A stretch of 64,000 nt of DNA from Syntrophomonas sp. (GTDB lineage Bacteria; Bacillota; Syntrophomonadia; Syntrophomonadales; Syntrophomonadaceae), in NCBI GenBank assembly GCA_039679855.1, contig JBDKUE010000111.1, positions 16,846 to 80,845 on the forward strand. Direction: 5' to 3'. Shown piece by piece: positions 1 through 64,000 of the stretch. The position numbers and the translations under genes were made by a program. The notes below the pieces were generated by a model. It made no database searches and was not told the origin of the DNA. It saw nothing but the letters and a program-made list of their open reading frames with translations. Numbering within the stretch: the first letter of the stretch is position 1; each line of letters starts with the position of its first letter.

Positions 1-24
1 TTACCTTTAAGTAGTTTGAGCACT

Positions 25-240
25 CTAATTACTGTCCAGATTCCCTTCTGGATCAGAATTGCGCATGGCTCTGGCTTTTCTGGCCTCTTCTTCTAAATTC
101 CTCAGATACTCATCTTTTCTCTGTTTATAGATGGAGGCTTTTTTCTCAAAACTAATTGTATGCCTCCAAATAATAAATCCGAATACTATGGAGACCAGTA
201 CCACCATAGATATCAATACAAGGAAAGCTTTGGGAAGCAT
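25..240 (-). CDS. small single-pass membrane protein, unknown function (71 aa)
   Basis: ORF with an N-terminal hydrophobic helix (AFLVLISMVVLVSIVFGFIIW) and a Lys/Glu/Arg-rich tail. No family recognised. Confidence 0.35.
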   Translation of the reverse strand: MLPKAFLVLISMVVLVSIVFGFIIWRHTISFEKKASIYKQRKDEYLRNLEEEARKARAMRNSDPEGNLDSN

Positions 241-266
241 CCTATCCCTCCATTCCCCTACATAAT

Positions 267-467
267 CTATTCATCTTCTTGCTGTCTTTGCCAGAGTTCA
301 GCCTGGATCTCCTTTTCCTTTTCCCTTTTCTCCCTAGCTTTTCGTTTGGCTTCCAAGCCCCGTTCTTCTAACTTTTTTGTAGTCTGCCACAAGACAAGAT
401 AAATAAGTCCTTTTACCAAATAATAGACAGCAGTAACTATTATTAACGTCTTTAATATCGGATTCAT
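267..467 (-). CDS. small single-pass membrane protein, unknown function (66 aa)
   Basis: Same architecture as the 25-240 ORF: a TM helix (LIIVTAVYYLVKGLIYLVLW) then a KE-rich tail. It lies directly downstream of atpC. Confidence 0.35.
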   Translation of the reverse strand: MNPILKTLIIVTAVYYLVKGLIYLVLWQTTKKLEERGLEAKRKAREKREKEKEIQAELWQRQQEDE

Positions 468-531
468 TCTCTTCTACCTTTATAACTCCTCTCCTCTCAT
501 TATATTACCATCACAGGTTAATTTCTAGTAC

Positions 532-561
532 AAAGCCGGAAGGCCTTAACCTTCCGGCTTT
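532..561 (-). terminator. stem-loop terminator after the atp operon
   Basis: Perfect 12-bp stem AAAGCCGGAAGG / CCTTCCGGCTTT with a 6-nt loop, 22 nt after the atpC stop. The U tract on the minus strand is weak. Confidence 0.5.
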
Positions 562-582
562 GTTACTTACTCATTTTTGTTC

Positions 583-993
583 TTATTTTCCTTCTGAGGC
601 TCTTATTCTGGCTATAGCTCTCTGTAAAGCCATTTGAGCTCTGGCTAAATTGATATCCTCGGTACGTTGTTGTATACGCCTTTCCGCTCTTTCCTTGGCG
701 GCTTTAGCACGCAGTACATCCACGTCCTCGCCTCGTTCAGCGGTCTCGGCCAGTACTCTGGCTACATTATCAACGATTTCCAGAAATCCTCCACTCATTG
801 CCATTCTGCGGAACTCACCGCGCTGGTCTTTATAGCGAAGAACTCCAACTTTCAAGGATGCAACCAGGGGAGCATGGTTTTTCAAAACTCCCAATTCACC
901 TTCCGCACCGGGAACCACCAGAAACTCGATCTCATCTTTAAAAAGAATCTGTTCTGGAGTTACGATTTCTAGCATGAAGGTGTTGTCTGCCAT
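583..993 (-). CDS. atpC: F1 ATP synthase epsilon subunit
   Basis: 136 aa, last gene of the atp operon. Typical N-terminal beta-sandwich sequence (LEIVTPE...VVPGAEGELGVL) and C-terminal helical hairpin. Confidence 0.95.
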   Translation of the reverse strand: MADNTFMLEIVTPEQILFKDEIEFLVVPGAEGELGVLKNHAPLVASLKVGVLRYKDQRGEFRRMAMSGGFLEIVDNVARVLAETAERGEDVDVLRAKAAKERAERRIQQRTEDINLARAQMALQRAIARIRASEGK

Positions 994-996
994 AGG

Positions 997-2442
<1,446 letters not shown>

Positions 2443-2471
2443 TTATTGAAAGAATTGGATATAAAATCTTC

Positions 2472-3347
2472 TTACTTCTTCAATGCTTCGGCGCCACCGA
2501 CGATGTCGAGAATTTCGTCTGTTATAGCAGCCTGTCTGATTTTGTTCATCGCCAGAGTTAAGTTGTCGATCATCTCGCCTGCATTGGAGGTGGCATTGCC
2601 CATGGCTGTCATTCGCGCACCATGCTCACTGGCTTTTCCTTCCAGCATAGCGTTGTAGATCTGGCTGCCCACATACCTGGGTAAGAGGGAGACAAGGATG
2701 TCTTCGGCACTAGGCTCGTAGATATAATCCACGACATGCTCCTCACTAGTTCCGTCAGCCTTGGGGGTTTCCAAGGGTAGGAGCTTAACAACGGTCGGAA
2801 TCTGCCTCAAGACATTGACGAATTTGGCATAAACCAAATACACCTCATCCAATTCCTCGTTCTCATAGGCATTAATAACATACTGGGCAACTTCCCTGGC
2901 ATCTGCATAGCTGATATTATCGCCCAGTGCAATGAATTCAGCATCAACCGGACCGCGTTTGCGGTAGAAGTCCCTGCTTTTTCTGCCTACTGCGATAATA
3001 CCTTCATCTAACTTGCGCTCATCTTCTCCCATAGCATGGTTTGCAGCCCGGATAATATTCGTATTGTAAGCACCGCACAAACCACGATCAGCGGTTACTA
3101 CAATATATCCAACTTTGCGCACTTCCTCGCGCACTTCCAGCAGGGGATGGCGAACATCGAACGCCACCGAGGCCAGACGGGCCACAGTACCACGCAGTGT
3201 CTCATTATAAGGCCGAGAAGATTCCGCCTTTTCCTGGGCTCGACGCAGCTTGGCGGCAGCCACCATTTTCATGGCTTTGGTGATCTGCTGCGTATTCTTA
3301 ACGCTGCGTATTCTGCGTTTGTAATCTCTTACACCTGCACCTGCCAT
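2472..3347 (-). CDS. atpG: F1 ATP synthase gamma subunit
   Basis: 291 aa with a conserved N-terminus (IKRRIRSVKNTQQITKAMKMVAAAKLRRAQ) and a conserved C-terminal ITxEIxEIVGGAEAL. Confidence 0.97.
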   Translation of the reverse strand: MAGAGVRDYKRRIRSVKNTQQITKAMKMVAAAKLRRAQEKAESSRPYNETLRGTVARLASVAFDVRHPLLEVREEVRKVGYIVVTADRGLCGAYNTNIIRAANHAMGEDERKLDEGIIAVGRKSRDFYRKRGPVDAEFIALGDNISYADAREVAQYVINAYENEELDEVYLVYAKFVNVLRQIPTVVKLLPLETPKADGTSEEHVVDYIYEPSAEDILVSLLPRYVGSQIYNAMLEGKASEHGARMTAMGNATSNAGEMIDNLTLAMNKIRQAAITDEILDIVGGAEALKK

Positions 3348-3359
3348 TTATTTCACCAC

Positions 3360-4871
<1,512 letters not shown>

Positions 4872-4892
4872 TTATGTGCTCACCCCTATCGC

Positions 4893-5441
4893 TTAACTTA
4901 TCTTAATTTTTTTCAGTTGTTCTTTGAGCATTTCCAGTCTCTTAGCTACGGTTGCGTCGATTATTCGGTCGCCTATGCGTAGTTTTACGCCTCCGATCAA
5001 CGACTCATCAACAACCTGCTGAAGTTGCACAACCTTACCGGTTGATGCAGACAACTTGCCAGCTAGAGCCTGAACCTCATCACTGGGGATCTCTTTGGCA
5101 GAGATCAAATCAGCCTTGGTGATGTTGTTTGACTCGTCTGCCATAGCTTTATACTCGTCAACAATCACTTCCAGATAACCTTCCCTGCGCTTATCAATGA
5201 GCATACACACAAAATTGAGGGTTAACTGGGATATCTGGCCCGCAAAGACTTTGTTGATGACTTCCTTTTTGTCCTTGGCAGGAATTAAAAGATGTTCTAA
5301 ATAGCTTTTAAATTCCGGCACTTCTCCTATAGCTACTACAACTTTTTCCATTTCGGTCTGGAATTCATCAATCTTTTCGGACTCCTGGGCAAGGCTGAAT
5401 AGCGCTTCGGCATAGCGCCTAGCGACGCTCTTATTTAGCAT
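4893..5441 (-). CDS. atpH: F1 ATP synthase delta (OSCP) subunit
   Basis: 182 aa with an OSCP-like sequence (VARRYAEALF...). It overlaps the atpF stop by 7 nt. Confidence 0.9.
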   Translation of the reverse strand: MLNKSVARRYAEALFSLAQESEKIDEFQTEMEKVVVAIGEVPEFKSYLEHLLIPAKDKKEVINKVFAGQISQLTLNFVCMLIDKRREGYLEVIVDEYKAMADESNNITKADLISAKEIPSDEVQALAGKLSASTGKVVQLQQVVDESLIGGVKLRIGDRIIDATVAKRLEMLKEQLKKIKIS

Positions 5442-6064
5442 AGTAAATCGCCCGCCTCATTAACAAATTGTTTCACCATAGTTTTGTGATCGTCTTCAGT
5501 AATGGCCCGGCCCAGAACTTTTTCTGCGGCGAACATAGCCAGACTGGCAGCGGTGTCTTTCAACTCAGCCTTGGCGGCTTCAGTTGCAGCTGCAATTTCA
5601 GCAGTAGCTTTGTTCTTGATGCCGCTTGCGTCTTCCTTGGCTTTGCCGATGATCTCGTTCTTGGCATCGTCGGCGGCCTTGGTCGCCCGGGCTACGATTT
5701 CCTGGGCTTCCCGGCGGGAATCGGCAAGATTGGCCTGGGTTTCTTTTCTCATCTCTTCTACTTCAGCTTTAACCTCTTCGGCATGCTTCAGAGAGCTCTC
5801 GATGGTGGTGGTGCGCTGCTCCAACATTGAGTTGATGGGTCCATACCCAAACTTATAGATCAACGAAAGGAGGATCAAGAAGTTCACCAGCGACCAGCCA
5901 ATAACATATAAATTCGGGAATAATGGCGGTTTTCCAGCGGGTTGATGAAGCGCCGACTGTGCTCCGCCTGCTGCTTCTGATGCCATGCAGAGGGTTGCAA
6001 ATCCCAGTACCATTATCATGGCCAGTATAACTACTGCCACAACTTGTCTCTTCTTTATTGTCAC
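5435..6064 (-). CDS. atpF: Fo ATP synthase b subunit with a ~45-aa N-terminal extension
   Basis: 209 aa. A TM segment (WSLVNFLILLSLIYKF) is followed by a long charged helix. GTG start with GGAGGT 9 nt upstream. An extra N-terminal hydrophobic segment precedes the canonical TM. Confidence 0.85.
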   Translation of the reverse strand: MTIKKRQVVAVVILAMIMVLGFATLCMASEAAGGAQSALHQPAGKPPLFPNLYVIGWSLVNFLILLSLIYKFGYGPINSMLEQRTTTIESSLKHAEEVKAEVEEMRKETQANLADSRREAQEIVARATKAADDAKNEIIGKAKEDASGIKNKATAEIAAATEAAKAELKDTAASLAMFAAEKVLGRAITEDDHKTMVKQFVNEAGDLLC

Positions 6065-6100
6065 GGATGTGCTACCTCCAATCTTGTGCCAAAATATTTG

Positions 6101-6133
6101 GGGCGATAGGGCGTTTTATTTGCCCTATCGCCC
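6101..6133 (-). promoter_or_regulatory. intra-operon stem-loop between atpE and atpF
   Basis: Perfect 12-bp GC-rich stem GGGCGATAGGGC / GCCCTATCGCCC with a 9-nt loop in the 106-nt atpE-atpF spacer. Confidence 0.5.
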
Positions 6134-6170
6134 GCAAATCTCAGCATTTGTGTTTTACAAGAGAATTTTG

Positions 6171-6401
6171 TTAAGCCGTAATTTTGCTGACCAGCATAAA
6201 CGCAATCAGCAGACCGTAAATAGTCAGGGTTTCAATAAAAGCCAGGGTAATGAACAGAAGAGTTCTTACATCCCCTCCGACTTCGGGTTGCCGCGCGATT
6301 GCTTCGAAAGCCTTACCTCCGGCTACTCCCATTCCTATACCACCACCGATACCGGCGATAGATACAGCCAGACCAGCACCTAATGCTATCGTACTGCCCA
6401 T
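6171..6401 (-). CDS. atpE: Fo ATP synthase c subunit
   Basis: Gly-rich helix 1 ([13 protein letters not shown]), loop ARQPE and a helix-2 carboxylate ([11 protein letters not shown]). Start placed at the internal ATG preceded by AGGAGGG; the track ORF's upstream TTG at 6425 contains that RBS. Confidence 0.9.
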
Positions 6402-6463
6402 CTTTTTCCCTCCTTTCCCGCTCAAAAATGTATCTTTGAGCCTAAAATTTCATTGAACTGAAT

Positions 6464-7147
6464 TTAATGACCATGTCCTGCCGCGGCTGCGATGTAGCTA
6501 GATGACAGGATTGTAAACACTATTGCCTGAATGGCTCCTAGCAATAAGCTAAGGCCCATGATTAGAGATGGTACTACGAATGGCGCCATAAACAGTAAGA
6601 ATGCTATAACCATTTCTTCACCGAATATGTTCCCGAAAAGACGGACGGTGAGGGACAACGGGTGTGCCACTTCTTCAATCAGGTTCAATGGCAACATTGC
6701 AACACTTGGGCTGACAAAATGCCCGAGGTAGTGTGCTCCGTGTTCTGAAAAACCGGCGATGTGAACCGAGAAAAAGGTGACCAGTGCGAGAGTCATCGTA
6801 ACGTTCCAGTTGCTGGTAGGCGGTTGGTAACCCGCAACATGAGCTGCTCCCGGGATAAGACCGCTGTAGTTACTGATTAGAATAAAGAGGAAGAATGTTG
6901 TAAGCACCGGAGCCCATTTCTTGGCTACGTGCTCTTCTTCCATCAATTGAGTGAAAAAGTCGTAGGTAAATACTATTGCTGCTTCCCAAACATTTTGCAG
7001 GCCCCGTGGTACTACCTGCATGTTACGGGTGGCCGCAAATGCAAATATCCCAATCAACGCTATGATTGCCCATTCGGTTACCACCAGGTGGTCTACGTTA
7101 ATCGACCCAATCTTGAATAACGCTTCGTCCCACATTCCAAAGATCAT
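6464..7147 (-). CDS. atpB: Fo ATP synthase a subunit
   Basis: 227 aa polytopic protein with the conserved Arg region LTVRLFGNIFGEE. Confidence 0.95.
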   Translation of the reverse strand: MIFGMWDEALFKIGSINVDHLVVTEWAIIALIGIFAFAATRNMQVVPRGLQNVWEAAIVFTYDFFTQLMEEEHVAKKWAPVLTTFFLFILISNYSGLIPGAAHVAGYQPPTSNWNVTMTLALVTFFSVHIAGFSEHGAHYLGHFVSPSVAMLPLNLIEEVAHPLSLTVRLFGNIFGEEMVIAFLLFMAPFVVPSLIMGLSLLLGAIQAIVFTILSSSYIAAAAGHGH

Positions 7148-7304
7148 TTGCTTTATCCCCCCTTCCCTAATGGATTTTATCCTGAGTTTTGCGCTAAAGG
7201 GAAACAGATTGCTCCCAAAGGAGCACAGACCAATATGGATAACCGGACGTTGTCTCCCGGTTACATATGCCAGGAAAGAATATACGTTCTAAACCGCACG
7301 AGGA

Positions 7305-7526
7305 TTATTTTCGACTTTGTCCATTAACCCTGTCCCACATTACTTTGATGGCTGTAGCAACCCCCAACAGAGCGCCAACTAGAGTGAGCCAGGGACTTGT
7401 GTGGTATCTACCGTCCAGCCAATAACCAAGATAACCGCATCCACCTACTGCCGCAGCTATAGTAGTCACCAGGTTTACCGCATCAGCAAGTGCTTTAGCC
7501 CAGTTCTTGGGTTTTCTTTCCGCCAT
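7305..7526 (-). CDS. AtpZ/AtpI-family small membrane protein, first gene of the atp operon
   Basis: 73 aa with two TM helices, in the position upstream of atpB typical of Firmicute atp operons. Confidence 0.7.
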   Translation of the reverse strand: MAERKPKNWAKALADAVNLVTTIAAAVGGCGYLGYWLDGRYHTSPWLTLVGALLGVATAIKVMWDRVNGQSRK

Positions 7527-7731
7527 TACCTCCCACCTTTGACTTGGTCCCGAACCTAATCCCTCTTGTCATATTCGTCACAAACAAGCAAAATCCTTTT
7601 TTAACCCCGGCAAATTTTTTGCCCGTCTTCGGCCCCTTTTGCCAAATAAATCCGGAAATAACGGGAGTTTCACTTATAAGAACTCTAAGACAAAAAATAC
7701 TTTTTATCTTCTAAACCGACAAGGTAAATAC

Positions 7732-7760
7732 ATTCTACCCCTTGAAGCAAAATCCTTCAA
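7732..7760 (-). promoter_or_regulatory. candidate sigma-A promoter of the atp operon
   Basis: Minus strand reads TTGAAG, 17 nt, TAGAAT in the AT-rich spacer about 200 nt upstream of atpZ. Confidence 0.35.
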
Positions 7761-7824
7761 AACTACAAAATTTATTATTTACAAAATTACATATCGATTC
7801 TGGCTCTTCCTGAAAATGGACTTG

Positions 7825-8241
7825 AGTACTCTGTTAATCCTGATTCTGTGTATCACTCGTCGAGGGAAATTTTTGTAGAACAAGGCGGGTGGTCGCTCCT
7901 TGCCATCCTGGCACCGCGACATTAACCCGTCACTGGGCGTCAGCTCCTTGGCCTCCTGCCACCGGGTGGCTCTTTCGCCGTCCTGGCGACCACCACATTA
8001 GCCCATCACTGGGCGTCACAGCTCTTTGCCATCCTGGCATCGCTGCACTAGACCGTCCATGGTCGTCGCCACCATTAGCCCGTCAGTGGGCGTCTCACGG
8101 CTCCTTGCCGTCCTGGCACCGCCGTATTAGCCCGTCAGTGGGCGTCAATGAGTAATACTGGACGTATTGCTACCCACGACAACGCAGTGCTGCGAAGATT
8201 TAACCGACGATAATATATAGAATTAGGGTTCACAGAGTACT
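7825..8241 (+). mobile_element. MITE-like palindromic element, copy A (expanded, 417 bp)
   Basis: Terminal inverted repeats AGTACTCTGTTAATCCTGATTCTGTGTAT ... ATATATAGAATTAGGGTTCACAGAGTACT. About 90% identical to copy C outside the amplified core. No ORF of its own. Confidence 0.8.
7895..8147 (+). repeat. tandem array of about 4-5 units of ~48-52 bp inside copy A
   Basis: Unit GCTCCTTGCCGTCCTGGCACCGCCGTATTAGCCCGTCAGTGGGCGTCA, repeated head to tail with partial and degenerate units. Copies B and C carry a single unit. Confidence 0.85.
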
Positions 8242-8244
8242 ATA

Positions 8245-8556
8245 TTATTTAGACAAATAACCCTTTTGTTCTAATTTAACCAGGTGCTCCTGAACCATCA
8301 AAGAGAGATCTATGCCGTGCTGTTCTTCCATTACGAACATCATGGTAACTGCCGTTTGGGCCACATCGAGAAGCTCTCGGGCAATTTCCTTCACAACCAG
8401 CTCTTCATCCAGTACAATTCTTTCTCCGCTTAAACCCCGGTACTTGCCGATTACCTGGGCCAGCTCCCCGGCTTCTTCCATCAATTTCAAAGCAGTTGAT
8501 TCCAGGGTGGGGTTGAGGCGGTTTAAGCGCGGCAAAGCTAGATTTTTGGTATCCAT
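8245..8556 (-). CDS. MazG-like nucleotide pyrophosphohydrolase family protein
   Basis: About 103 aa all-helical protein with an EExGE-type motif (LMEEAGELAQ). Start set at the internal ATG; the alternative TTG at 8586 would overlap the upstream gene. Confidence 0.55.
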   Translation of the reverse strand: MDTKNLALPRLNRLNPTLESTALKLMEEAGELAQVIGKYRGLSGERIVLDEELVVKEIARELLDVAQTAVTMMFVMEEQHGIDLSLMVQEHLVKLEQKGYLSK

Positions 8557-8563
8557 AATTATG

Positions 8564-9025
8564 CTACCCCATATTTCGTTTTTCAATTATAGTTATACCC
8601 GCTTCTTCCATCAACTCCAGGGCCAGGGTATCCTCAAAATTGCCCCGATGGACAACTTTGACTATACCCGCGTTGATGATCATTCGGGCGCAGATAATAC
8701 ATGGTTGGTTGGTGCAATATATAACCGAATGCTGTGTTGCGATTCCATAAAAAGCAGCATTGATTATGGCATTTTGTTCGGCATGCACACCCCGGCACAA
8801 TTCATACCGGTGCCCCGAAGGAATCTGTCTTTCCTCCCGCAGACAGCCGGTGTCAAGGCAGTGCTTTAAGCCCCGGGGGGCGCCGTTGTATCCGGTGGAT
8901 ATTATGCGCTCATTCCTCACCAGAACCGCGCCTACGTGCCTCCTCAAGCAGGTGGAACGGGTGGCCACCAGATCGGCCAACTGGAGAAAGTAATCATCCC
9001 AGCCCGGCCTAACAATTTGCTTCAT
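8564..9025 (-). CDS. dCMP (deoxycytidylate) deaminase, ComEB-type
   Basis: 153 aa with zinc motifs HAEQNAI and PCxxCA (TNQPCIICARMI). Confidence 0.9.
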   Translation of the reverse strand: MKQIVRPGWDDYFLQLADLVATRSTCLRRHVGAVLVRNERIISTGYNGAPRGLKHCLDTGCLREERQIPSGHRYELCRGVHAEQNAIINAAFYGIATQHSVIYCTNQPCIICARMIINAGIVKVVHRGNFEDTLALELMEEAGITIIEKRNMG

Positions 9026-9043
9026 AACCGGCTTCCTCCTGCA

Positions 9044-10294
9044 CTACTCGTTATACAGGGGATATTTGTCGCACAGGGTCTTGACTATAGCCCGGGCTTC
9101 ATCCAGCCTGGCCTCACTATTCGGGTTATCCAGAGCTATGGCAATGGCTGTGCCCATATTCTTCATATCGGGAACCTTTAGCCCTCGGCTGGTTATGGCC
9201 GGAGTGCCGATCCTGATGCCGCTGGTTACCATAGGCTTTTCGGGATCAAAGGGAATAGTGTTTTTGTTAACCGTGATATTGACCACGTCCAGGATAGCCT
9301 GGGCTTCTTTGCCGGTCAAGCCTTTGGGACGTACATCCACCAGCATCAGGTGATTATCGGTTCCACCGGAGACCAGGCGCAGGCCGTTTTCCACCAACGA
9401 CTGGGCCAGGGCAGCGGCGTTGTCAACAATCTGCTTCTGATATCGCTTGAAGTCCTCAGACAAGGCTTCTTTAAAACATACGGCCTTGGCAGCAATAACA
9501 TGCATCAGTGGCCCTCCCTGAATTCCGGGAAAAACCGCGCTATCAATCTTGCGCGCCCATTCTTCGGAACAGATTATCAGTCCACCTCTGGGTCCGCGCA
9601 GGGTTTTATGAGTAGTGGTAGTGGTAAAGTGGGCATAAGGAACTGGACTGGGATGCAGACCGGTGGCCACCAACCCGGCTATGTGAGCCATGTCTACCAT
9701 GAGATAAGCTCCAACTTTATCGGCTATTTCACGAAATCGTTTAAAGTCAATGATCCTGGGGTAGGCGCTGGCACCGGCCACAATCATGCGGGGGCGCACT
9801 TCTAGCACCAGCTCTTCAACCTTATCATAGTCAATCGTTTCGCTCTCAGCACTGACTCCGTATTCCATAAAACGGAAATAGCGCCCTGATATATTGGCCT
9901 TGCTACCGTGGGTCAGGTGCCCCCCGTGGTTTAGATTCATTCCCAGAACCGTATCGCCGGGATCAAGAGCCGCAAAATAAACGGCGGTATTGGCCTGGGC
10001 TCCTGAATGGGGTTGAACATTAACATGCTCGCAGGAAAAAAGCTGTTTGGCCCTTTCCCTGGCCAGATCCTCAGCTACATCTACATAATCACATCCGCCA
10101 TAATAGCGCTTGCCAGGATAACCCTCGGCATATTTATTGGTCATCACGCATCCCTGAGCGGCCATTACCGCCCTTGATACAAAGTTTTCCGATGCAATTA
10201 ATTCCAGGTTGTTGTTCTGCCTTTTCTCTTCCTTAGAAATGGCATCGGCGATCTCCGGATCTACGGCTCGCACATATTTTTCGATATAATCCAC
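9044..10294 (-). CDS. glyA: serine hydroxymethyltransferase
   Basis: PLP-lysine motif [14 protein letters not shown]. Start moved to GTG at 10294, 8 nt after GAGGAG and 4 nt after the rpiB stop; the track's TTG at 10330 overlaps rpiB. Confidence 0.95.
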
Positions 10295-10298
10295 TACC

Positions 10299-10748
10299 TT
10301 AGCTCCTCTCGAATTTTTTTTCGATAGCAAATATCTTTTCTATTCTGGCCTGGTGTCTACCTCCCTCAAATTCGGTTTCTAAAAAATTTCTTAATATTTC
10401 CCAGGCCAGTTCCGGCGCGGTGATTCTCGAGCCCAGGGCCAGGATGTTGGCGTCGTTATGCTGCCTGGCCAGGCGCGCCGTATAGAGATTTTGGCACACC
10501 GCAGCCCTTATCCCCGGTACTTTATTGGCGGAAATAGATATGCCAATACCGGTGCCGCAAACCAGTACCCCGGGTATATGATCTTTTAAAACGCTTTCAG
10601 CCACTTTTAGGGCTATGTCCGGATAATCAACCGAATCGGTTGAAAAGGTGCCACAGTCTATCGGCGCATGCCCCTGGGCCTGCAAACACGATATCAGGTA
10701 ATTTTTAAGCGCATAACCGGCATGATCGCTGCCGATCACCAATTTCAT
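10299..10748 (-). CDS. rpiB: ribose-5-phosphate isomerase B
   Basis: 149 aa RpiB/LacAB family protein ([20 protein letters not shown]). Confidence 0.93.
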
Positions 10749-11230
10749 ATCTGTTCCCCCATTGCCGTTTTTTGCAGTCTTAACCGCTCGACTATTTCCT
10801 CAATCAATTCTTTTAGCTGCTCTGCAGTTCTCATGTAAACTTTAACCCCGGCTCCATACGGATCCACTATATCGATTGAACCATTACCGGCAAATTCGGT
10901 CAATGTGAAGATTACCAGTCTTTTCTGGGGATACAGATCCTTGAGCTGTCGGGATTGAGAGTCGGTCATGGCCAGTATGAGGTCTGCTTCCTGCAACAGA
11001 CTAACTTCCAATACCCTGGTGCGGTGCTGGGAAATGTCAATCCCATAACTTTTCATAGCTTTAAGCGCTTCGGGTGATGCCGGCTGCCCGGGAACAGCCC
11101 AAAGTCCGGCTGACCATACCTCAACTTCCTGCAGCCCGGTACCTCGGTCCTGGGTGAGTGCCTTGCGCAGCAAAGCCTGGGCCATAGGGCTCCGGCAGGT
11201 ATTTCCCGAACACACGAAAAGGATCCTCAC
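10745..11230 (-). CDS. low-molecular-weight protein tyrosine/arginine phosphatase (YwlE-like)
   Basis: CX5R(S) P-loop VCSGNTCRSPMA at the N-terminus, DP loop (VDPYG), GTG start after GAAGGAG. Confidence 0.9.
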   Translation of the reverse strand: MRILFVCSGNTCRSPMAQALLRKALTQDRGTGLQEVEVWSAGLWAVPGQPASPEALKAMKSYGIDISQHRTRVLEVSLLQEADLILAMTDSQSRQLKDLYPQKRLVIFTLTEFAGNGSIDIVDPYGAGVKVYMRTAEQLKELIEEIVERLRLQKTAMGEQI

Positions 11231-11441
11231 TGCTCTTCTCCTTCATGAAAAATTGTCCTGGCAGGCCATTACCTGCATTTGTGTCCTTATATAATAAATT
11301 AAGAAAAATCATTGTTAATACGAAATGTGGTCAAAAATGTCGGCAACCTAAAGTTACCCAAAGAGAACCTGCCTGTCAAGGCGTGACGAACAGGGCTGTT
11401 TATATTTTATCGAGAATGATCAATTTCAATCAGGGTGGTAG

Positions 11442-12452
11442 TTAGGGGCCGGGTCTATTAGCAGCAGCGGCTGCATATATTCTATCGATTATCGATAATG
11501 CTATTCCCCCCGGATTATAAGGAAGGGGAGTAAACAGCAACGTATTCAAGTTTTGTTGTTCTGCCTGCCTGAGAATCGTGTATATTCCACTCGATCCCTT
11601 TTTCAAACTCACATTATAAGTAGTGATGTTCCCGGCCGTTTTAGGGTCAATAGACGGCTCAGGCATATAGTCATTATATACTATTCCTACTCTCCCACCA
11701 GATTCAACCAACTTATGCAAAAGAGTTAGAAATTCTTCTTCATTCTTACTGGTCAATACCGGAATGCCTATTTTATAGTGTTCGGTTTCAGCCTGGCTCT
11801 GCGCGACAACCCTTACCTTTTTTTCCAACAAATCTTCAATTTCCTCAACCGTAACACCGCCCAGACGAAGTAGGCAATAATTGGGGCTGCTGAGATCGAG
11901 CACCGTACTCTCCAATCCAGAGCCAGTAGGTCCTGAATCCAGAACAACACTGACGCGCTCGTCCAGATCAGCTTTTACGTCATCGACCGTTACTGGACTG
12001 GGACGTCCAGACAAATTGGCACTGGTGGCTGCCAGAGGTCCGCTGAAATCAATTAGCAACCTGGCCACCGGATGGGATGGCATGCGAAGACCAACCGTGG
12101 GGCTGCCCCCCCGGACAATTTCAGGTACACTTGCTCGGGCTGGTAAAATCAGCGATAGGGGGCCCGGCCAACAGGCTTCGGCCAGCCGCCTGGCTTCGGG
12201 AGGAAAGGTGAGGACCATGTCCAGGGCCTGTTCAAACCGGCTGATGTGCACCAGAAGGGGGCTTTTAGGAGGTCTTTCCTTGGCGGCAAAGATTTTACCC
12301 ACGGCGGCCGGTGATTGTACCAGGGCCCCCACTCCGTAAACCGTCTCGGTCGGGAAAACCACCAATTCCTCCTGATTCAAATAATGGACCGCCTTTTTGA
12401 TCACATTCAGGTCAGGATTCTCGGGATCAATTCTCAAATAATGCGTTTTCAT
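11442..12452 (-). CDS. tsaC: L-threonylcarbamoyladenylate synthase (Sua5/YwlC type, YrdC + Sua5 domains)
   Basis: 336 aa with the YrdC-domain sequence VVFPTETVYGVGA ... ATSANLSGRPSP plus a C-terminal Sua5 domain. ywlC-like synteny. Confidence 0.9.
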   Translation of the reverse strand: MKTHYLRIDPENPDLNVIKKAVHYLNQEELVVFPTETVYGVGALVQSPAAVGKIFAAKERPPKSPLLVHISRFEQALDMVLTFPPEARRLAEACWPGPLSLILPARASVPEIVRGGSPTVGLRMPSHPVARLLIDFSGPLAATSANLSGRPSPVTVDDVKADLDERVSVVLDSGPTGSGLESTVLDLSSPNYCLLRLGGVTVEEIEDLLEKKVRVVAQSQAETEHYKIGIPVLTSKNEEEFLTLLHKLVESGGRVGIVYNDYMPEPSIDPKTAGNITTYNVSLKKGSSGIYTILRQAEQQNLNTLLFTPLPYNPGGIALSIIDRIYAAAAANRPGP

Positions 12453-13312
12453 ATTTCGAGCACACCTTTTCTGGCTTTTATCAAGCGGTCTCTCCCGGCC
12501 AGGTCCTTTATAATCTCAATTTCCGCAAAGTCTTCCATCATGATCCGGGCGGCATCTCCCTGACCGGCGCCGATCTCCCAGAGAAGATAACCTTCCGGCT
12601 TCAGCAGTGCCAGGGCCTGGGGCTTGAGATCACGGTATAGGTCCAGTCCGTCACCGGGAGCCAGCAGGGCCAGTTGTGGTTCAAAGAGCTTGATTTCATC
12701 GGGAAGGCTGGCATATTCCTCCGGTGAAATATAAGGAAGGTTGGCCACAATGAGGTCAAAGGGCTGCTCCAAAGCAAAAGGCTCCAACAGGCTGCCGCAA
12801 CGAAAGTCAACTCTTGCTTCGAGGTGCCTGGCATTATCGCTGGCAATAGACAGGGCTGCATCCGATATATCCCCGGCCCAGACTTGCGCCCGTGGGCAAT
12901 AGTGGGCCAGACTCACCGCGATGGCTCCCGAACCGGTACCGACTTCACAGATGCGCGGCCGCTCATTAAGCTTTACCAGCTCCAGGGCGGTCTCAACCAG
13001 CAGCTCAGTTTCCGGCCGGGGAATCAAAACCTCAGGACCTAAGACAAATTCCAGGGACATGAATTCTTTAACACCGGTTATATAGGCAATGGGCTCGCCG
13101 GCTAGACGTCTTTTAATATTGGTTTTATAAAGCTCCCTTTCCTGGCGGCCTACCGGCTGAGAATAATGCACATATAAATAGACCCGGTCCACTTCAAGGA
13201 CACGGGCCAGCAATACCTCGGCTTCTAAACGAGCTTGGGCTATGTTTTTTTGGTTAAAATAGGCAGTTGTCCATTCCAGCAAGCTTTTAATCGTCCACTG
13301 AACCTGCCCCAC
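12449..13312 (-). CDS. prmC: release-factor glutamine N5-methyltransferase
   Basis: 287 aa with the SAM motif EVGTGSGAI and catalytic NLPY (an NPPY variant). GTG start lies directly after the prfA stop. Confidence 0.92.
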   Translation of the reverse strand: MGQVQWTIKSLLEWTTAYFNQKNIAQARLEAEVLLARVLEVDRVYLYVHYSQPVGRQERELYKTNIKRRLAGEPIAYITGVKEFMSLEFVLGPEVLIPRPETELLVETALELVKLNERPRICEVGTGSGAIAVSLAHYCPRAQVWAGDISDAALSIASDNARHLEARVDFRCGSLLEPFALEQPFDLIVANLPYISPEEYASLPDEIKLFEPQLALLAPGDGLDLYRDLKPQALALLKPEGYLLWEIGAGQGDAARIMMEDFAEIEIIKDLAGRDRLIKARKGVLEI

Positions 13313-13313
13313 G

Positions 13314-14399
13314 TCATTCCACCTGTCTCAAACGTTCAGCCTCATCATTGCTGACCAGGGCACTTATTATTTCCTGCAAATCCCCGTCCAGGATGTAGTC
13401 GAGTTTGTGCAGGGTGAGATTGATCCGGTGATCGCTCACCCGTCCCTGGGGGAAATTATAGGTTCGGATGCGTTCGCTGCGATCGCCGCTTCCCACTTGG
13501 CTTTTCCTGGTTCCAGCCATTTCCGCGTTGTGCTCGGCTTCCAGGATTTCCTTCAAACGAGCCCGCAAAACACGCAGGGCTTTGGCTTTATTCTTATGCT
13601 GCGACTTTTCGTCCTGGCAGATCACCACCATACCAGTAGGCAAATGGGTTATTCTGACAGCTGACTGGGTAGTGTTGACGGACTGCCCTCCCGGGCCGCT
13701 GGAACAATAAACATCAATTTTCAAATCCAGGGGGTCAATATCAACTTCCACTTCTTCAGCTTCTGGTAACACCGCCACTGTAGCGGCCGAGGTGTGAATC
13801 CTGCCTCCTGATTCGGTGGAGGGTATACGCTGAACCCGATGCACTCCGGATTCAAATTTCAGTTTACTGAATGCCCCGGTGCCATCCACTTCAAAAATTA
13901 TTTCTTTAACCCCGCCGATATCCGTGTAATGCACATCGATCACTTCGATCCGCCATCCCTGCCGCTCGGCATAACGGCTGTACATGCGAAACAGATCGGC
14001 GGCAAACAGAGCGGCCTCTTCTCCTCCGGTGCCCGCTCTAATTTCCATTATGACACTCTTTTCGTCATTAGGATCCTTGGGCAGCAAGAGAATCTGCAAC
14101 TCCTGCTCAACCTGAGCCCTCTGTTCCTGCAGACTTTCAATCTCTGCCTCCAGCATCTCCTGAAACTCGGCATCGTTTTCTTCCTGCAGCAGGCCTTTAT
14201 TATCTTCCAGTTGCTGCAGCACGCTTTTGTAGACGCGGTATTTGCCAACGATCTCCTCCAAGTCGGAGTGGGCTTTGGCCACCTTTTGAAAGCGAGACTG
14301 GTCTGACAAGACCTCCGGTTTAGTCAACAGATCGGTCAATTCATCATATTTTTGTTCAATATGTTCCAGTTTGCTCAGCAAGTCTTTCTCCTCCAGCAC
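13314..14399 (-). CDS. prfA: peptide chain release factor 1
   Basis: 361 aa with the GGQ motif ([11 protein letters not shown]) and a PST anticodon-like tripeptide. Ends in TGA. Confidence 0.97.
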
Positions 14400-15294
14400 A
14401 TTTATCGATGGGAAGCACCGCCACCTGGGGTTGTTCCTCCAACACTGCCTGTAGAGCAGTCAGGGCTACTTCTAACTGTGAATCATCCGGCTCCCGGGTG
14501 GTCAGCCTCTGCAGCCACAGTCCTGGCGCAGCCAAAACTCTGGCCCACAACCTGGTTTGGTAGCGGGCGCTGAGTTTGATATATTCATAGCCCAATCCCG
14601 CTACTATGGGAAGCACCGCAATACGCGACCAGATTCGGTAAAAAAGCGTTCCCTTGCCCAGCAATACAAAGACCAGAATGGAAATTACCATCACGATCAG
14701 TAGAAAACTCGTTCCACAGCGGGGGTGCAGGGTGCTGTATTTTCTGGCATTTTCCACCGTAAGCTCTTCCCCTGCTTCATAAGTGGAAATGCTTTTGTGC
14801 TCCGCGCCGTGGTACATAAAGACCCTGGCGATATCGTTTATACGCGAGATGCCATAAACGTAGAGCAGGAAAAATGCCAGCCTTATAATCCCTTCTACCA
14901 GGTTTTGAACAAATACCCCGCCTAAAAAACGCTGCGTATAGTGCACCAGGGCGGTCGGCAATACCACGAACATGAGCATGGCCATGACAAAGGCAATTAC
15001 CCCGGTAATCAGGATTTCCCCGGTACTCAGCTGCTCCTCTTCTTCACCCAAAGACATATTGGCCGATTTATTCAAAGCCCTCATTCCGACAACCAGTGAA
15101 TCAATTAAAACATAAGTGCCTCTTATAAAAGGCCATTTTAAAAATGAAAAACGGGTGGCCAGTTCCTTGAGGGGTTCGGTTTCAACTTCTATGGTTCCAT
15201 CCGGTTTGCGGACCGCCAGGGAGACGCTGTGGGGGCCACGCATCATAACACCTTCGATGACCGCCATCCCACCATAAGTTGTCTTTTTGTCCAT
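14356..15294 (-). CDS. DUF1385 (YqhQ-like) membrane protein
   Basis: 312 aa with N-terminal [14 protein letters not shown] and HGAEHK motifs and several TM helices. Its 3' end overlaps the prfA start by 44 nt. Confidence 0.8.
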
Positions 15295-15347
15295 TTCCGC
15301 CCTCCCCGTCTGTAATACCAGAACGGCAATTAAATCTCCGTTAAAAG

Positions 15348-15376
15348 AAAAAAAGCAGAGACACCGCCCTGCTCCT
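15348..15376 (-). terminator. rho-independent terminator after rpmE
   Basis: Minus strand reads GAGCAG-loop-CUGCUU followed by UUUUUUC, immediately 3' of the rpmE stop. Confidence 0.45.
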
Positions 15377-15379
15377 TAT

Positions 15380-15583
15380 CTACTGCAAACCGTACTTTTT
15401 CTTAAACCGGTCAACTCTTCCGGTGGTGTCCACTATCCGGCTCTTGTTACCGGTGTAGAACGGGTGGCATTTGGCGCATATTTCTACCCGGAGGTTTTCC
15501 TTGGTAGACCCTACTTGAAACTCATTACCACACGCGCAACGGGCTGTAGCGGTAAAGAATTGGGGATGTATCTTTTCCTTCAT
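15380..15583 (-). CDS. rpmE: 50S ribosomal protein L31
   Basis: 67 aa (MKEKIHPQF...) with CxC and CxxCHPFYTG zinc motifs. Start at the ATG preceded by GAGGTG; the track ORF's extra 16 N-terminal residues were discarded. Confidence 0.95.
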
Positions 15584-15636
15584 TTTTTTCACCTCGCCTC
15601 GGGTTCTAAGTAAGATTTTTTTAAACCGCAAATCAG

Positions 15637-15665
15637 ATTATAACAAGAAAGACGTCAATTGACAA
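15637..15665 (-). promoter_or_regulatory. sigma-A promoter of rpmE
   Basis: Minus strand reads TTGTCA, 17 nt, TATAAT, about 55 nt upstream of the rpmE start. Confidence 0.6.
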
Positions 15666-15689
15666 GAAAAGCTCAGTATTTTTTGCTGT

Positions 15690-16712
15690 TCAATCTGCCT
15701 GCTCTCCATCATGCTCCCGAAACATCTCTTTATTCTCTTCACCTTCATAGCGGTAGCGCAGTTTATAAAAATGCTGATCAAACATATTGTCATATGGTGT
15801 AAAGTCATCGGGATTATCTTCGTCATCCTTGATCTTGTTCCAGAATACATGCATTTTGGCGTCGAGATTGTCCATCATGTGCAGGAGAAAGGCTTCCGGA
15901 TAGAGAGGCTTGACCGGTGAACCGAATTCCAACAATCCATGATGGCTTAAAACCATATGTTTTAGCATGAGCTCCAACTGCTCGGGAAAAGGCTCCCCTT
16001 CATTGCGGAGCTGGTTTATATGGTAGGCCAGCATTTCACTGCCTATGTAAATGTGCCCCAACATGCGCCCTGCGGCGGTGTATTCGGCTGCCGCCTTGAA
16101 CTTCAGTTCTTCCACTTTACCCATGTCATGCAGGAGGGCACCTGCCACTACCAGGTCCTGGTTGAGCTCAGGATAAAGCGATGAGGTCTGCCGGCACAGA
16201 CCGGCCACTGACACGGTATGCTCCAGAAGTCCCCCGGCATACTGATGGTGAATACGGCGCGCGGCCGGGGCCCGGAAAAACTCCTCCAGGAAAGAATCGG
16301 AAAAGATTCTCGAAATCAGCTTCTTTAAATAGGGATCACTTAGGAAACCAATCAGATCCTGAAACTGCTGTTTTAAACTCTCCAGCCCGGCAGCCGCCTT
16401 CTGATAGGGGAGCGGGTCCTCGGCCAGGCTCTTTAACCGGCGCACGGTAATCTGCTGGCGTCCGTTATAGATGCTGGTGTCCCCCAGCACCCCGGTAACC
16501 TTGCCTATTTCCAATATGCCCGCAATCGCACAGTTGTCCCAGGCCACGGCATCTATCTCGCCGGAGAGATCGCCCAGGCGCAGATTTATAACCGCCTTTC
16601 CGTCCCGGGTGCGGCGTTCAACCTTGTCCAGAATCAGGTATTTACCCCATATCTGCTTTCCGGAAGGAATCATTTTTAATTCTCTGACCGAAAACGGTCC
16701 TTTTTTATCCAT
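15690..16712 (-). CDS. YhaM-like 3'-5' exoribonuclease (OB-fold + HD domain)
   Basis: 340 aa with an N-terminal OB-fold-like region and an HD domain carrying HHQYAGGLLEH and LLHDMGK. Confidence 0.8.
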   Translation of the reverse strand: MDKKGPFSVRELKMIPSGKQIWGKYLILDKVERRTRDGKAVINLRLGDLSGEIDAVAWDNCAIAGILEIGKVTGVLGDTSIYNGRQQITVRRLKSLAEDPLPYQKAAAGLESLKQQFQDLIGFLSDPYLKKLISRIFSDSFLEEFFRAPAARRIHHQYAGGLLEHTVSVAGLCRQTSSLYPELNQDLVVAGALLHDMGKVEELKFKAAAEYTAAGRMLGHIYIGSEMLAYHINQLRNEGEPFPEQLELMLKHMVLSHHGLLEFGSPVKPLYPEAFLLHMMDNLDAKMHVFWNKIKDDEDNPDDFTPYDNMFDQHFYKLRYRYEGEENKEMFREHDGEQAD

Positions 16713-16745
16713 ATATAAATCTCCCCTATTGTTAAGACCGCCCGC

Positions 16746-18005
16746 TTATAAGGCCCTGGGATGAAGATGGTTATAGGAACCGAGGCACAACCCCGGAAAG
16801 GTATTCTGCAAGTGGTATAAGAAATCAACTATTCCTATGCCCGGTTCATCGGAAGGGAACTCTCTCATTAAGCGGTCCGGGTCAATATTTAAATTGCGTA
16901 TCTGAACCATATCCACACTCGTTTTCTGAATAAAGTTCTGTAGAGCTTCAACCTGAAACGGACGATCGGTGAATCCTGGAAAAGTAAGCAGATTTATGGA
17001 TACATATACTCCATTGTCCCTGGCGCAGGCGATTGAGTCAGCAACTTCCTTGAGGTCAAACCCTTCCGGGCGATGATATTTCAAGTAGTCTTCATTACTG
17101 GCGGAAAACATGGTAACCCGGAGGTTCTGCAGGCCCGCCTCACATAACTGGCGTATGCCTTCGGTATATCCGGCATTGCTGTTCATATTTATGGTCCCTT
17201 TCTCCGTGTTCTGGCGCACCGCCCGAATAGACCTGGCTATATTTTCAGCATTCAAGGCAGGTTCTCCTTCACAGCCCTGGCCAAAACTTACCATGGCCCG
17301 GGGTGCTTTTTCCAGGTGCATGGTACAGACCTGGCTTATCTCTTGCCAATCCGCTACAAAGTCGAGGCGGTTTTGCGGAGACTGGGCTTGTCCATGTTTT
17401 CGGGAAATACAGCCCAGGCATCGGGCATTGCATTTCGGCATGGAAGGAATCCCTCCCTCCCAGCGCCGGTAAAAAATATTTTGGGCCGTAAAGCAGCTGT
17501 AATCCAGTGCACAATGAGCAAGCTGGTGGTAGATCCGATTGTCCGGAAAGCGCTTGAGGATTGCTTTAACACGCTGTGCCAGGCCTGATGTATTATAATG
17601 GACGGGATGCCAGGTTCGATACTCATCACTTTGTATGGCCGCCACAAAGGTTTGCTCTCCCTTGAATCCCACCGCAGCGTATCCAAAGAGCGGCAGCTCA
17701 CTGGCGCCTGGCCCCGGTACGGCGGCTGGCAGCAGGGTACGGGTAAAGCCCTGCGGTAAAAGCGCAGCCACCGGCCATACCTTCTCCCCATTGTAGGGAT
17801 TTTCTTCAACGGCCCCAGGCTTTCCGTCCTTAGAACAGCCCACTGCCAGGTATCCGGGCATGCTCACCAGGGTGCTGCCCTTGGGCAGAGGAATCATCTC
17901 TCCCTGACCGGGTTCCAGCCACTGGCCGCCGCTGCGCCCCAGCATGGCATATTCGGGGTGGGAATAGATTTCCCCTTTTTCATTCACAAATAGGGTTCCA
18001 AACAT
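16746..18005 (-). CDS. radical SAM protein with an uncharacterised ~190-aa N-terminal domain
   Basis: CNARCLGC (CxxxCxxC) cluster motif at about residue 195 and a GEP-type SAM motif (GQGCEGEPAL). The N-terminal half was not recognised. Confidence 0.8.
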   Translation of the reverse strand: MFGTLFVNEKGEIYSHPEYAMLGRSGGQWLEPGQGEMIPLPKGSTLVSMPGYLAVGCSKDGKPGAVEENPYNGEKVWPVAALLPQGFTRTLLPAAVPGPGASELPLFGYAAVGFKGEQTFVAAIQSDEYRTWHPVHYNTSGLAQRVKAILKRFPDNRIYHQLAHCALDYSCFTAQNIFYRRWEGGIPSMPKCNARCLGCISRKHGQAQSPQNRLDFVADWQEISQVCTMHLEKAPRAMVSFGQGCEGEPALNAENIARSIRAVRQNTEKGTINMNSNAGYTEGIRQLCEAGLQNLRVTMFSASNEDYLKYHRPEGFDLKEVADSIACARDNGVYVSINLLTFPGFTDRPFQVEALQNFIQKTSVDMVQIRNLNIDPDRLMREFPSDEPGIGIVDFLYHLQNTFPGLCLGSYNHLHPRAL

Positions 18006-18024
18006 CTTTTTTCTCCGGTTTTAC

Positions 18025-18768
18025 TTATTGTTTGTTGGTTCTAGCCTGCAGGTAAGCAAAAAATGATCTGGTTTGCCCTGAATTGTTAAAGTTTATAAGG
18101 ATTGGCTCCCGACCGCTTATAAAAGTTATCACAATAGCTGAACCGGGTTTGCGAATGAACAACTGGGAGCGCCCCAATCCCTCTACATTAAAATGTCCCT
18201 TCATAACGGTGCCAACTTCTATACCATTGGCTCTGCTGCCAATAGCAGGCAGCACACTCCTCAGTTCCAGGGTATTTATATCATTGTAGGCAAACTGGGT
18301 GCCATAGGCGTCCTCGATAGCGATACTATCTGGCAATACGGACACAAACGGTTCTCCAGCTGATTTGTACATATATATACCAACCACTGCAAAGACCAAA
18401 ACAAGCAATCCTGCCGCTCCCCAATAGAGCCTGGAATGCTTTTTGTTTATTTGCGAATCAGAGGGAGTAAAACGGCCAATTTCTGATGCCAGATTGATTA
18501 CCAGCAACAATAACAGGCCAAATCCGATTTCTATTCCCCAGGCTACTCCCAGCAGGCGCAGCAACACACCCAGTACTGGTGCCAGGCCAATCAATATCAG
18601 CTGCCGGCCCACGAAACGGTCCATGTTTTTTCTAACCATGTATTTTTGTTCTTCAGGGGTTCCAGCATTGTATCCAGGTATCAGGTTGTAGCTCTTGCCG
18701 AATTTAATCAAAGCCCCGAAAATAACTATTATTGCACTGAGACCAATAATTATCCAGCGTTCTATCAT
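18025..18768 (-). CDS. membrane protein, DUF3784-like N-terminus plus PH-like C-terminal domain
   Basis: 247 aa with four TM helices, the sequence LIPGYNAGTPEEQKYM typical of DUF3784, and a beta-rich C-terminal domain. Confidence 0.5.
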   Translation of the reverse strand: MIERWIIIGLSAIIVIFGALIKFGKSYNLIPGYNAGTPEEQKYMVRKNMDRFVGRQLILIGLAPVLGVLLRLLGVAWGIEIGFGLLLLLVINLASEIGRFTPSDSQINKKHSRLYWGAAGLLVLVFAVVGIYMYKSAGEPFVSVLPDSIAIEDAYGTQFAYNDINTLELRSVLPAIGSRANGIEVGTVMKGHFNVEGLGRSQLFIRKPGSAIVITFISGREPILINFNNSGQTRSFFAYLQARTNKQ

Positions 18769-18946
18769 GTCCTTTCCACACCTTTGCTAATAATTTTGCA
18801 CTCCCCATATACTATCATAAGCCTGGAAAAATTACATGTTTGTTATACTACCACATGTGCCTATATTCTTCCTCTTTCCTTAATTAATAAGCCATTAAAA
18901 CTTATATCAGCGGGAAACAACCTCGATAAAGGGTCTCATAGTAAGA

Positions 18947-18976
18947 GAACCCGGTGGCCACGCTGCCACCGGGTTC
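18947..18976 (-). terminator. rho-independent terminator after the LysM/M23 gene
   Basis: Perfect 12-bp stem GAACCCGGTGGC / GCCACCGGGTTC with a 6-nt loop, followed on the minus strand by UCUUACUAU. Confidence 0.7.
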
Positions 18977-18998
18977 ATCTAATTTGCTGCCAAACGCG

Positions 18999-19850
18999 TT
19001 ATCTCAGTACATTAACCGGATTGACATACTTACGTCCTTTCTTAACCTCAAAGTGGAGGTGGGGGCCGGTGGAATTTCCGGTTGTACCAATCTTACCTAT
19101 TGCTTCTCCCCGCTTCACCCTTTGGCCGGTGGAAACCCCTATTGAACTCAAATGAGCATACAAAGTTTCACTGCCGTCAGAATGTTCAATAACAATCATT
19201 TTTCCATATACGCCATTATATCCGGTAGAAGCCACCACACCTGCTGCTGCCGCCTGGACCATATCCCCATACCGGGCGGATATGTCAGTTCCATGATGGA
19301 AACCTGAGCTTCGCCATCCGTACGACGATGTAATCGCACCCCGGATAGGCCAGGTGAAAAAAGCCGTGCTCGCCCCCCCGCGGCTGGGAGTGGTGTTGAC
19401 GGAGCTTGTCTTTCGGGCGCTATCGGGCAGGGTCAGGTTCATCCCTATCTTTAAATTCTCGGCATTAACCCCTTGATTTAAACTGCAGAGCTGCTCCAGG
19501 CTGACGTTGTACTTGCGGGCGATGTCCCAGAGCGTTTCACCTTTTTTTACTGCATGAATCCGGTTCATATTGCCCGGTATCTGCAGTTTTTGTCCTATTG
19601 ATAAAACGCTTTGTTCATCAAGTCCATTGACCGCTTTAACGCTTTCCAAATCAGTTTGATACTTCTGGCAGATATCCCACAGGGTGTCACCCGGCTCCAC
19701 AGAATGGTAAAGAGCCTGAGCTCCAGCCGTACTCGCCACGGCCTCATTTGAGAGTATGAAATTCCCCTCGTCCATGGCAGCATTCGCATTGCCAGAGTGG
19801 AGCATAAGGAGGAGAGCCAGCACCGGTGAGGCTATCCACTTCCTGTTCAA
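18999..19850 (-). CDS. secreted LysM (x2) + M23 (LytM) peptidoglycan metalloendopeptidase
   Basis: Signal peptide, two LysM repeats (VEPGDTLWDICQKY..., VKKGETLWDIARKY...), and M23 motifs HHGTDI and TGPHLHFEV. TTG start after GAGGTG. Confidence 0.9.
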   Translation of the reverse strand: MNRKWIASPVLALLLMLHSGNANAAMDEGNFILSNEAVASTAGAQALYHSVEPGDTLWDICQKYQTDLESVKAVNGLDEQSVLSIGQKLQIPGNMNRIHAVKKGETLWDIARKYNVSLEQLCSLNQGVNAENLKIGMNLTLPDSARKTSSVNTTPSRGGASTAFFTWPIRGAITSSYGWRSSGFHHGTDISARYGDMVQAAAAGVVASTGYNGVYGKMIVIEHSDGSETLYAHLSSIGVSTGQRVKRGEAIGKIGTTGNSTGPHLHFEVKKGRKYVNPVNVLR

Positions 19851-20026
19851 GTTTGTTCACCTCGTTTCTTATCAGACCCAAGCCTATAAACCTCATCCAG
19901 GTGTATATTTCCTTAATCCTGACCACCTGATCTCAAGGCCTTGACAAAACAGGGCCTGCTGCCCTATATATTTGACAATATCAACACCACTTATTCATAA
20001 AAGACCATGTTTAAAGCCTTTTTTGG

Positions 20027-20055
20027 ATAATACTGGATATTATTGGGGTTGTCAA
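20027..20055 (-). promoter_or_regulatory. sigma-A promoter, probably for the LysM/M23 gene
   Basis: Minus strand reads TTGACA, 17 nt, TATTAT immediately after the rho terminator. It implies a leader of about 170 nt. Confidence 0.55.
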
Positions 20056-20056
20056 G

Positions 20057-20090
20057 AAAAAAGATAAGGAGCTACATTATGCCCCTTATC
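20057..20090 (-). terminator. rho-independent terminator after rho
   Basis: 7-bp stem GATAAGG / CCTTATC with a 14-nt loop, followed on the minus strand by UUUUUU. Confidence 0.6.
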
Positions 20091-20122
20091 CCTTAACATA
20101 TTTTCATTTAAAAATATTAAAT

Positions 20123-21424
20123 TTAATAAGAATTTCTGGCGTAATCAGATTTGCCGAAAACCAGCGGAGCTGCTCGCAGCAGGTCTTTGTTGGACTTGGT
20201 CTTTTTCATGGTATCTTTCATGATCTGCATGGTTTCAGCAGGATTGTTATCGCTGAACATGTTGCGCAGATTCCACACCAATTCCATTTCTTCAGGGGAG
20301 AGCAGCAGCTCCTCTTTGCGGGTGCCGGAACGCTTCACATCGATCGCCGGGAATATTCGGCGTTCAGCCAGCCGCCGGTCCAGAACCAGTTCCATATTGC
20401 CGCGGCCTTTGAATTCTTCGAAGATAACTTCATCCATGCGGGAGCCAGTTTCAACCAGGGCGGTGGCAATTATGGTAAGGCTGCCGCCTTCTTCTATGTT
20501 TCGGGCAGCACCGAAAAAACGTTTAGGCTTATCCAACGAGGCCGGGTCAATTCCTCCCGATAAGGTACGGCCGCTGGGTGGTACTACCAGATTATGAGCC
20601 CGGGCCATCCTGGTTATACTATCCATGAGGATGACCACATCTTTCTTATGTTCGACCAATCTTTTGGCCCGTTCCAAAACCATATCACTTACCTTAACAT
20701 GGTTTTCCGGGGGTTCATCAAAGGTAGAAGCAACTACTTCGGCTTTGGTGGAACGCTGCATGTCTGTTACTTCTTCAGGCCTTTCATCAACCAGAAGAAT
20801 AATCAATTCAATTTCAGGGTGGTTTGCGCTGATGCCCTGAGCAATTTTCTGTAATAATATGGTCTTTCCAGCTTTCGGAGGCGATACGATTAGGCCGCGC
20901 TGACCTTTTCCTATCGGGGCAATGAGATCAATGATCCTGGTAGGCAGTTCCTGGGAGTCGGTCTCCAGCGTTATCCGCTGGGTTGGATAGAGGGGGGTCA
21001 GAGCGTCAAAGTGAATCCTCTTTACCGATTCTTCTGGTGGAAAGCCATTGACCCCCTCAACCTTTAAAAGAGCAAAAAAGCGCTCATTGTCCTTGGGGGA
21101 ACGCACCTGCCCGCCCACTTTGTCGCCGGTTTTCAATTCGAATTTTCTTATCTGGGATGGAGATACGTAGATATCATCCTGACTGGGCAGGTAGCCAAAG
21201 GGTCTTAAAAAGCCATAGCCGTCCGGCATAATTTCGAGAACCCCTTGAGCCTGCAGCAATTCATCGGCGTGGGTCAGTGCCTTGGTAATCTCAAATATCA
21301 GTTCCTTTTTTCGGAGCTTGGAGTAACCGGTGAGATTGACATCCCGGGCTATTTGATAAAGCTCCAGAATGGTCCGGTTCTCCAGATCGGAGATCGAGAT
21401 GTTCAGAATTCTTCCTCCCTTCAT
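20123..21424 (-). CDS. rho: transcription termination factor Rho
   Basis: 433 aa with an N-terminal insertion-helix domain ([24 protein letters not shown]), an OB RNA-binding domain and Walker A PPKAGKT. Confidence 0.97.
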
Positions 21425-21639
21425 TTATTCAGGTGTTTCCAGGTAGATACCGGGGTTATCCATACTCGTACAGCCGAGCGTTGTCAGTCATATTTGCCAT
21501 TGCGAAGATTTCTATATCAAGTAAACTTAAGGTTTGAAGAGAAATCCGATGAGAGAAACCGTTTGCCAAAGGAAGCCGCCCGTAAAGGCTCCTGGAAGGA
21601 AACAGATTGGTTTACTCGCAGCAATACTTAGTTGTATCT

Positions 21640-21668
21640 ATTATACCCCATGTCCACAAAATTTTAAC
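21640..21668 (-). promoter_or_regulatory. candidate promoter for rho, giving a leader of about 210 nt
   Basis: Minus strand has a perfect TATAAT with a weak -35 (GTTAAA) at 17 nt, just downstream of the glpX stop. Confidence 0.35.
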
Positions 21669-21674
21669 CTTATT

Positions 21675-22661
21675 TTACTCCAAGATGAGTTTTATGCGTT
21701 TATCCTTAAAAAGCGGTTTTTTATCCAGGTGATGATTGGCCTCGATATGTCTTATGGTTCCTGACGTACTGCGCATGACCAGGGTTTGAGTTATGCAGCG
21801 GCGTTTGGTATAACGAACCCCTTTCAATAAAAAGGAATCGGTAATACCAGTTGCGGCAAATATAACATCATCAGATCTGACCAGTTCATCAAGGGTAAAG
21901 ACCTTGTTGATATTAGTAATACCCATCTGATGGCAGCGAGCGATTTCCGAATCATCCTCGGGGTATAGCCGGGCCTGGAAATCACCGCCCAGACACTTCA
22001 ACGCTGCAGCGCTTATCACGCCCTCAGGAGCCCCCCCTATGCCAACCAGCAGGTCAACCCCGGACTCGTCATAGGCAGCGGCTACCGCCGGTGAAACATC
22101 GCCATCGGTAATCAATTTGATACGCGAGCCGGCTGAGCGAATATCATCAATGATCTGCTGGTGGCGCGGGCGGTCCAAAACCACTACCGTTACTTCACTA
22201 ACCAGTTTGTCCAGGGCCCGGGCCACTTCACGAATGTTCTCTTTAATCGGAGCTTCCAGGTGAACCCGACCTTTACATTCGGGACCAACCGCAATTTTAT
22301 CCATATACATATCCGGTGCGTGCAAGAGGCATCCTCTAGGAGCCACTGCTAAAACCGCTATCGCTCCATTAAGACCTTTGGCCACTATATTAGTCCCCTC
22401 CAGGGGATCAACCGCGATGTCCACCTCGGGCGAAACCCCGGTGCCGACCTTTTCTCCGATATAAAGCATAGGGGCTTCATCCATTTCCCCTTCGCCGATA
22501 ACTACGATGCCGTCAACCGATACCGTATCAAACATGACCCGCATGGCGGTAACTGCTGCATCGTCAGCGGCCTCCTTGTCGCCTTTTCCGACCCAGCGGG
22601 CAGCTGCCAGAGCTGCTGCTTCGGTAACTCGAGCGAACTCCAGTGCCAGTTCCCTCTCCAC
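21675..22661 (-). CDS. glpX: fructose-1,6-bisphosphatase class II
   Basis: GlpX family (ELALEFARVTEAAALAAARWVGKGDK...). Start moved to GTG at 22661, 7 nt after GGAGGT; the track's TTG at 22700 overlaps tal. Confidence 0.93.
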   Translation of the reverse strand: MERELALEFARVTEAAALAAARWVGKGDKEAADDAAVTAMRVMFDTVSVDGIVVIGEGEMDEAPMLYIGEKVGTGVSPEVDIAVDPLEGTNIVAKGLNGAIAVLAVAPRGCLLHAPDMYMDKIAVGPECKGRVHLEAPIKENIREVARALDKLVSEVTVVVLDRPRHQQIIDDIRSAGSRIKLITDGDVSPAVAAAYDESGVDLLVGIGGAPEGVISAAALKCLGGDFQARLYPEDDSEIARCHQMGITNINKVFTLDELVRSDDVIFAATGITDSFLLKGVRYTKRRCITQTLVMRSTSGTIRHIEANHHLDKKPLFKDKRIKLILE

Positions 22662-22681
22662 TATTGTAACCTCCAATTCTC

Positions 22682-23323
22682 CTAAAAAGCCTTTTTCCAA
22701 TCCTGCATGAACTTGTCTATACCCGCATCAGTCAACGGATGCCGAACCATCTGTTTAATTACCCCGTAGGGTATGGTGGCAATATGGGCGCCTATTTTAG
22801 CAGATTCAACGGCATGCATGGGATGCCTGATACTGGCCGCAATGACTTCCGTTTCCAGTGCAAACTGGTCAAAAATAACCATGATATCATGCAACAGGGT
22901 CAATCCGTCATTGGAAATATCATCAACCCGGCCAATAAAGGGACTGACATACCTGGCCCCGGCCCGGGCGGCCAGCAAGGCCTGCGCCGGTGAAAAGATC
23001 AGGGTGGCATTGGTGTTTACCCCCGCTTCATATAAGGTTCGAATGGCCTTAAGACCCTCTTCGGTCATGGGGATCTTGACTATCACCTTGGGGTGGATAG
23101 CGGCCAGGGCCTTGCCTTCTTCAACCATAGTCGAACAATCCAGGGCCAGAACTTCAGCACTTATGGGCCCGTCAACTATCCCGCAGATCTCCTTGACCAC
23201 CTCAGCATAATCCCGCTTTTCCTTGGCAACCAGACTGGGATTGGTAGTCACTCCAGATAAAAACCCCATCTGGTTTATTTCCCTTATTTCATCAATGTTA
23301 GCCGTATCTATAAATATTCTCAA
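22682..23323 (-). CDS. transaldolase / fructose-6-phosphate aldolase (TalC/Fsa subfamily)
   Basis: 213 aa short-type transaldolase ([13 protein letters not shown]..., Schiff-base Lys region VIVKIP). Confidence 0.9.
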
Positions 23324-23394
23324 GCTTTCACACTCCTTTTAAAAGGACCAGGGGCTCTTGCATAAACAACGGCTACAGGCTTAAAAAGCCGGTT

Positions 23395-24249
23395 CTAAGC
23401 GCGGCCAGCGCTGCCAAACAGGCGGATTTTTTCACGTATTATCTCTACCGTAGCATCCCGGGCCGGCCCCAGTATCTTGCGCGGGTCGATCTCGTTGGGA
23501 CTATCGGCTATAACTTTGCGCATCGCGCCTACGAAGGCCTCCCTGATATTGGTGTCGATGTTAACTTTGCGAACCCCAAGGGAAATTGCCTGACGGACCG
23601 CTTCATCAGGAACCCCGGAGGAGCCGTGTAAGACTATGGGAATATTGACCAGGGAACGTATTTTAGCCAGACGCTCAAAATCAAGCTTGGGCTCTCCCTT
23701 GTATTGTCCATGGGCGGTGCCTATAGCGATAGCCAGGCTCTTTATTTCGGTCTGCTCTACAAAATAGCGGGCTTCTTCCGGGTCGGTGTACATGGCTTCT
23801 TTTTCGCTTACGTGGACATGGTCCTCGGTACCTCCTATTTTGCCCAGTTCAGCTTCAACCGAAACGCCGACCGGGCTGGCAATACTGATGACCTTTTTGG
23901 TAAGGGCGATATTGTCTTCCAAAGGTAGTTTGGAGCCGTCATACATAACCGAGGTAAAACCACCCTTAATGCAATCCAGCACCTGATCGAAATCAGTGCC
24001 GTGATCCAGGTGTAGGGCTACCGGGACCGGGCTGGATTCAGCGGCAATTCTGACCATTCCGGTTATAAAGTTTAGACCGGCATATGAAATCGCCCCCTGA
24101 CTGGCCTGCATAATAACCGGAGCCTTCTCCATTTCCGCCGCCTTGAGGATGGCCTGTACTATTTCCATGTTGTTGGCGTTGAAGGCCCCTACCGCATATC
24201 CATCACGATCAGCCTTCAACAACAGTTCATTAACCGAAACCAATGGCAT
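23395..24249 (-). CDS. fba: class II fructose-1,6-bisphosphate aldolase
   Basis: 284 aa with the sequences YAVGAFN, HLDHG and VLHGSSG. Confidence 0.95.
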   Translation of the reverse strand: MPLVSVNELLLKADRDGYAVGAFNANNMEIVQAILKAAEMEKAPVIMQASQGAISYAGLNFITGMVRIAAESSPVPVALHLDHGTDFDQVLDCIKGGFTSVMYDGSKLPLEDNIALTKKVISIASPVGVSVEAELGKIGGTEDHVHVSEKEAMYTDPEEARYFVEQTEIKSLAIAIGTAHGQYKGEPKLDFERLAKIRSLVNIPIVLHGSSGVPDEAVRQAISLGVRKVNIDTNIREAFVGAMRKVIADSPNEIDPRKILGPARDATVEIIREKIRLFGSAGRA

Positions 24250-24276
24250 AAAGATTCACCTCTTGCAACCGTATTT

Positions 24277-24642
24277 TTAGGATACCTTTTCCATCATCTC
24301 ATTAACCATGTTTCTTAGGTCCATAATATCAAAGGGCTTGGTAATACACTTTTTCACCCCTGCATCCAGGGCCTTTTTGATAACATCCATCTCACCGTAG
24401 GCGGTCATCATGAGAATAGGCAGGTGGCTGTGCCTACGTAAAATTTCCTGTGATGCGTCCAGTCCATTCATATTGGGCATTTTCATGTCCATCAAGACAA
24501 CATGGGGAGATAATTCATCACATTTGGAAATGGCTTCTTTGCCGTCCGACGCTACGTACACATCCCAGCCATCCCTTTTGAATAACTCCTCAAGCAGCCG
24601 CCGAACTCCTTTCTGGTCATCAACAATTAAGATTTTCCACAA
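24277..24642 (-). CDS. spo0F: single-domain response regulator, Spo0F-like
   Basis: 121 aa receiver domain (ILIVDDQ, LMDMKMP, MTAYGE, KPF). The Bacillus spo0F-fba-tal-glpX-rho synteny is conserved. TTG start after AAGGTGG. Confidence 0.75.
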   Translation of the reverse strand: MWKILIVDDQKGVRRLLEELFKRDGWDVYVASDGKEAISKCDELSPHVVLMDMKMPNMNGLDASQEILRRHSHLPILMMTAYGEMDVIKKALDAGVKKCITKPFDIMDLRNMVNEMMEKVS

Positions 24643-24680
24643 TTCAAGCCACCTTCACCTTCCTGAGTTTTCCATATTTA

Positions 24681-24708
24681 GTTCTACACTGCATATGAGG
24701 AATCCTTC
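24681..24708 (-). promoter_or_regulatory. sigma-H-like promoter candidate upstream of spo0F
   Basis: Minus strand reads GAAGGATTC, 12 nt, GTAGAAC, resembling the Bacillus sigma-H consensus RNAGGAWWW, 11-12 nt, RNNGAAT. Confidence 0.3.
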
Positions 24709-24722
24709 TTGGACTTTTTAGC

Positions 24723-25280
24723 TTACCAGGCCAGGGACAAGCCGGCCAACAGAAGGACTGCCGTCAGGAAGAAAACGGCCAGGGGCGGCACTAAAAGCAG
24801 CAGCACCGATTGTCCGGTGTCCAAATCCAGTGATTCCCGCAGAGATAAAACCCCGAGAACCATAACCCAAATAGATATCACGAAGAGGCAAGCTGCACCT
24901 ACCCCCTCCATTCCCAGCAGGAAAAAAGTATAATAAACAGCGCCCCCCAGGACTCCGGGCAGGGCGGCAAAACTAAAACAAGCCAGTATGCCTGAAGGAT
25001 TGGACTTTTTGTAAATAATATCGGCCAGCAGTGACATTACTCCAGTCATAACAAATAAATTGATCAGGGCAAAAAAGACACTGAGAGCTCCCAGAGCCCA
25101 TCCAGCTCCCCCGGCCAGGATTGAATTGTCCCGGCTTGATTCCACCCCCTGATTGAATATAACCCCCAGCAGGGAAACCAGTATATAGAGGATCAGGCCT
25201 TTGGCTAGCGGTTTATCCTCACTAATCTGCCGAAGGGTAGCGGCCGGTTGGAAGAACACCCCATAGATGGCATCTGACAT
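24723..25280 (-). CDS. Yip1-family polytopic membrane protein
   Basis: Five TM helices. Start set at the ATG 9 nt after GGAGGAGG (MSDAIYGVFFQP...). The longer track ORF overlaps sppA. Confidence 0.5.
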   Translation of the reverse strand: MSDAIYGVFFQPAATLRQISEDKPLAKGLILYILVSLLGVIFNQGVESSRDNSILAGGAGWALGALSVFFALINLFVMTGVMSLLADIIYKKSNPSGILACFSFAALPGVLGGAVYYTFFLLGMEGVGAACLFVISIWVMVLGVLSLRESLDLDTGQSVLLLLVPPLAVFFLTAVLLLAGLSLAW

Positions 25281-25312
25281 TTTCATCTTCCTCCTCCCTT
25301 TAAGATCAGCAA

Positions 25313-26215
25313 TTAGTATCGCAATACCGGGCCCAGGCGCATTTGCAGCAAACTGCTCAATCCGCTGCCGCTCATCAGTTCTTCCCAAAAAAGAGTCTCA
25401 CCCAGTTCGACGCTTTTACCGTTTTCGTCCAGATTGGCCCTCTTCTGCGCCTCGCGGACGGCGTCATAATAATTGCCCAATCCGTCAACCAGCCCGTAGG
25501 CCTTGGCCTGCTTGCCGGTTAAAACCCGCCCGTCGGCTATACTCTTCAGCTGGGCCTGGTCTATTCTTCCCTGGCGGCCTTTGGCCACCTGGTCGACAAA
25601 CTGCTGGTAGGAATCCTGCACCATGTCCTGCAGCAGCTGCCTTTCCTCCGGTTTTAACTGCCGGCTGGCTGAGCCAATGTCTTTGTACTCTCCGCTCTTT
25701 ATGGCCTCCTGGCTTATACCCAGTTTTCCGTAAAGGCCCTCCAGATTGGTCAGTTCCATTATTACCCCAATACTGCCAGTCATAGTAGTTGAGTTGGCCA
25801 TGATATAATCAGTGCTGCAGGCTATCCAATAACCACCCGAGGCGCAGGTGTCTCCCATGGAGGTTACAACCGGTTTCCCCAGCGCTCTTAGTTTATCCAA
25901 TTCTATACCGATTTCCTGCGCTGAAACCGCACTTCCACCGGGACTGTTGATCCTCAATACCACTGCCTTGATGTCGTCTCGCCGGGCAGCTTCACGAATA
26001 GCGGTCAGCACTTCATCGGTGCTGGTCTGAGTACCCGACCAGCTGGCGGAGGAATCGCCGGTTATGGCCCCTTCCACCCTGATGATGCCCACCGCGTCCC
26101 CCCGGGAGAGTTTGCCCGAGGCCTGACGGTTGGGCCCAAATACGGCCCGTAATGAGAGTATACTCATCAAAAGCAAAAAGATGGTAAAGGCTGCTACAAA
26201 GGCTTTTTTCCCCAT
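25313..26215 (-). CDS. sppA: signal peptide peptidase SppA (36K type)
   Basis: 300 aa with an N-terminal TM helix, the ClpP/crotonase-fold sequence INSPGGS, and SGGYWIA around the catalytic Ser. Confidence 0.9.
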   Translation of the reverse strand: MGKKAFVAAFTIFLLLMSILSLRAVFGPNRQASGKLSRGDAVGIIRVEGAITGDSSASWSGTQTSTDEVLTAIREAARRDDIKAVVLRINSPGGSAVSAQEIGIELDKLRALGKPVVTSMGDTCASGGYWIACSTDYIMANSTTMTGSIGVIMELTNLEGLYGKLGISQEAIKSGEYKDIGSASRQLKPEERQLLQDMVQDSYQQFVDQVAKGRQGRIDQAQLKSIADGRVLTGKQAKAYGLVDGLGNYYDAVREAQKRANLDENGKSVELGETLFWEELMSGSGLSSLLQMRLGPVLRY

Positions 26216-26228
26216 CCGTCAAACCTCC

Positions 26229-27404
26229 TTATATAAACGTGGTCGCGTCTTCGCTGGCCACTTTGCCTGCAACGCCGTCTTTAACATACAACCTGACTAT
26301 GTTTTTGGCTGCCAGGGTTTTGCGAACCGGCAGTTCCAACTCGTCTCCAACCCTTATGTCGGCTTCGGGAGGAAATTCCACCAGGGCCATCTGCATAAAT
26401 ACTTTCCCCCGGATCGGATATTCAATGCCTTTTATAATGATATTCAACCTGAACCGGGGCCAATTAAAATAAACCAGTATCTGACGGGCCATCCCCTTGA
26501 GCAGGTCGACAAATCCAGCTGGGGGATTGGCAACCTCAAGGGCCAGACCATCATTGAATCCCACCGGCACAACTCCAATGAGCGCCTGTTTTTTCAAGCG
26601 GTAGGTCCTAAAATACCCAAGATAGCTTCCCTTCTCCAGCCAGCGCAGAGATACAATCCGGCTTTTAAACCGGTAGGGGTCCTTAAGAGACAGACGCCGC
26701 TCAAAATTACCGACCGGATGCTGTCCTGACAGCAGCGTTCCTATTCTTACTGCATCCAGGTGCATCTGGGGGTATTTTAAAAACACCGCGCTGTTGGCAC
26801 AGTGCTGCAGGGGAATTCTGATGCCAGCCTGCTCCAGATAACGAACTGTTTCCAAAAAGAGTTCAAACTGCCTGGCAGTATAGGCGGTCTGCCCCGCCGC
26901 ATCGGCCATATGGGTGTAGATTCCTTCTAAATATATGTTGCTGCAGCTATTTAATTCCTGGGCGAGTTCGATTAGCTCCTGGGAGCTCAGGCCGAATCGG
27001 CCCAGTCCAGTATCCAGTTTCAAATGTATAGTGGCGGATTTTCGCATCTCCTGAGTCACTTTGATCAGACGCGCGGCTTCCTCCCGAGAGGCGATCGTGA
27101 TGGTTATCGAGTTCTCAATAGCTTCAGCAGCCTGTTCTTCATCTACCAGGGGACTAAAGACCAGTATGTTGGAGGGAATGCCGGCTTTACGCAATTGAAT
27201 GGCTTCGTACAGAAAGGTGACCGCGAAGAAATCCACACCCTGTTGGTTGAGCAAGCGGGCGATGTCGCGCGCTCCCTGCCCGTAGGCTTCGGCTTTTAGT
27301 ACAGCAATCAGTATGGCCTTTTGGTCCAGAATGGAGCGAACCTGCTCTAGATTATTCCTTACCGCGTCTATATCGATTTCTATCCATTTGTCCAGTTTAT
27401 GCAT
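26229..27404 (-). CDS. alanine racemase-family PLP enzyme, divergent with an insertion
   Basis: N-terminal PLP-Lys motif AVLKAEAYGQGA. The C-terminal barrel carries an extra ~30 aa and reads GKVFMQM where canonical Alr has GRVCMDQ. Confidence 0.7.
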   Translation of the reverse strand: MHKLDKWIEIDIDAVRNNLEQVRSILDQKAILIAVLKAEAYGQGARDIARLLNQQGVDFFAVTFLYEAIQLRKAGIPSNILVFSPLVDEEQAAEAIENSITITIASREEAARLIKVTQEMRKSATIHLKLDTGLGRFGLSSQELIELAQELNSCSNIYLEGIYTHMADAAGQTAYTARQFELFLETVRYLEQAGIRIPLQHCANSAVFLKYPQMHLDAVRIGTLLSGQHPVGNFERRLSLKDPYRFKSRIVSLRWLEKGSYLGYFRTYRLKKQALIGVVPVGFNDGLALEVANPPAGFVDLLKGMARQILVYFNWPRFRLNIIIKGIEYPIRGKVFMQMALVEFPPEADIRVGDELELPVRKTLAAKNIVRLYVKDGVAGKVASEDATTFI

Positions 27405-28486
27405 TATCCGTCACCCTGACCCGCCCGGGCCCGGCTCCGTCCCAATCGCAGATACAACGGCAGCACCCGGGTCCATAAAAAATCAAAAAAGCGTGAATAT
27501 ACCATATCCCATTCTCCGATAAATTCGGTGAATTCTCCATTAAACCCCTTTTTAAATCTATATAAGCCATAGAGAGGATTGTCCTCATTGAGATCCCCGG
27601 ACACTCCCCGGAAGTCATAGAGCGTACCGCCGTTTCGGCGCGCCCAGCGAATCATTTCCCACTGGATTAGATAATTTGGCATTACATTTCGGTATTCATT
27701 GCTGGATGCCCCGTATAGATACCAGGCTTTTTCCCCCAGTATCAGGGCCAGAGTGCCGGCTATAACCTGTCCCTGGTAATCAGCCAGGAAAATTCTAGCA
27801 TACCCGGTCTCAACCAGGTAGTCCCACATCCACTCAAAGTACTCATATCCGCGGACCAGAAAATGATCGCGGCTGGCTGTATCTAAAAGTATCTGATAAA
27901 AGACCTGCAGGTCTTTTTTGTCTACCGCTTCCCTGATATCGACGCCCTTTTTTTCCGCCAGCCTGATATTATAGCGCCATTTGGCATGCATGTTGGCCAG
28001 CAGCACGTCTTCATCGGGCCTTATATCCAGACGGAAGACAAAATTGGGCTGCACTCCTTCAAAGTCCAGCCCGGTCTCATTATGACGGCATCCCAGGCTC
28101 CGCAAAACTTCAGCCCACTCAATATTTTCCTTGGGAACATCGGGATCGAACTTGAGAAAAATAGCGCCTTCATCCCTGGCCGCCCGACGGGCCCCGTCAA
28201 AAAGCAGCCGGCATAATTGGCGGTTATTTATATCCACCACCGGTCCGCGGGGGGAATAAAAAATGCATTTCTTAATAAAGGGGAGGGGGATCCTTCGCTT
28301 CAAAATGAGCATAGCGGCCCTTATCCGGCCATCTTCTTCCAGGACCAGGGCGAGCGGCTCCCACCCCATGCCCTTTTTGACCTGCCCCCATTCCCACAAC
28401 TGCAGGAAGTGCCCTTTGGGATGATTCGCTACAAATTGATTGTAGCGCTCTTTTTCTTTACTATCGATAATCCGGGTGGTAAACAT
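27404..28486 (-). CDS. FemAB-family peptidoglycan interpeptide-bridge aminoacyltransferase
   Basis: 360 aa FemX/lipid II glycyltransferase-like protein (HFLQLWEWGQVK ... LYDFRGV). Its stop overlaps the alr-family start by 1 nt. Confidence 0.85.
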   Translation of the reverse strand: MFTTRIIDSKEKERYNQFVANHPKGHFLQLWEWGQVKKGMGWEPLALVLEEDGRIRAAMLILKRRIPLPFIKKCIFYSPRGPVVDINNRQLCRLLFDGARRAARDEGAIFLKFDPDVPKENIEWAEVLRSLGCRHNETGLDFEGVQPNFVFRLDIRPDEDVLLANMHAKWRYNIRLAEKKGVDIREAVDKKDLQVFYQILLDTASRDHFLVRGYEYFEWMWDYLVETGYARIFLADYQGQVIAGTLALILGEKAWYLYGASSNEYRNVMPNYLIQWEMIRWARRNGGTLYDFRGVSGDLNEDNPLYGLYRFKKGFNGEFTEFIGEWDMVYSRFFDFLWTRVLPLYLRLGRSRARAGQGDG

Positions 28487-28593
28487 TATTATCTCCTTAA
28501 TGCTAAGTTTCGCCCGATATTCACATGCCTATGCCGCGGTTTGAATCAACCCAAAACCGCGGTCTAGTTCTAATATAGTCAAATTAATCAGCC

Positions 28594-30237
<1,644 letters not shown>

Positions 30238-30239
30238 TC

Positions 30240-30275
30240 AAAAAAAACGTAACACTTGCTGAAATACTTTACCGG
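30240..30275 (-). terminator. candidate leader attenuator of pyrG
   Basis: On the minus strand a weak bulged stem (CGGUAA / UUACG) is followed by a U8 run, about 30 nt upstream of the pyrG start. Confidence 0.35.
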
Positions 30276-30309
30276 GAACCGACGCTCCCCTTGAAGCTTT
30301 AACATTAGA

Positions 30310-30339
30310 ATTTTACCCTCTTTGATAAGAGGTGGTCAA
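30310..30339 (-). promoter_or_regulatory. sigma-A promoter of pyrG
   Basis: Minus strand reads TTGACC, 18 nt, TAAAAT. Confidence 0.55.
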
Positions 30340-30342
30340 CTG

Positions 30343-30541
30343 GTACCCTGTTAACTCTAATTGTGTATTTTCACAATTTAAGGACAAGGCGGCTGCTCCT
30401 TGCCGTCCTGGCACCGCCGCACTTGCCCGTCCCTGGGCTTCGTTTTTCATCGCACTACTGCTCGTATTGTGATTAAAAACAACGCAGTCATACGGGAATT
30501 TGGCCGACGAGGAAAATATAGAATTAGAGTTGGCAGGGTAC
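30343..30541 (+). mobile_element. MITE-like palindromic element, copy B (divergent, 199 bp)
   Basis: Ends GTACCCTGTTAACTCTAATTGTGTAT ... ATATAGAATTAGAGTTGGCAGGGTAC, with one core unit GCTCCTTGCCGTCCTGGCACCGCCGC.... About 70% identical to copies A and C. Confidence 0.75.
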
Positions 30542-30542
30542 T

Positions 30543-31172
30543 CTACAGATAGTCCAAAACTATGACCCTTGTTTCTCCCTGCAAATCTTCGCCATTTACA
30601 TCCAAAAAGGGCCTTTTTACAACCCTGGCAAATTTACTGATAAATGCTTCAACCGGAGTAATGGGAAGGTTTATGTGGGGAGTCTTAAAATGCATCGGTA
30701 TCACGATCGATGGATTAATCTGCTCCAGGACCTGTTTGGCCTGGTCTGCGTCAATCGTGTATGTTCCACCCACCGGCAAAAGCAGGATGTCGATCTTGCC
30801 CAAAGCCTCCAGCTGCGCCGGGCTCAGAAGATGCCCCAGGTCTCCCAAATGAGCCAGGGTTAAACCTTCCGCTTTCATCCGGTAAATTATATTCTGGCCT
30901 CGCAGGGCACCTTTCTTCTGGTCATGATAGGATGCCACCCCTTTTATGCTTATTTCGCCAAGATCGAAATCGCCCACCTGTTTTATGACCAGGGGATTTC
31001 CGGAAAGGTTTTGCCAGGCGTTGTGATCATTGTGGTTATGACTTACTGTAACTATGTCAGCCGTATCTCGAATGGGTGGATAGCCGTAACTATCCGCAAA
31101 AGGATCGGTAACGATAGTCTTCCCTGAGCATTCAATAAAAAAGCAGGCGTGGCCTTTCCATTTAATTTTCAT
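30543..31172 (-). CDS. MBL-fold metallo-hydrolase
   Basis: HxHxDH motif (SHNHNDHN). Start at the ATG 6 nt after GGGAGGAAG (MKIKWKGHACFFIE). Confidence 0.8.
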   Translation of the reverse strand: MKIKWKGHACFFIECSGKTIVTDPFADSYGYPPIRDTADIVTVSHNHNDHNAWQNLSGNPLVIKQVGDFDLGEISIKGVASYHDQKKGALRGQNIIYRMKAEGLTLAHLGDLGHLLSPAQLEALGKIDILLLPVGGTYTIDADQAKQVLEQINPSIVIPMHFKTPHINLPITPVEAFISKFARVVKRPFLDVNGEDLQGETRVIVLDYL

Positions 31173-31251
31173 TTTAGCTTCCTCCCTGGCAGGCCCGACT
31201 TGTACGGCCGAGAGCGGCCTGATTAACGCCACCCAAATTCTTAAGGGTTCT

Positions 31252-31494
31252 TTAGTCTTTATGGTCCTTTAACGGACGGTTAGTATCATAATACCAGTAG
31301 CCGTCGCCCTGATAAACCAGCCGGTTGTCCAAATTGAACCGGGTATACATAGAAGTCAAATTTTCAGGATCATCTCTTTTCCCCATGCGCGCGGCTACCT
31401 CACGTACTAAATCCATGCAATATATGGGCTGCTGTTTCTCTACTAAAATATCGACGGCCCAATCGATCTCACTCTTTCGTCTCTGCATTTTCAT
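31252..31494 (-). CDS. RNA polymerase delta-subunit-like HARE-HTH protein lacking the acidic tail
   Basis: About 78-80 aa resembling the RpoE N-terminal domain, in the Bacillus rpoE-pyrG neighbourhood. The start may be the ATG at 31488, 6 nt after GGAGGG. Confidence 0.55.
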   Translation of the reverse strand: MKMQRRKSEIDWAVDILVEKQQPIYCMDLVREVAARMGKRDDPENLTSMYTRFNLDNRLVYQGDGYWYYDTNRPLKDHKD

Positions 31495-31499
31495 CCCTC

Positions 31500-33182
31500 C
31501 TACATCTGTTCCGGTGCCGCAACACCTAATATACCACGCCCGTTTTGGATGGTAATCCGGGTGACCATTAGCAGCAAGAGCCTGGCCTTCTGTAATTCCG
31601 GGTCTTCATTTAACACCCGGTGATGGTTATAATAGCTGTGGAATAAGCCGGCCAAATCCATCACATAACGGGCCATGCGGTGGGGGGCCACGGTACGGGC
31701 GGCAATGGCAATTTCCTCAGGGAATTCGGCTATCTTACGCAATAAGGCTAGTTCATCTTCTTCATTCAAAAGCAACGCATCAACCTCATCAATGGACGGC
31801 AGGGCTGCATTATAGGCTGCTGCTTGACGGAAAACGCTGCATATCCGGGCATGAGCATACTGGACGTAGTAGACCGGGTTTTCCAAACTCTTCTGTTTGG
31901 CCAGTTCCAGGTCGAAATCCAGATGACTGTCCGGGCTGCGCATGACGAAAGTAAAGCGTGCCGCATCCCGGCCAACTTCTTCGATCAACTCGTCCAATGA
32001 AATGGTGGTTCCGGTTCTCTTGGACATGCGCACCAGGGTTCCGCCGCGGTACAGGCGCACCAACTGCATCAAAAGGATTTCCAGGGCGGCAGGATCATAG
32101 CCCAGAGCCTGCATAGCTCCCTTCATCCGCGCCACGTGGCCGTGATGATCAGCCCCCCAGATGTTTATCACCCAGTCAAAACCCCTTTTGAATTTGTCCA
32201 GGTGATAGGCAATATCAGCCGCAAAATAGTTGGGTATGCCATTGGCTCTTTTTAAAACCTCATCTTTTTCATCACCAAACTCGGAAGACTTAAACCACAG
32301 GGCGCCTTCCTTCTCATAAACAAATCCCTTTTCCTTGAGTTGATCGATCACCAAATCCACCTGCCCGGTTTCATGAAGTGATCGTTCGCTAAACCAGACG
32401 TCATATTCGATGCCAAAGTTTTTCAGGGTATTTTTTATATAATCGATCTTTTCGGTCAGGGCAAAGTCCAGCATAATCTGGCGGCGGGCCGTACTTTCCA
32501 TATCCAGCAGGCTGTCCTCATAAGTGCTTATAATGTTGCGCACTGTCTCGATTACATCCTGCCCGGCGTAGCCGTCTTCGGGAAATTTAACATCAAATCC
32601 CTTGAGCTGCAGGTAGCGGGCTTCCAGTGATTCGGCAAAGACCTCCACCTGGTTGCCGGCATCGTTTATGTAAAACTCCCGCTCGACACTGTATCCAGCT
32701 CGATCCAGGATATTGGCCAAGGTATCTCCCAGAGCACCACCCCGGGCGTTGCCCATATGCAGATTGCCGGTAGGGTTGGCGCTGACGAACTCAACCTGCA
32801 CCCTCTGATTTTTACTCTCATTTCTGCCATAGTCCTCACCCAGCTTGACAACCAGGGCCGGCACTTCAAAAAGCCAGTCATTGCTCAGGTAAAAATTGAT
32901 AAAACCCGCTCCGGCCGCCTCGACCTTTTCCACCCCGGCAGGACGGGCAGCCTTTATAATTCCCACTAAAATTTCAGCAATCTGGCGGGGCGCCATCCGG
33001 GCCTGGCGGGCCAGCAGCATGGCTGCATTGCAGGCAAAATCCCCATGACCCTTCTCCCGGGGTACCTCGATTACAAAATCTGGCACCGTACTAAAGCTGA
33101 GCAACTCTTGCCGCTTGGCCTCCTCCAGAGCCTTGGTAACCAACTGCACTAAACTTGTTTTTATCTTTTGGACCGGATCCAT
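31500..33182 (-). CDS. argS: arginyl-tRNA synthetase
   Basis: HIGH-type motif ([14 protein letters not shown]) and KMSK-type motif (MSKRTG). Start at the ATG 6 nt after AGGAGG (MDPVQKIK); the 30-aa track extension was discarded. Confidence 0.95.
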
Positions 33183-33370
33183 GGAAATCCTCCTTCTATT
33201 CTTCCTCCTAATTTTTTTCATTAGGAAGACTGCATATACCAGTTGCTGATTATATATTTTCGAAAGGTTCAATAATGATTAAGTAGGAACAACGCTATAT
33301 TTTAGCCTACTTTTACCATTAAGACAAGGCTCTGGCCGGTGAATCCCGCAAAAACCTATTTTCCTCATTA

Positions 33371-33405
33371 AAAAATAAATCCGGGGAGCTAGCCCCCCGG
33401 ATTTA
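33371..33405 (-). terminator. rho-independent terminator after the M1 peptidase gene
   Basis: 10-bp stem AAATCCGGGG / CCCCGGATTT followed on the minus strand by AUUUUUU. The TAG stop at 33389-33391 sits in the loop. Confidence 0.8.
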
Positions 33406-34864
33406 TTTTAAACCATTTATAAAAATAGGAATCCATATTGGAATGGGCTTCTTTTTTTATCACCTCTAATAGGTCCTTGGTTCCCGCTATTTTAAAGCGA
33501 TAAGTGGCCAGATACCTGCGCAGGACTTTATTAACCTCGTCTTTACCCAATTCCTTTTCCAATCCGAACCAAAAAGCCTCGCCGCCGGAGTAGGCGGTCA
33601 AGTAATAATCCTGTTTGGAATACATATCGCGCAGTTCCCTGGCCAGACTGACCCCTTCCTTTAATTCAGTAATATTAACCTTTACTTTTTCCACATCCTC
33701 CAGATATTTATAGGCGCTCCAGTTGGCCAGGCCTTCATCCATCCAGGGCTCTTTCAACTGGTCGTTGCCCACCATTCCATACCACCACTGATGGGCAATT
33801 TCGTGGGCCAGGACCATTTCTCCAGACTGATCAAGCCCTCCACCTTTGAGATAGTCTTCGCTCAAAAAGATCATGCCTGAATACTCCATGCCATGAAAGC
33901 CTTTCATTGGGACAAAGGCAATATTGAATTGCTTATAGGGATAGGTTCCCAAAGAGCAGTTGAAATAATTGAGCATGCTGGCCGCCTTATCCAAAACCGG
34001 CTGGGCAAAATCGCCCTGGCCGTTGGGGACATAGCAATTTACATTTATCTTGTTGATACTGGTTTGCAACCTTGTGTAATCATACATGAGCACCAGGGAA
34101 AAGTCCCGTGCATTTTCCGCCTTGATAACGTAGGTCTGCCGCCCGTTGTCTTCAATAATTGGCGGCCCAGCGTCTCCGGTGGCTACCATGTCATAATTTT
34201 CCGGAATATTAAGCTCGACCAGGTAATTGGCGCAGTGAAAGCAAAAGGGGTCGCCAAATACCGAATTATATGAATTGTGCCATCCATCCTCATCCAGCAC
34301 ATTCAATGCCGGATAGAAGTTGCCCAGCATGTACACTCCATCCCGGGCTCCATAGCGATAAGCCAGGCGGGGCACCAAAGCCTTCCACTTGATGCTTATG
34401 TCAATCTGGCTGCCGGGCATGATATCGGCTGGGGGCAGAACCTGGACTGACACCCCCCGGCTGGAATACTGCGCTTTTTGCCCATTTACACTTATTTCCT
34501 CAAATTCTATCCAGCCAGGATTGAAGCCTGCATAATATGCATCCGCCGGGGCGGGAGTAGCGGAAGATTGGTTGAAGGCATTGGGATAGGCAGTAAACCA
34601 CAACTCGCCCAGACCCTGACCTGATGTATTGCTGGTTATAATACGGGTTTCACCATATATAATTCGGCTGCCAGGCTCAAGGTAAAGGCGCATTATGTAC
34701 TGGGTTTCCTCTGGAGACGGAAATAGCGCAGCCGCTTGGGCAGCGCCGGAGGGCGAAGGAGCAGCGACGATGTTTATGATGCGTGCGCCGTAAAGGACGT
34801 AAACCGCCATTATTATGCCTACAAAAAAGGTCAACCAGTAAAAATTAATCCTTTTCAAAATCAC
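33389..34864 (-). CDS. membrane-anchored M1-family zinc metallopeptidase
   Basis: 491 aa with an N-terminal TM helix and the gluzincin motif HEIAHQWWYG ... WMDEGLANW. GTG start. Confidence 0.88.
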   Translation of the reverse strand: MILKRINFYWLTFFVGIIMAVYVLYGARIINIVAAPSPSGAAQAAALFPSPEETQYIMRLYLEPGSRIIYGETRIITSNTSGQGLGELWFTAYPNAFNQSSATPAPADAYYAGFNPGWIEFEEISVNGQKAQYSSRGVSVQVLPPADIMPGSQIDISIKWKALVPRLAYRYGARDGVYMLGNFYPALNVLDEDGWHNSYNSVFGDPFCFHCANYLVELNIPENYDMVATGDAGPPIIEDNGRQTYVIKAENARDFSLVLMYDYTRLQTSINKINVNCYVPNGQGDFAQPVLDKAASMLNYFNCSLGTYPYKQFNIAFVPMKGFHGMEYSGMIFLSEDYLKGGGLDQSGEMVLAHEIAHQWWYGMVGNDQLKEPWMDEGLANWSAYKYLEDVEKVKVNITELKEGVSLARELRDMYSKQDYYLTAYSGGEAFWFGLEKELGKDEVNKVLRRYLATYRFKIAGTKDLLEVIKKEAHSNMDSYFYKWFKINPGG

Positions 34865-34883
34865 ACCTGACCCCTGCCAGAGT

Positions 34884-34930
34884 AGTACCCTACCAATCCT
34901 AATTCTATACGATATCGACCGGTTGCGCTT
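34884..34930 (-). repeat. solo terminal fragment of the MITE-like element (copy D)
   Basis: AGTACCCTACCAATCCTAATTCTATACGATATCGACCGGTT matches the reverse complement of the right end of copies A and C. No core and no second end. Confidence 0.6.
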
Positions 34931-34939
34931 GAGGTATTT

Positions 34940-36451
34940 TTAATTAAAAAGGACGATGTTATCCCGGTAGTCTTTCTGCAGGTCGCTCTGCAGAATATTT
35001 AAGAAGCGCACCAGCATAGCCGACGCCTCTCCCCGGGTCATAACCTTCTGGGGATTTAAACGGTTGGTGGAGTCGCTGCTTACCAAGCCAATCTCCGCGG
35101 CCACGTAAACACTGTCCAAACACCAGGTCGGAATCTGATCCTCATCGGCAAAGGATGTGCTGAATCCCGGTGAAGGCGCTTTATCTTCAAAACCCAGGGC
35201 CTTTATAAGCATGTGAATGGCCTGAGCCCGGTCAACATCCAGGTCCGCTCCAAATTGACTGCCGCTGACACCGGAGGTCAACCCCTTCTCAACAGCTGCT
35301 TTAACATACTGATAGTCGGGGCTGCTGGCCGGCACATCCAAGAAAGGCGATACCTCAGCCGGGGTCTTTTTGCTGGCTTTTTTCTTATCCTGGGCCTGGT
35401 TGGCCCGGATGTCACAAATCTTGACCAGGGCCCGGATAAAATCCATACGGCTTATGGGTGCGTCGGGCGCAAAGAATTTGGAGTCACCCTCAAAAACCCC
35501 CAAGGAAAACAGCTGGCCGATATCGTCCTCGGCCCAGTGGCCCCCGGTGTCTCTGAATTTGGGAATCAACAGCTTCTCAACCTTGGGGACCTTCTCCATG
35601 TTGAGTTTTACCTGATCGATGTTCCTGGTCGTATCATCAGCTACGCCATCTGTTACCGTGGGAAGATCATAGCTGTAAAAAGAAGACATTTCCCCTCTGG
35701 TTACCCTGGTGTAGGAGCCGTTGAAGCTGGACAATGAGGCCAGGTTCTCATTGTACTGCAGGCTTTTATCAATGCTGTCCGAAACCGTTGCTTTGACTGT
35801 GCCTTGCCAGTTCTGAGTTGAACTTTGAGTGGTTTTTGTCGCCGCAATAGTACGGGTCACGCCGATATTGTAATCCAGAACCTGGGTCTCGGTGCTGCCC
35901 CAGAAATTATTATAACCTACATCTCCGCCGCTGATATCAACAATTACCTCACCCTGGTTTTTATTAATCAAATAGGTCTTGCGGGCTTGAATGCTGCCGC
36001 TGTAGTAATCAGAAGCTGGACGGTTGTCTATGGCATCCGATTTGTAAAACTGCAAATCCTTGAGATCGTATTTTACCCCGTTGATGGTAATACTCTCTTT
36101 AAAAGTGCCCACCTCGGTCTCGGTAAGGGTTTGCCCCACCTCGGCGTCCTTAGTGGAACTGATCTTGTAGCTCATCTTGCGGCTGAATTTGCCGGTAATG
36201 GATTTATCCTCCGGGGTAAGGGTAAAATCGTAGGTAAGCGTCGTGAGATCGCCTTTTATCTTTTCAGTCTGTTTTATGGTTCCGGTGAATTTAATCGGTA
36301 CACCGGCAAGGAAGACCATTTCCTGGTATTTGTATTCATTGGCCACCCCGCCCGCGAAATCCGGAGGAACCGCCCCGGCCGGCACTGCTCCCAGCACCAT
36401 AAACACGGCTATCAAACAACTTGTCATCAAAAACGCCCATTTTGCTTTCAC
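34940..36451 (-). CDS. secreted protein with three C-terminal SLH domains
   Basis: Signal peptide, a beta-rich unknown N-terminal ~290 aa, then three SLH repeats (FRDTGGHWAEDDI..., FLDVPASSPDYQYV..., FADEDQIPTWCLDS...). GTG start after AGGAGGG. Confidence 0.88.
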   Translation of the reverse strand: MKAKWAFLMTSCLIAVFMVLGAVPAGAVPPDFAGGVANEYKYQEMVFLAGVPIKFTGTIKQTEKIKGDLTTLTYDFTLTPEDKSITGKFSRKMSYKISSTKDAEVGQTLTETEVGTFKESITINGVKYDLKDLQFYKSDAIDNRPASDYYSGSIQARKTYLINKNQGEVIVDISGGDVGYNNFWGSTETQVLDYNIGVTRTIAATKTTQSSTQNWQGTVKATVSDSIDKSLQYNENLASLSSFNGSYTRVTRGEMSSFYSYDLPTVTDGVADDTTRNIDQVKLNMEKVPKVEKLLIPKFRDTGGHWAEDDIGQLFSLGVFEGDSKFFAPDAPISRMDFIRALVKICDIRANQAQDKKKASKKTPAEVSPFLDVPASSPDYQYVKAAVEKGLTSGVSGSQFGADLDVDRAQAIHMLIKALGFEDKAPSPGFSTSFADEDQIPTWCLDSVYVAAEIGLVSSDSTNRLNPQKVMTRGEASAMLVRFLNILQSDLQKDYRDNIVLFN

Positions 36452-36471
36452 CTACATGTGCCCTCCTGCTC

Positions 36472-38148
36472 CTATTTTACCAGGATTACCATAACCCTGA
36501 AGTCATTGCGTGCCATATACAATCGATCCCCGGACTTTAATGATTTGGGCAGAATGGCTTTGCCATTCTTGATTATAAGGGTATTCTCCAGACCCAGACG
36601 CAGATTGGCTTGCTTGCCCATCCACTGGTCGTTGTGTTCACTCCAGTCACTGGTGTTTTTCAATGTCACAACCCATCCTACCAGCGTATCATTTTCCACC
36701 GACACCACCGTGCCGCTGGTGGTGCGCAGTTCATCGATTTCATGTTCTTCATAATGCAGAGCCAGACATGCGCCCCGGTCTCCCTTGGCATATACGTAGA
36801 CATACCAGTTGGAAAGATTAAGGTCCTGGGTGCGTTCATCATCCAGGTCAACTGAATAATCGCCTCCGACAAACTCGGCCAGGGTTATCCGCTTCTTGTT
36901 GTCCATATCCCAGATGGAAGTATCATTATCCAGGAACAGTTCCACCTCACCGCTTACGCTCTGCCAGACATTGTTTTCCTGGCGATAGGCATCTTCTAAC
37001 CAGAACGAGTCTTCGAAAACATCCGCCAGCCGGCCGGCGTACAGACAACTCTGACCGATGCTGGAATTGTTTATTCCGACCGATAATATGTTGACAACAC
37101 TGGCGATGCGCTGGCCTTTCACCGTGTCAGCTACAAAAAAGGCATCGGTTCCGGCCGTTAAAACGAACTTGTCCTGCAGCCTCCCGTCGCGAATTATTAT
37201 AGTGCCGTCACTGAAAGATAGGTTTTTGTTGTTATCCAACTCGCAGGTGTCGCTGAACCAGTTTACACTCTCAATCTGTGCTTCATAGCTTGATTCATAT
37301 TCGCTCTTTACCACCAGGCGGTCAATGCTGTCTTTACCCAGAGCATCGCGGGTGACCAAATAGACGCCCCGCCCCCGGTAATACTTTAGATTGCGGGTGG
37401 GAATCTTTACTCCGCCCGCATAGACCGGCAATTCCTTGTTGTAGGCCATCCTCAAGCTGCCTCCAGAGTCCTCCCAAAGGCTGTTGTTCAAGACCTCAAC
37501 GTCGGACAGGCTCAGGTGCAGGCTGGTATTGTCAACCGTCTTCAAGGTTCCCCGGTAGATGTTCTTGATCTCCACCGAACTGCCCTGCACTTCCATCCGG
37601 CTTATCATCCCGCTGCCCACTTCATCAAAATACAGTTTGACCCGATCGCCGACATAGAGATCATCCAGGTTGATCGACTCTCCCTGCTTGTTTATAGGAG
37701 TGGCGGGGGTGGTGTAATAACTGGAGGTGCGGCCGTCGTCCCTTCGCACCTCAATCAGGTCTTCTTCCAGCTTGCTTATGGTGCCGACCACCACTTTACT
37801 GCCCGGCTGGATATACCCGGTTTGAACCGTTGAGTAAGCCTCCAGGCTGGCCAGGGCGCCTCCCGCCAGTTTGGCGTAGACCTCCATGCCCTTATGAATG
37901 GCACTTAACTTAACCGGCCGGCCGTCAATAAGATAGGCGGTGTCGGCTGCAAGGGCCAGGGTCATTAGAGTACCATCGTAGGACTCAATCTTTACACTCC
38001 CGTAATCAGCGGGGTTGTTGGGATCAGGAGCGATCACCGCCTGCAGATAGCCCTCAACGGTAGAACCTTGAGCACCGGCGGCGCAAATTAGCTGCGGCCA
38101 GAGCAAAGCCAGTATAATAGCTAAAACAGCTGTTCTTCTCAAAACCAT
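36472..38148 (-). CDS. secreted protein of unknown function (558 aa)
   Basis: Signal peptide (AVLAIILALLWPQLICAAGA) and repeated small beta-domain-like segments. Its ATG directly abuts the TAG of the giant gene. Confidence 0.75.
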   Translation of the reverse strand: MVLRRTAVLAIILALLWPQLICAAGAQGSTVEGYLQAVIAPDPNNPADYGSVKIESYDGTLMTLALAADTAYLIDGRPVKLSAIHKGMEVYAKLAGGALASLEAYSTVQTGYIQPGSKVVVGTISKLEEDLIEVRRDDGRTSSYYTTPATPINKQGESINLDDLYVGDRVKLYFDEVGSGMISRMEVQGSSVEIKNIYRGTLKTVDNTSLHLSLSDVEVLNNSLWEDSGGSLRMAYNKELPVYAGGVKIPTRNLKYYRGRGVYLVTRDALGKDSIDRLVVKSEYESSYEAQIESVNWFSDTCELDNNKNLSFSDGTIIIRDGRLQDKFVLTAGTDAFFVADTVKGQRIASVVNILSVGINNSSIGQSCLYAGRLADVFEDSFWLEDAYRQENNVWQSVSGEVELFLDNDTSIWDMDNKKRITLAEFVGGDYSVDLDDERTQDLNLSNWYVYVYAKGDRGACLALHYEEHEIDELRTTSGTVVSVENDTLVGWVVTLKNTSDWSEHNDQWMGKQANLRLGLENTLIIKNGKAILPKSLKSGDRLYMARNDFRVMVILVK

Positions 38149-41100
38149 CTACCTCCTGCCCATTACGCAGTAATTGCCCATATGTCCAATCAAACCGGTT
38201 CCGCTGTTGCTTACCGGCAGCCAGGTCCCGCTATTGGGTTCATACCAACATAGATCCATTTTGGTGAAATGCCTCAATTTGGCTTTAGCCGTATCATAGC
38301 GCATTTTTATCTTCATACTGCCGGTCAAATCAGTCAATTCGTTTTCCTCCTGCCCGACAAAACAGCTGGCCTCCAGGCGGTAAATGGTTGAGAGGCTATT
38401 TCCCCCTTCCTGGCCAGCGCTTCCCGTATACGGATATACTCTGAACCTTACCCCGGCGTCGCTGGCGCTGGTGTCCGCCAGGAATTCATTTTTAAACACA
38501 CCCGGCTCAAATTCCAAATCATATTCCTTGCCGCTGATTCTGATGGTCTGACCGGAGCTGTATATTACGGAAGCGGGAATGGTGACCTGCACTTCGCGGC
38601 AGGCGGCCAGTTCGCCCTTGGTCAGATCAATATCCACCGTGTCTCCATCGCTGCCCATATTGACCTGGGCTATGCCGCCCTTGGCCGTAATCTCGGTTTT
38701 TTCACCCAGCCCGCCATCCAGGTCGGGTGCTCCCACGGTGCTGCCCGTATAGACCCAGTTGCTCTGAGCCGAAGGCTTGGATGTGCCAAAATCGCCCTGA
38801 GCTTTAACTACGAACTTATAGGACGTATTGGGCTCCAGGTCGTCATAGACCAGGGAGGTGTATTTGCTTGAGCCAATATTGTAGGTATGGGAGCCTTTGA
38901 CTACCTCGATCTCATAACCGGTAGCCCCGGTAACCGCTTCCCACTGCACCTTGATGAAGCGGTCAGTGTCATAGTGTTCGTCCCTGACCAGCACCGCGGT
39001 AACCCCGAGCGGCGCATCCAGCTGAGGCAGCTCGAATTTGATGTTGTTGTTTATGTCCGAGGCTCCCTGGTCCTTGTTGATTATCATTATGCCGGTAGCA
39101 TCCAGTTTGCCCGCGGGGGTTTTTACGGTAAGGTGAGTCGCATCAACCACCGTTACCTCGGTGCCATCAGTTCCCGACTTCAGTACATAGGGATCCAGCT
39201 CACTGCTGCTTCCGCCATTGGAGGTTTTGCTGGTGACATAGTAGATCACCCCACTAGCCTTGGCATCAGTCGCCTTCTCGATCACCGGTATGAATACCAC
39301 CCGGCACCCTTCCATAAAATTAGTACCGGTTATGTTGAGCTGCTGGCCGCCCTTGACCGATATCGAATCGGCCGCGACCTCGTTGCCGTTATCGTTGGTG
39401 AGGGTAATTCCCGTAATCGTCGGGCTGCTTACATAGGTAAACTTGCCCACCGTAGACGATTCGCCATCCGGATTTTCAATCTTTACTTCCACCTCGCCCG
39501 GATCCGCGGCCGGGCTTACGGCTATTATTTCCTCATATTTAACTGAAACTACCGTTGCCTCTTGAGCTCCAAAATAGACCTTCAGCTCACCCGGATAATC
39601 AGGGGACATATCTTCACGGAAGTCCTTGCCCTTGATCGAAACCCGGGTTCCTCCGGCTGCCGGCCCCTTGGCTGGTTCAATATTGCTCACTTCCGGAGCC
39701 GTTTCTCCTTTGGTGATAAGCATCTTGATAGGCAGGCCGGAACTGGGCAGGTCGGAGCGGGCCACCCCGCCGTCTTCGTTGGTCACAACGACCGTAACCA
39801 CAGTGCCTACCGTGGCTTCCGATACAGCCGGCATGATAAAGCTTAAAGTTGTGGGCAGAGTGTAGACGATGTCTTTGGACTTTATCTGAGCCAGGCTGCC
39901 TATCTGGATGGTGGCATTTGCAGTAAAATCATTTCCGGTTATAGTGATGATATTGCCGCCCTTGTAGTTGACTTCAACCACCCTGAGATCTTCGCCGGCA
40001 ACGGTCTTGTCAACCGGGTCGCTCCCATTGCGGGTGATGTTGCTGATAGTTGGGCTGGTGGCCGGGTTTTTATATTCGAATTTGCCGCTTACCGTTCCGC
40101 CATCCGGGTTTACCACCTTAAGCCCCACCTGACCCACCGTGTAATAAGTGGGGGTGGTGACGGTCAGATGCCCGGTATTCTCCGTCACTACATTCGACGC
40201 ATAACCCCGTTCCACTATCAGGCGGCGGTCTTTGCTATAAGCCTTCACCAGTTCACAGCCGGGATAGAAATTTCCTGGATTATCGGTCAGCTCGTGCATG
40301 TCAAAGAAACAGGCGCTGCCGTCGTAATTATTGAAGGTCTGGCTGTAGGTAACTCCCCCGTAGACCAGGGTAAAATCTATTGTCTTGCTGTTGGCGCTAA
40401 AGGATACGGTCATATTGCCGGGCAATTCAAGGGTTGGCATTTCACCGCCTACGATTGTCCCGTCTTCGCTATTTAAATTATCAATGTTGCCAAAACGCAC
40501 TAGGGTTATATTCTTGCTACTGGCTCCGGTCGTGTCCAGTACGTTGATGGTGCTCTCTACATAGCCGCTGCCCAGAATCTCCACCAGTTCAGCCCCCTGT
40601 TTGCGTCCAGTGGCGGGAAGGATGCTGCTGAAGGTCGGCTTGGAAGAGGCAAAGGTAAAGGTCTTTTTATTGGATACGCCATAGTCGTTGTTTACAATAT
40701 AGACGTCAACCGCCCCCGAAGTGCCGGTGGGGGTCAACACTCCCAAGTAGCCGTTGCCGTAGTTTTTGACAGTGGCCAGTTGATTGCCGAAGTACACCTT
40801 GGGCAAAATCTTCTCGTAATTAGCTATGGCCTGAACATTGGGATCGGCAGTGTTGTCCCAATGGGATAGATCATCCCATACGGCTGGGATTACCGGTGGT
40901 ACTTCTCCGTTTAAATCGGTGAAGGTATCGGTTGCGGCATTATATTCAAAATTACCGTCATTATCCTCATAGGGCTCATAATAACGAAAATCCCGGCCGG
41001 TTATTTCTATATACTCCCCACCGGCAGCGCTACCGGTGGTCTTGGAAATGTTGTCAATAATGGGGTTGCTCCTGGGAAGTACATATGTAAAGGCATCCTG

Positions 41101-44100
41101 CTGGCCATAACTTCCCCCGTCACTGGGATTCAGTATGGTAATCGGAACCGCTTTATGGTCCACCCCGTAGTCTTTCTTGAGATCGCCCGGGTAGGCCGGC
41201 ACCTTTACATCCAGGGTTGTGCCGTCCAACCCCACCTTGACATCAGCCGCCGCCACCTCAATAGAATTTATAAAAACGCGGGTCTTTATTGTCCCGTTAT
41301 CTTCAAAATTTTCACCGGTAATTTTAATATAATACCCACCGGATACGGAACCCTGGTTGGGATCGATTGAGGTAACCTTGGGAAGCCGCTGCGGATTGCG
41401 GTAAAAGGTGAAGGCATTTTTCAGGGTGGCACTGTTGGTATCGGGATTTACGACTGTTACATCGAAAAGACCGGGGGTCAACAGGTCGGGAATTACAGCG
41501 TAGATGCGCTTGCCGTGATCGGTCACTTTCACTCGGTTGCCGGTAATTACATTGTCAGTTCCGAATACATATGGGGTAACCAGAGTCAAATTTATATCCG
41601 AACCGCCGGAAGTAGAATCAAGGGCAACCGTGCTAGTGGTCACTGTTACATCCCAGGTTCCGCCGCTTTGATCCTTGGCTTTTAAAGCGCCGCCCGAGGC
41701 GTATATCTCATAATCAATAGTCCCATCGCTAAGTATGATCCCGCCCAGATCATTGTAGTTTAACACGTAAAATTTATCAGCGGCGGTTTTTAGCAGCACG
41801 CTGTAATAGTAACTGGCCATGGTGGCAGTGCTGCCTGACGCTGACAAGATTTCCTTCCCAACCGGTGACGTGTAAGCTTTAAGATCAATGTCATTGGTTC
41901 CGGATTTATAATAGTACTCATTTATATCCTGGTTTCCGAAAAGCACCCGGGTGCCGATTAAACGGTAGATGCCCAAATCCCAGGGAACTGCTGTTGGGTC
42001 GGGAGTCAAAAAAACGGTGCCATTTAAAGTTACCAGGGTGTTTATGGTTCCTGCCGGAGGTGAAACGCTGGTAAGAGTCGGTTTGGTCTGGCTCTGAACA
42101 TAGATGATCTGGGCCGAATCCGACCCACCTTCCCCATTCATGACCAGGATGCGGGTTTTTCCTTCTTTCCATGCGGGTGCGTCAAAGGTAATGATCTTAC
42201 CGGAGGCATCGCGCTTACTGGTTATAAGTGTGTCTTCAAGGTAGACTTTGACGTCAGGCTGGAAATTATATCCGTCAATCCTGACCCCTTTGGCCCCGTC
42301 GGTTGATATTATATTGGGGGTGACGCTGTTTATAACCGGAGTCTTCTCCGTGGCCAGAACAACAAATTGAAGAAGATCCGATTTCTTAACCCGGTAGCCG
42401 TATTCGCTGGAATTCTTCTTGGGGTTGGCCATAACCAGTTCGGTGGTGGTGGTGTCCTTGTCAACCAGCATTCCGGCCGGGATTTTTATCAAAATCCGGT
42501 TGCCGGTATCATTCCCTTCTGCTCCGGTTACGACGGTGGTCCCATTGTAGATTTCGTAGTAAGCTCCGCTTATCTGGTGCTCGGTTTTGTTGGCCTGATC
42601 CCAGCCCAAAACCACGGTGGGATCTTTGCCCTCCCTCCTGAAGCAGAGGCCCGGCCCTTGCCCCGCACCGGTATCGAAGCCCCCCAGAATCACCTCGGGA
42701 TAGTGGACTACCTCTTCCCCGGTGGCCGAATCAATGTATTTGCTCACTATAAAATCGCTGCCACTTATGCCTATGTACATATCTTCTTTGACGGAATACC
42801 CGCCGGCGGCGCTTTCCACCTGGATCTTGTTGGGCGTTACTTTGGTGGCCGCCGGTTCATCATAACTCTTGATGAAGGTGAAGGCGTCTTTCTTTATGGG
42901 CTGCTCAGTAAAGACGTATTTTTCCCCGGTTGGAATGTTGGTTACTTCATCAACCACCGTAAGGGTGGTTTTTATATCCAGAGAAACATCAAAGACCGGG
43001 TCGCTGGATATATCACTATCCTGTACCAGACCGGTATTGAGGCTGAGGGTATCATAGTTGCTGGCTACAAGCTTCTGTTTTGATTCATCCTGGAAGACGG
43101 CCAGGGCTCCCACCGTCACCTTGATGGTTCTGGTGACATCCACCTTTTTATTTACTTCTCCCGGTTTATAGTGGCCATAACCATGATCGATTTCCAGAGT
43201 GGTGTTGGCATCCGCTAAATCTAGAGTATAGGCTGCATCCTCCATGTTCAGACCGTTGATATTCAACTCCTCCATGTTGTAAGCCACCACTTCGATGGGA
43301 GTGGGGTTCATAGTAGGCCCCGAAGCGGGGCTGATAGCTACCACTTCTGCGGCATTGGTGGAGGAAACTATGATAAAATCACCCACCAGCATCTGCTTGG
43401 TAATTTGCGAGCGCAAGTCAACCCCCGCCTGAGGATCAACCATTTTATTAGTCAAAACCACGTGATAAGTCCCCGGGTTAAGATCAGGAACTACTACGGT
43501 AAGCTGGCCCTTTTGAGAAGGTTGCTGGGGTGTCCAGTGGGGGTCGGTCCCCATATTGGCTTTATAATAGGGGTCGGTTTCATTGCGTAGGAAGAATACC
43601 GAGTAATCACCCAGGTCCTGGGCCTGAAAATATACGGTGGTCTTTTTGGGCTGTCCTATATTAGGATACATCTCCAGGCCCGCAATATCCAATTTCTCGA
43701 CAACCCGGAATTGGTTCTGGTAGAGCTTGCGGAAGGTCAACTTTTTGGTGACTCCTACCGGGGTTCTTTCCCTGGTGAAGATAACGTCATGCAGACCCAC
43801 GTCCCCTGTAATGCCAGCTATCGTTATTTTCGCTCCGTCATGCAAATTATCAGGATCTCTGTTTACGGTGCCGTTAAGTGATCCGTTGCCGAAAGTAAGG
43901 GTATCTTTGTCCAGATTGCTTCCATTAATAGTTATTGTGTCAGTAACCGTAAAAGCCACTGCAGGTGCGACGCTGGTTATGGCCGCCATATTGGTGTCAT
44001 CCACCGCTATGGTATTGCCTCCGATTACCAGACCGTCGGACCAGAGGATGGAGCGCATATCGTCGCCGGGAAGCGAAAATTTTATATAGCTATCCAGGTT

Positions 44101-44367
44101 AACCACCCGTGTTCCTACTTCAACGCCCAGCACTTTGCTGCCCCCGCCCCCGGTGGTTCGTACTCTTATTACGGCATCCTTAAGGTTCTGACCGTCGATT
44201 TCAATGACCCCACTGGCGGTTTCCAAAATCTCATTGTCGGTTCGTTCTATGTAAATATTGTCAATTACCGGGTCAGCGGCAAGTGCCGAATGCGGCCAGA
44301 GCGGGTTCATGGTCAGTAAGAAAGTCAAAATTATTAAGTAAGTTATAAAGCGGGGGGGCTTTCTCAT
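38149..44367 (-). CDS. giant secreted IPT/TIG-repeat surface protein with an FN3 domain (2072 aa)
   Basis: Signal peptide. At least 10 modules of the type P-x-I/V-x-x-I/V-x-P-x-x-G-x-x-x-GG-x-x-I-x-I-x-G-x-x-F (for example PKVTSIDPNQGSVSGGYYIKITGENF). FN3-like segment WEAVTGATGYEIEV...LEPNTSYKFVVKA near the C-terminus. No SLH or LPXTG motif seen. Confidence 0.9.
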   Translation of the reverse strand: MRKPPRFITYLIILTFLLTMNPLWPHSALAADPVIDNIYIERTDNEILETASGVIEIDGQNLKDAVIRVRTTGGGGSKVLGVEVGTRVVNLDSYIKFSLPGDDMRSILWSDGLVIGGNTIAVDDTNMAAITSVAPAVAFTVTDTITINGSNLDKDTLTFGNGSLNGTVNRDPDNLHDGAKITIAGITGDVGLHDVIFTRERTPVGVTKKLTFRKLYQNQFRVVEKLDIAGLEMYPNIGQPKKTTVYFQAQDLGDYSVFFLRNETDPYYKANMGTDPHWTPQQPSQKGQLTVVVPDLNPGTYHVVLTNKMVDPQAGVDLRSQITKQMLVGDFIIVSSTNAAEVVAISPASGPTMNPTPIEVVAYNMEELNINGLNMEDAAYTLDLADANTTLEIDHGYGHYKPGEVNKKVDVTRTIKVTVGALAVFQDESKQKLVASNYDTLSLNTGLVQDSDISSDPVFDVSLDIKTTLTVVDEVTNIPTGEKYVFTEQPIKKDAFTFIKSYDEPAATKVTPNKIQVESAAGGYSVKEDMYIGISGSDFIVSKYIDSATGEEVVHYPEVILGGFDTGAGQGPGLCFRREGKDPTVVLGWDQANKTEHQISGAYYEIYNGTTVVTGAEGNDTGNRILIKIPAGMLVDKDTTTTELVMANPKKNSSEYGYRVKKSDLLQFVVLATEKTPVINSVTPNIISTDGAKGVRIDGYNFQPDVKVYLEDTLITSKRDASGKIITFDAPAWKEGKTRILVMNGEGGSDSAQIIYVQSQTKPTLTSVSPPAGTINTLVTLNGTVFLTPDPTAVPWDLGIYRLIGTRVLFGNQDINEYYYKSGTNDIDLKAYTSPVGKEILSASGSTATMASYYYSVLLKTAADKFYVLNYNDLGGIILSDGTIDYEIYASGGALKAKDQSGGTWDVTVTTSTVALDSTSGGSDINLTLVTPYVFGTDNVITGNRVKVTDHGKRIYAVIPDLLTPGLFDVTVVNPDTNSATLKNAFTFYRNPQRLPKVTSIDPNQGSVSGGYYIKITGENFEDNGTIKTRVFINSIEVAAADVKVGLDGTTLDVKVPAYPGDLKKDYGVDHKAVPITILNPSDGGSYGQQDAFTYVLPRSNPIIDNISKTTGSAAGGEYIEITGRDFRYYEPYEDNDGNFEYNAATDTFTDLNGEVPPVIPAVWDDLSHWDNTADPNVQAIANYEKILPKVYFGNQLATVKNYGNGYLGVLTPTGTSGAVDVYIVNNDYGVSNKKTFTFASSKPTFSSILPATGRKQGAELVEILGSGYVESTINVLDTTGASSKNITLVRFGNIDNLNSEDGTIVGGEMPTLELPGNMTVSFSANSKTIDFTLVYGGVTYSQTFNNYDGSACFFDMHELTDNPGNFYPGCELVKAYSKDRRLIVERGYASNVVTENTGHLTVTTPTYYTVGQVGLKVVNPDGGTVSGKFEYKNPATSPTISNITRNGSDPVDKTVAGEDLRVVEVNYKGGNIITITGNDFTANATIQIGSLAQIKSKDIVYTLPTTLSFIMPAVSEATVGTVVTVVVTNEDGGVARSDLPSSGLPIKMLITKGETAPEVSNIEPAKGPAAGGTRVSIKGKDFREDMSPDYPGELKVYFGAQEATVVSVKYEEIIAVSPAADPGEVEVKIENPDGESSTVGKFTYVSSPTITGITLTNDNGNEVAADSISVKGGQQLNITGTNFMEGCRVVFIPVIEKATDAKASGVIYYVTSKTSNGGSSSELDPYVLKSGTDGTEVTVVDATHLTVKTPAGKLDATGIMIINKDQGASDINNNIKFELPQLDAPLGVTAVLVRDEHYDTDRFIKVQWEAVTGATGYEIEVVKGSHTYNIGSSKYTSLVYDDLEPNTSYKFVVKAQGDFGTSKPSAQSNWVYTGSTVGAPDLDGGLGEKTEITAKGGIAQVNMGSDGDTVDIDLTKGELAACREVQVTIPASVIYSSGQTIRISGKEYDLEFEPGVFKNEFLADTSASDAGVRFRVYPYTGSAGQEGGNSLSTIYRLEASCFVGQEENELTDLTGSMKIKMRYDTAKAKLRHFTKMDLCWYEPNSGTWLPVSNSGTGLIGHMGNYCVMGRR

Positions 44368-44478
44368 GATGTTTCCTCCATCAGCCAGTAGAATTTTACC
44401 TTTTCCCGGTTAATATCGGAAACTTAAGCCTATCTCTTTACCGTGTGATCGGTTAAAAAACAATAAATCCTGCCTTTT

Positions 44479-45696
44479 TTAGTTTTCCTCCTCGTTTAAC
44501 AAGGCGGGCATAATTTCCTCCAAAGCCACTACCACCATTGGGTCAAAAAGGGTTCCAGTGGCCTTTTTTATCACCGCCAGGGCTTCTTCACTGTTCATCC
44601 TGGCTTCTTCTCCATTTAAACAGGTCAGGGCGTCAAAGACATCTGCTACCGCTATTATCCCGGCGCTTAGAGGTATATCGGCCATGCGCAGCCCTTCCGG
44701 GAATCCACTGCCATTGTAGCGCTCGTGATGATAGAGAATAGCTTCCCGCATGCTTTTAAACGACTCTTCAGCGGGCAGAAGCCTCGCCCCCTTTTCCGGA
44801 TGCCGGTCATCTGCCGGGGGGGTTTCCGCTTCAGATATTTCATCAGGCACTATTTTTCCCGCGTCGTGCAACAGTGCAGCCATGGTAAGCTCCCTGATTT
44901 CGGCGGAGTTAAAGCCCAAAACCTTCCCCAACAGCCCGGCCAGGCGGCTTACCCGCCGGGCATGACCCTGGAACCCGGGCGATCCGGCTTCAATCCCTCC
45001 AACCACAGCAGCAATGATTTGCCGGTAAAAACTCAGATTTTGCTCCTCTCTTCTCAATCGGAGCAAGGCCGTCCGGCCTGCTGTTGTTAAAGGCTGCAGG
45101 AGGGTGGCATCGGCTGCCTTAAAAGCTGGTTCACACTGACGGTTTACTAAGTATAGAATTCCTAATGTTTTGTTGTTCTCTCCGGTCAGCAGCATAGCCA
45201 AAAAGGTTTTAACCGAATTTGGTGGATAAGCCTGGCCGGATGTATTTGGCCAAAGCCAGTTCTTCCCACTCTCAGCCACTTCCTCACTGACTGCCCGCCA
45301 TACCCCTTCTTCTTCTTTTTCACTTAAATAAAGCGAGGTTCCCTGCTCGATATTAAAGTAGAAACTGGATTGACATTCAATTATGGCTTTGGACCAGTGC
45401 AGCATCTGGACCAGCACCTGTTCTTCGCTTTTTTGCTCATGGATCCGCTGAACTGCGGTGACAATCAGCTCCTGGTCTCCCAATCGCCGGCCCCGCAGCA
45501 TGCTCAAGGCAATAAAAAAGGCAGCGGCCAGGGTTATCCCCAGCATTACAAATCCCGCCACCTGAGGGGGAATCCATTCGAAGATAACCAGTGTAGCCAG
45601 CAAGGCGCTTATTATGATGCCCAGGAGAATTACGTGTTTGGCTTGCATATGTGATCGTTCCTCCCCATCTCCGGCTGATTTATCCGATTGCTTCAT
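44479..45696 (-). CDS. membrane-anchored GAF-like + HD-GYP domain protein (putative c-di-GMP phosphodiesterase)
   Basis: Two N-terminal TM helices and HD-GYP motifs LLHDAGK and HHERYNGSGFPEGL. The start is uncertain (ATG at 45696 or at 45648). Confidence 0.85.
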   Translation of the reverse strand: MKQSDKSAGDGEERSHMQAKHVILLGIIISALLATLVIFEWIPPQVAGFVMLGITLAAAFFIALSMLRGRRLGDQELIVTAVQRIHEQKSEEQVLVQMLHWSKAIIECQSSFYFNIEQGTSLYLSEKEEEGVWRAVSEEVAESGKNWLWPNTSGQAYPPNSVKTFLAMLLTGENNKTLGILYLVNRQCEPAFKAADATLLQPLTTAGRTALLRLRREEQNLSFYRQIIAAVVGGIEAGSPGFQGHARRVSRLAGLLGKVLGFNSAEIRELTMAALLHDAGKIVPDEISEAETPPADDRHPEKGARLLPAEESFKSMREAILYHHERYNGSGFPEGLRMADIPLSAGIIAVADVFDALTCLNGEEARMNSEEALAVIKKATGTLFDPMVVVALEEIMPALLNEEEN

Positions 45697-45781
45697 TTTA
45701 TATTACCACTGATTAGGAATTTTTACTTTAAGCCGCGGCCTTGATACATAAAAAGCCCCCCTCATCTGCTATAATATCCCT

Positions 45782-45994
45782 AGTACACTGTTAATCCTAA
45801 TTCTGTGTATTGCTCGTCGAGGGAAATTTTTGTAGGACAAGGCGGGCAGCTCCTTGCCGTCCTGGCACCGCTGCATTAGCCCGTCCATGGGCGTCAAGGA
45901 ATGAGTAATACTGGACGTATTGCGACTGACGACAACGCAGTAATACAAAAATTTAACCGACGAAAATATATAGAATTAGGGTTAACAGAGTACT
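45782..45994 (+). mobile_element. MITE-like palindromic element, copy C (canonical, 213 bp)
   Basis: TIRs AGTACACTGTTAATCCTAATTCTGTGTAT ... ATATATAGAATTAGGGTTAACAGAGTACT. Arm complementarity extends about 50 bp inward (GCTCGTCGAGGGAAATTTTTGTA / TACAAAAATTTAACCGACGAAAA). One core unit. Confidence 0.8.
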
Positions 45995-46108
45995 TGCACA
46001 CTGATGCTCGTGTTCTGAATGTTACTCGCCAAAGGTAATTTCGGCGATAATAACATATTCAATTTGGAGTTAAACAGTGTGCCAAACCAGGAAGGAGGCA
46101 CTTAACGA

Positions 46109-46630
46109 GTGAGCGATTATCCTCAAGTTACAGTGGAGATGAAAGACGGCGGCCGTATGGTCATTGAACTGTATCCCGAAACTGCGCCGCAGGCCGTTGC
46201 CAATTTTGTAGAGCTGGTGCAAAAGGGATATTATGATGGGCTGATATTTCACCGGGTTATTCCCGGGTTCATGATCCAGGGTGGATGTCCCCAGAGAAGC
46301 GGCATGGGCGGTCCCGGTTACACTATTAAAGGAGAGTTTGCCAGCAATGGCATTAAAAATGGATTGCTTCATGATCGCGGCGTATTATCTATGGCCCGCA
46401 GTTCACATCCCGACTCGGCCGGGTCCCAATTTTTTATCATGGTAGCCCGGGCTCCCCACCTTGACGGGGAATATGCTGCTTTCGGCAAGGTGACGGAAGG
46501 GATGGAGGTGGCCGATGCCATCGTTGCCATGCCCCGTGATTTTCGCGACCGACCCTTCGAAGAGCAGGTCATGGCTAAAGTGACGGTTGATACCCGGGGC
46601 AGCCAGCTGGCTGAATTGAAAAAACTATAA
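46109..46630 (+). CDS. ppiB: cyclophilin-type peptidyl-prolyl cis-trans isomerase
   Basis: 173 aa with FHRVIPGFMIQGG and SQFFI motifs. GTG start after GGAAGGAGG. Confidence 0.93.
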   Translation: MSDYPQVTVEMKDGGRMVIELYPETAPQAVANFVELVQKGYYDGLIFHRVIPGFMIQGGCPQRSGMGGPGYTIKGEFASNGIKNGLLHDRGVLSMARSSHPDSAGSQFFIMVARAPHLDGEYAAFGKVTEGMEVADAIVAMPRDFRDRPFEEQVMAKVTVDTRGSQLAELKKL

Positions 46631-46730
46631 ACCTGTAACAAAAGGCTGTGTGCCAATATCAAACAGGGTGTGTTTTAGCGAAAATAGACCTGGGCCTCGA
46701 TATTGTGGATAGCCTTTTTGTTTCCCGGCT

Positions 46731-47504
46731 TTACAATACCGCCACAGTGCTGGTGGAGTCGGGATGAGTGGGATACAGCTTTATTTCCCTGTCAACACCT
46801 TTATTGGCCAGGATTTCACCTACCGTTTCCCGGGCCAGTAGGGGTGTATTATTTTGCCGGCTGAGGTGGGCCAGCAGTACCTGCATAAACGCAGGGCGGG
46901 GGATGCGAGTTAAAAGAAGGGCGGCCTGCTGGTTGGATAGATGCCCGTAGGCGCCTTTGATTCTCTTCTTCAGGAAAGCGGGATAGGGCCCATTTTCCAG
47001 CATTTCGGGATCATGATTGCTCTCCAGAACAAGGGCATCGGCCATAGCCAGAGCCCCTTCAACCTTCTCGGTAATAGTGCCCAGGTCGGTGGCCAGAACG
47101 ACTTTTTTGTTTCGATGGTAGATGCAAAATCACACCGGATCAACCGCATCATGGGGCAGGGGAAAGGCCTCAATATGTACTCCTTCAATGCTTACCTGCT
47201 GGTCAATCTCTTTAATGCAAGCGGGAGGTATTTTGTCCCGGCAGGTTAGAACCTTCCAGGTCTTGGGCCGGGTATATACCGGAATACAGTGCCGGCGCGC
47301 CAGAACTTCCAGTCCAGCGACGTGATCCTGGTGTTCATGGGTAACGAGAATGGCGTTTAAATCACCTGCCCGGTAGCCGAGGGCCGCCATTCCCTTTTCA
47401 ATACGGCGGGCGCTGACTCCAGCGTCAATCAAGATTAGATTATCCCCCAGGGCAAATAAAATGGCATTGCCGGTACTGCCGCTGGCCAGGACGTGAATGT
47501 GCAT
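46731..47504 (-). pseudogene. YycJ/WalJ-like MBL-fold hydrolase interrupted by one in-frame TGA (47130-47132)
   Basis: The two track ORFs are in the same frame. Read-through gives a full-length 257-residue protein: HEHQDH ... PLPHDAVDPV-TGA-FCIYHRNKKVVLATDLG ... ESNHD ... GHLSN. Start at the ATG after AAGGAG (MHIHVLASGSTGNA). Confidence 0.6.
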
Positions 47505-47583
47505 AGCAACTCCTTTTGATCCGCAATATTCCTTATCATTATAACCTATCCGGGCTTGAAGCCGATTACGGTTTCTGTAGTTT

Positions 47584-48669
47584 TTAGAGCCGCCCCGTAT
47601 ACTGTCTGAACATGATGTCATATAAATGCTTATAGGCATCAACTTCAGCTGGCAGGGAAAAACAGCGACGGGTCAAATCACGAGCCCTTTCTCCCATGAT
47701 CAACCGTTTCTCACGTGAACTGCCCAGCTCCAGCGCGTATTCGGCCAGCTGCGCGGGGCTCCCAAAGTAGTAGCCTTCGCAGCCATGCTCCATTATGCCC
47801 AGATTGCCTGGAACCGCGCTCAAAAGAGCCGGCCGGGCAAGGCTCATGGCCTCCAGGGCGGCCTGGGGCTGTCCTTCTGCCAGGGAACTATTAATCACTA
47901 CATCTCCCAGGAGGTAGAAACCGGCTATCTGATTATGTGGTATTTCACCGAGATATACGACCCATGGCAAATCAGCGACCCTGGATAAAAAACCCTGGGC
48001 ATAGCTCTTTTCAATCGAGGCTCCAACGATCAGGAGCTTGAGATTGGGAAGTTGGAGTTTGATAAGAGCCAACCCTTCTACGGCCCAATCCAGATTCTTG
48101 ACCGGCCGTAAACCGCTGGGCAGAATAAAAACCACATCGCTGTCGGTGAGCCCCAATTGGTTGCGCTGGCAGGGTAGAGCAGCCTCCAGCAATACTCCCT
48201 GAGGAATGCAGCACACTCTTTTTTCATAATCGGGTATAAAATCCAGCAGGGTTTTGAATTGCGGGCTAAACACCACCGTATAGGCCGCTTTAATTATAAT
48301 ATTTTTAAGCTGCCGGTTATTGGTCCCGTGTAATCCGTAGTGAAGGTCGGTTCCGGTAGTGGTTAATAAAAGCGGCAGTTCGGCCAGCTGCGGTGCTCTT
48401 TTAAAAGCCTTAGCCATGTAATACGCGTTAAAGCCATGCACAAAGCGGTAATAATTTTGAGCCAGGGCTTCTTGAATTCGCTCCCAGCAGGTTTCGTCCT
48501 CCAGTGATTCGACCTCGATCCGGTACCCCTTTCCCAGAAGTCCCCGGTATAATCGTTCCACGGTTATGGCATTCCCCCGCTGCTGGTGGCTAAAAGGCGC
48601 CAGCATTAATACCCGTTCAGTTGGGGATGTACCGTTCTCTAAACACTGGCTTTCAATACCTGAAAACAT
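47584..48669 (-). CDS. GT4-family (GT-B) glycosyltransferase
   Basis: C-terminal EX7E-type region (SLAEGQPQAALEAMSLARPAL). The start is uncertain (ATG at 48669 after GGGGAGA, or 48606) and overlaps the upstream PIG-L gene. Confidence 0.75.
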   Translation of the reverse strand: MFSGIESQCLENGTSPTERVLMLAPFSHQQRGNAITVERLYRGLLGKGYRIEVESLEDETCWERIQEALAQNYYRFVHGFNAYYMAKAFKRAPQLAELPLLLTTTGTDLHYGLHGTNNRQLKNIIIKAAYTVVFSPQFKTLLDFIPDYEKRVCCIPQGVLLEAALPCQRNQLGLTDSDVVFILPSGLRPVKNLDWAVEGLALIKLQLPNLKLLIVGASIEKSYAQGFLSRVADLPWVVYLGEIPHNQIAGFYLLGDVVINSSLAEGQPQAALEAMSLARPALLSAVPGNLGIMEHGCEGYYFGSPAQLAEYALELGSSREKRLIMGERARDLTRRCFSLPAEVDAYKHLYDIMFRQYTGRL

Positions 48670-49370
48670 TCGCAATAATCTCCCCTGCCGGAACTTACTC
48701 CCCGAAAACGGTTCAATCCCCTGATGCCTTCATCATAGGCAATGTGCTTAAGCTGGCTTGTATGCCTGCGCAGTGCTTCAATTTTTATGTCTATATATGG
48801 ACTGATATCCTCCACCATGTTTACTTCGTTTAAGGGAGCCCATATTTCGTAGGCCAAAATCCAGGCTACCTCCCAAGCCTGCTCTCCACACTGCGGATGC
48901 CAGGGGCCGGCCGCCCGTCGGCAGGCTTCCAAAACCAGTTCATGGGTTTTCAGGTGATCGCGGTGAATATCGCGGGCGTGCGGCAGGTATATTATATCCG
49001 GCCTTTCCCGGCGCAGCAGCCCCACCACCAGGTCCAGGCTGCCGGAGTTTACCTCAATTCCCCCATCAGTCAGACCTAGAAACACTGGCTCCTCAACATC
49101 CAGTATGCGCAGGGCCTGGGCCGCTTCCTCTTCCCGAACCCTGCTCAAGCCGCCAGGTTGATAGACCGGACTCCCGGCTTCCCCCGATGTCAGAAAAACC
49201 ACTCTGACCTGCCGCCCTTTTTCTCTATGTTTCACAATACTGCCCCCACATCCCAGCACATCGTCATCGGGATGGGGAGCAAACACCATGATCCTGCTCA
49301 AGGCCAAATCAGCTGTATATTCGGGGCACGAATCCTTTGCAACGGGCATTGACGTCACTTCCTTCGCCAT
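48639..49370 (-). CDS. PIG-L/LmbE-family N-acetylglucosaminyl deacetylase
   Basis: Motif VFAPHPDDDVLGCGG plus downstream HxDH (HRDH). An alternative start at 49349 follows GAAGGAAG. Confidence 0.8.
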   Translation of the reverse strand: MAKEVTSMPVAKDSCPEYTADLALSRIMVFAPHPDDDVLGCGGSIVKHREKGRQVRVVFLTSGEAGSPVYQPGGLSRVREEEAAQALRILDVEEPVFLGLTDGGIEVNSGSLDLVVGLLRRERPDIIYLPHARDIHRDHLKTHELVLEACRRAAGPWHPQCGEQAWEVAWILAYEIWAPLNEVNMVEDISPYIDIKIEALRRHTSQLKHIAYDEGIRGLNRFRGVSSGRGDYCECFQVLKASV

Positions 49371-49509
49371 TTACGATCCTATGTTTGAAGAATAGCATAG
49401 AAAAACTCTCTCTTCCAGGACCCTTTAACTCCAAACCGGCTTCCCGGGTTAAACGGATTAGCAGGAAACCCGCTCAAAAGGGTCGAATTTTTACCACAAA
49501 GCATGAATT

Positions 49510-50757
49510 ATGAATAAAGAAAGGAAAAAGGCCATGGTTGATGAGCTGAACCAGGTCCTGGCGCAGATTAAAAACAGCATAGCAGCCTATCAGGAATTGG
49601 GACAGTTGCTGGCCCAAAACGCCGATGACGTAATATCCCGGGGCGTTCCTCCTTCTGAAGAGCTGCTGGCTGCCATCGCCTCGGCACGCGCTGAGTTCTC
49701 TCTGATAAAAAAGCGCCTGCAGGATTTGGGCTTAAAAGCCGAAGGCGAAAATCTTCCCGACTCGCTGAGAAGCATGGAGCAAACCGTTGTAAAACGGCTG
49801 GCCAAGGAATATGAAGCCGCTCATCAAGCCAAAAAGAACCGTCTTCTCCCTTTGCTAGAAAAGATCAATCAGGTTCAGGCGGCCACTCCTCTCTATGAAG
49901 AGCCGCTGGGCCACTGCAAATCAAAGGCTCTGGAGCTTAAACAGCAGCTTCTTGAACTGGATTATGAAAGCCTTGTGGCAAGCATGGGCGAGCTTGAGCA
50001 GCTGATAGCACCTTTCCGGGCTCTGCTGACCTTGATTGAATCACCCGAGCAGCTGAATGACGACGATTGGCTCGAATACAATAGCTTGATCGAAAAGTCT
50101 TTTGGAACACCATTGGCCCTGGCGGCTTCTCGTAAGAAAATGTATTTAGGTGAAAAACAATTAGAAACGCCTTCCTTACCTGAGCCTGAAGCGTTGCAAA
50201 ACCCGCAGCCGGAAGCCAAAGAAGCACCGGCTAGCCTGGCCAGACCTCCGGCCGCCGGTGAGGATCGCAATGATGAGTCGGGTATGGGACTGAGAATCTT
50301 GCTGGCGACCTGTCTTCTGTTAATTCTGGGAGCGGTCATGGCCTATCTAAGTCAGGGAACCTTTCCCGACGGTCTGACCTTGCGCAGTCAGGGAATCCTT
50401 ATTAAAGATATCAACCAGCCCCTGGAGAACCAGGACACCTACCTGACCAGGGCGGTTAAAGAAAAAAACCTGTCTCTCATGTCTCTCCTGATAAAGCACG
50501 GGGCCAATATCAACGCCCAGGATGCTGATCTAAACACACCCCTTCATTTAGTGGTATTGGGTGCTTATTTTGAAGGGGCTGAATTGCTCGTTCAGAATGG
50601 GGCCGATCCCGATATAAAAAACAGTCAGGGAAAAACACCCGGTGAACTGGCTTTAATGATGGGAAATCCCGATATCGCCAGCCTCTTGCCGGAGGGCGTA
50701 CTGCGCACCTCCCGCGATATGGCCAGTGCCCGCAATCCCTTCGCCACCAAAGAATGA
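49510..50757 (+). CDS. coiled-coil, single-TM, ankyrin-repeat protein
   Basis: 415 aa: a ~250-aa helical N-terminal region, a Pro/Glu linker, a TM helix (LRILLATCLLLILGAVMAYL), then ANK repeats (LIKHGANINAQDADLNTPLHLVV..., LVQNGADPDIKNSQGKTPGELA). Confidence 0.75.
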   Translation: MNKERKKAMVDELNQVLAQIKNSIAAYQELGQLLAQNADDVISRGVPPSEELLAAIASARAEFSLIKKRLQDLGLKAEGENLPDSLRSMEQTVVKRLAKEYEAAHQAKKNRLLPLLEKINQVQAATPLYEEPLGHCKSKALELKQQLLELDYESLVASMGELEQLIAPFRALLTLIESPEQLNDDDWLEYNSLIEKSFGTPLALAASRKKMYLGEKQLETPSLPEPEALQNPQPEAKEAPASLARPPAAGEDRNDESGMGLRILLATCLLLILGAVMAYLSQGTFPDGLTLRSQGILIKDINQPLENQDTYLTRAVKEKNLSLMSLLIKHGANINAQDADLNTPLHLVVLGAYFEGAELLVQNGADPDIKNSQGKTPGELALMMGNPDIASLLPEGVLRTSRDMASARNPFATKE

Positions 50758-50801
50758 TCCCTTTATTGTCTTGCCCTGTTGTCAATCACCATCAAAAACT
50801 C

Positions 50802-50831
50802 TGGACTTTAAAGTACAGGACCCTTTATAAT
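50802..50831 (+). promoter_or_regulatory. candidate promoter of the HlyD/ABC operon
   Basis: TGGACT, 18 nt, TATAAT, about 60 nt upstream of the HlyD start. Confidence 0.4.
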
Positions 50832-50891
50832 ATTTAATATACCAGGTAAACGTTTTTAGTGACATTAGTAACCATAAGGTGGGGTTTTAGG

Positions 50892-51878
50892 ATGCAAAAA
50901 GCCAGGCCGTTTATCGCTTTATTGATTATCAGTTTGGTTCTTACCGGCTCTTACTACCTGTATAAACGCTATTATGCGTCTCCTTCAGGGCAAATCGAGG
51001 CCAGCGGCACCATAGAAGCCACCCGGGTTGAGCTTCATGCCAAAAACAGCGGCACTATTCGCCAGTTGACTATCAAAGAAGGGGACTCGGTCCAGGCCGA
51101 TCAAGTGGTGGCCGTCCTGGAAAGAAACGACCTTTTAGCACAGCGGGAACGGGATGCCATGAACCTGCTGGCCGCTGAAGACAAACTGAACGAGTTGCTG
51201 TCCGGCGCCCGGGAGCAAGAAATCGAAGCCGCTCAGGCCAATGTCAATGTAGCACAGGTCAACCTTGAACAGGCGCAGAAGGACCTGGAGCGAACCAGCA
51301 CCCTGTACGAGGCGGGGGCAGCATCGCAAAGCCAGTTGGAGACCGCCCAGAACAGCGTTGAAATCAAGAAACAGCAGCTGGCCGCATTACAGGCTCAGGT
51401 AGACCTGCTTCAGGCCGGCAGCAAGCCTGAAGCCGTTGCCACCGCCCGGGCTCAGGTGAAAAGCTACCAGGCCATTTTGCTGGCTTCCCAGGCAGTCTTG
51501 GATGATCTGCGGGTAAGCTCACCTATAGCTGGGATTGTCACAACTAAAAGTTTTGAAAACGGTGAATTTGTTCAAGCTGGATCGACCCTGCTGGCTGTAA
51601 CTGATACCTCCAATCTCTGGATTAAAGTATACATCCCCACCGACGATCTACCGTCCATCAAGCTGAACCAACCGGTCCACATCAGTGTGAGCGGCAGCAG
51701 CCAGGTTTTTTCGGGTTTGGTCAAGGAAATCGCGTCCCAGGGAGAATACACCCCCAAGACCATTCAGACCAAAAAGGAACGCACCAATGTTGTCTACGGG
51801 GTTAAAATAAGCGTGGAAAATCTTGATGGGATTCTGAAACCGGGGATGCCGGCTGACGTGGTTTTTGACAGGAGTTGA
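50892..51878 (+). CDS. HlyD-family membrane fusion/periplasmic adaptor protein
   Basis: N-terminal TM helix, long coiled-coil (LERAQ... repeats) and a beta-barrel C-terminus. Start at the ATG after GGTGGGG. Confidence 0.88.
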   Translation: MQKARPFIALLIISLVLTGSYYLYKRYYASPSGQIEASGTIEATRVELHAKNSGTIRQLTIKEGDSVQADQVVAVLERNDLLAQRERDAMNLLAAEDKLNELLSGAREQEIEAAQANVNVAQVNLEQAQKDLERTSTLYEAGAASQSQLETAQNSVEIKKQQLAALQAQVDLLQAGSKPEAVATARAQVKSYQAILLASQAVLDDLRVSSPIAGIVTTKSFENGEFVQAGSTLLAVTDTSNLWIKVYIPTDDLPSIKLNQPVHISVSGSSQVFSGLVKEIASQGEYTPKTIQTKKERTNVVYGVKISVENLDGILKPGMPADVVFDRS

Positions 51879-51882
51879 TCAT

Positions 51883-52776
51883 ATGATCCGCAGTCAAGAT
51901 CTGGTCAAAGCCTTCGGCAAGGTTCAGGCTTTAAACGGCATCTCTCTGCAGGTTGGGAAAAAAGAGATCTTCGGTCTGGTCGGCCCGGATGGGGCGGGTA
52001 AAACCACCCTTATTAGAATCCTATGCGGGCTGATAGGCCCCGATCAGGGCCGGGTGTGGCTTATGGACAAACCGGTTAAGGTGCTGGCCAAAAAAGAACT
52101 GGGCTACATGCCCCAGCATTTCAGCCTCTATCCAGAACTTTCAGTAATGGAAAACATCAATTTTTTCGGTTCCATGTACGGTTTAAACAAGGGGCTGATT
52201 CAGGAAAGAGCTGAAACGATACTGGGGTTGACCGGTCTCTCGCCTTTCAAGAAGCGGCTGGCCGATCAGCTTTCCGGAGGTATGAAGCAGAAATTGTCAC
52301 TGACCTGTTCGCTCATTACCCGCCCCAGCATTCTCATGCTTGATGAGCCGACTTACGGGGTGGATCCCCAGTCCCGTAAAGAGTTCTGGGGCATTCTCTA
52401 TCATTTGAACCAGGAAGGGATGACCATTTTGCTGTCTACACCCTATATGGATGAGGCCGAACTCTGCCATCGGGTGGGTATAATCAATGATGGGAATTTA
52501 CTGGCCATAGACAGCCCGGATAACCTGAAGGCCGGCTTTCCTTACACCATCCTGGAAGTCAGGGCCCAGGTGAAAAATCCCCACTTCTTTGCCGAAGTTC
52601 CGGAGGTAGTAGACTCATCTTTCTTCGGCTATAAATACCACCTCTTTGTAAAAGACCGGGAAGCGGGCTGCCAGGTCATAAGCGAACATCTGGCCCGGCA
52701 GCGGGTTGCTCTTCATACTATTAAGCCGGTGCCTCCTTCCATGGAGGACATCTTCGTGGCCCTGGTCAAGAATTGA
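51883..52776 (+). CDS. ABC transporter ATP-binding protein
   Basis: Walker A GPDGAGKTT, signature LSGGMKQK, Walker B ILMLDEP. Start at the ATG 8 nt after AGGAG. Confidence 0.93.
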   Translation: MIRSQDLVKAFGKVQALNGISLQVGKKEIFGLVGPDGAGKTTLIRILCGLIGPDQGRVWLMDKPVKVLAKKELGYMPQHFSLYPELSVMENINFFGSMYGLNKGLIQERAETILGLTGLSPFKKRLADQLSGGMKQKLSLTCSLITRPSILMLDEPTYGVDPQSRKEFWGILYHLNQEGMTILLSTPYMDEAELCHRVGIINDGNLLAIDSPDNLKAGFPYTILEVRAQVKNPHFFAEVPEVVDSSFFGYKYHLFVKDREAGCQVISEHLARQRVALHTIKPVPPSMEDIFVALVKN

Positions 52777-52785
52777 GGCTTAACT

Positions 52786-53709
52786 ATGGATCACATTATT
52801 CAAACCGCTAATTTGACCAAAAAATTCGGTGACTTTACCGCCGTAGACCAGATAAACCTGTCTGTTTCGCCCGGCCAGGTATGCGGATTTTTAGGCCCCA
52901 ACGGGGCCGGCAAATCCACCACCATTCGGATGTTGTGCGGAATTTTATCCCCCAGCTCCGGTTCGGGAACCGTATTGGGCTACGATATCTCCCGCCAGAC
53001 CGAGCAGATTAAGAGCCAGATCGGCTATATGTCTCAGAAATTCAGCCTCTATGAGGATCTTTCCGCCCTGGAGAACCTGGAGTTCTATGCCGGACTCTAC
53101 GGCATTCCACGCGAAAAGCGGCAGGAGCGCATTCACGAGATATTAGACATGGCCTGGTTGAGCGGGAGGGAAGACGCTCTGGTAGCAGGCCTCTCCCGGG
53201 GCTACAGACAGCGCCTGGCCCTGGGTTGTGCCATTATCGCCGAACCTCCCCTGCTTTTTCTGGACGAACCGACCAGCGGGGTAAGCCCAACTACCCGTCG
53301 GGAATTTTTTAACCTGATTCAGGAATTGACCGAAAAGGGCTGCACGGTTATCGTCAGTACCCACTTCATGGACGAAGCCGAACGCTGCGACCAGATTGTC
53401 TTTTTCAACCAGGGGCAAATCATGGCCAACGACCACCCGGATGTATTGAAACAAAATACCCTGCAGGGCCGCCTTTTGGAATTGACTACTCCCAACCCGG
53501 TGGCGCTCATGGAGGAGATCAGGGATTGGCCCATGATCATGGAGGCCAACCTGCACGGACGCCTACTTCATGTGCTGGTGCAGGATGATTCAGGTAAGGA
53601 AGAGCTGTCTCGCCGCCTGGGGCTTGAAGTACGCGAGATTACCCCTTCCCTGGAGGACGTATTCATAGCCCTGTCCCGCCGGGAAGAAGCGAGGAGGATG
53701 CCAAAATGA
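52786..53709 (+). CDS. ABC transporter ATP-binding protein (second ATPase)
   Basis: Walker A GPNGAGKST, signature LSRGYRQR, Walker B LLFLDEP. Confidence 0.93.
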   Translation: MDHIIQTANLTKKFGDFTAVDQINLSVSPGQVCGFLGPNGAGKSTTIRMLCGILSPSSGSGTVLGYDISRQTEQIKSQIGYMSQKFSLYEDLSALENLEFYAGLYGIPREKRQERIHEILDMAWLSGREDALVAGLSRGYRQRLALGCAIIAEPPLLFLDEPTSGVSPTTRREFFNLIQELTEKGCTVIVSTHFMDEAERCDQIVFFNQGQIMANDHPDVLKQNTLQGRLLELTTPNPVALMEEIRDWPMIMEANLHGRLLHVLVQDDSGKEELSRRLGLEVREITPSLEDVFIALSRREEARRMPK

Positions 53710-54815
53710 ACCGTATAATCGCGGTCTTAAAGAAGGAATTTATCCAAATGCGCCGGGATCGGATGACTTTTGCCCTGGTTCTGTTGATTCCTCTGGTTCA
53801 GCTGCTTTTGTTCGGCTATGCCATCCAGACCGAGGTAAAGCATATCCCCACGGTGGTATTCGATCAGTCATTGAGTGAAGAAAGCCGTGAGCTATTAAGC
53901 GCTTTTACCTCCTCAAGCTATTTTGACATACTCTACACCGCCCAAAGTTATGATGAAGTCACAACTTATATAGACAGCGGCAAGGCCAAAGCAGGGATAA
54001 TTTTGCCCCCTGATTTCGCCCGCAACCTGCAGCGCCAGGACCCGGCTCAGGTTCAGGTTCTGGTTGATGCCAGCGACAACATGGTAGCCAATCAGGCCCT
54101 GGCCACCGCCAACGCCATTGGACTTATCCGCTCCCAGAAGATCATTTTGAACCAACTGCACCTGGAGGGAGCCCCTCTGGATATCCGGGTGCGACCCTGG
54201 TATAATCCGGACGGAATCACCGCTTATTATATGGTTCCAGCCATCCTGGGCATCATTGTAACCATGACCATGGTGATCATCACCGCGGCTGCTATCGTGA
54301 GAGAACGGGAAAGGGGCACCATGGAGCAGCTGATCGTTACTCCCATAAAGCCTATCGAATTGATGCTGGGTAAAATAATTCCCTATGTATTGCTGGGTTA
54401 TCTCCAGATTACCGTGGCCTTGCTGGTAGGGGTTTTCTTTTTTGATGTGCCCATCCGGGGCAGCCTTTTGGAATTATATCTCTTGACCCTGTTCTTTATC
54501 ACCGCTTCACTGGGTTTGGGCTTGATGGTTTCCAATATAGCCCGCAATCAGATGCAGGCTTTTCAAATGGCCTTTATGATCATGCTGCCTAGCATCTTGC
54601 TGTCCGGATTTTTATTCCCCCGGGAAGCCATGCCCAGGGTGATCTACTGGATAAGCTGCGTAATCCCTTTAACCTACTACCTGGACATAATTCGCGGCAT
54701 TATCCTTAAAGGAATCGGTTTTCAGTATCTCATGGGACAGGTTGCGGTTCTCTTCGTCTTTTCAGTTGTTTTCGTAACCATCAGCACCCTGCGTTTTCGC
54801 AAAACCGTCGCTTGA
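53706..54815 (+). CDS. ABC-2 type transporter permease
   Basis: 369 aa with an N-terminal TM helix, a large extracytoplasmic loop and five C-terminal TM helices (YbhS/YbhR-like). Confidence 0.88.
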   Translation: MNRIIAVLKKEFIQMRRDRMTFALVLLIPLVQLLLFGYAIQTEVKHIPTVVFDQSLSEESRELLSAFTSSSYFDILYTAQSYDEVTTYIDSGKAKAGIILPPDFARNLQRQDPAQVQVLVDASDNMVANQALATANAIGLIRSQKIILNQLHLEGAPLDIRVRPWYNPDGITAYYMVPAILGIIVTMTMVIITAAAIVRERERGTMEQLIVTPIKPIELMLGKIIPYVLLGYLQITVALLVGVFFFDVPIRGSLLELYLLTLFFITASLGLGLMVSNIARNQMQAFQMAFMIMLPSILLSGFLFPREAMPRVIYWISCVIPLTYYLDIIRGIILKGIGFQYLMGQVAVLFVFSVVFVTISTLRFRKTVA

Positions 54816-54832
54816 TAGGGGAGGGTATATTT

Positions 54833-55447
54833 GTGGGCATTAAAGAAAGAGTACTTAAGGCCTGCCAGGAATTGATCCTGGACTATGGATACCGCGGCTT
54901 TTCAATGGATCAATTGGCCAGTCTGGCCGGGGTCAGCAAAAGAACGCTTTACCGCCATTTTGCCAACCGGGACGCGGTGATTGAAGCTACCCTGAATGCA
55001 TTTATGCAGAGAATGGCCGGGTTTGCCGATGGTCTGATCCAGAACGAAAAGGATCCTGTTGCTTTGATTAAAGCCATGTTTACTGCCATAACCACGGAAG
55101 GGCAATTCGCCTTAAATCCCCGGTCTATGGATGATCTCAGGCGCTTTTATCCCCATCTCTGGATCATGATCGATGATTTTCGGCAGGAAAGACTGCGCAG
55201 TATTTTCGCCCTGTTCAACTCCCAGGGTTATATAAAAAACGCCGAAAAGGTCAACCCCGCGATAGCCTTGCAGATGGCAAGCTCGGCCATCCAAAACGTA
55301 TTGAACCCGGATTTTCTGCTTAATAACAACTTGAGCTTTCAGGAAGCCTGCCTGGATTTAAGCAAGATTATGCTGTACGGTTTGTTGGGCTCCTCCCCTG
55401 AAGATGCCCTCCGGACAGGTGGAGAAAAAGAGTCTCTAAACGCCTAG
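54833..55447 (+). CDS. TetR/AcrR-family transcriptional regulator
   Basis: N-terminal HTH (GYRGFSMDQLASLAGVSKRTLYRHF). Start at the GTG 8 nt after GGGGAGGG. Confidence 0.88.
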   Translation: MGIKERVLKACQELILDYGYRGFSMDQLASLAGVSKRTLYRHFANRDAVIEATLNAFMQRMAGFADGLIQNEKDPVALIKAMFTAITTEGQFALNPRSMDDLRRFYPHLWIMIDDFRQERLRSIFALFNSQGYIKNAEKVNPAIALQMASSAIQNVLNPDFLLNNNLSFQEACLDLSKIMLYGLLGSSPEDALRTGGEKESLNA

Positions 55448-55461
55448 AAAGTCCGCTTTCT

Positions 55462-56910
55462 TTACAGCAGGGGAGAAAGCAGCCGGGAAAAGGCTTCTTT
55501 TATTCTGACCAGACGGCCGAAGTTAAGGTAGTTCTCCAGGGTCAACTCATAACATTTATTTTGGTCCTGGTAGAAGGCTTCTTCCAGGCTGCGGGCAATC
55601 GAGGGATCGTACATAAAGGCATTGACCTCAAAATTGACCCGGAAACTGCGAATATCCATATTGGCAGTCCCTACGGTAGAAGCAAACCCGTCAATAATCA
55701 CCACTTTACTGTGTAAAAACCCGCCTTGATAATAGAAAACCCTGGCCCCTGCCTCAAGCAGCTCACCGGCGTACGATAGGGAAGCCCAGTGGACAAAGGG
55801 ATGATCTTTTACACTGGGGATCATCAGGCGAACATCGACTCCTGATAGACTGGCAATTTTTAAGGCTTCAAGGATAGACTCATCGGGAATAAAATAAGGA
55901 GTCTGTATATAAATATTGTTCTGGGCTTTGGTAAACAACCTCAAATAACCGTGCTTGATAGAACTCCATTTGGAATCCGGCCCGCTGGCGACGATCTGTA
56001 CTCCGGTGGCGCCCTGCCCCTCACCGTCTTGGAACCAGTCCTTGTCAAAGACATAATCCCTTCCTGAAGCATAGCGCCAGTCCAGCAAGAACCTGAACTG
56101 CAGGGAATCTACGGCTCCGCCTTTGATCCACAAATGGGTGTCGCGCCAGTAGCCGAATTTTTTGGCCAGGCCCAGGTACTCGTCCCCTATATTAAAGCCT
56201 CCCACGTATGCTTCTTCTCCGTCGATTACACATATTTTCCGATGGTTTCGGTAGTTGAAACGCAGGTTGATATAAGGCAGGAAAGGCTTGAAGAATACGG
56301 CCCAGTTTACTCCTGCTTCCCGCAGGGGCCTAAAATACTTGCCTGGGAGGCTGCGACATCCCAGTCCGTCATAAAGCAGGTTCACTTCCACCCCCTCCCG
56401 GGCTTTGTCACAGATTATCTGCCTGAATTCCCGGCCCAATTGGTCGTCGCGCAAGATATAGGTCTGCACATAAATAAAGTGCCGGGCCTGTTTCAAACGG
56501 GCAAAGAGGTGTTCAAAAAGCTGCTCTCCATCGTTGAAGATTTGGACAACATTGTCCTGGGTTAGCAGCGATTGATCGCTGTTCAAATGAAGGTGAATCA
56601 AGTCTCTGTAATCTGCGATTTGAGAATCGCGAAATTGAAGTTGTTTATTGTGGAGTGATTCATCCTGGGCGTTTAAAAGTTCATATATACGGTGCTCTTC
56701 TTCTTCTTTCATATAAAAGAGCCGTTTCTTGCGCAGGTCCTGACCAATAAAAAGATATAACACAAATCCGACCACCGGAATAAAAACCATGGCCAGGACC
56801 CAGGTCATGGTGGCAGTGGGGTTGCGCCGCTCAAATATTACAACCGTTAAAATAAAGAAAATGTTTATGGCTAAAATAATATCTACAGCCCCAAAACCGT
56901 AAAAGGACAT
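55462..56910 (-). CDS. cls: cardiolipin synthase
   Basis: Two N-terminal TM helices and two HKD motifs (HRKICVIDG, LHSKVVIIDG). Confidence 0.93.
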   Translation of the reverse strand: MSFYGFGAVDIILAINIFFILTVVIFERRNPTATMTWVLAMVFIPVVGFVLYLFIGQDLRKKRLFYMKEEEEHRIYELLNAQDESLHNKQLQFRDSQIADYRDLIHLHLNSDQSLLTQDNVVQIFNDGEQLFEHLFARLKQARHFIYVQTYILRDDQLGREFRQIICDKAREGVEVNLLYDGLGCRSLPGKYFRPLREAGVNWAVFFKPFLPYINLRFNYRNHRKICVIDGEEAYVGGFNIGDEYLGLAKKFGYWRDTHLWIKGGAVDSLQFRFLLDWRYASGRDYVFDKDWFQDGEGQGATGVQIVASGPDSKWSSIKHGYLRLFTKAQNNIYIQTPYFIPDESILEALKIASLSGVDVRLMIPSVKDHPFVHWASLSYAGELLEAGARVFYYQGGFLHSKVVIIDGFASTVGTANMDIRSFRVNFEVNAFMYDPSIARSLEEAFYQDQNKCYELTLENYLNFGRLVRIKEAFSRLLSPLL

Positions 56911-56934
56911 TTTTTAGCACCATCTTTCTTCTGT

Positions 56935-56956
56935 AACGACGGTTCTTTCCGTCGTT
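56935..56956 (-). terminator. stem-loop between the XRE gene and cls
   Basis: 8-bp stem AACGACGG / CCGTCGTT abutting the XRE stop. The T tract lies on the plus-strand side only. Confidence 0.35.
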
Positions 56957-57160
56957 TTATTTGTCCGGTTCTTTGTAGACAAACAGATCTTCTATCTTAA
57001 CTTGAAAGAAATTGGCCAGACGAAAAGCCAGGCGCAAGGACGGATCGTAGTGTCCTTTTTCGATGGCACTGAGATTGGCCCGGCTGACCCCCAAGCGCCC
57101 CGCTAGATCGGCCTGTGTTATATTATGCAAAGCCCGGTACACTTTTAAATAATTATGCAT
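56957..57160 (-). CDS. XRE-family helix-turn-helix transcriptional regulator (67 aa)
   Basis: ITQADLAGRLGVSRANLSAIEKG HTH motif. Start at the ATG after AAGGGGA; the 20-aa track extension was discarded. Confidence 0.85.
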   Translation of the reverse strand: MHNYLKVYRALHNITQADLAGRLGVSRANLSAIEKGHYDPSLRLAFRLANFFQVKIEDLFVYKEPDK

Positions 57161-57347
57161 GAAACAAAATCCCCTTATTATAGGTAATAATATATAAAAA
57201 GCAAAAATCGTATTATACAAATTCCATTTATAAAATTCACATTCCTGCTGGTGAAAACTTTAAACCTGATCCTTAAGTGAGTTGTACTGGCGAGAGGAAA
57301 AGTAGTTCCTATGCCAGGCAGGAATAAGCTGTTGAAAGGAGAACAAG

Positions 57348-58547
57348 TTGTCAACAACCCATAAAGAATCAGTTTGTACAGGAGCACCGGCTATGAGACT
57401 AAGTATGCTTGTTTTTTTCTCCATTTTCATTATAATTTACGGTTTTAGCAACTACTATATCGCCCTGCGCGGCTGGCAGGCACTTTCTTCTGTATCTCGA
57501 ACCGGGGCTCTTCTATGGGCAGCAGGAGTTGTTTTCCTGGCTCTGCTATATATTATCGGCCGTTTTGCCGATGGAAAACTGCCTTATTCCGATACCAGAG
57601 CCATTATGTTGGGCGGCTCCTACTGGATGGCGGCCTGGTTCTACTTCCTGCTGCTTTTTGCCTCCTTTGATCTGCTGCGCCTGTTAAGCAAGCTGCCTTT
57701 TATGCCTGCCATTGTCTGGTCTGATTGGTCATACCGCCTTTTTCTAGCCAGTATTGGGCTTGTCCTAATTTTGCTGATCTGGGGATCGTGGAATGCCTGG
57801 CATCCGGTTGTCCGTCGCTATGATCTGGTTCTGCCACAAAAATCAAGCATTCATAATGAACTGCATGTTGTAGCCGTGTCCGATATCCATTTGGGCTGGG
57901 TAGTCGACAGCCGGAGGTTGAACCAGCTGGTTGACAAGATCAGTGCCCTCGATCCGGACGCCGTGTTTTTAGTGGGAGACGTAATCGACGAAGGTATCGA
58001 TCCAACAGCCGAATCTTTGATACCTCAAGCCTTGATAAAAGTCCAACCTCCTTTGGGATCCTTCGCCGTTCTGGGCAATCATGAATATATCAGCCGGCAA
58101 GCCGACCGCCTCAAGCCCTATTTTCTTGAAGGGGGCGTAAGCCTGCTCCGTGACGAATCAGTAAAGGTAGGCGATGCCTTTTACCTGGTGGGCCGTGATG
58201 ACCGCTCCAGCGCCACCTTCAATGGTGGTCCCCGCCAGGAGCTGCCCGCTTTGCTGACGGGAATTGACCGCGAGTCGCTGCCGGTCATATTGCTTGACCA
58301 CCAGCCCTTTAATTTGCAGGAAGCCCAGGCCCAGGGTGTGGACCTGCAGATTTCCGGGCATACCCACCTCGGGCAGATGTTCCCCAATAATTTAATTACC
58401 AGGGCTATGTACGAGTGCGACTGGGGATACCTGCGCAAAGAGACCCTGCAGGTGCTGGTTTCCAGCGGCTACGGCACCTGGGGCCCCCCCATCCGCATCG
58501 GCAACCGCCCCGAAATCCTGGATATCTATATAACCTTCGCCCCCTAA
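57348..58547 (+). CDS. membrane-anchored calcineurin-like metallophosphoesterase (YkuE-like)
   Basis: Five N-terminal TM helices, then SDIHLG, GDVID, GNHE and GHTH motifs. TTG start 6 nt after AAGGAG. Confidence 0.88.
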   Translation: MSTTHKESVCTGAPAMRLSMLVFFSIFIIIYGFSNYYIALRGWQALSSVSRTGALLWAAGVVFLALLYIIGRFADGKLPYSDTRAIMLGGSYWMAAWFYFLLLFASFDLLRLLSKLPFMPAIVWSDWSYRLFLASIGLVLILLIWGSWNAWHPVVRRYDLVLPQKSSIHNELHVVAVSDIHLGWVVDSRRLNQLVDKISALDPDAVFLVGDVIDEGIDPTAESLIPQALIKVQPPLGSFAVLGNHEYISRQADRLKPYFLEGGVSLLRDESVKVGDAFYLVGRDDRSSATFNGGPRQELPALLTGIDRESLPVILLDHQPFNLQEAQAQGVDLQISGHTHLGQMFPNNLITRAMYECDWGYLRKETLQVLVSSGYGTWGPPIRIGNRPEILDIYITFAP

Positions 58548-58699
58548 ATACTATATGCAAAAACCACCAGACATGTGAAGCACTATCCATCACCACGATT
58601 CCACTCGCTTCGCGCAAAAAATAAAACACCAAATCCAAAACAATTGCCTTAAGCAAATCACCAGAGCGGTCCTGGAAGTTAAGAGCAAGGCACGAATAA

Positions 58700-58862
58700 A
58701 GCCTGCGTCGGAAACGTACTAAAGTACGTTGACGAGCAGGCTTTGTGAGTAACGCAGCCGACACCCATGGACGGGTTAGTGCGGCGGTGCCAGGATGGCA
58801 AGGAGCCGCCGACGCCCATTGACGGGCTAGTGCAGCGATGCCAGGACGGCATAGAGCTGCGA
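58700..58862 (-). repeat. rearranged derivative of the MITE-like element (copy E)
   Basis: Two tandem core units in reverse orientation (GACACCCATGGACGGGTTAGTGCGGCGGTGCCAGGATGGCAAGGAGC and a second), preceded by a ~40-bp palindrome GCCTGCGTCGGAAACGTACT-AA-AGTACGTTGACGAGCAGGC. No canonical TIRs. Confidence 0.65.
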
Positions 58863-58863
58863 A

Positions 58864-60639
58864 TTAGCTTTCAGGGCCGGTCTGGGCTCTAGTTATTTTG
58901 GCCCAGCTGTCGCGTAGAGACACGATGCGGTTGAAAACCAGCTTATCACCTTTGGTGTCAATGGGATCCAGGTAGAAGTAGCCCTGACGCAGGAACTGGA
59001 AGCGGCTGCCAGGGTAGGCCTCGGCCAGAGCCGGCTCGGCCAGGCACCCGTTCAGTTCCTCCAATGAATTCACATTGATTTTCTGACGGAAGTCAATGCC
59101 ATCCTCGTCATTATCCGGCGTTTCGCTCAGGAATAACTGATCATACAGCCTCACTGTCGCTGTCCGGGCATGGGAACCAGACACCCAGTGGGCGGTTCCT
59201 TTTACTTTTCTTCCACTGGTGGCTCCCCCGCTCTTGGACTCGGGGTCGTAGGTGCAGCGTAGTTCGGTAATATTTCCCGCGCCGTCTTTTATAACTTCCT
59301 CACAGCGAATTATATAAGCGCTCTTCAATCGCATTTCCCCCCCCGGACGCAGGCGGAAAAACTTTTTGGGGGGATCCTCCATAAAGTCTTCCTGTTCTAT
59401 ATAGATCGTCCGTGAAAAGGGTATCTGGCGTTTTCCCATGGCTGGATTTTCCGGATTATTCTCCGTATCCAACCATTCCACCTGATCTTCCGGGTAGTTG
59501 GTAATGACCAGTTTCAAGGGACGTAAAACCACCATCGCCCGAGAGGCTTTCTCGTTCAGATTTTCCCTGATGCAGTGTTCCAGCAGCGCATAGTCAACCG
59601 TGCTGTTTCTCTTGGCAACCCCGATGCGGTCGCAGAAATCCCTGATCGCTTCAGGAGTGTACCCGCGCCGGCGCAATCCGGAAATAGTCGGCATGCGCGG
59701 ATCATCCCAACCGCCCACTATTTTCTCTTCTACCAGGGCCCGCAGTTTCCTCTTGCTCATAACCGTATAACCCAGGTTCAGGCGGGCAAATTCTATCTGC
59801 TGCGGTCGGGTTTCCACCTGGCGGGGATAGGCGCTTAAGGGAAGGGCCTCCAGACACCAGTCATACAGAGGGCGATGATCGGCAAACTCCAGGGTGCACA
59901 CCGAATGAGTAATATTTTCAAAGGCATCCGAAAGGGGATGGGCATAGTCGTACATCGGGTAAATACACCAATCGTCACCGGTGCGGTGATGAGTTGAGCG
60001 CAGTATCCGGTATAATACGGGGTCCCGCATATTCAAGTTGGGGGAAGCCATATCGATCTTGGCTCTTAACACCCGGCTGCCATCCTCAAATTCACCCGCC
60101 CTCATGCGCCGGAACAGATCCAGGTTTTCTTCCACAGAACGCTCACGGTAGGGGCTTTCCTTGCCCGGATCAGTCAAAGTGCCGCGAAAATCCTTGATCT
60201 GCTGGGCGCTCAAATCGCATACGTAGGCTTTGCCGTGTTTTATAAGCTCCTCGGCATAGAGGTAGAGTGCTTCAAAATAATCGGAGGCAAAAAACAGGCG
60301 ATCATCCCAGTCAAAGCCGAGCCAGCGGACATCTTCCTGAATCGAGTCGACAAACTCCACTTCTTCCTTGCTGGGATTGGTGTCGTCAAAACGCAGATTG
60401 GTCAGCCCGCCATTGGCTGCGGCCAGGCTGAAATTCAGGCAGATCGACTTGGCATGTCCTATATGCAGATATCCGTTGGGCTCGGGCGGAAAGCGGGTAT
60501 GCACCTTGCCGCCATTCTTGCCCTCCAGCTTATCCTGGTCAATGATGTTTTGTATAAAATTCACCGGCTTTTGGATTTCCTTAAGCCCGGCGTCTATTTC
60601 CGTCTGTTCTTTTTTAATTTCTACTTCATCTCTGGCCAT
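58864..60639 (-). CDS. glnS: glutaminyl-tRNA synthetase
   Basis: 591 aa with [16 protein letters not shown] and VMSKRK motifs. Confidence 0.96.
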
Positions 60640-60743
60640 GAATGATTTTCCTCCTTAGTATAGCTCTGCTAAATAGTTTAGCAGTTATCCGGCAAAATTA
60701 TAATTATTTCCTCATTTAAGGCATCGGGTTTATGACCTTTTTA

Positions 60744-61277
60744 TCAGATGCTCTGCAGCCGGGCTTCTATTCGTTTAATGCTGCTGCTTCCCCGCCAGCC
60801 GACAAATGATTCCTGCAGCTGTCCCTTGCCGTCAAATATGAAATCGCTTGGAATAGCTTGAGCTTTGTATTTCTGGGAGACGCTCCCCTGACTGTCTAAA
60901 ACCACCTGCCCGGTTATACTATTCTTGCTGACGAATTTGCTCATCTCTTCCCGGCGATCACTGCTCACGATAAGCAGTTCAAAATTATATTTCTGCCGCC
61001 AATCACTGATATAAGGCTGCAACTGCAGCACCTCCTGAACACAGGTTGGTCATCCGGTGGAGAAGAATACCATCAATACCCTTTTGCCTGAAAAATCAGA
61101 AGGAAATTTGATATCTTTTCCGGAAAGATCGGATAGGACAAAGGCCGTATCGTTTGCACCGATCTGGTTTTTCGTCGGAGCAGGTACTTCCGTTTTCGTC
61201 TGGGAGATACATCCCCATAACGTACTGGCAGCAGCCAGCAGACAAAAAAGAACCATCCACCGTGTTACCTGTCGCAC
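60744..61277 (-). CDS. thioredoxin-fold (TlpA/ResA-like redoxin) lipoprotein with UGA-encoded selenocysteine in a U-P-T-C motif
   Basis: Track ORFs 61050-61277 and 60744-61031 share strand and frame and are separated only by the TGA at 61050-61052. The joined sequence is ...GKRVLMVFFSTG-U-PTCVQEVLQLQPY.... Lipobox LWGC. GTG start 6 nt after GGGAGGG. Confidence 0.75.
61013..61052 (-). promoter_or_regulatory. UGA codon plus candidate bacterial SECIS hairpin
   Basis: On the mRNA, UGA is followed about 20 nt later by GCUGC-AGUU-GCAGC (5-bp GC stem, G/U-containing loop, flanking G-U wobbles). Confidence 0.55.
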
Positions 61278-61328
61278 CTTTATCCCTCCCGGTTATCCTT
61301 AAGCGTCCCAGCAATTTTGGCTGGCTCA

Positions 61329-61337
61329 ATTATACCA
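61329..61337 (-). promoter_or_regulatory. extended -10 promoter (TGGTATAAT) of the selenoprotein gene
   Basis: Minus strand reads TGgTATAAT about 45 nt upstream of the GTG start. The palindrome CGCCAATGGCG lies in the spacer just upstream. Confidence 0.45.
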
Positions 61338-61384
61338 CGCCATTGGCGGGATCTCCCTTTTACCACTTTGACAGCATTATGTAT

Positions 61385-61421
61385 ACAAAAATATGGCTAA
61401 AGGAAAAAAAGACCTTTAGCC
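61385..61421 (-). terminator. rho-independent terminator after msrAB
   Basis: 9-bp stem GGCTAAAGG / CCTTTAGCC followed on the minus strand by AUAUUUUUG. Confidence 0.7.
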
Positions 61422-61450
61422 GTACCTTAGTGGAATCTGGCAAAAGAAGC

Positions 61451-62413
61451 TTATTCCTCAAACAAAACCCGATACCCGCCATACCCTTCCTTTTCCAAAT
61501 CCTCTTTGGGAACGAAACGCAAGGCGGCTGAATTAATGCAGTATCTCAAGCCATGCGGCCCCGGCCCGTCGTTAAAGACATGGCCCAGGTGGGAGTCGGC
61601 ATCACGGCTGCGAACTTCCGTCCTTACTATGCCATGACTGTAGTCGATGCTTTCAACCACTTCCTGTTCGGCAATAGGGCGGGTAAAACTGGGCCACCCG
61701 CAGCCGGAATCGAATTTATCCCGGGACGAAAACAGCGGTACCCCGGACACGATGTCAACATAGATACCCTCCCGTCGATTGTTCCAATAGGGATTGTCAA
61801 AGGGCGGCTCCGTACCCCGCTGCTGGGTAACTTCATACTGGATGGGGCTCAGCTTTTGCACCGCTTCGCCGGGAAATTTCCTTCCCTTCCAGTGTTGCTT
61901 GATAAACTGGTCCCTTCCTGAAGCCTCCCGGTACATAGAATAATGCGCAGCGTTTTTCTTATGGTAATCCTGGTGTCCCTCTTCCGCTTCGTAAAAATTT
62001 TCGGCCGGTACTATTTGGGTTGCAATCGACCGATTGAAGACGCCGCTCTTCTCTAATTCCCGCTTTGATTTTTGGGCTTCTTTATGCTGTTCTTCATCAT
62101 GGTAAAAAATAGCCGTGCGGTAGGAATCTCCACGATCATAAAACTGCCCACCCGGATCGGTAGGATCGATCTGCTGCCAGAAGGTCTCGAGCAGGTGGCG
62201 GTAGGAAATCAAATCCGGGTCGTAGGTGATTTGAATGGCTTCGGCATGTCCGGTATTACCGCCACATACATCATGATAGCTCGGATTTTCCTTTTTCCCT
62301 CCGGTGTAACCGGAAACCACTTTTACAACCCCGGTCAGGTTCTCAAACGGCCCCACCATGCACCAAAAGCATCCCCCGGCAAAGGTTGCCTTCTGCAATT
62401 TATCAGAGCCCAT
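61451..62413 (-). CDS. msrAB: bifunctional peptide methionine sulfoxide reductase MsrA-MsrB
   Basis: 320 aa with the MsrA motif GGCFWC at the N-terminus and the MsrB motifs CGWPSF and RYCINSAAL at the C-terminus. No signal peptide. Confidence 0.95.
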
Positions 62414-62563
62414 ATGAATCCTCCCTCATACCGCCCATCTCGGGCAATTTTTTATAAGATAGGGTAAATCCTATAGATTTATACATAAGTTGAGGGACGC
62501 TCCCCAACATTTAAGCAGCGCCCCTTATTATCAATGATTGATGTAATTGTTAAAAGATTAATT

Positions 62564-64000
62564 TTATAGGGTCTTGGCCATATTGATAAGGCGTTCGGCC
62601 ATCTGGGCCATTTCCATGACCGAAGCGGTAACTTCCTGAGTTGCCGCCGCCTGTTCCTGGCTCTGTTTTACCGTGTTCTCTGAAGCCTGAACCGCTCCAT
62701 GTACAGTTGCATCTATTTCTTTGATCAATTTTCCGATCTCGTCTGCTGTCTGTTTCGACTCATCGGAAAGCTTACGGATTTCCTCGGCCACTACTCCAAA
62801 ACCACGCCCGTGTTCACCAGCCCGGGCCGCTTCAATGGCGGCGTTTAAGCCCAGCATCTTGGTCTGATCGGCCACGCTCTTGGTAAAACCGACGATTTCA
62901 CTTATATTGGCAGCGTTTTCCCTCACAGCACTGATCAGATCGGCCAGTTTTCCTTCGGTAATGGTGATTTCACCAGCCGCCCCGGCGATCTCCTGCATGA
63001 CACTGGCTACTTCAGAAGTGCTGGCGTTCAACTTGTTGGCCATATCCAGCAAATCACGGGCCAGGTTGCGGGGTATGGTTATGCCGAAGGTTCCTTCAAC
63101 ATCGCCGGTTTCCTCATCGAATAGGGGTATGCTTATCATCCTTATGTTGCCGAGCGATTTGGTGGTCAGATCAATCTGAACCCGCTTCTTCTGCTCGATA
63201 GTCATCACAGCCGTCTTGACCCCTTTTACCGAATCGCCAATTTTTACATCGACGCCAAAATTATCAGAACTCATTGCGGCGACACATTTCTCCAGGTCAC
63301 TGGCCCCCACCCAGGCACCGGCCGGCTGTGAGTCGATGATGATTGGAGCAAAAATATCAAAAGCCTTGATGACCGGGTGTAAACGGGGAGCAAAAACTCC
63401 ATAAGTGCCCACCACCGGGAGGCTTTCATCGTCATCTTCGAAAATCGGTACAACCCAGATGTTCAGAGTGGTTCCATAGACATGCTTGGGTATGGTTTCA
63501 GAAACCGGCTGGCGGGTTTGGATGCAGCGCTGTACTCTCCCGCCCTGGACCAGCGGCTGGCCAACGGCTATTCCCGCCATGCTGAAATTGTGGTTGTTTA
63601 CAAAATCATATTTCTGGGTATCGGATGTAAAATAGATTACACCATCTTTTCCGTAGGTCTTGGTTAAAAAGGCGGCTGAAGTTCTGAAGGCGTCTTTTTT
63701 GCTGCGGGCCTTTTTTAACACCCGTTCGTGGCCTTCAACAAAAGTCATCATCACATTGGCAATATTTGAATCGATAAGGGTGCTGGCAGCCGATTTGAAT
63801 TTTACCACCTGCTCCTTGACCTTCTCACTCCCAGTGGCTTCGATAATAACCTCCAATCCCGGCTGCTTGAGAAGCGTTTCCAGGTCTTGGAAAGTTGGTA
63901 CCTGCAGCTCCCGGGCCAGCTTCATTCCAGGTGCATCCTGGTTTACATCGCACATGCCCAATACCTTAAACTCATCAATCCCGCTGAAGGCACTTAATAC
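62564..64000 (-). CDS. soluble methyl-accepting chemotaxis protein, 5' end outside the window
   Basis: C-terminal MCP signalling domain ([32 protein letters not shown]). No TM helix seen. The reading frame stays open upstream of the track's TTG at 63961 to base 64000. Confidence 0.85.

What the first reader, a model, noticed from the sequence alone, without database searches (positions are those of the whole stretch)
45782..45994. Unrecognised ~200-bp MITE-like palindromic element family, five copies in 64 kb, all intergenic
The canonical copy C has ~28-bp terminal inverted repeats (AGTACACTGTTAATCCTAATTCTGTGTAT / ATATATAGAATTAGGGTTAACAGAGTACT). Arm complementarity continues about 50 bp inward, so the whole element can fold into a long hairpin around a GC-rich core (GGACAAGGCGGGCAGCTCCTTGCCGTCCTGGCACCGCTGCATTAGCCCGTCCATGGGCGTCA...). 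Related copies lie at 7825-8241 (about 90% identical, core amplified), 30343-30541 (about 70%), 34884-34930 (solo end) and 58700-58862 (rearranged, inverted). None encodes a protein, no transposase is in the window, and I see no clear target-site duplication. Every copy lies at a gene boundary (atp operon upstream region, MBL stop/pyrG promoter, SLH/M1 spacer, HD-GYP/ppiB spacer, convergent MPE/glnS junction). That placement is compatible with a mobile element, but also with a structured RNA or protein-binding insulator. I cannot match it to any IS family or RNA family I know.
Basis: seen in the sequence. Interest (0 to 1): 0.7.

Follow-up and report, generated by a model that had tools for sequence, protein, structure and literature searches.

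The report
TA-inserting modular hairpin MITE family
The repeat is real: it is a previously undescribed family of small non-coding "jumping" DNA hairpins (MITEs), abundant in Syntrophomonadaceae, that insert at TA sites between genes and carry an optional 51-base hairpin module. It is an ordinary kind of element with some unusual structural constraints.

Summary
All five copies exist as described. The basic unit is not the 213-nt copy C. It is a 160-nt foldback (GTAC…GTAC) flanked by TA on both sides. Copy C is that frame plus one 51-nt GC-rich module ("K") in its central loop, and copy A carries a nested array of about five K units. Public Syntrophomonadaceae genomes and metagenomes hold more than 200 copies. 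Related genomes differ by presence or absence of a copy. Two such sites are empty in this window, one of them a CTAG. The flanks read C-TA|element|TA-G, the signature of IS630/Tc1-mariner insertion. About 10% of element ends use the junction TA+G as a gene's TAG stop codon. No transposase was found in about 1.7 Mb around the copies. Three features are unusual. At least six arm subfamilies with different sequences share one conserved central domain. Arms and K hairpins covary heavily (35 of 47 arm pairs). Mismatches are G·U rather than A·C by 8:1 on one strand, whatever the orientation to neighbouring genes. There is no Rfam match, promoter, terminator or coding signal. Verdict: a new BOX/ERIC/Correia-like MITE family. 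The mobilising enzyme and the meaning of the strand-specific fold remain open.

The parts
45782..45994 (+). Copy C: full element. It comprises the left arm, one K module, and the central domain plus right arm. The transposed unit proper is GTAC…GTAC, 45783-45993. The flanking dinucleotides are TA (45781-45782) and TT (45994-45995).
45782..45845 (+). C left arm (L, 64 nt): the terminal inverted repeat plus the inner stem, ending in GGACAAGGCGG.
45846..45896 (+). C K module (51 nt): hairpin P1/P1a (GCAGC…[GCC GUCCU GGC]…GCUGC) and hairpin P2 (GCCC GUCCAU GGGC).
45897..45994 (+). C central conserved domain (AGGAATGAGTAATACTGGACGTATTGCGACTGACGACAACGCAGT, with the hairpin GUAAUAC/GUAUUGC), followed by the right arm.
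7825..8241 (+). Copy A: the same frame with a tandem and nested array of about five K units. The flanks are GA and TA.
7889..8147 (+). K array of copy A. The 88-aa ORF 7889-8155 inside it is spurious.
30343..30542 (+). Copy B: a diverged full element with one K. It is shared with the related genome FI3 (locus L025), so it is an old insertion.
34884..34921 (-). Copy D: a remnant holding the last ~38 nt of a right arm, with TA at its tip. It is also present in FI3.
58760..58860 (-). Copy E: two tandem K modules without arms. They lie in sense orientation directly after the stop codon of the tRNA-synthetase gene 58864-60639 and before a hairpin at about 58690-58745.
55444..55447 (.). Empty target site CTAG. 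It overlaps the TAG stop of ORF 54812-55447. The orthologous site in genome FI3 (L048 3032-3193) holds a 162-nt copy.
15686..15690 (.). Empty site. The orthologous site in Syntrophomonas sp. UBA5314 (L041 5731-6037) holds a copy flanked by TA/TA.

Best explanation
This is a family of non-autonomous DNA transposons (MITEs) of Syntrophomonadaceae.

Shown:
- The unit that moves is a 160-nt foldback, GTAC…GTAC.
- It lands at a TA, preferentially in CTAG or CTAA, and often at the TA of a TAG/TAA stop codon. It ends up flanked by TA on both sides.
- Its first G and last C rebuild TAG on either strand, so genes that abut it keep their stop codon.
- The element is modular: left arm, conserved central domain, right arm.
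- A separate 51-nt GC-rich two-hairpin module, K, sits in the central loop in 0 to about 5 tandem or nested copies. K is gained or lost in place and also occurs alone.
- In the window, C is the frame plus one K, A is the frame plus a K array, B is an old diverged copy, D is a decayed end, and E is two K units alone in a 3' UTR.

Inferred:
- Copies are moved in trans by a TA-duplicating DDE transposase of the IS630/Tc1-mariner type encoded elsewhere in the genome.
- At some stage of its life cycle the element must fold as a single strand. The + strand pairs through G·U where the - strand would have A·C.
For: - Copy number and spread: a terminal-repeat pattern finds 79 loci, nearly all in Syntrophomonadaceae genomes.
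- Modularity: L + K(0-4) + R, and about half of 67 full copies lack the core, at 160-162 nt.
- Flanks over 67 copies: C 54, T 48 | A 48, G 36.
- Flanks over 125 copies found through the centre, so unbiased at the ends: TA|TA in 76. Left C/T/A are 88/100/110 and right T/A/G are 118/102/65.
- The element's own G2 and penultimate C are about 96-99% conserved, while the outer C and G are only preferences. This favours a 2-bp duplication over a 4-bp one.
- Occupied versus empty orthologous sites: window 55444-55447 CTAG vs L048; window ~15687 vs L041; L054 vs L212; L095 vs L176/L001; L028 vs L066.
- IS630/Tc1-mariner elements duplicate TA, and IS630 prefers TA in CTAG (PMC2170065).
- 22 of 228 element ends coincide with the TAG stop of an ORF of at least 100 codons, against 3 or fewer at control offsets.
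- All copies are intergenic with no orientation preference to flanking genes: 17:23 and 31:33.
- No Rfam hit, no promoter or terminator, and no codon-position bias, 63/43/58.
- K present or absent in orthologous copies: L084/L089, L097/L095, and the near-identical strains L132 vs L120/L043.
Against: - No autonomous parent was found. Terminal-repeat pairs 0.6-3.5 kb apart enclose only ordinary genes. No Y1/HUH motif or mariner-like hit occurs among 4255 ORFs from about 1.7 Mb around the copies. Both collection scans were capped, so absence is not shown.
- The central domain is more conserved than the arms. Arm subfamilies I and II share almost nothing but GTAC. That is the reverse of a typical MITE and awkward for recognition by one sequence-specific transposase.
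- The G·U:A·C ratio of 588:71 is not expected for double-strand cut-and-paste.
- Several empty/occupied comparisons are blurred by 10-15% divergence. One (L072 vs L186) shows no TA in the empty site, and one (L066 vs L028) has CA on the left and TA on the right.
Confidence: 0.7

Rival explanations
1. Single-strand hairpin transposition. The element moves as a folded + strand DNA, mobilised by an HUH/Y1 enzyme (in the manner of REPIN-RAYT or IS200/IS605). It inserts 3' of a TA and carries its own 3' TA, so nothing is duplicated. K is a smaller element of the same type.
For: - The G·U excess on one strand is 8:1 and independent of neighbouring gene orientation.
- Arms covary to the very tip (GTGGTC/GACCAC, GTAGTC/GACTAC), as if shape rather than sequence were read.
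- Non-TA flanks are never duplicated: CA|TA 6 vs CA|CA 0, and AA|TA 6 vs AA|AA 0.
- The L066/L028 pair fits insertion after A without duplication.
- K inserts without duplication, always in one orientation, at several nearby positions, and is lost or gained as exactly 51 nt.
- Element orientation against the majority coding strand of the locus is 65 opposite to 33 same.
Against: - No Y1/HUH gene lies near about 200 copies.
- Known IS200/IS605 elements and REPs have subterminal hairpins, not ends that pair with each other over about 50 bp.
- The palindromic CTAG preference and symmetric TA flanks are what a DDE 2-bp staggered cut gives.
- The orientation count may be inflated by repeated sampling of the same organisms. 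Flanking-gene orientation shows no bias, 31:33.
Confidence: 0.13
2. A structured RNA element, acting either in cis within mRNAs or as a small RNA. Its conserved central domain and K hairpins would be functional, and the repeat family would spread or persist because the host uses the RNA.
For: - Pairing is 96.8-97.6% with many compensatory changes in the arms, the central hairpin and K.
- The consensus fold is -56 kcal/mol on the + strand and -25 kcal/mol on the - strand.
- The central domain is conserved across arm subfamilies.
- Copy C sits 6 nt after a conserved extended -10 (TGCTATAAT), in what may be the 5' UTR of the cyclophilin gene.
- E lies in a 3' UTR in sense orientation.
- ERIC, Correia and BOX elements act at RNA level when co-transcribed (PMC3049150, PMC3184786).
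Against: - The simple scan of copy C and its flanks found no promoter or terminator.
- There is no enrichment of -10 boxes upstream.
- Sense and antisense copies are equally common and have the same G·U excess, so the constraint is not imposed by local transcripts.
- Copies decay: D, and the deletion in UBA5314 at the C site.
- No Rfam family matches.
Confidence: 0.12
3. A DNA-level protein-binding site or nucleoid/insulator element, such as the REP/BIME sites that bind gyrase or IHF.
For: - The copies are intergenic, and the central domain is conserved.
- K is GC-rich, palindromic and clustered like REPs.
Against: - Nothing tested points to a protein partner.
- A double-strand binding site does not explain the one-strand G·U bias or the TA-flanked insertion polymorphism.
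Confidence: 0.03

Closest known systems
BOX elements of Streptococcus pneumoniae and S. suis (boxA-boxB(n)-boxC)
   Same: - Both are modular interspersed repeats. Terminal modules pair with each other, and an internal module is present in 0 to several tandem copies, folds on its own and varies in number between strains.
- In S. suis, different terminal modules surround the same internal module (PMC3049150). Here, different arm subfamilies likewise share one centre and K.
- Neither has a confirmed parent.
   Different: - I did not compare the sequences, and the host phyla differ in class.
- No target duplication could be identified for BOX in that study, whereas this family has TA|TA.
- K units are also nested inside one another and occur alone. 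A non-K central domain is the most conserved part.
ERIC/IRU (about 127 bp) and Correia/CREE (about 104-157 bp) MITEs
   Same: - All are imperfect palindromes of 100-160 bp with TIRs and 5'-TA-3' on both flanks.
- All are intergenic and present in many copies, with size variants caused by internal insertions or deletions.
- No autonomous parent is known, and they fold as RNA when co-transcribed (PMC3184786; PMC3049150).
   Different: - The sequences are unrelated and the hosts are Proteobacteria.
- Those families are defined by conserved TIRs. Here the TIRs differ between subfamilies while the centre is constant.
- I could not check in the held literature whether a comparable G·U strand bias has been quantified for them.
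RUP and other IS630-derived MITEs (Nezha, Stowaway-type)
   Same: They have TA target duplication and TIRs, and are mobilised in trans by an IS630/Tc1-mariner transposase (PMC3049150, PMC2170065).
   Different: RUP has a recognised parent, IS630-Spn1, with similar TIRs. No parent was found here.
REP/BIME/REPIN sequences (comparison for the K module only)
   Same: They are short GC-rich imperfect palindromes, extragenic, often just after stop codons, clustered, and used as landing sites within other repeats.
   Different: - K is 51 nt with two different hairpins.
- K units are tandem or nested in direct orientation, not in alternating orientation.
- No RAYT gene was seen.

Membership tests
MITE (generic) | Small (under ~500 bp), no coding capacity | tested here: met
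   Copies are 160-417 nt. The only candidate mini-ORF shows no codon-position bias (63/43/58) and carries frameshifts.
MITE (generic) | Terminal inverted repeats | tested here: met
   There are 18 paired terminal positions plus inner stems, and 97.6% of cells are paired.
MITE (generic) | Target-site duplication | tested here: met
   TA|TA occurs in 76 of 125 copies. Empty orthologous sites hold a single TA. A model in which the 3' TA belongs to the element cannot be excluded from sequence alone.
MITE (generic) | Many dispersed copies with presence/absence polymorphism between related genomes | tested here: met
MITE (generic) | An autonomous element with the same ends in the same hosts | tested here: inconclusive
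   None was found in about 200 loci (about 1.7 Mb). Whole genomes could not be scanned, and both collection scans were capped.
IS630/Tc1-mariner-derived element | Duplication of a TA dinucleotide, with preference for CTAG | tested here: met
   Flank consensus is C-TA|…|TA-G. The empty site in the window is CTAG. Literature basis: PMC2170065.
IS630/Tc1-mariner-derived element | Ends resemble those of a named IS630-family member | not testable with these tools
   No ISfinder library was available. blastn against plasmid and phage collections found nothing.
BOX elements | A-B(n)-C modular build with an independently folding, variable-number internal module | tested here: met
   The build is L-K(0-5)-R. 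K folds on its own, with 7 of 13 pairs compensatory. This is a resemblance in architecture only.
BOX elements | Sequence homology to boxA/boxB/boxC | not tested
   No BOX sequences were at hand. The hosts are unrelated, so I do not file the element as BOX.
REP/BIME (for K) | Short GC-rich extragenic palindrome, associated with a RAYT gene, in clusters of alternating orientation | tested here: not met
   K is GC-rich and extragenic. However, clusters are direct or nested, and no HUH/Y1 ORF was found.
IS200/IS605-type non-autonomous element (PATE) | Subterminal hairpins at each end, no TIR, no duplication, Y1 transposase | tested here: not met
   The frame has long TIRs and TA on both sides. K has two hairpins and no duplication, but no Y1 gene was found.
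Any Rfam 15 RNA family | Covariance-model match | tested here: not met
   There were 0 hits at gathering threshold over the whole window and 0 hits at E<=10 over copy C.

The most novel reading that the evidence does not exclude
The family may not be a classical cut-and-paste MITE. It may instead be a mobile element whose transposition or persistence depends on a folded single strand, either DNA or RNA. In that reading the recognised part would be the conserved central domain (with its K hairpins) plus the shape of a long stem ending at TA, rather than a terminal sequence. That would explain three things: arms can be replaced wholesale yet stay complementary to the last base, G·U outnumbers A·C 8:1 on one strand in every subfamily and orientation, and no parent with matching ends turns up. 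It could also hint at how other parent-less palindromic repeats (ERIC, Correia, BOX) move.
Probability: 0.15. Interest if true: 0.8.

Novelty: new member of a known kind. Interest (0 to 1): 0.48.

Why it matters
Syntrophomonadaceae are key fatty-acid-oxidising syntrophs of anaerobic digesters. Their genomes appear to carry on the order of one such element per 15-80 kb (window), which fragments assemblies (N runs inside copies in UBA5314) and sits in promoters, 3' UTRs and on stop codons. Annotators and RNA-motif hunters will keep hitting this repeat, so a model of it (frame plus K) prevents false 'novel ncRNA' or spurious ORF calls.

The family is also an unusually informative case for an old question: how parent-less palindromic MITEs are recognised and moved. 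It offers hundreds of copies, at least six arm subfamilies with one common centre, strain-level gain and loss of an internal module, and a clean strand asymmetry.

Tried and rejected
1. Known RNA family: Rfam at gathering threshold over the window and at E<=10 over copy C gave nothing.
2. Similar DNA in plasmids or phages: none. A terminal-repeat pattern in viral contigs gave 0 hits. A first 17-mer core pattern gave mostly chance hits.
3. Locating the window's own genome through an exact cyclophilin protein: not on record.
4. Autonomous parent:
   - Loci with only one end matched have no transposase next to them.
   - Inverted end pairs 0.45-3.5 kb apart enclose a ZIP-like permease, a TetR-like gene, a Mg-chelatase-like gene and an MCP-like gene. 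These names are my reading of the translations, not tested.
   - No long multi-copy segment occurs among the loci.
5. Mini-ORF behind GGAGGA (MSNTGRIAIDDNAV…): rejected. There is no third-position excess, there are frameshifts, and K often separates the SD from the ATG.
6. 4-bp CTAG duplication (IS5-like): rejected. The inner G/C are element bases (96-99% conserved), while the outer C/G are only preferences and disagree between the two sides in many copies.
7. Promoter supplied by the flank or by the element: no -10 enrichment and no consensus hit.
8. In-situ selection by host transcripts: rejected as the cause of the G·U bias, which is the same in both orientations.
9. Inter-phylum transfer to 'Calditrichales MX18-03': doubtful, because its flanking proteins are syntenic and 47-62% identical to Syntrophomonadaceae loci.
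10. Extra pairing in the central domain (TTGCG/CGCAG): all four combinations of the variable bases occur, so it is not supported (my reading).

Full report
**1. The observation**

Copy C (45782-45994) has 29-nt terminal inverted repeats, and pairing continues inward. It folds at -93 kcal/mol on the + strand (z = -9.1) and -79.3 kcal/mol on the - strand. A profile built from related copies finds A, B, C, the remnant D and nothing else in the window.

**2. Anatomy**

A degenerate pattern for the terminal repeat, scanned over one genome per species, returned 79 loci. Nearly all are from Syntrophomonadaceae or Syntrophomonas MAGs. Parsing these with the three parts of C shows a modular build:
- left arm L (C positions 1-64);
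- a 51-nt module K (positions 65-115), present 0 to 4 or more times;
- central domain plus right arm R (positions 116-213).

About half of 67 complete copies have no K and measure 160-162 nt. So C is the frame plus one K. A is the frame plus an array of about five K units, some nested in others. E is two K units alone.

**3. Insertion signature**

In 67 copies the two bases outside each end are strongly biased: C 54, T 48 | A 48, G 36. In 125 copies detected through the centre, so without bias at the ends, TA|TA flanks occur in 76. The consensus is C-TA|GT…AC|TA-G. The element's own G and C next to the TA are nearly invariant, whereas the outer C and G are only preferences and often differ between the two sides. 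This favours a 2-bp duplication over a 4-bp one.

Synteny with related genomes gives direct comparisons:
- Window 55444-55447 is an unoccupied CTAG where genome FI3 has a 162-nt copy.
- Window ~15687 is empty where UBA5314 has a copy flanked by TA/TA.
- B and D are shared with FI3.
- At the C site, UBA5314 keeps only the first ~36 nt.

Most show a single TA in the empty site, and a few are blurred by divergence.

TA duplication, with a preference for TA within CTAG, is the hallmark of IS630/Tc1-mariner transposition (PMC2170065). In addition, 22 of 228 element ends place the junction TA+G exactly as the TAG stop of an ORF of at least 100 codons, against 3 or fewer at control offsets. The element therefore rebuilds a stop codon on both strands. 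This explains how it can abut genes.

**4. What it is not**

- It matches no Rfam family.
- It has no similar DNA in the plasmid or phage collections.
- It shows no promoter- or terminator-like site and no -10 enrichment upstream.
- It has no orientation preference to flanking genes, 17:23 and 31:33.
- A 21-31-codon ORF behind GGAGGA is not coding. Substitutions by codon position are 63/43/58, frameshifts occur, and K can split the SD from the ATG.

**5. The unusual parts**

(a) One centre, many arms. One subfamily shares little beyond GTAC with the window type. All carry the same central domain and the same K, all are flanked by TA, and several coexist on one contig. The centre is thus more conserved than the terminal repeats, the reverse of a typical MITE.

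(b) Covariation.
- In 36 coreless copies, 97.6% of cells pair and 14 pairs show double changes, with 0 of 500 shuffles reaching the observed values.
- A covariance model aligned 82 distinct metagenome copies across subfamilies. There, 96.8% of cells pair and 35 of 47 pairs have compensatory changes, in 479 cells. The caveat is that this alignment is fitted to the model.
- K's three helices pair at 97.6%, with 7 of 13 pairs compensatory.

(c) Strand asymmetry.
- The consensus fold is -56 kcal/mol on the + strand and -25 kcal/mol on the - strand.
- Over 158 copies the arm mismatches are G·U 588 against A·C 71.
- The ratio is the same in copies that are sense (76:11) or antisense (71:14) to their neighbours. 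It is therefore a property of the element, not of local transcripts.
- Part of it is inherited from founders. Among low-frequency variants in one subfamily I counted roughly 28 G·U to 16 A·C from the table. But it recurs in unrelated arm subfamilies.

(d) K dynamics.
- K sits at several positions a few bases apart: after GGCG, GGCGG, GGCGGAG and GGCGGAGG.
- It is always in one orientation, shows no duplication, and appears or disappears as exactly 51 nt.
- Orthologous copies differ by K in three pairs, including strains whose flanks are 99.5-100% identical. In that last pair the element itself differs at about 7 other sites, so exchange between copies may be involved.
- K also occurs outside any frame: window E/L048, L108, L128 and L213.

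**6. Mechanism**

The best-supported account is a non-autonomous transposon moved in trans by a TA-duplicating DDE transposase. K would be a REP-like hairpin module that colonises the central loop.

Shown: multiplicity, polymorphism, TA flanks, target preference, modularity, structure constraints.

Inferred: the enzyme class, and a single-stranded folded stage.

The main weakness is that no parent was found in about 1.7 Mb around about 200 copies. However, whole genomes could not be scanned and both large scans were capped.

The rivals are listed with their evidence:
- single-strand HUH-type movement, in which the 3' TA is part of the element;
- a host-used structured RNA;
- a DNA-binding site.

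**7. Comparison and verdict**

In architecture the family is closest to pneumococcal and S. suis BOX elements, where variable-number internal modules lie between pairing terminal modules and different terminal modules surround the same internal one (PMC3049150). In insertion signature and size it is closest to ERIC, Correia and RUP (PMC3184786). There is no evidence of homology to any of them, and literature searches found no description of MITEs in Syntrophomonas.

I file it as a new member of a known kind. The single-strand constraint and the conserved centre are the features worth following up.

Noticed in passing
window 45767-45775 (TGCTATAAT), 6 nt upstream of copy C: An extended -10-like box sits just before the element and is conserved in UBA5314 (L051), although most of the element is deleted there. 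It may be the cyclophilin promoter, in which case copy C would lie in that gene's 5' UTR. The simple scan found no -35.
   Followed up: partly
window 58690-58745: A long perfect-ish hairpin (AAAGCCTGCGTCGGAAACGTACT AA AGTACGTTGACGAGCAGGCTTT) lies next to the two K units of E. Its tip reads GTACT-AA-AGTAC, like two element termini back to back. It is followed by TGAGTAACGCAGCC, which resembles a deleted piece of the central domain in the opposite orientation. It could be a terminator or a collapsed copy.
   Followed up: partly
L030, L036, L039, L057, L061, L065, L069, L073, L076, L081, L087, L092 (JAJGRE01, titled 'Calditrichales bacterium MX18-03'): This genome carries its own subfamily, with two private inserts including a 38-nt hairpin, on all its large contigs. 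Its flanking proteins are syntenic and 47-62% identical to Syntrophomonadaceae loci, and its GC matches. The taxonomic label therefore looks wrong, rather than this being cross-phylum transfer.
   Followed up: partly
125 copies in L021-L219 and the window: The element + strand is opposite to the majority coding strand of its ~8-kb locus in 65 cases, the same in 33 and mixed in 26. Immediate flanking genes show no bias (31:33). This may be a replication-strand effect or pseudo-replication from repeated sampling of the same organisms.
   Followed up: partly
L125 ~1950-2351 vs L032 2075-2236; L070 ~6400-6500 vs L074 5406-5567: Sites orthologous to occupied ones carry short odd sequences (GTAC-TA-GTAC in L125, GTATTAAATAT in L070) instead of a clean empty site. 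These may be excision footprints or collapsed copies.
   Followed up: no
L026, L041, L097, L099 (Syntrophomonas sp. UBA5314): Runs of N lie inside copies of the element. They mimic duplications of the right arm and are assembly gaps caused by the repeat.
   Followed up: yes
L047 2006-2247 and L090 652-943: A further ~80-nt insert sits inside the loop of the central hairpin (GTAATC[…]CTGGACG). It is a second kind of internal passenger besides K.
   Followed up: no
L073 6594-6754, L156: Single copies exactly fill the gap between two convergent genes. Each end supplies the TAG stop codon of one gene.
   Followed up: partly
L128 11134-13808; L182 145-2022; L170 2467-4563: Two copies in inverted orientation bracket ordinary genes (a Mg-chelatase-like gene and an MCP-like gene; these names are from reading the translations only). 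They form composite-transposon-like arrangements.
   Followed up: no
K loops and the central hairpin loop (e.g. window 45859-45863 GTCCT, 45883-45888 GTCCAT, 45912-45916 TGGAC): Both K hairpin loops contain GUCC. The central hairpin loop and the end of the left arm contain GGAC. This gives the potential for loop-loop (kissing) pairing.
   Followed up: no
window 7889-8155: An 88-aa ORF listed by the ORF finder lies wholly inside the K array of copy A and is an artefact of the repeat.
   Followed up: yes

What the first reader, a model, noticed from the sequence alone, without database searches (positions are those of the whole stretch)
60744..61277. Two adjacent ORFs are one selenocysteine (UGA) thioredoxin-fold lipoprotein with a U-x-x-C redox centre
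ORFs 61050-61277 and 60744-61031 are on the same strand and in the same frame, and the only interruption is the TGA at 61050-61052. Reading through gives GKRVLMVFFSTG-U-PTCVQEVLQLQPYISDW. This lines up with the F-W-x-x-W-C-x-x-C redox motif of TlpA/ResA-type redoxins, with the TGA exactly at the first (nucleophilic) Cys. Downstream family features are retained (ELLIVSSD..., AIPSDFIFDGKG). A GC hairpin GCUGC-AGUU-GCAGC starts about 20 nt after the UGA, which is the position and loop composition expected for a bacterial SECIS. TGA is otherwise a normal stop in this window (prfA, HlyD, permease and ankyrin genes), so this is local recoding rather than a variant genetic code. Automated callers will split or truncate this gene.
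Basis: partly seen in the sequence, partly recalled or inferred. Interest (0 to 1): 0.7.

Follow-up and report, generated by a model that had tools for sequence, protein, structure and literature searches.

The report
Selenocysteine redoxin lipoprotein, known family
The two ORFs are one gene for an exported thioredoxin-fold redox protein whose active-site residue is selenocysteine, encoded by an in-frame UGA and a conserved RNA hairpin. The reading is correct, but the same family was already predicted as a selenoprotein in Syntrophomonas wolfei in 2006.

Summary
Confirmed. On the minus strand, 61277..60744 is one reading frame interrupted only by TGA 61050-61052. Read through, it gives a 177-residue ResA/StoA/TlpA-like redoxin with a U-P-T-C centre. 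The UGA aligns with the first Cys of CxxC in solved StoA and ResA structures.

Comparative evidence is decisive. All 44 genuine family loci found carry TGA at this column. Public protein sets hold the family as about 92-98 aa C-terminal fragments, or with 'W' where the DNA is TGA. A rare Cys form exists. pN/pS is about 0.2 downstream of the TGA.

The hairpin GCUGC-AGUU-GCAGC (61016-61029) is fixed at synonymous sites in 36 distinct sequences of 44-68% GC: 33 carry CTG-CAG-TTG-CAG where 1.3 are expected. It has one compensatory change and fits the published bacterial SECIS consensus.

Most members have a signal peptide ending in a lipobox.

Not new in kind. Zhang et al. 2006 list the S. wolfei member (…FFSLGUPGCVDEVLQLQP…, 35% identical) and S. 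wolfei SelA, SelB and SelD.

Untested: sel genes in this genome, and selenium in the protein.

Modest additions: the invariant SECIS, the exported lipoprotein nature, and a NapH-like polyferredoxin neighbour in most relatives but not here.

The parts
60744..61277 (-). Complete recoded coding sequence: 177 codons including Sec76, plus the terminal TGA at 60744-60746, which is followed directly by TAA.
   Evidence: one frame, single internal TGA. (Pfam AhpC-TSA 3.5e-18 and Redoxin 2e-15, spanning the TGA). (pN/pS 0.29-0.32 upstream and 0.19-0.21 downstream of the TGA).
61284..61290 (-). Shine-Dalgarno sequence GGGAGGG, 6 nt upstream of the GTG start at 61275-61277.
   Evidence: sequence read directly. 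The start gives an n-region MRQVTR followed by a hydrophobic core.
61209..61277 (-). Signal peptide (residues 1-23) ending in the lipobox-like L-W-G-C (61209-61220). Cys23 is the presumed lipidated residue.
   Evidence: most family members have a hydrophobic N-terminus ending in LAGC, VAGC, LGGC, MAGC or LSGC. The closest metagenomic relative (L017) has SISGGC at the aligned position. No dedicated lipoprotein predictor was run.
61050..61052 (-). UGA codon 76, read as selenocysteine. It is the nucleophilic position of the U-P-T-C redox motif.
   Evidence: TGA conserved in 44 loci plus L074 and L076. (aligns with the first Cys of CxxC in StoA 3erw and ResA 4nmu).
61041..61043 (-). TGT codon 79, the resolving Cys of the UxxC motif.
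   Evidence: this column is TGT in 18 and TGC in 18 of 36 distinct sequences, so the residue is invariant while codon choice is free.
61013..61033 (-). SECIS element. The core hairpin GCUGC-AGUU-GCAGC is at 61016-61029. In this clade it is extended by AGG/CUU with a bulged U. It also encodes V-L-Q-L-Q-P of helix alpha1.
   Evidence: NTG 36/36, CTG 35/36, CAG 36/36, TTG 36/36, CAG 34/36. (consensus structure, with one compensatory C-G to U-A change in L067). (spacing 25 nt, -8.6 kcal/mol). (1.3 of 36 expected, 33 observed). (G.U to G-C change in the extension in L001).
61395..61421 (-). Terminator-like hairpin after msrAB, followed by a U-rich tail. It suggests that the redoxin is its own transcription unit.
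   Evidence: -17.6 kcal/mol, z = -3.58. The simple scanner missed it, probably because its 9-nt loop exceeds the scanner's 3-8 nt limit.
61451..62413 (-). Upstream neighbour msrAB (fused MsrA/MsrB, no signal peptide). It is a neighbour only in the window's own clade.
   Evidence: NCBIfam NF004042, 1.6e-100. (adjacency kept in L001, L017 and L056 only).
58864..60639 (-). Downstream neighbour glnS. This synteny is shared with loci that resemble S. wolfei.
   Evidence: glnS lies downstream of the redoxin in L001, L056, L027, L064 and L070.

Best explanation
One gene (61277..60744, minus strand) encodes a pre-lipoprotein of the ResA/StoA/TlpA branch of the thioredoxin fold. Its redox centre is Sec76-Pro-Thr-Cys79. 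During translation, SelB.GTP.Sec-tRNA(Sec) binds the small hairpin GCUGC-AGUU-GCAGC, which lies 20 nt past the UGA, and delivers selenocysteine to UGA76 instead of release factor 2. This step is inferred from established SelB/SECIS biology. The hairpin lies inside the coding sequence and fixes the peptide V-L-Q-L-Q-P at the start of helix alpha1. The product is exported, probably lipid-anchored at Cys23, and acts on the outer face of the membrane as a selenol/thiol-disulfide oxidoreductase, most likely a reductant as ResA, StoA and Etrx are. Its substrate and electron donor are unknown. In most relatives a NapH/MauN-type membrane polyferredoxin is encoded next door and is the obvious candidate donor. 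In this clade that neighbour is replaced by a separately transcribed, cytoplasmic msrAB. Shown here: the single ORF, the fold, UGA at the catalytic Cys column, conservation of the TGA, translation of the downstream part, RNA-level selection on the hairpin, and family-wide export signals. Inferred: Sec rather than another residue, SelB binding, lipidation, and the direction of redox flow.
For: Domain and motif: Pfam AhpC-TSA 3.5e-18 and Redoxin 2e-15 across the TGA. StoA 3erw at 5.7e-14 and ResA 4nmu at 3.6e-11, with the UGA aligned to the first Cys of CxxC and the cis-Pro (IPsdF) aligned as well. Conservation: an exhaustive HMMER search returns mostly 90-98 aa fragments that begin just after the motif. 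The 'W' in P0006 and P0031 is TGA in the DNA. All 44 true family loci from a pattern that allowed TGA, TGC or TGT are TGA. L074 and L076, which lie outside that pattern, are also TGA. Cys form: P0050/L005 has FFSTGCPSC. Translation: pN/pS downstream is 0.19 (L001) and 0.21 (L017), against 1.70 and 0.96 in the off-frames for L017. SECIS: synonymous sites are fixed in 36 distinct sequences of 44-68% GC, with 1.3 expected and 33 observed carrying CTG-CAG-TTG-CAG. There is one compensatory pair change. A 4-nt loop, 5-bp stem, G at loop position 2 followed by U, 25-nt spacing and -8.6 kcal/mol all fit the consensus quoted in PMC13188914. All 47 motif occurrences in 524 kb of loci lie 23 nt after a TGA. 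Standard code: TGA ends 9 of 36 long ORFs. Lineage: the window is 97% identical in DNA to a Syntrophomonadaceae MAG. S. wolfei has SelA, SelB, SelD and this same selenoprotein family (PMC1794560). Internal control: a second in-frame TGA in the window (MBL gene, 47130) sits at an invariant Gly, is not conserved and has no hairpin.
Against: No selA, selB, selC or selD lies in the 64-kb window, in L001 or in the other loci, and the rest of the genome could not be searched. No Rfam SECIS model matches, even at E up to 10. On the window sequence alone the hairpin is not the predicted MFE structure (z = 0.01, about 10% ensemble probability), and the 14-nt core alone (-6.9 kcal/mol) falls just short of the -7.5 criterion. 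No lower stem is conserved across the family. The lipobox has Trp at -2, which is atypical. No experimental evidence for selenium in any member was found in the reviews read (searches list the family as 'predicted').
Confidence: 0.88

Rival explanations
1. The gene is a pseudogene, or the TGA is a sequencing error: a nonsense change in an ordinary Cys-type redoxin, so the two ORFs are debris.
For: In-frame TGAs of this kind do occur in this very window. The MBL-fold gene at 47130 has a private TGA at an invariant Gly.
Against: The TGA is conserved in 44 loci with 36 distinct sequences down to about 30% protein identity. The downstream part is under purifying selection in frame. A conserved hairpin follows at a fixed distance.
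Confidence: 0.01
2. UGA76 is read through as a standard amino acid (Trp or Cys by near-cognate or misacylated tRNA, or Gly). The hairpin acts as a generic read-through or pausing stimulator rather than a SelB-binding SECIS.
For: The Sec machinery was not demonstrated in this genome. No Rfam SECIS model matches. The hairpin is very short and no lower helix is conserved.
Against: The UGA sits exactly on the catalytic Cys column of a redox motif, which is the hallmark of Sec/Cys pairs. The hairpin satisfies the loop-G, G-U and spacing rules of the bSECIS consensus. The family was found in S. wolfei, which has SelA, SelB, SelD and other selenoproteins. Trp or Gly at the nucleophile position would inactivate the motif.
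Confidence: 0.05
3. These are two independent products: a 75-residue secreted lipopeptide ending at UGA, and a 95-residue cytoplasmic protein started at GTG 61031, as gene callers annotate.
For: Gene callers routinely output the C-terminal ORF. AGGAG precedes GTG 61031. Sec insertion is known to be inefficient, so some termination at UGA76 is expected (established knowledge).
Against: The supposed starts (GTG, TTG and the upstream GTN) are simply the conserved Val and Leu codons of the hairpin, and they differ between callers (MQP, MLQLQP, MxEVLQLQP). AGGAG abuts the GTG with no spacer and comes from non-conserved codons. The six codons between the TGA and GTG 61031 show 3 synonymous to 1 non-synonymous change against L001, and keep the invariant Cys. 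Neither half is a complete thioredoxin fold.
Confidence: 0.04

Closest known systems
[quoted passage not shown] It belongs to the predicted family 'Prx-like thiol:disulfide oxidoreductase, PF00578, UxxC/UxxU' of the 2022 and 2026 reviews.
   Same: Same family. Sec is at the same column (FFSLG-U-PGC against FFSTG-U-PTC). The VxEVLQLQP stretch that encodes the hairpin is identical. Both have an N-terminal signal with a lipobox Cys. Identity is 35% over the full length, E = 2e-42. Loci resembling S. wolfei share glnS synteny.
   Different: The window protein is a divergent member (35% identity). Its upstream neighbour is msrAB, whereas loci resembling S. wolfei have the NapH-like polyferredoxin. 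The literature read gives only the sequence and the family label. It does not give the SECIS conservation, the export signal or the partner gene.
ResA and StoA of Bacillus (extracytoplasmic thiol-disulfide oxidoreductases; PDB 1st9, 4nmu, 3erw)
   Same: Thioredoxin fold with the redox motif at the start of helix alpha1, a Glu three residues after the motif, and the cis-Pro loop (IPxxF). All are membrane-tethered outside the cytoplasm. These are the best solved-structure and NCBIfam matches.
   Different: The nucleophile is Sec instead of Cys. Scores fall far below the curated cut-offs (65 against 170 bits for ResA, 63 against 210 for StoA). No ccdA or cytochrome c maturation genes lie nearby. 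ResA and StoA are anchored by a transmembrane segment (from memory), not a lipobox.
Etrx1/Etrx2 surface thioredoxin-family lipoproteins of Streptococcus pneumoniae, which reduce the extracellular MsrAB2 (Saleh et al. 2013, recalled from memory). The PDB hits 2yp6, 4hqz and 4hqs, labelled 'thioredoxin family protein', may be these.
   Same: TlpA-like lipoprotein encoded beside an msrAB gene.
   Different: The window's MsrAB has no signal peptide, and a terminator-like hairpin separates it from the redoxin. A direct partnership across the membrane is therefore unlikely. The Etrx proteins use Cys.
E. coli fdhF and Moorella thermoacetica fdhA SECIS minihelices that bind SelB (from memory: G23 and U24 in a GGUC loop, with a bulged U below a 4-bp stem)
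   Same: A short apical hairpin inside the ORF, G-U at loop positions 2-3 of a tetraloop, a 5-bp GC-rich stem, and in the window's clade a bulged U followed by three further pairs.
   Different: The loop is AGUU, not GGUC. The loop lies 25 nt after the UGA. The bulged-U extension is not conserved across the family. SelB binding was not tested.

Membership tests
Bacterial selenoprotein gene (UGA decoded as Sec through an in-ORF SECIS) | An in-frame UGA is conserved at the same column in homologues, with coding sequence continuing downstream. | tested here: met
   44 loci with 36 distinct sequences, plus L074 and L076, all carry TGA. pN/pS downstream is 0.19-0.21.
Bacterial selenoprotein gene (UGA decoded as Sec through an in-ORF SECIS) | Cys-containing homologues align Cys with the UGA, at a redox-active position. 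| tested here: met
   P0050/L005 has FFSTGCPSC. The first Cys of CxxC in StoA and ResA aligns to residue 76.
Bacterial selenoprotein gene (UGA decoded as Sec through an in-ORF SECIS) | A stem-loop fits the bSECIS consensus: 3-9 nt loop, 4-16 bp stem, G in the first two loop positions, 16-37 nt from the UGA, MFE at or below -7.5 kcal/mol (PMC13188914, Fig. 2 legend). | tested here: met
   4-nt loop AGUU, 5-bp stem, G at position 2 followed by U, 25-nt spacing, -8.6 kcal/mol with the clade-specific extension (core alone -6.9). bSECISearch itself was not available. Rfam models gave no hit.
Bacterial selenoprotein gene (UGA decoded as Sec through an in-ORF SECIS) | Selection acts on the RNA element beyond what the protein requires. 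| tested here: met
   Synonymous sites are fixed: 33 of 36 carry CTG-CAG-TTG-CAG against 1.3 expected from the same genes' codon usage, and TTG is 36/36 against a 17% background. There is one compensatory C-G to U-A change and one C.A break.
Bacterial selenoprotein gene (UGA decoded as Sec through an in-ORF SECIS) | selA, selB, selC (tRNA-Sec) and selD are present in the same genome. | not testable with these tools
   None lies in the window, L001 or the other loci. There is only family-level support: S. wolfei has SelA, SelB and SelD.
Bacterial selenoprotein gene (UGA decoded as Sec through an in-ORF SECIS) | Selenium is demonstrated in the protein (75Se labelling or mass spectrometry). | not testable with these tools
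   The reviews list the family as 'predicted with high confidence' only.
Prx-like thiol:disulfide oxidoreductase selenoprotein family (PF00578, UxxC/UxxU; Zhang and Gladyshev classification) | A PF00578 (AhpC-TSA) domain scoring above the Pfam threshold. | tested here: met
   66.2 bits against a cut-off of 26, E = 3.5e-18.
Prx-like thiol:disulfide oxidoreductase selenoprotein family (PF00578, UxxC/UxxU; Zhang and Gladyshev classification) | A UxxC motif with Sec in the first position. | tested here: met
   U76-P-T-C79. The column is conserved across the family.
Prx-like thiol:disulfide oxidoreductase selenoprotein family (PF00578, UxxC/UxxU; Zhang and Gladyshev classification) | Homology to a published member. 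| tested here: met
   35% identity, E = 2e-42 over the full length to the S. wolfei sequence in supplementary file 4 of PMC1794560.
ResA / StoA (NCBIfam NF002854, NF041202) | A score above the curated family cut-off. | tested here: not met
   65.3 against 170 bits for ResA and 63.3 against 210 bits for StoA. The window protein works like these proteins but is not a member of either equivalog or subfamily.
ResA / StoA (NCBIfam NF002854, NF041202) | A genomic link to ccdA and cytochrome c maturation (ResA) or to sporulation genes (StoA). | tested here: not met
   No such genes appear among the window's ORFs. The neighbours are msrAB and glnS.
Bacterial lipoprotein | A signal peptide ending in a lipobox [LVI][ASTVI][GAS]-C. 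| tested here: inconclusive
   The window has L-W-G-C. Trp at -2 falls outside the usual set (from memory of the PROSITE and DOLOP rules). The aligned Cys follows canonical boxes in most family members. No SignalP or LipoP run was possible.

The most novel reading that the evidence does not exclude
This is a widespread clade of exported lipoprotein redoxins that almost always uses Sec. Among 44 loci matching the conserved peptide pattern none had Cys, and only one Cys form was seen overall. The clade carries an essentially invariant 14-nt SECIS across genomes of 44-68% GC. In most lineages the gene is paired with a NapH/MauN-type membrane polyferredoxin. Together the two would form an undescribed route, distinct from CcdA/DsbD, that carries reducing power across the membrane to an extracytoplasmic selenoprotein. 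The window's clade would have swapped that neighbour for msrAB.
Probability: 0.3. Interest if true: 0.55.

Novelty: new member of a known kind. Interest (0 to 1): 0.3.

Why it matters
For annotation: public protein collections, including NCBI-sourced entries, still hold this family as truncated 92-98 aa fragments or with a spurious Trp at the Sec site. The active-site half of the protein and its selenium dependence are therefore invisible to routine analysis of syntrophic butyrate oxidisers and related anaerobes. The 14-nt motif, with TGA 20 nt upstream of it, is a simple and highly specific marker that could correct these calls.

For biology: an extracytoplasmic, lipid-anchored selenoprotein is unusual. 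The conserved polyferredoxin neighbour offers a testable idea for how it is kept reduced. Neither point changes the basic picture, because UxxC thioredoxin-fold selenoproteins in anaerobic Firmicutes and Deltaproteobacteria have been known from comparative genomics since 2005-2006.

Tried and rejected
- Rfam, at gathering thresholds on the whole window and at E up to 10 on 60600-61400: no SECIS family hit, only noise.
- Single-sequence folding: the MFE structure does not contain the hairpin, and z = 0.01.
- Word-indexed homology search with the joined protein: no hits.
- Exact-sequence look-ups of the window's C-terminal ORF and of MsrAB: not on record.
- The joined protein could not be submitted to the exhaustive search, because of the stop codon or because it is not an exact window sequence. 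The 101 residues after the TGA were used instead.
Replaced by a hand-written degenerate DNA pattern.
The sel genes could therefore not be searched.
- tRNA-Sec scan of 39 loci: none found.
- The promoter/terminator scanner found nothing useful in the msrAB-redoxin gap. Folding shows a terminator-like hairpin with a 9-nt loop, outside the scanner's limits.
- A conserved lower SECIS helix: rejected. Only the window's clade has the AGG/CUU extension.
- msrAB as a functional partner: considered unlikely, because it has no signal peptide, there is a terminator between the genes, and the adjacency is limited to one clade.
- The second in-frame TGA (MBL gene) as a second selenoprotein: rejected. The column is an invariant Gly in 118 of 120 homologues and there is no hairpin.
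- Literature search for the polyferredoxin-selenoprotein pairing: nothing relevant in the held library.
Full report
**1. The observation**

- On the minus strand, the ORFs 61050-61277 and 60744-61031 lie in one frame.
- Translating 61277..60744 gives 177 codons with a single internal stop, TGA at 61050-61052...GKRVLMVFFSTG-*-PTCVQEVLQLQPYISDW....
- The start is GTG 61277. A GGGAGGG Shine-Dalgarno sequence lies 6 nt upstream of it.
- The 'internal start' GTG 61031 is the Val codon inside the hairpin.
- TGA is an ordinary stop in this window.
- The window is 97% identical in DNA to a contig of a Syntrophomonadaceae MAG (L001).

**2. What the protein is**

- With Cys substituted at the stop, Pfam gives AhpC-TSA at 3.5e-18 and Redoxin at 2e-15. 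The match spans residues 44-156, across the TGA.
- NCBIfam's nearest models are ResA (6.2e-18) and StoA (2.4e-17). Both score far below their curated cut-offs.
- The best solved structures are StoA 3erw (5.7e-14) and ResA 4nmu (3.6e-11).
- In those alignments residue 76, the UGA, falls on the first Cys of CPPC or CKPC. The Glu after the motif and the cis-Pro loop (IPsdF) also align.

**3. Comparative evidence for recoding**

- *Exhaustive search.* An HMMER search with the 101 residues after the TGA gave 302 hits. The best are overwhelmingly 90-98 aa proteins that begin at query residues 5-10 with MxEVLQLQP, MLQLQP or MQP. That is what gene callers produce when the homologues are interrupted at the same place.
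- *Apparent Trp residues.* Two full-length calls have Trp at the column (P0006 FFSVGWPSC, P0031 FFSTTWGPC). In both, the DNA codon is TGA.
- *A true Cys form exists.* It is P0050/L005, FFSTGCPSCVNEILRLQP.
- *Pattern scan.* One metagenome scan used a degenerate pattern that allowed TGA, TGC or TGT, then two codons, TGY, two codons, and E-x-L-Q-L-Q-P in any synonymous codons. It returned 68 loci. Together with L001, L003 and L004, 44 loci are genuine family members, with FFS-x-G upstream and about 100 aa of redoxin downstream. All 44 have TGA. Every TGC or TGT match was an unrelated chance hit.
- *Variants outside the pattern.* L074 (YYSST-U-PAC...MLQVQP) and L076 (FFSPG-U-GPC...LLELQP) also have TGA.
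- *Substitution pattern.* Both halves evolve as translated protein in this frame:

| Compared with | Upstream pN/pS | Downstream pN/pS | Downstream off-frame controls |
|---|---|---|---|
| L001 | 0.32 | 0.19 | 1.67 and 0.36 (few substitutions) |
| L017 | 0.29 | 0.21 | 1.70 and 0.96 |

**4. The RNA element**

- The 36 distinct 66-nt stretches come from genes of 44-68% GC, with GC3 of 44-86%.
- Neighbouring synonymous sites vary freely: Cys TGT 18 / TGC 18, Glu GAG 21 / GAA 15, and Pro uses all four codons.
- The codons under the hairpin are nearly fixed: NTG 36/36, CTG 35/36, CAG 36/36, TTG 36/36, CAG 34/36.
- From the codon usage of the same genes, 1.3 of 36 would be expected to carry CTG-CAG-TTG-CAG. 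The observed number is 33. TTG makes up 17% of their other Leu codons.
- RNAalifold recovers only the 5-bp GCUGC/GCAGC stem with an AGUU loop. L067 carries a compensatory C-G to U-A change and L033 a C.A break.
- L074 keeps the stem with loop AGGU. L076 has a 4-bp stem with AGUU inside a 6-nt loop. The Cys form has a degraded UUGC-GCUU-GCAA remnant.
- In the window the core is at 61016-61029. It is extended by AGG/CUU with a bulged U, and L001 turns the G.U pair of that extension into G-C.
- The element meets the bSECIS consensus quoted in PMC13188914:

| Criterion | Required | Found in the window |
|---|---|---|
| Apical loop | 3-9 nt | 4 nt |
| Upper stem | 4-16 bp | 5 bp |
| Spacing from UGA to loop | 16-37 nt | 25 nt |
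| MFE | at or below -7.5 kcal/mol | -8.6 with the extension; core alone -6.9 |

- All 47 occurrences of the motif in 524 kb of fetched loci lie exactly 23 nt after a TGA.
- Weak points: there is no Rfam hit, the single-sequence fold is not significant, and the hairpin has only about 10% probability in the unconstrained ensemble.

**5. Export**

- Most family members have a positively charged N-terminus and a hydrophobic core that ends in a lipobox Cys (LAGC, VAGC, LGGC, MAGC, LSGC...). A few have a plain membrane anchor instead.
- The window has TLWGC, and L017 has SISGGC at the same position.
- The family is therefore extracytoplasmic. Lipidation of the window protein is likely but not shown, because Trp at -2 is atypical.

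**6. Context**

- In the window's clade (window, L001, L017, L056) the gene order is MCP - msrAB - redoxin - glnS.
- MsrAB (NF004042, 1.6e-100) has no signal peptide. A terminator-like hairpin separates it from the redoxin (61395-61421, z = -3.58). A direct partnership is unlikely.
- In 26 other loci the immediate neighbour on the same strand is a 280-340 aa protein with two Fer4_5 (PF12801) domains and a dicluster ferredoxin, i.e. NapH/MauN-like.
- No such gene lies in the window.
- Loci close to S. wolfei (L027, L064, L070) have polyferredoxin - redoxin - ... - glnS. The window gene is therefore the positional counterpart of the S. wolfei selenoprotein.

**7. Comparison with what is known**

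- Zhang et al. [quoted passage not shown]
- Their supplementary file 4 holds its sequence...LSLGGC...ILLTFFSLGUPGCVDEVLQLQPLIKEW.... This is the same family and is 35% identical to the window protein, E = 2e-42.
- Supplementary file 3 of that paper lists S. wolfei SelA and SelB.
- The 2022 and 2026 reviews keep 'Prx-like thiol:disulfide oxidoreductase (PF00578, UxxC/UxxU)' and 'Redoxin family protein (PF08534, UxxC)' among predicted families.
- The kind of protein, and indeed this family, is therefore already known from comparative genomics.
- I did not find three things in the papers read: the nucleotide-level invariance of the SECIS, the lipoprotein or exported nature (the word 'lipoprotein' does not occur in the 2026 review), and the polyferredoxin neighbour.

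**8. Internal control**

- The window holds a second gene with a single in-frame TGA, an MBL-fold hydrolase (TGA at 47130-47132, minus strand).
- Its homologues are all full length. 118 of 120 have Gly at that column, and no hairpin follows the TGA.
- It is a private GGA to TGA change, meaning a pseudogene or a sequencing error. It shows what a non-recoded TGA looks like in the same window.

**9. What remains open**

- The Sec machinery of this genome could not be examined.
- Selenium incorporation, SelB binding, lipidation, the substrate and the electron donor are all inferred.

**Verdict**

My confidence that this is a Sec-decoded gene is about 0.88.
- Novelty: a new member of a known, already published predicted selenoprotein family.
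- Interest: low to moderate.

Noticed in passing
window 46731-47504 (minus strand), TGA at 47130-47132: A YycJ/WalJ-like MBL-fold hydrolase gene is interrupted by one in-frame TGA (...PLPHDAVDPV-*-FCIYH...). The homologues are full length, 118 of 120 have Gly at this column, and no SECIS-like hairpin follows. It is probably a private GGA to TGA nonsense mutation (a pseudogene) or a sequencing error, not recoding.
   Followed up: yes
L060:3045-4064 (+) and the equivalent position in 25 other loci, e.g. L074:298-1161, L027, L033, L047; absent from the window: A NapH/MauN-like membrane polyferredoxin (two PF12801 Fer4_5 domains with CxxxCP motifs, plus a dicluster ferredoxin) is encoded directly next to the Sec-redoxin on the same strand in most relatives. 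It is upstream in most and downstream in L025, L030 and L054. It is a candidate electron donor. I found no description of this pairing in the held literature.
   Followed up: partly
P0001-P0017, P0151-P0157 (protein collections); L003:592-1116; L004:560-1000: Public protein sets hold this family as truncated 88-98 aa C-terminal fragments, some of them NCBI-sourced. Their start codons are really the Val and Leu codons of the hairpin. Other entries are full-length proteins with a spurious Trp at the Sec site, apparently from gene calls that used a TGA=Trp code on short contigs.
   Followed up: yes
L005:135-695 (Cys form, P0050): The only Cys-containing member seen (FFSTGCPSCVNEILRLQP) keeps a degraded version of the hairpin (UUGC-GCUU-GCAA). 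This fits a relic of a Sec-to-Cys conversion. The direction of the change was not tested.
   Followed up: partly
window 60741-60746 (minus strand): The gene's genuine stop is also a TGA, followed directly by TAA (ATC TGA TAA). The same codon therefore means Sec at position 76 and stop at position 178 within one mRNA.
   Followed up: no
window 61395-61421 (minus strand): A 9-bp hairpin with a 9-nt U-rich loop and a U-rich tail lies after msrAB (z = -3.58). A TGGTATAAT extended -10-like sequence follows about 55 nt upstream of the redoxin start. The simple scanner missed the hairpin, probably because of its loop limit.
   Followed up: partly
L001:2067-2996: In the related MAG a thioredoxin reductase (TrxB-like) gene lies about 7 kb upstream of the redoxin, just beyond the end of the window. 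Its relevance is unknown.
   Followed up: no
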